Part shown: positions 1 to 12,527 of the stretch, piece after piece | How the letters are laid out: the number at the start of each line of letters is the position of its first letter | Numbering within the stretch: position 1 is the first letter of the stretch | NCBI GenBank assembly: GCA_049969615.1 | Contig: JBMFOM010000059.1 | Span: 1-12,527 of the forward strand | Direction of reading: 5' to 3' | Length of the DNA stretch: 12,527 nucleotides | Origin: a candidate division WOR-3 bacterium | Lineage (GTDB): Bacteria; Hydrothermota; Hydrothermia; JBDRYB01 | The notes under the pieces: generated by a model | Seen by the model: the letters and a program-made list of their open reading frames with translations, nothing else | The model's database searches: none | Told to the model about the DNA's origin: nothing | Made by a program: the position numbers and the translations under genes

Positions 1-56
1 GGAAACTGGTTGACCTCGTCTTCACAGTCCTCACTACGGGGGTCTATTATGAATAA
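1..56 (+). mobile_element. 3' end of a probable IS110-family transposase/recombinase CDS (partial; gene extends off the left edge)
   Basis: Frame starting at nt 3 reads (R)KLVDLVFTVLTTGVYYE* with TAA at 54-56; the leading Arg is inferred from the nGG codon. This fits the IS110 C-terminal pattern RKLxxxx(F/Y)xVLx(S/T)Gxx(F/Y). From memory, IS621 reads RKLAQVAYGVLKSGVPFD here. Only 18 codons are visible. Confidence 0.6.
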
Positions 57-69
57 AATATTGGAGGGT

Positions 70-249
70 TGATAAAGCAATAATAACTTGCTGGTTTGGG
101 GAAGGAGCATTTTGTTCAAGAGAATAGGATCCTAAGAGGGGGCCACTTGAAAAATCCCACCGAGAGAGCATTTCATCAAAGTTCTCTTCTAGCTACGATG
201 AGCCTCCCAGATGGGTACAGGGGGCAAACAGGGATTTTTCAGGGGTTTC
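70..249 (+). repeat. Dispersed ~185-bp repeat (MITE/REPIN-like), copy 1, lacking the outer GAGACCTC end
   Basis: Colinear with 2496-2672 and with the reverse complements of 4458-4633 and 11731-11910. Internal inverted repeat TGAAAAATCCC (148-158) / GGGATTTTTCA (231-241). Ends in CAGGGGTTTC. Confidence 0.95.
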
Positions 250-324
250 GAAGGATAAATCCAGACCCGTTCATCCTACCCTTTCCTTTTACGGCCCTGA
301 GGGACAGGTGAAGCCTGCGCCAAG

Positions 325-1137
325 CTAATACCTGCTCATCTTTCCCCTCTTCTTCGCTTCCCTCAGGAAAAGGTGAAGGCTCAGGAACCCGAAAGCTGCG
401 TAACCGGCCAGGTTCAGGATGAGAACCAGGCCCGCGTCCGAAAACAGGACCTCCATAAGGCCCCTGCCCTCCACGACTACCCGCCGGAGGCACTCCGCGC
501 CAGGCCCGACCGGAGTCGCGTATGCCAGGAGCCTTATCCAGATGGGCTTGGAGCCGGGGTCAAAGAACACCCCGGAGAAGAAAAGCAAGACCCACTGGAC
601 GAGGCCAGTTGCGCTGCCGACCCTCTTGAAAACCAGGGCGAGGCCAAAGAAGAACACCCCCAGAAACATGGACGACGCGACAGGGAACGGGAATATTGCC
701 GCGACTCCGGCCCAGTTCACCGAAGGCAGGGAGAGGCTCCCACCCATGAGCTTATAAATGCCAAGTATGGCGAGAGCCATGAGCGCGAACCAGGCTGTGT
801 CCCTGACGAACGCGGAAAGTCCCCTTGAGAACAGGATGAGGCCAAAGGGCATGGGGGACATATAGACATGTTCCAGTGTCCCAAGGACCGCATCCTCCCA
901 GGCTATGTAGCTCATCTCATACATCAGGCTCATGGCATACCACCAGAGCATGAAGCCCATGAGCATCTTGAAGAAGGCCTCCGGTGAAACAGGGCCTGCC
1001 TGGGCCACGACCGCGACTATCCCAAGAAAAAGGATTGCCGAACCCATGACCCAGAAGAAGTAGTTGAACCCATAATACCTGAACTCCGCAAGGTATTTCA
1101 CGAAGTCAGCCCTTATCGCGTAGGCAAAGGCTCTCAT
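325..1137 (-). CDS. ABC-2 type exporter permease
   Basis: 270 aa with about 6 hydrophobic segments, GTLEHVYMSP and FFSGVFF...P motifs typical of ABC-2 permeases; ATGA overlap with the ATPase gene. Confidence 0.9.
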   Translation of the reverse strand: MRAFAYAIRADFVKYLAEFRYYGFNYFFWVMGSAILFLGIVAVVAQAGPVSPEAFFKMLMGFMLWWYAMSLMYEMSYIAWEDAVLGTLEHVYMSPMPFGLILFSRGLSAFVRDTAWFALMALAILGIYKLMGGSLSLPSVNWAGVAAIFPFPVASSMFLGVFFFGLALVFKRVGSATGLVQWVLLFFSGVFFDPGSKPIWIRLLAYATPVGPGAECLRRVVVEGRGLMEVLFSDAGLVLILNLAGYAAFGFLSLHLFLREAKKRGKMSRY

Positions 1138-2018
1138 CTCAGCGTCTCCCTAAAGAGGTCCTCAAGGTCCGTTTCCTCCTTCGCGACCTCAACTATCTCG
1201 GCCTTCCCAAGAACCGAGAGTGCGGGTCCGAGGTCGTCCTTGGAAACGGTCAGGGTTGTCAGGCCATCCGTTTTCTCTCGCTTCCCAGGCACACCATCCG
1301 GAATGCTTCCCCTCACAGTTATCCTGTATTCCACCCGGTAGGCGGGCAATCCTGCGAGTTCATCCTTCCTACCCTGCCATATCACCTTTCCCGCGGATAT
1401 AAACGCGAAACGGGCGCCCAGCTCCTCCGCGAGGGCCATGTTGTGCGTGGTCAGGACGATCGTCCTGCAACTGTCCCCTGCCCATTCCCTGATCATGTCC
1501 TTCACGGTCTCCGCGGAGAAAACATCAAGGCCAAGGGTAGGCTCGTCTAAAAACAGGTATTTTGGCTCCCTTATCATTGCTAGCCCAATAGCTACCTTTT
1601 GTTTCATGCCCTTTGAAAGCTTGGTGAAACTCTCTTTTCTTTTTTCCAGAAGCCCAAGCCTCTCAAGCAGGTGATCAACCCTCTCCCGGAGAACCCTCCC
1701 CGGTATCCCCCAGAGATAACCAAAATACATCAGATTATCGTGGACTGAAAGATACCCATAAGCGTTCTCCGCGTTCTCAAAGACCGCGGCGATCATTCTC
1801 TGCAGGCCCTTAGTGCGCCTCCGGATGCTCTCGTTGTTGAAGAAGACATCCCCATGGTCCGGAAGGAGAACCCCGCAGGCTATCTTGATAAGGGTGGTCT
1901 TACCCGCGCCGTTCGGCCCCAGGAGGCAAAAAATACCCTCCGGGACATCAAGGCTCAGGCCGTCCAAGGCCACGGTCTTTCTGCCATATCTTTTGTGCAA
2001 ACAATCAAAGCGTATCAT
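1134..2018 (-). CDS. ABC exporter ATP-binding subunit (DrrA/CcmA-like)
   Basis: Walker A GPNGAGKT, signature LSKGMKQK, Walker B LFLDEP, H-loop TTH; GAGGT SD at 2027-2031 on the minus strand. Confidence 0.95.
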   Translation of the reverse strand: MIRFDCLHKRYGRKTVALDGLSLDVPEGIFCLLGPNGAGKTTLIKIACGVLLPDHGDVFFNNESIRRRTKGLQRMIAAVFENAENAYGYLSVHDNLMYFGYLWGIPGRVLRERVDHLLERLGLLEKRKESFTKLSKGMKQKVAIGLAMIREPKYLFLDEPTLGLDVFSAETVKDMIREWAGDSCRTIVLTTHNMALAEELGARFAFISAGKVIWQGRKDELAGLPAYRVEYRITVRGSIPDGVPGKREKTDGLTTLTVSKDDLGPALSVLGKAEIVEVAKEETDLEDLFRETLR

Positions 2019-2096
2019 CGTGATATACCTCTATGGTTTGAAAAAGGGCCTATTGATGGGGTTCTGGCGTAGGATAAATCAGCTGTGCGAGAGCGC

Positions 2097-2113
2097 GAGC
2101 CCCTCCGGGGCTC
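2097..2113. promoter_or_regulatory. Perfect 7-bp GC-rich hairpin in the ABC operon leader
   Basis: GAGCCCC-TCC-GGGGCTC; no U-tract on the minus strand, so not a clear intrinsic terminator. Confidence 0.4.
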
Positions 2114-2176
2114 AATTTCCCAGCATTATTTTAGAGACTGATCACCATTCAGTATCACCTCCTCTGAGGCGAGAAA

Positions 2177-2206
2177 ATTATAATGGGAATGGCCAGCTGG
2201 TTGCAA
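2177..2206 (-). promoter_or_regulatory. sigma70-type promoter for the ABC operon
   Basis: Minus strand TTGCAA-N18-TATAAT, followed by AGGAGGTG (2163-2156). Confidence 0.6.
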
Positions 2207-2211
2207 GCGCG

Positions 2212-2471
2212 CGGTGGGGGTTCTACAGGATCTCAAAGTTCCTGGAGAATCCCATCTCTCCGGACATGCTATTCCAGAGAGGGCGATCGGTCTTCTACAC
2301 CTCCGAGGATGAGTGTGCCTCTCCGTTTATGACCCGGTCGGCAAGCTCGTGAAGAGGTTGACCTTTGAGCCTGCAACTAACAAAATTCTTGATCTGGACC
2401 TGCGGCCTGGCGTCTATTTTCTTGAGATGAGAACCGGCTCATACAGGCTTCACCTTAAAGTGCTGATCTGA
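2212..2471 (+). pseudogene. Truncated, frameshifted remnant of a T9SS C-terminal sorting-domain (Por secretion tail) protein
   Basis: 2313-2471 reads VCLSVYDPVGKLVKRLTFEPATNKILDLDLRPGVYFLEMRTGSYRLHLKVLI*, with the VYDxxGKLV, PGVYFL and terminal KVLI hallmarks of type A CTDs. It is preceded by an in-frame TGA (2310-2312), and the upstream part appears to lie in another frame (...SVFYTSEDE). The 5' boundary is approximate. Confidence 0.7.
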
Positions 2472-2487
2472 TTTCCAATAGCATGGC

Positions 2488-2672
2488 GAGACCTCTGATA
2501 AAGTATTAATAACTTACTGGCTTGAGCCAGGAGCGCTTTGTCCAAGAGAACAGGGTTCTCAGAGGGTCCTTGAAAAATCTCGCCAAGGGGACATTTCCTC
2601 AAGGTTCCCTTCTAGCTACGATGAGGCTTTTGGATGGGGACCAAGGGCAAGCCGGGATTTTTCAGGGGTTTC
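2488..2672 (+). repeat. Dispersed ~185-bp repeat, copy 2 (complete)
   Basis: GAGACCTCTGATAAAG...GGGATTTTTCAGGGGTTTC; the outer ends are imperfect inverted repeats (12/15); inner IR at 2568-2581 / 2654-2667. Confidence 0.95.
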
Positions 2673-2718
2673 AATCAGGTGTAAGGTTTCCCGTGTTTCT
2701 TTGGAGGATCAGTGAAGA

Positions 2719-3504
2719 TCAGATGCTCAACCTGTAGAGCTTTGTGGGGTTTGACCTGAATATCTTTTCAATGACTTTTTTCTCAACGCCCTTGCGCTCC
2801 ATGTGAAAGACCAGCTTTGGCAGAACGAGGGGATCGTTTGAGAACGAAGAAAGGTCAGAAGAAATGAGCAGGTGATCCGGATCGTATTCCTCAAAGAGCA
2901 AGGCCGGCGTCAGGTTCTCCGGCTGGACAAAGGGATAAGGGGGCCACAGGCTCACCCCTGTCCAGTAACCAGCTTCAACCGCTTCCTTTGAGAGGTTGGG
3001 ATCGAGGTGGTCAATGACGACAAGATGCGGTGGAATGTCCGTCTCTTCAAGTATCTTCATCACCCTGTTGAAGACGCGCTTCTTGTGTTCATATGGCGTT
3101 GAGATCAAAATGGGCTTGTTGGTGTCCCTTGCCATCCCCACCTGAGCTTTCAGGACTTCCCTCTGCAATTTGTCGTTCGGATCAATCAACCCCGTCTCGC
3201 CTATGGCTACCGCCCCATCCTGGGAAAGGAGCTCCGGAATGTAGTCCAGCAGTTCAAAGACATCGTGAGGAATAGCTCCAGGGTGAATGCCAAACCCAAC
3301 ATAAAGCTTTAGACCCGCCTTCTCCGCCCTCTCGCGCTCCAAACGCAGGAGCCGGTCATAGTGATCCAGATAAACCTCTTTTGAGGACATCTTGAAGACA
3401 TCGTGGGAGAGCGCCACAGCCCAACGGACATTAGCCAGGACCATGGCCTCCAGGTCGTTGTAGCTCCTGACATCTATATGGAGATGCGTATCAAATATGT
3501 ACAT
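2719..3504 (-). CDS. TatD-related TIM-barrel metal-dependent hydrolase (COG1099-like)
   Basis: DTHLHIDVRSYNDLEAM, GIHP, IGETG, IDH and SSD motifs. Start moved from 3510 to the second ATG (3504) because TATAAT directly abuts the first ATG. Confidence 0.85.
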   Translation of the reverse strand: MYIFDTHLHIDVRSYNDLEAMVLANVRWAVALSHDVFKMSSKEVYLDHYDRLLRLERERAEKAGLKLYVGFGIHPGAIPHDVFELLDYIPELLSQDGAVAIGETGLIDPNDKLQREVLKAQVGMARDTNKPILISTPYEHKKRVFNRVMKILEETDIPPHLVVIDHLDPNLSKEAVEAGYWTGVSLWPPYPFVQPENLTPALLFEEYDPDHLLISSDLSSFSNDPLVLPKLVFHMERKGVEKKVIEKIFRSNPTKLYRLSI

Positions 3505-3510
3505 GGGCAT

Positions 3511-3516
3511 ATTATA
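3511..3516 (-). promoter_or_regulatory. -10 box giving a probable leaderless transcript of the TatD-like gene
   Basis: Minus strand TATAAT-ATGCCC-ATG; no SD. Confidence 0.55.
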
Positions 3517-3560
3517 AGGGATTTGCTTGGCCCTGCGCCATTACGAGACAGTTCCCGGAT

Positions 3561-3590
3561 TTGACACCCGGCTTGATCAGGAGCCATAAT
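3561..3590 (+). promoter_or_regulatory. sigma70-type promoter of mlaE
   Basis: TTGACA (3561-3566)-N18-CATAAT (3585-3590), 9 nt upstream of ATG 3600. The ORF-track TTG start is really the -35 box. Confidence 0.65.
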
Positions 3591-3599
3591 TTCGGCCTG

Positions 3600-4373
3600 A
3601 TGAATTCTTGGCTTTTGCCCTTTAGGCCGATAGTGGTCTTTTTCTACCACCTGGGTGGCATAGGTGAGCTCATGTGGGGAACATTGCTCTCCCTCCGCGA
3701 GATAAACAAGGTTCCCCGACTGCTCTGGGTTCAGCTCTCTTACATGGCAATGGGTTCTTTGCCCCTGGTCTTGGTTACATCCGCTTTCGTGGGTATGGTT
3801 GCCGCGGTGCAGACCGCTTATCAGATAAGGGATTTCGTGCCAATGATGTATCTAGGAGTGGGAGTGGCAAAGGCTGTGATGATAGAATTGGGGCCTGTGC
3901 TTGTGGCGCTGGTTTTTGCCGGCCGTGTTGGCGCGGGGATAGCCGCGGAGCTGGGAACTATGCGCGTCACAGAGCAGATAGACGCGCTGGAGCTCATGGC
4001 AATAGACCCATACCGTTACCTTGCCCTTCCCAGGCTCCTTGGTGCCATAATATCCGTTCCTCTCTTAACCGTCCTGGGCGAGGCCATCGCGCTCATTGGC
4101 GCGCTGTTTGTCGCCAGGTATGTCCTCTTTGTGCCAGTGGAAACCTTTACCCATGGCATGAGGATATACTTCGTGGCAAAGGACCTCCTGGGTGGCCTGG
4201 CAAAGGCGCTTGTTTTTGGTGCAATAGTCTCCCTGATGGGGGTCTATTTTGGATACAACGCGAAGGGTGGTGCAGTTGGGGTCGGTAGGGCAACCACCCA
4301 GGCCGTTGTGGCCTCAAGCCTCCTCATTCTGGCCGCGGATTATGTGCTTGGGACGATAATATTTTCAAAATAA
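3600..4373 (+). CDS. mlaE: MlaE/YrbE family ABC permease
   Basis: ELGPVLVALVFAGRVGAGIAAELGTMRVTEQIDALELMAIDP and GGAVGVGRATTQAVV are diagnostic MlaE motifs. Confidence 0.93.
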   Translation: MNSWLLPFRPIVVFFYHLGGIGELMWGTLLSLREINKVPRLLWVQLSYMAMGSLPLVLVTSAFVGMVAAVQTAYQIRDFVPMMYLGVGVAKAVMIELGPVLVALVFAGRVGAGIAAELGTMRVTEQIDALELMAIDPYRYLALPRLLGAIISVPLLTVLGEAIALIGALFVARYVLFVPVETFTHGMRIYFVAKDLLGGLAKALVFGAIVSLMGVYFGYNAKGGAVGVGRATTQAVVASSLLILAADYVLGTIIFSK

Positions 4374-4457
4374 AACAACGGCACACCCGCGGCTGTCCGG
4401 GAGTCTCGTTTCTTCGGTCTGCAAGTTCCCCGCTAATGTCCATGAGACAAAATTATG

Positions 4458-4641
4458 GAAACCCCTGAAAAATCCCGGTTTGTCCCTGGTCCCATCCGGG
4501 AGCCTCATCATAACCAGAAGAGAACCCTGAGGAAATGCCATTGTTGTGGGATTTTTCAGGGGGCCTCTTAGAACCCTGTTCTCTTGGACAAAGTGCTCCT
4601 CCCCCAAACCAGTGAGTTATTACTACCTTGTCAGAGGTCTC
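4458..4641 (-). repeat. Dispersed ~185-bp repeat, copy 3 (complete), flanked by the direct repeat AATTATG(G)
   Basis: GAAACCCCTGAAAAATCCC...TCAGAGGTCTC on the + strand; perfect 15-bp IR at 4462-4476 / 4548-4562; AATTATGG at 4451-4458 and 4642-4649. Confidence 0.95.
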
Positions 4642-4652
4642 AATTATGGTTG

Positions 4653-4697
4653 TTGACATCCGTGCAGATACATTATAATTTGCCCGGCAATCGGAGG
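4653..4697 (+). promoter_or_regulatory. Promoter and RBS for the YbjN-like gene
   Basis: TTGACA (4653-4658) and TATAAT (4674-4679), with a spacer of only 15 bp; GGAGG at 4693-4697. Confidence 0.55.
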
Positions 4698-4701
4698 CAA
4701 T

Positions 4702-5208
4702 ATGTCATATGCTAACGAAAAACACGAGGCCGCCCACAGGCAATTGGGCGAGATGCTGAAGCACCTCTTCGGCGAGGCAAACATAGGAACTCTGGATGAC
4801 ATAACCTACTATATCTGGTCAGGCTCAACTGTCGTCCACTTCACAACAGAGACATATGGCCGGGATGACGAGCCCATGGTTGAGATATGGGCCAAGGTCA
4901 CAGTAGGAACACCCCTCTCGGACGCGCTGGCGCGCTACCTTATTGTGGAGAACTCAAACCTGAACTTCGGCGGGTTCCGCTTCTATCCCTGGAAAGATGA
5001 TCCCAATACCGGGAATGTGGTGTTTGAACAGCGCCTCCCCTTCTACATGATAACCGATGAGGCCATAGAACACTTCACAGAAATGGTCGCCTGGACCGGA
5101 GATCACTATGACCAAGATATAGCTCAGACCTATGGCGGAAAGACCATGAAGGAGATCGTCTCGGAACCAGATGAAGGCTCATCAAAAGACGAGGAATGGG
5201 AAAAGTAA
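4702..5208 (+). CDS. YbjN / type III chaperone-like domain protein
   Basis: 168 aa, acidic, with GSTVV and LARYLIVENSNLNFGGF patterns typical of the YbjN/T3SS-chaperone fold; good SD. Confidence 0.7.
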   Translation: MSYANEKHEAAHRQLGEMLKHLFGEANIGTLDDITYYIWSGSTVVHFTTETYGRDDEPMVEIWAKVTVGTPLSDALARYLIVENSNLNFGGFRFYPWKDDPNTGNVVFEQRLPFYMITDEAIEHFTEMVAWTGDHYDQDIAQTYGGKTMKEIVSEPDEGSSKDEEWEK

Positions 5209-5237
5209 GGCCAGGCCTCACAACCTGGCCGGTTTCT
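5209..5237 (+). terminator. Possible terminator hairpin
   Basis: GGCCAGG-N8-CCTGGCC immediately after the stop codon; weak U-tract (GGTTTCT). Confidence 0.45.
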
Positions 5238-5267
5238 CAAACCAACCCCGTGGCACTTGCTGGCCAA

Positions 5268-5302
5268 AACCAGGAACCAGGAACTAACAATCCACAACCA
5301 CA
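5268..5302 (+). repeat. Degenerate heptamer tandem repeat (5 units)
   Basis: AACCAGG AACCAGG AACTAAC AATCCAC AACCACA. Confidence 0.55.
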
Positions 5303-6403
5303 CTGATAACCGAGGTTCGCTCCCTGTTTCCCGCTCTGGCGAGGTTCACATATCTGAACTGCGCTGGTCAGGGTCCTTTGAACACATGGGCCGCGACCCG
5401 CGTCGCGTCAATCCTGAAGACCTACATGACCAGTGGCTTTCTAGCTATATCCGAATGGAAGGCCATCCAGACAGAGGCAAGGTCTCTTCTGGCCCAGGTG
5501 ATGGCTGTTTTGCCCTCAGAGCTTGCCTTTACCCAGAGCACGACCAGGGGCATCCGAATAGCAATGGAGGCTATCCCTTGGCGGGATGGGGACAATGTAG
5601 TTGTTCAGCAGAAGGCCTTTCCGGCGCTGGTTTATCCGTGGGTCCACTCGCCGGTCCGTGGAGTTGAGGTCAGGTGGGCGACCGGGCCACACTCTGGCCT
5701 GGTGGATGTGATAAGGGGCCTGGTTGACCCCAAAACACGGGCCGTCTTTGTTGATTGGGTTCATTTCGTCACCGGCGAGATGGTGGATCTCGCGGCCTTG
5801 TCCCAAATGGCAGATGAGAGGGGATTCTATCTTGTTGTTGATACAACCCAGGGTCTCGGCCCCCTATTCCCCGACCTCTCATCCCTGAGGATTGATTTCC
5901 TGGCCAACACCGCGGCGAAGTGGCTTTTGGGCATAGAGGGATTGGCGTTCCTCTGTATCCGGAAGGAAGCAATGGATAACCTGCAGCCAGGGCCATTGGG
6001 CTGGCTTTCCGGACAATACGAGACCTTCTCCAGGCTTTTTCCGATGCCGGAGCCGGATCCCGGCGCACCCAGGTTTGAGGAGGGTAGCAGGGCCGTGATG
6101 CTCATCGCGGGATTCTCTGAAAGCTTGAAAATATTTCTCGGCGTCGGCAAAGAGCAGATAGCTTCAAAGGTGCGCGAGCTGACGGGACTTCTCATGGACG
6201 CGCTTGAGGAGAGAGGGTTTTACGTTGCTACCCCGCGAGAGCCACGGGCCGGCATAGTCTCATTCAGGCCAGGGGGGAATCCGGAGGAATATTACCAGCG
6301 CCTACGCGACGCGGGAGTAATTGTATCGCTCCGTGAGGGTTTGATAAGGGTCTCGCCACATTTCTTCAATACAACCGAGGAAATAAGGAGGGTTCTGATC
6401 TAG
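5303..6403 (+). CDS. Aminotransferase class V PLP enzyme (cystine lyase / isopenicillin-N-epimerase-like; no SufS/IscS catalytic Cys motif)
   Basis: VDTTQGLG, AAKWLLG (PLP Lys), RFEEGS and IRVSPHFFN motifs. The conserved N-terminus RSLFPAL...YLNCAGQGP lies in frame upstream of the track's TTG 5378, so the start is placed tentatively at CTG 5303. Confidence 0.85.
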   Translation: MITEVRSLFPALARFTYLNCAGQGPLNTWAATRVASILKTYMTSGFLAISEWKAIQTEARSLLAQVMAVLPSELAFTQSTTRGIRIAMEAIPWRDGDNVVVQQKAFPALVYPWVHSPVRGVEVRWATGPHSGLVDVIRGLVDPKTRAVFVDWVHFVTGEMVDLAALSQMADERGFYLVVDTTQGLGPLFPDLSSLRIDFLANTAAKWLLGIEGLAFLCIRKEAMDNLQPGPLGWLSGQYETFSRLFPMPEPDPGAPRFEEGSRAVMLIAGFSESLKIFLGVGKEQIASKVRELTGLLMDALEERGFYVATPREPRAGIVSFRPGGNPEEYYQRLRDAGVIVSLREGLIRVSPHFFNTTEEIRRVLI

Positions 6404-6432
6404 GGCGGCCTGCCGGATTCCAGCCTTTGACA

Positions 6433-8268
6433 TCATACCTTTCCCAACCACCTGCGGAGTCCCCACTCGGCCACCAGAAGCAGAACCGGCAGGAGAATGA
6501 GCCAGGGTATATCCAGCAATTTCAATGGGGGCGAAGGGCTTCGCAGGCCCTCAAGGAACCCTCTGAGCTCCTCCGGTGATCTGGCCAGAAAACCGCCAGA
6601 ACCCTCGGCTAGGCCCCTGAGAAAGCCGGTGTCCACGCCCCAGTCATATGCCTCTGCTGGCCAAGGCGCGACGGATACGGAGACAGTTTTCGTGCCTGCG
6701 AGATCGTTCCCCCTATAGAAGTCAACCCTAAACGAGTGATCTCCCGGCTCAAGCTCAAGCGGACCTGCCTGAAAAACCCCTGGCCCGATCTGCCTCATTG
6801 GTTGTCCTGCCACCCTGGGCCATACATCCCCTGCTGGCGAGCCGTCCGCGAGGCGAGCCTCGGCGTTAATGAATACTGGCTGACCTGAGAAAGCGTCCTT
6901 TGCCCACGCGAAGAGGCTCATCTTGCCAGAAAGCGCACGGGATATGAAATCAGAGACGATTATCCTGTATAACTCGCCGCCGGAGGCTGTGTTCTGTGCC
7001 CAAAGCTCTGGGCACGCGACATAGACATCCCCCTCCCTCCTGAACACAACCGGCCACGACCCAGCGAGCAACAAGATCTCCTGCGCCTGGCTTGCTGGGA
7101 TTTTCCAGAACCGGGTGATGGGCGGCAGAGGCTTCAGGATGCTATCCGGAACGGGCGAACCAGCCGCGGAACCGAGATAAACCCCTCCGCCCCTGTATTC
7201 AGACGCTCCGGGAATGCCCCAGTTGTCGCCAACCATAAAGATCAGACAGGGCTTTCCGGCCCTGTAATTTCCCAGTTCCTTCCTGCTCCCTATGAGAACA
7301 AAAGCATCTGCGTTCCTCTGAGGCCCTGGGCAATCCACCACGCTATCGCCCTTCATTTCTGTCCACCTTCCGCTTGCCAACCGGGCAAAGGTTCTCACAA
7401 CTATACCCGGCACACCCTCTGCGGCCCTCCTGACAGCGCCAACATCGGGCCAGGGTCCCTCTGCTATTATGGCAAGACCGAATCCTCCCTCCTCAATGTT
7501 TATTGTCCTGGAGCGGGAGTTATCCTCTGTGGCGTCCTCGCTCATATCTGGAATTAACCTCATAACGAGCCTTGTCTGGCCAGGGTTTTTTGCCACGAGG
7601 TTGAACCTCAGAAAACCTTGGCCTTCTCTCAGAAGCAGGGAGGTGTCCTTCACCGTCTCTCCAGCCAGTGAGATCAGACACCTTCCACGCCAATCCCCTC
7701 CGCGGAGCGCGTAGCTCGCTGTCAGCGGGAATTCCTGCCCGACGCTGATTGTTCTTGGCAGTTCAAGATCAAGGAGAGATATGTTAAATCTCCGGCTCTT
7801 TGGCGGGATAATAGTCAGAACAGGTGCTAGCGGATAGACCTCTGATGGCGCGTTGTGCAGGCCGTCAGACAGAAGTATAAAAGCATCCGCGCCGCGGGAC
7901 AGGGCAAGGCTGAGGTCCGTGCAATCCGATGAATCAACGGACAGGGGCAGGGCTGGATCGTTTATTAGCCTATCCGATACGCCCACTATGTCCTTCTTGC
8001 CGGGGAGCGAGCGGATTTTTCCGAGCGTGGAATCCTCCCACGCCACAACCTCTCCCATGCTGGGCGAGAGATCAAGAATGACGAGGACTTTTGGTTCCAG
8101 GGGAACACCGCCCTTTATGCGCGGGTTCACCAACAGGGCCACAAGCGCGGCGAGTGCCAATGCCCTTATCATGAGCAGATACCACGGACCGCGCCTGTAT
8201 AGGAGGAAGGACGAGCCCGTGGCAAGGACGAGGGCTATGAGGAGAAGGGTCACAGTAATCTGGTTCAA
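6433..8268 (-). CDS. Membrane-anchored VWA-domain protein with an Ig-like domain
   Basis: Two N-terminal TM segments, MIDAS-like ILDLSPSM and LLSDG, Ig-like segment ending EDNSRS, and C-terminal TM plus EWGLRR. Confidence 0.8.
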   Translation of the reverse strand: MNQITVTLLLIALVLATGSSFLLYRRGPWYLLMIRALALAALVALLVNPRIKGGVPLEPKVLVILDLSPSMGEVVAWEDSTLGKIRSLPGKKDIVGVSDRLINDPALPLSVDSSDCTDLSLALSRGADAFILLSDGLHNAPSEVYPLAPVLTIIPPKSRRFNISLLDLELPRTISVGQEFPLTASYALRGGDWRGRCLISLAGETVKDTSLLLREGQGFLRFNLVAKNPGQTRLVMRLIPDMSEDATEDNSRSRTINIEEGGFGLAIIAEGPWPDVGAVRRAAEGVPGIVVRTFARLASGRWTEMKGDSVVDCPGPQRNADAFVLIGSRKELGNYRAGKPCLIFMVGDNWGIPGASEYRGGGVYLGSAAGSPVPDSILKPLPPITRFWKIPASQAQEILLLAGSWPVVFRREGDVYVACPELWAQNTASGGELYRIIVSDFISRALSGKMSLFAWAKDAFSGQPVFINAEARLADGSPAGDVWPRVAGQPMRQIGPGVFQAGPLELEPGDHSFRVDFYRGNDLAGTKTVSVSVAPWPAEAYDWGVDTGFLRGLAEGSGGFLARSPEELRGFLEGLRSPSPPLKLLDIPWLILLPVLLLVAEWGLRRWLGKV

Positions 8269-8271
8269 GTT

Positions 8272-8673
8272 TCAAGGAGAAAGGATCAAAAGGCCCAGAT
8301 TCTCAAATCTCTTGAAATCGGTGGGTTCAAGGTTTTCCTTGCCCTCCCAGGGGGAAATCTCAGTCTCGGGGACTATAGCTTCAATATGAAACCGAAGTAT
8401 TCTGTTTGTTCTTTTGTCTATTTCTGCTGAACCATTTACCTTTACATTCCTCCTGAATGGGTGAAGGTGCGGGCAGGCTGACCTCAATTGCCCTGTCCGT
8501 TTCAGAATCCTGAGAGGCACAAGCTCGGCCAGCTCCTTTATTATCTGTCCAAGAGCGACTCTGTAGGCAGAGTTAAATTTCCCGAGAACCCTTAGGAGAA
8601 CATCAAGGGGTGATTCGCCCTCATCCGCCTCTGTGAAGCGAATGACAACTGAAACTTCTTCAATTCTTTTCAA
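8272..8673 (-). CDS. Hypothetical protein, first gene of an operon with the VWA protein
   Basis: 133-aa ORF with AAGGGG SD before a TTG start and a promoter upstream; stops 3 nt before the VWA gene start. Confidence 0.65.
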   Translation of the reverse strand: MKRIEEVSVVIRFTEADEGESPLDVLLRVLGKFNSAYRVALGQIIKELAELVPLRILKRTGQLRSACPHLHPFRRNVKVNGSAEIDKRTNRILRFHIEAIVPETEISPWEGKENLEPTDFKRFENLGLLILSP

Positions 8674-8696
8674 ACAAACCCCTTAGCACTGATAAT

Positions 8697-8724
8697 AGTA
8701 TAGCAAGGTCGCATCCCTTTTCAA
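8697..8724 (-). promoter_or_regulatory. sigma70 promoter with extended -10
   Basis: Minus strand TTGAAA-N16-TATACT, with TGc directly before the -10. Confidence 0.55.
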
Positions 8725-8733
8725 CCAAAATGC

Positions 8734-9456
8734 TTACTTCCAGAACAAGTCCACTGAACCCAGAAAATAATCCAGACCCTCCGCGCCAAAGTCCAGGGAA
8801 GCAAAGGGAAGTCCCAGGCCAAAACCCCAGGTAGGTCCCCTTCTATCCGCTATCGGGTCCTCCCTCCAGCCGGCCCTAATGGAAAAATCCGCGAAGGATG
8901 ACACCGTAAAGGAAGCGTCCGTGCCTACGCTCATCCTCCAGCGGTTCTCGCCCCAGGCCTGACGAAAATCCGCTATTATCAGGTATGGAACGCTGTATCC
9001 GGTGACTAGAGAGAACGAGAGGTTGGTCCCAGGTTCGCCCAGAAGGTCATAGAAGCCGATTCCGCCGGCGAGCCTGCCGAGGCTCCTTATTGACCACTGG
9101 GGAACGACCCCAAAGGAAAGCGGGACATTGTGTTCCTTGCCGAGATGCGCATAGGCTACCAGGCCTCCAACGGATAGCCATGGGAACGCGATTTTGCTCA
9201 GAGACACCCCGTATTCCCACCTGTCCGAGGCTACTGAGCTGTACAGGAGGGAGTTGAACCCATAGGCCGGAAGCAGGATTGCGATGGACTGAGTGTCTCC
9301 ATGAATAGTCCTGGCATAGATGCCCTCCAGCCTGCCAAACAAGCCGAGTGTTCCGGGGTTATCCCAGGCCCCTCCGGGGTCATAGGGTAGGGTTGAGAGA
9401 GAGCCGAGGGCAATGCCCTTGGCGCTCCAGAAGGCACCGAGAATAAATACTATCAC
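8734..9456 (-). CDS. PorV/PorQ (FadL-like) outer-membrane beta-barrel protein
   Basis: SAKGIALG...D..GAWDNPGTLG matches the N-terminal motif of PorV/FadL-type barrels; amphipathic strands, LRAG-like SIRAGW and an aromatic C-terminus. Start is GTG 9456 (GGAG SD) or GTG 9471; the track's extension to 9726 is antisense to fabG. Confidence 0.7.
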   Translation of the reverse strand: MIVFILGAFWSAKGIALGSLSTLPYDPGGAWDNPGTLGLFGRLEGIYARTIHGDTQSIAILLPAYGFNSLLYSSVASDRWEYGVSLSKIAFPWLSVGGLVAYAHLGKEHNVPLSFGVVPQWSIRSLGRLAGGIGFYDLLGEPGTNLSFSLVTGYSVPYLIIADFRQAWGENRWRMSVGTDASFTVSSFADFSIRAGWREDPIADRRGPTWGFGLGLPFASLDFGAEGLDYFLGSVDLFWK

Positions 9457-9480
9457 ACCACTTATCTCCACGGTAGTGAA

Positions 9481-9509
9481 ATTATGGCTCACCAAGCGGC
9501 TTGGTTCAA
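9481..9509 (-). promoter_or_regulatory. Promoter of the beta-barrel gene with an operator-like palindrome in the spacer
   Basis: Minus strand TTGAAC-N17-CATAAT; perfect 7-1-7 palindrome ACCAAGC-G-GCTTGGT at 9491-9505. Confidence 0.5.
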
Positions 9510-9565
9510 GTGCCTGTTTAGGGCCATGGGTGCATGTGTATCTCGTGGGCCAATATAATATGGAT

Positions 9566-10285
9566 ATGCGCGCAATAATAACCGGAGCTTCAAGAGGAAT
9601 AGGTTTTGAGATAGCGAAGAGATTCGCTGAGGCTGGCAAGCTGGCCATGGTTGATGTCCTTGAAGATGACCTCAGAAAGGCCGGTGAAGAACTCAAGGCC
9701 ATGGGCGCTGAGGTCATGATCTTCACCGCTGATGTCAGGGATTATTCGGCCGCGGAGGAGATCGTCAGGTCAGTCGCGGATGCCTGGGGAGGGATTGATC
9801 TGTTGGTTAACAACGCTGGTGTCACCAGGGACAAGCTTTTCATGCGCGCCGAAAAAGAGGATTGGGACACAGTGATAGACATCAACCTTAAAGGCGCTTT
9901 CGTTTATTCAAGGGCAGTTTTTCCCTTGATGCTCAAGCAGAAGTCCGGCGTGATAATCAACATGTCCTCTATCGTGGGTATAATAGGAAATTTCGGACAG
10001 ACCTCTTATTCCGCCTCAAAAGCCGGACTCATCGCGCTGACAAAATCCCTCGCTAAGGAAGGAGGCAAACGCGGGGTCAGATGTGTCGCGGTCGCGCCCG
10101 GGTTCATAAAGACCCCAATGACCGAAGCGCTTCCGGATGAAATAAAGTCAGACTACATGTCCAGAATAGCCCTGGGCCGTTTCGGCGAGGCCTCTGAGGT
10201 CGCGGAGCTGGTTCACTTCCTCGCGTCGGAAAGGGCCTCGTACATAACCGGCCAGGTATTCGTGATTGACGGAGGAATGATATGA
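9566..10285 (+). CDS. fabG: 3-oxoacyl-ACP reductase (SDR family)
   Basis: TGASRGIG, NNAGVTRD, GNFGQTSYSASKAG, APGFIKT and YITGQV motifs. Start is ATG 9566, six nt after TATAAT (9554-9559). Confidence 0.9.
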   Translation: MRAIITGASRGIGFEIAKRFAEAGKLAMVDVLEDDLRKAGEELKAMGAEVMIFTADVRDYSAAEEIVRSVADAWGGIDLLVNNAGVTRDKLFMRAEKEDWDTVIDINLKGAFVYSRAVFPLMLKQKSGVIINMSSIVGIIGNFGQTSYSASKAGLIALTKSLAKEGGKRGVRCVAVAPGFIKTPMTEALPDEIKSDYMSRIALGRFGEASEVAELVHFLASERASYITGQVFVIDGGMI

Positions 10286-10313
10286 ATTCCCTCGGAGAGG
10301 CAGGGGTTTTGCT

Positions 10314-11732
10314 ATGCCAGAGATAAAGGCCCTGAAGTGCGAGTCGTGTGGCGCGCCCCTGGAAGCCGAGCTAGGCCAGACCATGCTCAAGTGTCCGTTC
10401 TGCGGCACAGTGAACATGATCAAGCCTGATCCGGGGGAAACGGAGACCAGGATTGAGCTGAGCGCGGTGGTTGAGACCACTGTTGAAGAGGTTGTCAAGA
10501 TTACTCCTCCTCCTCCTCCAACAACGACATCAAAGATCATCGGCGGCCTCATTGCCGCCGTTATACTCCTCAGCATAATAGGCCCCACTATAGCCGTGGT
10601 TGTTGCCGAGATTATCGGCAAGATGAGGGGCCCGAATTACTCCCTCTTACAGGGTGAGATCAGGGGCGACAAGATGGCCGCGGTTCTCTACGGGGACTCA
10701 AAATACTACCTGGCGCGCGTGAATCCCAAAACTGGAAGATTGATCTGGCGAAAGGAAATAGGCAATGGCTACTCGCTCAGAAGGATAAGCCTTGGGGAAG
10801 ATAGATTCTATACCTTGTCAGATGATGGCTCCCTGAGATGTTATGACCTGGACAGAGGAGACATTCTCTGGGAAGAGAACCCGGGCGCGCTTGTTTATCT
10901 GGAAAAGAACCTCATCCCTTTAGGCGATGGGCTTTGTTTCCTGGGCAATGATGATACGCTGAGGTTCTTTGATGGGAATGGGAAGCAGACCATGCGCGTG
11001 TTTCAGAATGACTGGCGCTCGTTCAGCGTCTACGGCGATAAGATATATCTAGCCCAGGACAGTCTGATAAGGGCATTCAACCCAAAAAACGGCAAGGTGC
11101 TGTTTACCGTGAGGATGGGCCATGGCCTCCGGCCCTTCGGTCCTTATGTCATGGGCAACGATTACTATACTAACAAGACACGAATCTTCAGAATTGACCC
11201 CCAAAATGGCTCCGCACTTTGGCAAATATCATTCCCCGGCGATTACTCCTTTGATTCCCTTTTAGTCACAGGCGGAGGTCTCTATCTCCTTGATGATTCC
11301 ATCGTTTCCATTAATCCAACCAATGGCCAGACATTGGGAGTCCTCCATGATGAGGCCTGGGAACCCACGAAGATTATCTCCGGGGACAAGGCCCTATATG
11401 TTATTCTCAGAAGGACGAAAGGCGTAACAACCTACAGGCTCATTGCCGTGAACCCCGGCTCCCTTGCAAAGAAATGGGGCGAAGAACTCAAAGACACCCT
11501 CATTATAGTTGGGGATGGTGTTTTTATCGTTGACACAGCCTCCGGGAGCATTATCGCGAGGAAGCTGGACCCTGAAACCGGCAAGGAACTCTGGATGCAG
11601 AGACATAAGATGAGGTATGTTGCTATATCAACGCTTTATCTTGTGGGCGACAACCTCATAATAGGTTCCCGGGAGACGATTTCCCTGAGAACTAGGGATG
11701 GAAAGAAGGCCTGGAAGGGGATAATGAAGTAA
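10314..11732 (+). CDS. Zn-ribbon + single TM + PQQ-like (BamB-type) beta-propeller protein
   Basis: CESC...CPFC, a Pro/Thr linker, one hydrophobic helix, then repeated (D/N)PxTG..LW blades (NPKTGRLIW, DLDRGDILW, DPQNGSALW, DPETGKELW). Confidence 0.85.
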   Translation: MPEIKALKCESCGAPLEAELGQTMLKCPFCGTVNMIKPDPGETETRIELSAVVETTVEEVVKITPPPPPTTTSKIIGGLIAAVILLSIIGPTIAVVVAEIIGKMRGPNYSLLQGEIRGDKMAAVLYGDSKYYLARVNPKTGRLIWRKEIGNGYSLRRISLGEDRFYTLSDDGSLRCYDLDRGDILWEENPGALVYLEKNLIPLGDGLCFLGNDDTLRFFDGNGKQTMRVFQNDWRSFSVYGDKIYLAQDSLIRAFNPKNGKVLFTVRMGHGLRPFGPYVMGNDYYTNKTRIFRIDPQNGSALWQISFPGDYSFDSLLVTGGGLYLLDDSIVSINPTNGQTLGVLHDEAWEPTKIISGDKALYVILRRTKGVTTYRLIAVNPGSLAKKWGEELKDTLIIVGDGVFIVDTASGSIIARKLDPETGKELWMQRHKMRYVAISTLYLVGDNLIIGSRETISLRTRDGKKAWKGIMK

Positions 11733-11918
11733 AGCCCCTGAAAAATCCGGTTTGTCCTTTGTTCCCATCCGGAAGCCTCATCATAGCTAGAATGGAACCC
11801 TCAGGAAATGCCATTGTTGCGGGATTTTTCAGGGGTCCCTCTTAGTAGACCCTTGTTCCCTTGGACAAAATGTTCCTGGCCCAAACCAGTAAGTTATTTC
11901 TACTTTGCCAGAGGTCTT
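11731..11918 (-). repeat. Dispersed ~185-bp repeat, copy 4 (complete); overlaps the stop codon of the propeller gene
   Basis: AAAGCCCCTGAAAAATCC...GGGATTTTTCAGGGG...CAGAGGTCTT; about 85% identical to copy 3 by manual alignment. Confidence 0.95.
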
Positions 11919-11947
11919 TAAATAGGGGCGGCGCCCTTTGCCAAGGA

Positions 11948-12364
11948 TTAGTGGAAACTCAATACCCGTAAGAGCCAGAGCGCGGCTACAGCGCGTTTCT
12001 CAAAGATACCGACCGTGCCTTCCATGTGGCCTATTGTTCTGTATGATTCGTCAGTTATGTCCCCGTCATCCTCTATGTGCAGTATTGTCCTGTAGCTCTC
12101 ATCCTTGACATCTCCATCGTCCTCAACATAGCCGACTATCCTGTATGAGGCATTTTTTATGTCCCCGTCATCATCTATATAGCCTATGGTCGTATAGCTG
12201 GCGTCCTTGATGTCTCCGTCGTCCTCAACATAGGCTATTGTGCGGTAGTTGGCGTCCTTGATGTCTCCGTCATCCTCCATGTAAGCTATGGTCCTGTAAC
12301 TGCCGTCCTTTATGGTTATATCCTCGGCAAAAACCGGCGCGCTGAGCATAAGTAATACTATCAT
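11948..12364 (-). CDS. Small secreted protein with six 17-aa repeats (beta-flower-like)
   Basis: Short hydrophobic signal MIVLLMLSAPVFA, repeats of GDIKDASYRTIGYVEDD, and a hydrophobic C-terminal helix. Confidence 0.8.
   Translation of the reverse strand: MIVLLMLSAPVFAEDITIKDGSYRTIAYMEDDGDIKDANYRTIAYVEDDGDIKDASYTTIGYIDDDGDIKNASYRIVGYVEDDGDVKDESYRTILHIEDDGDITDESYRTIGHMEGTVGIFEKRAVAALWLLRVLSFH
12017..12319 (-). repeat. Intragenic 51-bp tandem repeat, about 6 units
   Basis: Recurring ttgatgtctccgtc(a/g)tcctc-like units at a 51-bp period; variation is largely synonymous or conservative. Confidence 0.85.
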
Positions 12365-12481
12365 ATTTTAATTATTTAGCCTGACCATGAACTAATTCAA
12401 TCAGTTCTAGAGCTCACCCGACACATCTCAGCCCTCTATGGATTGAAGGCGCGGCCGTGGCACAGGGGCCTCGCAATCGGG

Positions 12482-12526
12482 TCAGGTCTCTGAGGGTATG
12501 TAGCCCCTCTGGAGGTCCTTGACCAG
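12482..12526 (-). CDS. Possible 3' end of a gene entering from the right edge
   Basis: Reads LVKDLQRGYIPSET*; too short to assign. Confidence 0.3.
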   Translation of the reverse strand: MVKDLQRGYIPSET

Positions 12527-12527
12527 G

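Follow-up and report, generated by a model that had tools for sequence, protein, structure and literature searches.

A young, probably IS110-type insertion sequence, apparently guided by a bridge RNA, at the terminus of a putative MITE family in an uncultured bacterium

The DNA analysed here, which we call the window, is a 12,527-nt contig (C59) of the 203-contig, 2.06-Mb assembly G000, and its first 69 nt probably form the right-hand end of a young, high-copy insertion sequence (IS) of the IS110 subgroup, apparently guided by a bridge RNA into the terminus of a MITE. In the arrangement that we propose, the genome would hold some 10–13 full copies of this element, the interior of which is unassembled, and each copy would consist of a long left end encoding the bridge RNA, followed by the recombinase gene and a right end of 13 nt. 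Insertion would take place at the 12-nt sequence (G/A)AGACC(C/T)C-TG-AT, which forms the outer left terminal inverted repeat of a MITE of about 185 nt. With more than 100 copies or fragments, this MITE would supply the targets, the 12-nt site being rare elsewhere.

The junction at the start of the window

The window opens within the 3' end of a putative recombinase ORF (1..56, plus strand), the frame of which is open at the contig start. Its 17 codons and stop, read as AAA CTG GTT ... TAT TAT GAA TAA, yield the peptide KLVDLVFTVLTTGVYYE*, with the TAA at 54-56. The stop codon is followed by the non-coding right end (RE) of the element, 13 nt long (57..69, plus strand) and identical at nine contig ends. 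Within it, TTGGAGGGT at 61-69 (plus strand) is the putative left-donor arm; it is the sole RE sequence retained in both of the mini-elements described below, and its last GT is complementary to an AC in the left-end loop. Next comes the core dinucleotide TG at 70..71 (plus strand), which is found at both junctions of the element; the right junctions read GGAGGGT + TG + AT.

With this core, the first copy of a repeated sequence begins. It starts with TGATAAAG at 70-77, its first 8 nt being absent. A preliminary description of this DNA had placed the end of the ORF at 56 and the start of repeat similarity 13 nt later, and on re-reading all of its coordinates were correct. It had also pointed out that copy 1 alone lacks a (G/A)AGACCTC terminus. 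Alignment of the four window copies bears this out: copies 2-4 start with GAGACCTC, GAGACCTC, and AAGACCTC, respectively, and in copy 1 the place of these outer 8 nt is occupied by the end of the element, which is unrelated to the repeat.

The target repeat

The repeat is about 185 nt long and gives 165 BLAST matches in the 2.06-Mb assembly. Its termini are imperfect inverted repeats, since GAGACCYCTGATAAAG at one end agrees with the reverse complement of the other, GAAACCCCTGAAAAAT, at 14 of 16 positions. Among the 20 relatives searched, a single same-genus genome showed three weak partial matches and the remaining genomes showed none; a search of the repeat against Rfam returned no match. 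Among these genomes, the family is expanded solely in the one analysed here, and we read it as a putative lineage-specific MITE.

The window contains four copies. Copy 1 (70..249, plus strand) is the right part of an interrupted copy, whose right terminal inverted repeat, CAGGGGTTTC, occupies 240-249. Copies 2 (2488..2672, plus strand), 3 (4458..4641, minus strand), and 4 (11731..11918, minus strand) are intact. The terminus of copy 2, GAGACCTCTGAT at 2488-2499, is a perfect and empty target site. Copy 3 has the terminus GAGACCTCTGAC, with a mismatch to the target in the last base, and copy 4 has AAGACCTCTGGC, with mismatches at position 1 and within the right arm. Copy 3 is bracketed by a 7-nt direct repeat, AATTATG, at 4451-4457 and 4642-4648, which is likely a target-site duplication. 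When the three intact window copies were compared, no flanking duplication was seen at copies 2 and 4.

The 12-nt target GAGACCYCTGAT occurs at 65 unoccupied sites in the assembly, mostly MITE ends, versus about 0.5 expected. This agrees with a proposal in the preliminary description, according to which the other copies of the repeat are empty targets. As a separate observation, the 16-nt terminus GAGACCYCTGATAAAG also heads quite different interiors, for example at C2:170 (minus strand), C7:5376 (plus strand), C27:242 (minus strand), and C142:1396 (plus strand), so that other elements or fragments share the MITE end and present the same target.

A young element in old repeats

The first 69 nt of the window, hereafter the tail, are present at 10 contig ends. 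At seven of these a full repeat copy starts at the identical base after the tail, and at an eighth (C82) the tail is followed by an internally deleted copy. On C12 it is followed by TGAT and then by unique DNA, which makes this the single insertion outside a repeat, with TGAT kept; on C63 the tail is broken off at position 60. Nine copies of the tail, compared in 36 pairs, are 99.6% identical (2121 of 2129 positions), whereas identity over the first 100 nt past the junction is no more than 77.5% (71-85% in 21 pairs among the seven copies followed by a full MITE). A step in identity from 99.6% to about 77% at one base indicates that a young element entered diverged, pre-existing repeats.

The preliminary description had offered two readings of this junction. 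According to the first, an IS110 element inserted into the terminus of the repeat, and the data support this reading: the identity step, the presence of the missing 8 nt at the far end of the element, and loop guides that match the target (both described below) all speak for it. According to the second, the repeat belongs to the element and forms its long non-coding end downstream, in the manner of IS1111-type elements, and the free copies are transposase-less derivatives. This would account for the finding that 7 of the 10 tails precede the repeat in the same register, and IS110-linked MITE-like modules do exist, as the passages on MITEPpu9 cited here describe (PMC12288879). We nevertheless regard this second reading as very improbable and reject it, because a shared downstream end is not expected to produce the fall in identity that occurs precisely at the junction. 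Moreover, one tail stands before unique DNA, the right end measures only 13 nt, the 8 nt missing from copy 1 are at the other end of the element, and the free copies have inverted termini of their own, GAGACCYCTGATAAAG and CAGGGGTTTC. The layout also differs from that of IS1111, as there are 13 nt from the stop codon to the core and the loop with the guides is part of the left end rather than downstream.

Nearly all ends of the 203-contig assembly belong to repeated-end families, and one might therefore take the joining of tail and repeat for an assembly artefact, a chimeric contig end arising from collapsed repeats. To this we assign an almost negligible probability, given that the same junction is formed with seven different diverged repeat copies and in two other contexts, and that it is also present inside two contigs, in the mini-elements.

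In none of the 40 relatives searched was the tail (127 nt) or the left end (125 nt) found. Three patterns, namely the exact 36-nt tail, a degenerate 12-codon version, and the left-end scaffold with the guide masked, each gave no match in metagenome and genome contig collections, which may omit records of the genome analysed here.

The left end and the mini-elements

The left end of the element was found by clustering all contig ends, which yielded one family with 13 true members. Read outward, its members proceed through ...GTGATATACA to GGGGTCTC or GAGGTCTC and then into unrelated flanks. Read in the direction of the element, the 13 left junctions thus consist of flank plus GAGACCCC (eight contig ends), GAGACCTC (four), or AAGACCCC (one), and all 13 contain the left arm (G/A)AGACC(C/T)C. 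The preliminary description had proposed that the 8 nt missing from copy 1 be sought at the far end of the element; they are indeed present there, on 13 other contig ends, TG-joined to the left end, the pair after the left arm being TG in 12 of the 13 and TT in one. The left end itself starts directly after the core with TATATCAC, in a longer reading TATATCACTTTACC..., and the TG of the left junctions is also the one found in front of ATAAAG on the right. The element termini are not inverted repeats of each other (TATATCAC on the left, TTGGAGGGT on the right); in place of a longer target duplication, a 2-nt core, TG in 12 of the 13 left and in nine right junctions, is common to both sides, and both sequence and orientation of the target are fixed.

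Two transposase-less mini copies of 165 nt provide the connection between the ends. They consist of the left end with the target loop, followed by TTGGAGGGT-TG-ATAAA of a MITE, and are located at C12:12443-12607 (minus strand) and at C3 ~23290-23455 (minus strand), the locus pair L026/L028, both at the same MITE site. As the mini-elements join the left end to TTGGAGGGT-TG, both end families belong to one element; this left-right linkage is drawn from the mini-elements and the complementary MITE halves, without a full-length assembled copy. The assembly was also searched for a circle junction, and none was found.

Some junctions are irregular. The left junction with a TT core is the right end of C156, and the mini-element on C3 has the left flank TGGCCTCC instead of GAGACCYC. 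These may reflect off-target insertion, events at half-sites, or changes that came later. That the deletion junction is identical at the two mini-element loci suggests either movement in trans or recurrent deletion at the guide-encoding repeat. A more speculative possibility, to which we give little weight, is that the mini-elements are not random deletions and would instead be products of recombination between the true right end and left-donor-guide DNA, which share the same 9-11 nt (TTGGAGGGT-TG), and that the resulting target-loop cassettes were afterwards mobilised in trans into this one MITE site. If so, the bridge-RNA gene would constitute a built-in pseudo-donor half-site that sheds mobile cassettes containing the target loop only.

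A putative guide RNA in the left end

The left end, numbered here from the first base after the core, is assembled to 114 nt in the full copies. It contains TATAAT at 22-27, GAGACCTCTG at 88-97, and ATCAAC at 117-122. The 80 nt from position 64 to 143 have a predicted folding energy of −33.9 kcal/mol (z −3.8), and none of 200 shuffled sequences was as stable; the whole 169-nt mini-element folds at a z of only −1.8. In the predicted fold, an internal loop is enclosed by a basal stem of 13 bp and another stem of 4 bp, and there is a small distal hairpin with a 3-bp stem. Because the left-end copies are nearly identical, the fold is without covariation support, and the upstream regions of four distant IS110 relatives were too divergent to align for covariation. 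An Rfam search of the left end returned nothing relevant.

The internal loop carries GAGACCUCUG on its 5' side and AUCAAC on its 3' side. The former is the top-strand sequence of the left target arm plus core, 10 nt in all; when left ends were shuffled, 3 of 20,000 contained a match of 10 nt to the left target. On the 3' side, AUCA is complementary to TG-AT, that is, to the core and right arm of the target, and the adjoining AC is complementary to the GT with which the element's right end finishes, but not to the TC or CC of the target. Folding the upstream end had been put forward as a check on the two readings of the junction, and the sides of the loop match GAGACCTCTG and TGAT as the guides of IS621 would. 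The very short left end devoid of a bridge RNA that would have accompanied the IS1111-type reading is not what we find; instead, the left end is long and contains a guide-bearing loop.

The mode of pairing described for IS621 suggests a function for these matches. In the passages of the two IS621 papers cited here, 8-9 nt on the loop's 5' side pair with the bottom strand and 4-7 nt on its 3' side with the top strand; both guides include the core, the left target guide (LTG) comprising nine bases and the right target guide (RTG) four (PMC11208160). After strand exchange, donor positions 6-7 are paired by two handshake guide (HSG) bases that lie 3' of the RTG, and pairing of these bases to the cognate target has to be avoided (PMC11208158). 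By analogy, GAGACCUCUG on the 5' side of the loop would pair with the target's bottom strand. At the variable target position, a guide U could pair with A or G and thereby cover both alleles, which fits the occurrence of insertions in both GAGACCTC and GAGACCCC ends. On the 3' side, AUCA would form base pairs with TG-AT on the top strand, and AC would pair with the GT of the element's own right end after strand exchange, acting as the handshake guide. A circular intermediate presumably forms, and the bridge RNA is presumably expressed. The donor-binding loop would be expected to have GGAGGGUUG on its 5' side and a sequence complementary to TG-TATATCAC on its 3' side. The only candidate for a part of such a loop comes from the mini-elements, which end in TTGGAGGGT-TG; a left donor guide would have this sequence, but it may be just the right end, and no right donor guide was seen.

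With respect to transcription, a full sigma-70-type promoter was not found in the inserted context. A promoter formed at the junction was also considered and dismissed: the hexamer spanning the joined ends fits TTGACA at only three of six positions, and no promoter passed the scan. The sequence TATAATTTC at left-end positions 22-30, which holds this TATAAT, occurs 115 times in the genome versus 9 expected, often just upstream of start codons in the flanks examined.

The recombinase family

Contig C12 lengthens the C-terminal peptide encoded at the window start to 35 aa. When this peptide was compared with 18,950 NCBIfam models, the sole match was NF033542, a model of the RNA-guided transposase of the IS110 family, at E 0.0039, with a score of 16.4 bits that is far below the whole-protein cut-off of 140, as expected of a 35-aa fragment. 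The alignment covers profile positions 311-341 of 343, i.e., the C-terminal end of the model. A Pfam search of the peptide gave no match, and phmmer against 1.84 billion representatives returned one match, a 711-aa repetitive protein, which we judged spurious. When 64 genomes from the class and 272 from the phylum were searched in six frames, there were eight foreign ORF matches, six of which are IS110 proteins with a PF02371 domain (and PF01548 where the ORF is complete); in these, the matching tail, 37-49% identical, follows just after PF02371. The other two matches represent one TrmB-type regulator aligned over 21 aa. In the whole assembly, neither PF01548 nor PF02371 had a match, the element interior is in no contig, and no contig overlaps the inner part of the tail.

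The preliminary description had considered the peptide typical of IS110 C-termini, a view that the match to NF033542 and the alignment with six IS110 protein tails corroborate. Assignment of the element to IS110 is thus supported, if indirectly, by 35 C-terminal residues together with the anatomy of the element, and the complete recombinase would presumably contain DEDD and Ser domains.

The element might instead belong to another site-specific family, using a tyrosine or serine recombinase or resembling IS200/IS605, in which case the guide matches and the likeness to IS110 C-termini would be coincidental. The lack of a PF01548 or PF02371 match in the assembly, the low absolute score of the peptide, and a guide fold without covariation would all be compatible with this, but we consider it unlikely. 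Coincidence would have to extend to three independent matches that agree with the IS621 loop in order, strand sense, and length, to a 10-mer match as rare as that found in the shuffled left ends, and to the only protein-family match being to IS110, with the alignment at the end of the model where it should be. The ends, too, argue for an IS110-type element, in that they are not inverted repeats and have 2 nt common to both junctions.

Discussion

Elements of the IS110 family are known from several kinds of repeated targets. IS621 of E. coli resides in REP sequences, and for IS4321 and IS5075, which belong to the IS1111 group of the family, the targets are terminal inverted repeats in Tn21-type transposons. 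Members of the IS1111 group have subterminal repeats and a guide RNA downstream. The element described here resembles IS4321/IS5075 in its probable membership of the IS110 family and in its specific insertion, always at one position and in one orientation, into an inverted terminus that belongs to another transposable element; it differs from them in that its guide RNA would lie upstream, its right end is 13 nt long, and its target is a MITE rather than a Tn3-family transposon.

The likeness to IS621, as far as the cited passages describe that element, extends to several features. Both have a long left end with a stem-loop, in which a left guide of top-strand sense includes the core (10 nt here, nine in IS621), and a 4-nt right guide, again including the core, is followed by two handshake bases that fit the donor and not the target. 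Both also have a short right end, a 2-nt core at both junctions, and a repeated intergenic target. The differences, within the same passages, are that the core is CT in IS621 and TG here and that the target here is the terminal inverted repeat of a MITE. In addition, the host here is an uncultured bacterium of another phylum, and the element is known from it without the recombinase body or the donor-binding loop.

Further parallels come from Pseudomonas putida. In the passages of PMC12288879 cited here, ISPpu9 is a multicopy IS110-family element found in one intergenic repeat family, and MITEPpu9 is a transposase-less module that retains the element ends and appears to be mobile in trans; ISPpu10, described in a preprint, is likewise a multicopy IS110-family element. 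Both ISPpu9 and ISPpu10 reside in REP-type repeats. Our element shares with these, to the extent that those passages cover them, its presence in many copies in one repeat family and the existence of transposase-less modules with element ends. MITEPpu9 differs, by the same account, in that an accessory sRNA gene is located downstream of tnp there, whereas the mini-elements here consist of the left end, which represents the target-loop half of the presumed bridge RNA, plus the last 9 nt of the RE. IS110-family elements in one repeat family, and MITE-like modules moved by them, are thus known already, and the mechanism proposed here is not new. What is new is a further probable member of this kind in an unusual host, with a guide code that is cleanly readable from its junctions.

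The element would add a natural set of recombinase, guide, and target from a little-studied uncultured lineage, in which the left target, right target, and handshake guides can all be read from genomic junctions; of this set, the recombinase sequence would be the part of value for engineering. One guide U appears to serve two target alleles through wobble pairing, and the system would represent an IS110-type element that lives on the inverted terminus of a MITE family. On the practical side, the multiplicity of the element accounts for part of the fragmentation of the assembly into 203 contigs.

Other features of the assembly and the window

Clustering of the contig ends placed nearly all of them in a small number of families, with 82, 75, 48, 15, 14, 12, 9, 7, 6, and 6 members. 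The genome therefore harbours several high-copy mobile elements whose interiors are absent from the assembly. The other end of the window, at about 12400-12527, is itself the end of another multicopy element, that of the 82-member family, which is also found on C133; by synteny with the genome G001, C133 lies near the left side of the window. Several end families finish with (G)AAGGATCAC before variable flanks (e.g., C107_L, C1_L, C115_R, and C109_L), which suggests that they are related elements with a common terminus.

In the same-genus genome G001, the orthologous intergenic region beside the first gene of the window (on C162, locus L050) is about 190 nt long and contains neither MITE nor IS. 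When synteny with G001 was used to pair left- and right-end contigs, another repeated element was also seen to lie between in G000. Finally, a 138-aa ORF at 11948-12364 of the window (minus strand) contains a tandem array at 12057-12314, made up of 51-nt (17-aa) units that are 75-77% alike.

Follow-up and report, generated by a model that had tools for sequence, protein, structure and literature searches.

A dispersed repeat of a candidate division WOR-3 bacterium as a probable IS5-derived MITE and as the landing site of an IS110-type element with a putative bridge RNA

The window analysed here, a contig of 12,527 nucleotides from a candidate division WOR-3 bacterium (JBMFOM010000059.1, assembly GCA_049969615.1), contains four copies of a dispersed repeat of about 185 bp, and the question it raises is what kind of element this is and how it came to be spread so widely. 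The repeat was most consistent with a MITE (a non-autonomous DNA transposon) derived from the ends of an IS5-family element, with a left terminal repeat that is targeted by a younger IS110 element, the latter probably guided by a bridge RNA; we give this reading a probability of about 85%. The initial annotation had not recognised the repeat as belonging to any named family, whereas its anatomy, with IS5-like terminal repeats, target duplications and empty orthologous sites, is that of a MITE. The features of the window are as follows.

1..69, + strand: right end of an IS110-type element, with the final transposase codons, the stop codon at 54-56, and then 13 bp of non-coding sequence
70..71, + strand: TG core dinucleotide, present at both IS110 junctions; positions 9-10 of the MITE left terminal repeat
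70..249, + strand: MITE copy 1, interrupted by the IS110 insertion; first 8 bases missing
250..254, + strand: candidate right copy of the 5-bp target duplication GAAGG of copy 1, matched by the flanking sequence where contig C4 ends
2488..2672, + strand: MITE copy 2, full length; target duplication absent; at a gene-order breakpoint
4451..4457, + strand: AATTATG, 7-bp target duplication flanking copy 3, first repeat
4458..4641, - strand: MITE copy 3, full length; exact 7-bp target duplication present
4462-4475 and 4549-4562: outer and inner repeat arms of copy 3
4642..4648, + strand: AATTATG, 7-bp target duplication flanking copy 3, second repeat
11731..11918, - strand: MITE copy 4, full length; exact target duplication absent

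All four copies lie where the initial annotation had placed them and on the same strands, and the shared sequence blocks and imperfect inverted terminal repeats it listed were found in them. Its by-eye identity of 75-85% was roughly right, the pairwise figure being 77-87%. The sharp boundaries it described hold across 71 copies but not at the left edge of copy 1, which is unnatural; copy 1 lacks its first 8 bases because the element at 1-69 is inserted in its left terminal repeat. Missed at first was that the right terminal repeat recurs inside the element, at about position 80-97 of the unit; this makes the last ~110 bp of the MITE a hairpin. The window copies sit between long or Pfam-annotated ORFs, and the right end of copy 4 overlaps the stop codon of a beta-propeller gene.

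A model built from 60 genome copies gave 229 matches in the genome and none on the reversed genome. The 187-bp, non-coding family occupies 211 loci on 104 of the 203 contigs, amounting to 26,028 bases or 1.3% of the 2.06-Mb genome. The very large genome-wide family that had been predicted is therefore real. Its predicted density is not, since the genome carries one locus per ~10 kb and the window is about three times denser. Among 151 strong loci, 23 lay mostly within crudely called ORFs. Among 40 relatives searched, diverged copies appeared in one (G001).

Evidence for a transposon came from the ends. The 71 copies have imperfect 15-bp inverted terminal repeats; the left and right termini are unequal, and the G001 copies are more symmetric (GAGACC...GGTCTC). 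Exact target duplications of 5-7 bp flanked 15 of 56 intact copies, compared to a permutation mean of 0.42 (maximum 3 in 1000), and were absent from the other 41. Orthologous sites were also empty: the mlaE-YbjN gap that holds copy 3 contains no element in either congener, G001 or G002, and the gap corresponding to copy 4 measures ~25-50 bp without an element in both congeners, compared to ~215 bp here. These were both of the two testable window sites, at which divergence hides the single-copy footprint.

The near-perfect inverted pair around a ~75-bp loop, together with 13 right modules that lack the left arm, would also suit a REP/REPIN-like element in which the 110-bp hairpin is the mobile unit, moved by an HUH transposase (RAYT or IS200/IS605). 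The target duplications, however, bracket the full 187-bp unit, and HUH enzymes are not known to make target duplications. Most copies start at model position 1, and several of the right modules that stand alone have their first base within the left arm or at the start of a contig, which is what truncation would produce. We regard this origin as very unlikely.

The initial annotation had also suggested that the repeat is old and possibly domesticated. Its age was borne out, as copies average 80% pairwise identity compared to 96-100% among the IS110 ends, which makes the family older than the genome's active IS elements; the MITE is now probably inactive. Domestication, or a structured non-coding RNA under selection (a promoter, terminator, riboswitch-like element or sRNA), might be read from the non-uniform column variation (32 columns with one difference or none, compared to 1.2 expected), from one copy that folds better than its shuffles (z -2.6) and from the persistence of diverged copies in G001. 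Against this, orientation was random: among 98 intergenic loci no strand or orientation bias relative to neighbouring genes was found, the counts of neighbours reading towards and away from the element being 52 and 46 on the left and 51 and 47 on the right. A search of the window against Rfam gave nothing at E<=1. The consensus structure computed from 56 copies was weak (-3.5 and -2.9 kcal/mol), both-sided changes occurred in single sequences only, no recurrent compensatory change was found in the 56 copies, and the fold signal stems from the repeat arms. Together with the empty congener sites and the many copies that the model search found truncated or interrupted, these data make selection for such a function very unlikely.

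The MITE termini resemble those of the IS5 elements ISNme1 and ISPg1 (Table 2 of PMC4596501) as well as the ends of IS5 (NF033581) elements in the same class, intact in G089 and a remnant in G028; the likeness to ISNme1 and to the G089 and G028 ends is 10-13 of 15 bases, counted by eye. Known IS5-related MITEs, as excerpts of PMC4596501 describe them, include ATR of Neisseria meningitidis, with ISNme1 as its proposed parent, and BrickBuilt/MITEPgRS of Porphyromonas gingivalis. The present family shares with the portrait in those excerpts non-coding sequence, termini starting with GAGAC, target duplications of variable length and a parent assigned through terminal-repeat similarity. It differs from what is given there in being about ten times more numerous (211 loci, compared to 19 for ATR and BrickBuilt; PMC4596501). 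It also differs in its unequal termini and internal copy of the right repeat; it has no minisatellite, no internal similarity to these elements was seen, and no parent was found in the genome. The MITE would have been spread in trans by a DDE transposase of ISNme1/ISPg1 type, which may since have been lost or may be unassembled.

An autonomous element with the same termini was not found. No transposase with MITE termini turned up in G000, G001 or G002, in 64 genomes of the class (searched with NF033581), in 272 genomes of the phylum (pattern search) or at 25 GTDB pattern loci, although multi-copy ISs are largely unassembled in G000, which limits the search there. The IS5 assignment consequently rests on end similarity. 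Several candidates were set aside. Matches to PF01609, PF05598 and PF13751 in G000 were confined to an IS1182 and an IS1634, the termini of which differ from those of the MITE; none of the 12 PF01609 matches in G002 showed similarity to the MITE model. At the 25 GTDB loci no recognisable transposase lay between such ends, a few being small unrelated elements with similar termini, and G073, G080 and G024 gave one pattern match each with no element seen. Five viral loci were alike over no more than the first 21-29 bases. Derivation from an IS1182-family or other DDE element instead of IS5 is unlikely, with some small chance left to it by an intact IS1182 130 bp from one MITE copy on contig C82 and by a duplication length of 5-7 bp that fits no single family. 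That IS1182, however, is bounded by termini of a different kind and has a separate MITE family; the ends of the IS1634 are likewise unlike those of the MITE, and the closest termini seen are those of IS5 elements.

Copies of the IS5-like MITE proved to be patchworks. Ancestry of the left and right halves correlated at r 0.013, compared to 0.28 when columns were split at random (none of 500 splits as low), and singletons made up 89 of 1271 differences among copies. The IS1182-MITE family, used as a control, was tree-like (r 0.90). Another repeat family was partly decoupled too (0.22 compared to 0.46), so this family is not alone in being a patchwork; in control families C, D and E, full-length copies were too few. 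The inner loop is inverted at the internal repeat in 4 of 79 copies. Exchange between copies, together with inversion at the internal repeat, may have produced the patchwork. Window correlations hinted at a linked right module, as from a single recombination breakpoint at the internal repeat, but r2 was near background everywhere (0.021-0.032) and such a breakpoint is not established.

The assembly is a short-read one of 203 contigs, many of them broken by repeats (266 ends fall in repeat clusters), and chimeric joins of similar copies could in principle account for both the patchwork and the missing duplications. We consider this quite unlikely. Identical runs between copies average 19 bp (99th percentile 39), and the IS1182-MITE copies are more similar to each other yet remain tree-like. 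The 15 copies with intact duplications, which chimeric joins would break, are equally decoupled (0.04 compared to 0.32).

The left edge of copy 1 brings in the second element. The remainder of the element at 1-69 lies beyond the contig start and is unassembled. Its right end recurs at 10 contig ends with 98.5-100% identity, and the longest such end contains a 35-aa frame that aligns with positions 311-341 of the 343 of NF033542, the only family found (E 0.0039, far below the family cut-off). The frame is 42% identical to IS110 C-termini in G028, and the G000 assembly gave no match to the DEDD RuvC-like (PF01548) or serine (PF02371) domains. Left junctions consist of the first 8 MITE bases followed by TG (one ends in TT), and right junctions restart with TG. 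Fourteen of 15 left junctions fall at one TG in the MITE left repeat, in one orientation; of 12 true right junctions, 9 continue as MITE, 2 begin like MITE and 1 does not. Of the remaining AGACCYCTGAT sites in the genome, 56 of 76 are within MITE loci.

At its end, contig C4 carries GAAGG, MITE bases 1-8, the TG and then the left end of the IS110 element, which makes it a candidate for the other half of the split copy 1. Chance alone would give about 0.8 such pairs in 104 left-right comparisons, compared to the 2 observed, and the GAAGG duplication of copy 1 is therefore suggestive only. In sequencing run X1 the junction of IS110 end and MITE formed one 168-base contig at a depth of 30.8, compared to 3.95 for a unique piece; since X1 may derive from the source sample itself and depth does not translate into copy number, the observation is not counted as support.

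The IS110 left end contains a stem-loop that spells the target site, as bridge RNAs do. The target 10-mer would occur in the left end by chance at ~3e-4, and it lies inside a predicted internal loop (z -2.3). One strand of this loop carries the 10 target bases, which run up to the TG, and the strand facing it carries the complement of TGAT. The sequence thus offers a putative 10-base left guide and a putative 4-base right guide on opposite sides of the loop, the 4-mer alone not being significant. At nine of the 14 occupied sites there is a single-base mismatch to the guide, which would be a U-G wobble. Only half of the putative donor loop is visible, as a copy of the right end plus core that follows the target loop with the same CCTTTG lead-in in two mini-elements. 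A perfect TATAAT is present in the left end, and the junction supplies a TTG-led hexamer 18 bases upstream that matches 3 of 6 bases of the -35 consensus. The left-end RNA may thus be a bridge RNA that guides the IS110 recombinase to the MITE left repeat. A circular intermediate would have inserted at the TG and split the MITE left end, and the MITE would serve IS110 as an abundant, mostly intergenic landing site.

IS4321 and IS5075 are IS110-superfamily elements that insert at a fixed position in the terminal repeats of the Tn21 family. The window element likewise inserts at a fixed site in another element's terminal repeat; unlike these IS1111-group elements, with their subterminal repeats and downstream guide, it has its guide in the left end. 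In the excerpts of PMC11208160 and PMC11187229 on IS621 and other IS110-group bridge-RNA elements, the shared features are a long left and a short right non-coding end, a core dinucleotide at both junctions, a repeated intergenic target and a left-end stem-loop in which the left guide equals the left side of the target plus core and the right guide complements the core plus right side. The target here is a MITE terminal repeat with core TG, where the account of IS621 has a REP; membership of the group is incomplete, as the assembly lacks the transposase and the other half of the donor loop. ISPpu9 of Pseudomonas putida, with ssr9/MITEPpu9, likewise belongs to the IS110 group, lies in a dispersed repeat and has short derivatives without genes, delimited by left and right end boxes, according to excerpts of PMC12288879. 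MITEPpu9 is described there as having its own B' box and forming circles, whereas the putative mini-element here is a cut left end known from two copies.

Relatives of the IS110 element were sought more widely. The exact left-end pattern had 0 metagenome matches, and among the 87 loci picked out by a relaxed pattern neither nhmmer nor tblastn revealed a similar one. Nothing was found in G001 or G002, and a search of 1.84 billion representative proteins returned one match, a repetitive irrelevant protein, and no full transposase. With the MITE and the IS110 mini-element as queries, no plasmid match was found.

The two mini-copies of the IS110 element, each 167 bp, stop at the probable donor guide: each is the left end cut exactly at the 11-base copy of right end plus core, at the place expected of that guide. 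We tentatively propose, as a possibility that we ourselves doubt, that an IS110 bridge recombinase can use the DNA encoding its own donor guide as a second right end. The transposase gene would thereby be lost, leaving a 167-bp element encoding half a bridge RNA, in a three-tier ecology in which dead, copy-shuffled IS5-type MITEs supply the landing sites. In such a half RNA the target loop would be intact and the donor loop cut at the core, and the element may still move in trans or compete for the recombinase. A narrow search of main texts found no report of a mini-element ending at a donor guide, and a term search of bioRxiv 10.64898/2026.08.31.748434 found no passage with donor-guide wording; a similarly narrow search found no literature on mosaicism or gene conversion in MITEs.

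The repeat and its targeting by IS110 are a clear new example of behaviours already known. With 211 loci in 2 Mb the load is heavy, for an otherwise ordinary MITE. The copies may drive rearrangement: copy 2 sits at a gene-order break, where the 3' neighbour of the TatD gene is a class-V aminotransferase gene in G001 and G002 and a different gene in the window. With linkage between copies nearly absent, the family could serve to study ectopic gene conversion among short bacterial repeats. The IS110 element offers a natural pair of putative bridge RNA and target, documented by 14 insertions alongside one off-target site, in which a one-base mismatch is tolerated. The host is probably a hot-spring organism, and the pair is a candidate thermostable bridge system once the transposase is recovered. 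If the mini-elements do end at the donor guide, the guide would be a self-substrate hazard that bears on IS110 decay, bridge-RNA elements would have a general, built-in route for shedding mini-elements, and the same hazard would apply to bridge-recombinase constructs that carry the RNA gene beside donor sites.

The four ~185-bp repeat copies reported in the initial annotation are present in the window, with pairwise identities of 77-87%. They lie among the following features:

1-69: right end of an IS110-type element, cutting copy 1
70-249 (+): copy 1
2488-2672 (+): copy 2
4458-4641 (-): copy 3
8734-9726 and 9413-10285: ORFs on opposite strands, overlapping solely through upstream alternative starts
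11731-11918 (-): copy 4
11948-12364 (-): 138-aa protein built from 17-residue repeats, with a match to PF21785 (5-fold beta-flower family)
12414-12527: terminal part of a further multi-copy element, which breaks the contig and clusters with 11 other contig ends

The 17-residue repeats of the 138-aa protein account for the 51/102-bp direct repeats at 12029-12334. The Pfam match of the reductase ORF in the overlapping pair begins at residue 54-58, and Pfam returned no match for the window ORFs of 330, 611, 270 and 133 aa.

A profile built on the four window copies gave 214 matches in the source genome (2.06 Mb in 203 contigs, the window being contig C59); one built on 60 clean copies gave 229, with none on the reversed genome. 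Merging of overlaps left 211 loci on 104 contigs, occupying 26,028 bases (1.3% of the genome). The family is thus large and genome-wide, as had been proposed, but the suggested density of one copy per ~3 kb is not representative: the genome carries one locus per ~10 kb, and the window about three times that average. Model coordinates make 64 loci full-length, and a stricter rule leaves 56 with both ends intact, on which duplications, identity, fold and linkage were computed. These 56 have a mean pairwise identity of 80% (88% to the consensus), and no pair reaches 97%.

The 187-bp unit opens with GAGACCYCTGATAAA, and its last bases are the complement of GAAACCCCTGAAAAA. The right repeat recurs internally (about position 80-97), which makes a hairpin of the final ~110 bp. 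Exact target duplications flank 15 of the 56 intact copies (5 bp in ten, 6 bp in two, 7 bp in three), compared with 0.42 copies for shuffled flanks (never more than 3 in 1000 shuffles); no exact duplication of 5-7 bp borders the remaining 41. Copy 3 is flanked by a 7-bp duplication. In two congeners, short gaps without the repeat stand at the positions matching copies 3 and 4, providing the empty orthologous sites that had been sought, and copy 2 lies where gene order departs from both. Being short, non-coding and present in many copies, with terminal repeats, target duplications and empty sites, the repeat is a MITE.

Gene context was taken from a crude ORF caller at 151 strong loci: 98 were intergenic and flanked by two visible neighbours, 30 lay at contig edges and 23 fell mostly within ORFs, these calls being provisional. 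The 98 intergenic loci showed no orientation preference relative to their neighbours. Rfam returned nothing at E<=1. For one copy the predicted fold is better than that of its shuffled versions (z -2.6); the consensus fold of the 56 copies is weak, with both-sided changes only in single sequences. Orientation, Rfam, fold and empty sites thus give no sign of a selected RNA or regulatory role, as the earlier suggestion of domestication would imply.

BLAST matched the MITE in one of 40 other genomes, the congener G001, whose several copies are diverged, full-length and more symmetric at their ends. The right-end pattern matched four of 271 other genomes of the phylum, namely G001 and three with single matches, at each of which the element itself was absent. 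As parents, the IS1182 and IS1634 genes of the source genome were rejected on differing termini. The nearest ends among those compared belong to the IS5 family: ISNme1 and ISPg1 (PMC4596501), and two IS5 elements of the same class, one intact (G089) and one a remnant (G028), with 10-13 of 15 bases alike by a by-eye count. No transposase-bearing element with the exact MITE ends was found in the congener G002, the GTDB pattern matches or G089/G028. An IS5-family origin is therefore an inference from the termini; most multi-copy ISs of the source genome are unassembled. Three GTDB loci from unrelated phyla (L052, L061, L073) hold small 133-194-bp elements with GAGACC-type termini that are probably other IS5-type MITEs. 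Two internally deleted IS5-type elements of G002 (L220 on C31, L231 on C29) have GAGCCTGTTG termini and an inner motif resembling the MITE right end.

The genome is repeat-rich in general. With the MITE masked, 486 more segments (68 kb) have >=8 self-matches, 266 of 406 contig ends lie in repeat clusters, and several families nest within one another. IS1182- and IS1634-type ends interrupt MITE copies. An intact IS1182 lies on contig C82 (L002:718-2424), and its termini match those of a 109-bp MITE family (C121:1233-1343; 33 matches, 20 full), which seems to have an inner right-repeat copy and the three-repeat layout of the 187-bp MITE.

The MITE copies appear to be patchworks. Only 89 of 1271 differences from the consensus are singletons, and across 38 two-allele columns r2 is 0.12 for columns up to 5 bp apart and drops to about 0.024 at separations above 15 bp, close to the floor of 0.018. 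How closely two copies are related in the left half is no guide to their relatedness in the right half (r 0.013, against a mean of 0.28 for random column splits, none of 500 as low), and the 15 copies with duplications are equally decoupled (0.04 vs 0.32). As controls, the IS1182-derived MITE is tree-like (0.90 vs 0.89, n=20) and a composite repeat family partly decoupled (0.22 vs 0.46, n=21). The loop is inverted exactly between inner and outer repeats in 4 of 79 copies having the left arm. Recurrent mutation at hot sites, or assembly error, keeps a small probability as the source of this pattern; copy-to-copy exchange is the likely cause.

Copy 1 is a genuine copy but not complete at the left as annotated, its first 8 bases being missing behind 69 bp of other sequence. 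Those 69 bp recur at 10 contig ends (98.5-100% identical). The frame closing there, assembled for 35 residues, resembles C-terminal positions 311-341 of IS110 model NF033542 (E 0.0039, the sole family listed) and is 42% identical to IS110 proteins of G028. Thirteen contig ends and two internal mini-copies carry the left end, and 14 of these 15 left junctions follow the first 8 MITE bases plus TG (one has TT). Right-pattern matches number 13, one by chance; in the remaining 12 the MITE resumes from TG in nine, two start MITE-like then diverge, and one is a non-MITE site starting TGATC. This single position, single orientation and common dinucleotide fit the IS110 signature as described in PMC11208160. 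The genome retains 76 matching 11-mers, 56 of them in MITE loci. Catalytic transposase domains of the element were not found in the assembly, nor relatives of its left end in metagenomes, plasmids or congeners. The end of contig C4 shares GAAGG with the right flank of copy 1 and might be its other half; the pairing is suggestive only, since 104 comparisons gave 2 matching pairs against about 0.8 expected. At C63:78-199 three elements are nested: the 13-bp right end of one IS110 copy, itself lying in a remnant of the 187-bp MITE terminus, is interrupted by an IS1182-type MITE.

In the predicted fold, a stem in the left end encloses an internal loop, one strand of which is GAGACCTCTG, the target left side plus core, and the other ATCA, the complement of TGAT; a crude estimate puts the chance of the target 10-mer at 3e-4. 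The predicted loop has the layout of a bridge-RNA target-binding loop. Nine of 14 occupied sites have C where the guide carries T, which a U-G wobble would accommodate. Joining the ends places a TTG-led hexamer (3 of 6) 18 bases upstream of a perfect TATAAT, a hint of a promoter at the circle junction. The element thus resembles the IS110 group in its targeting and predicted target loop; its IS110-type transposase and donor loop are putative.

The mini-elements on C12 and C3 follow the left end for 167 bases and end at an 11-base repeat of right end and core, directly after which the rest of the MITE resumes. CCTTTG, the lead-in also of the target guide, precedes this copy, which occupies the place expected for the left donor guide. 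A plain deletion sparing 9 bases of the right end keeps some probability, the full left end being unassembled. The simplest reading remains that the DNA between the guide-coding sequence and the true right end was deleted, either through slippage or by recombinase action; the latter would be plausible because IS621 excision is reported to require donor-arm recognition only (preprint 10.64898/2026.08.31.748434). The nearest published case found is ssr9/MITEPpu9 of ISPpu9 (PMC12288879), and targeting of REPs and terminal repeats by IS110-superfamily elements is already published.
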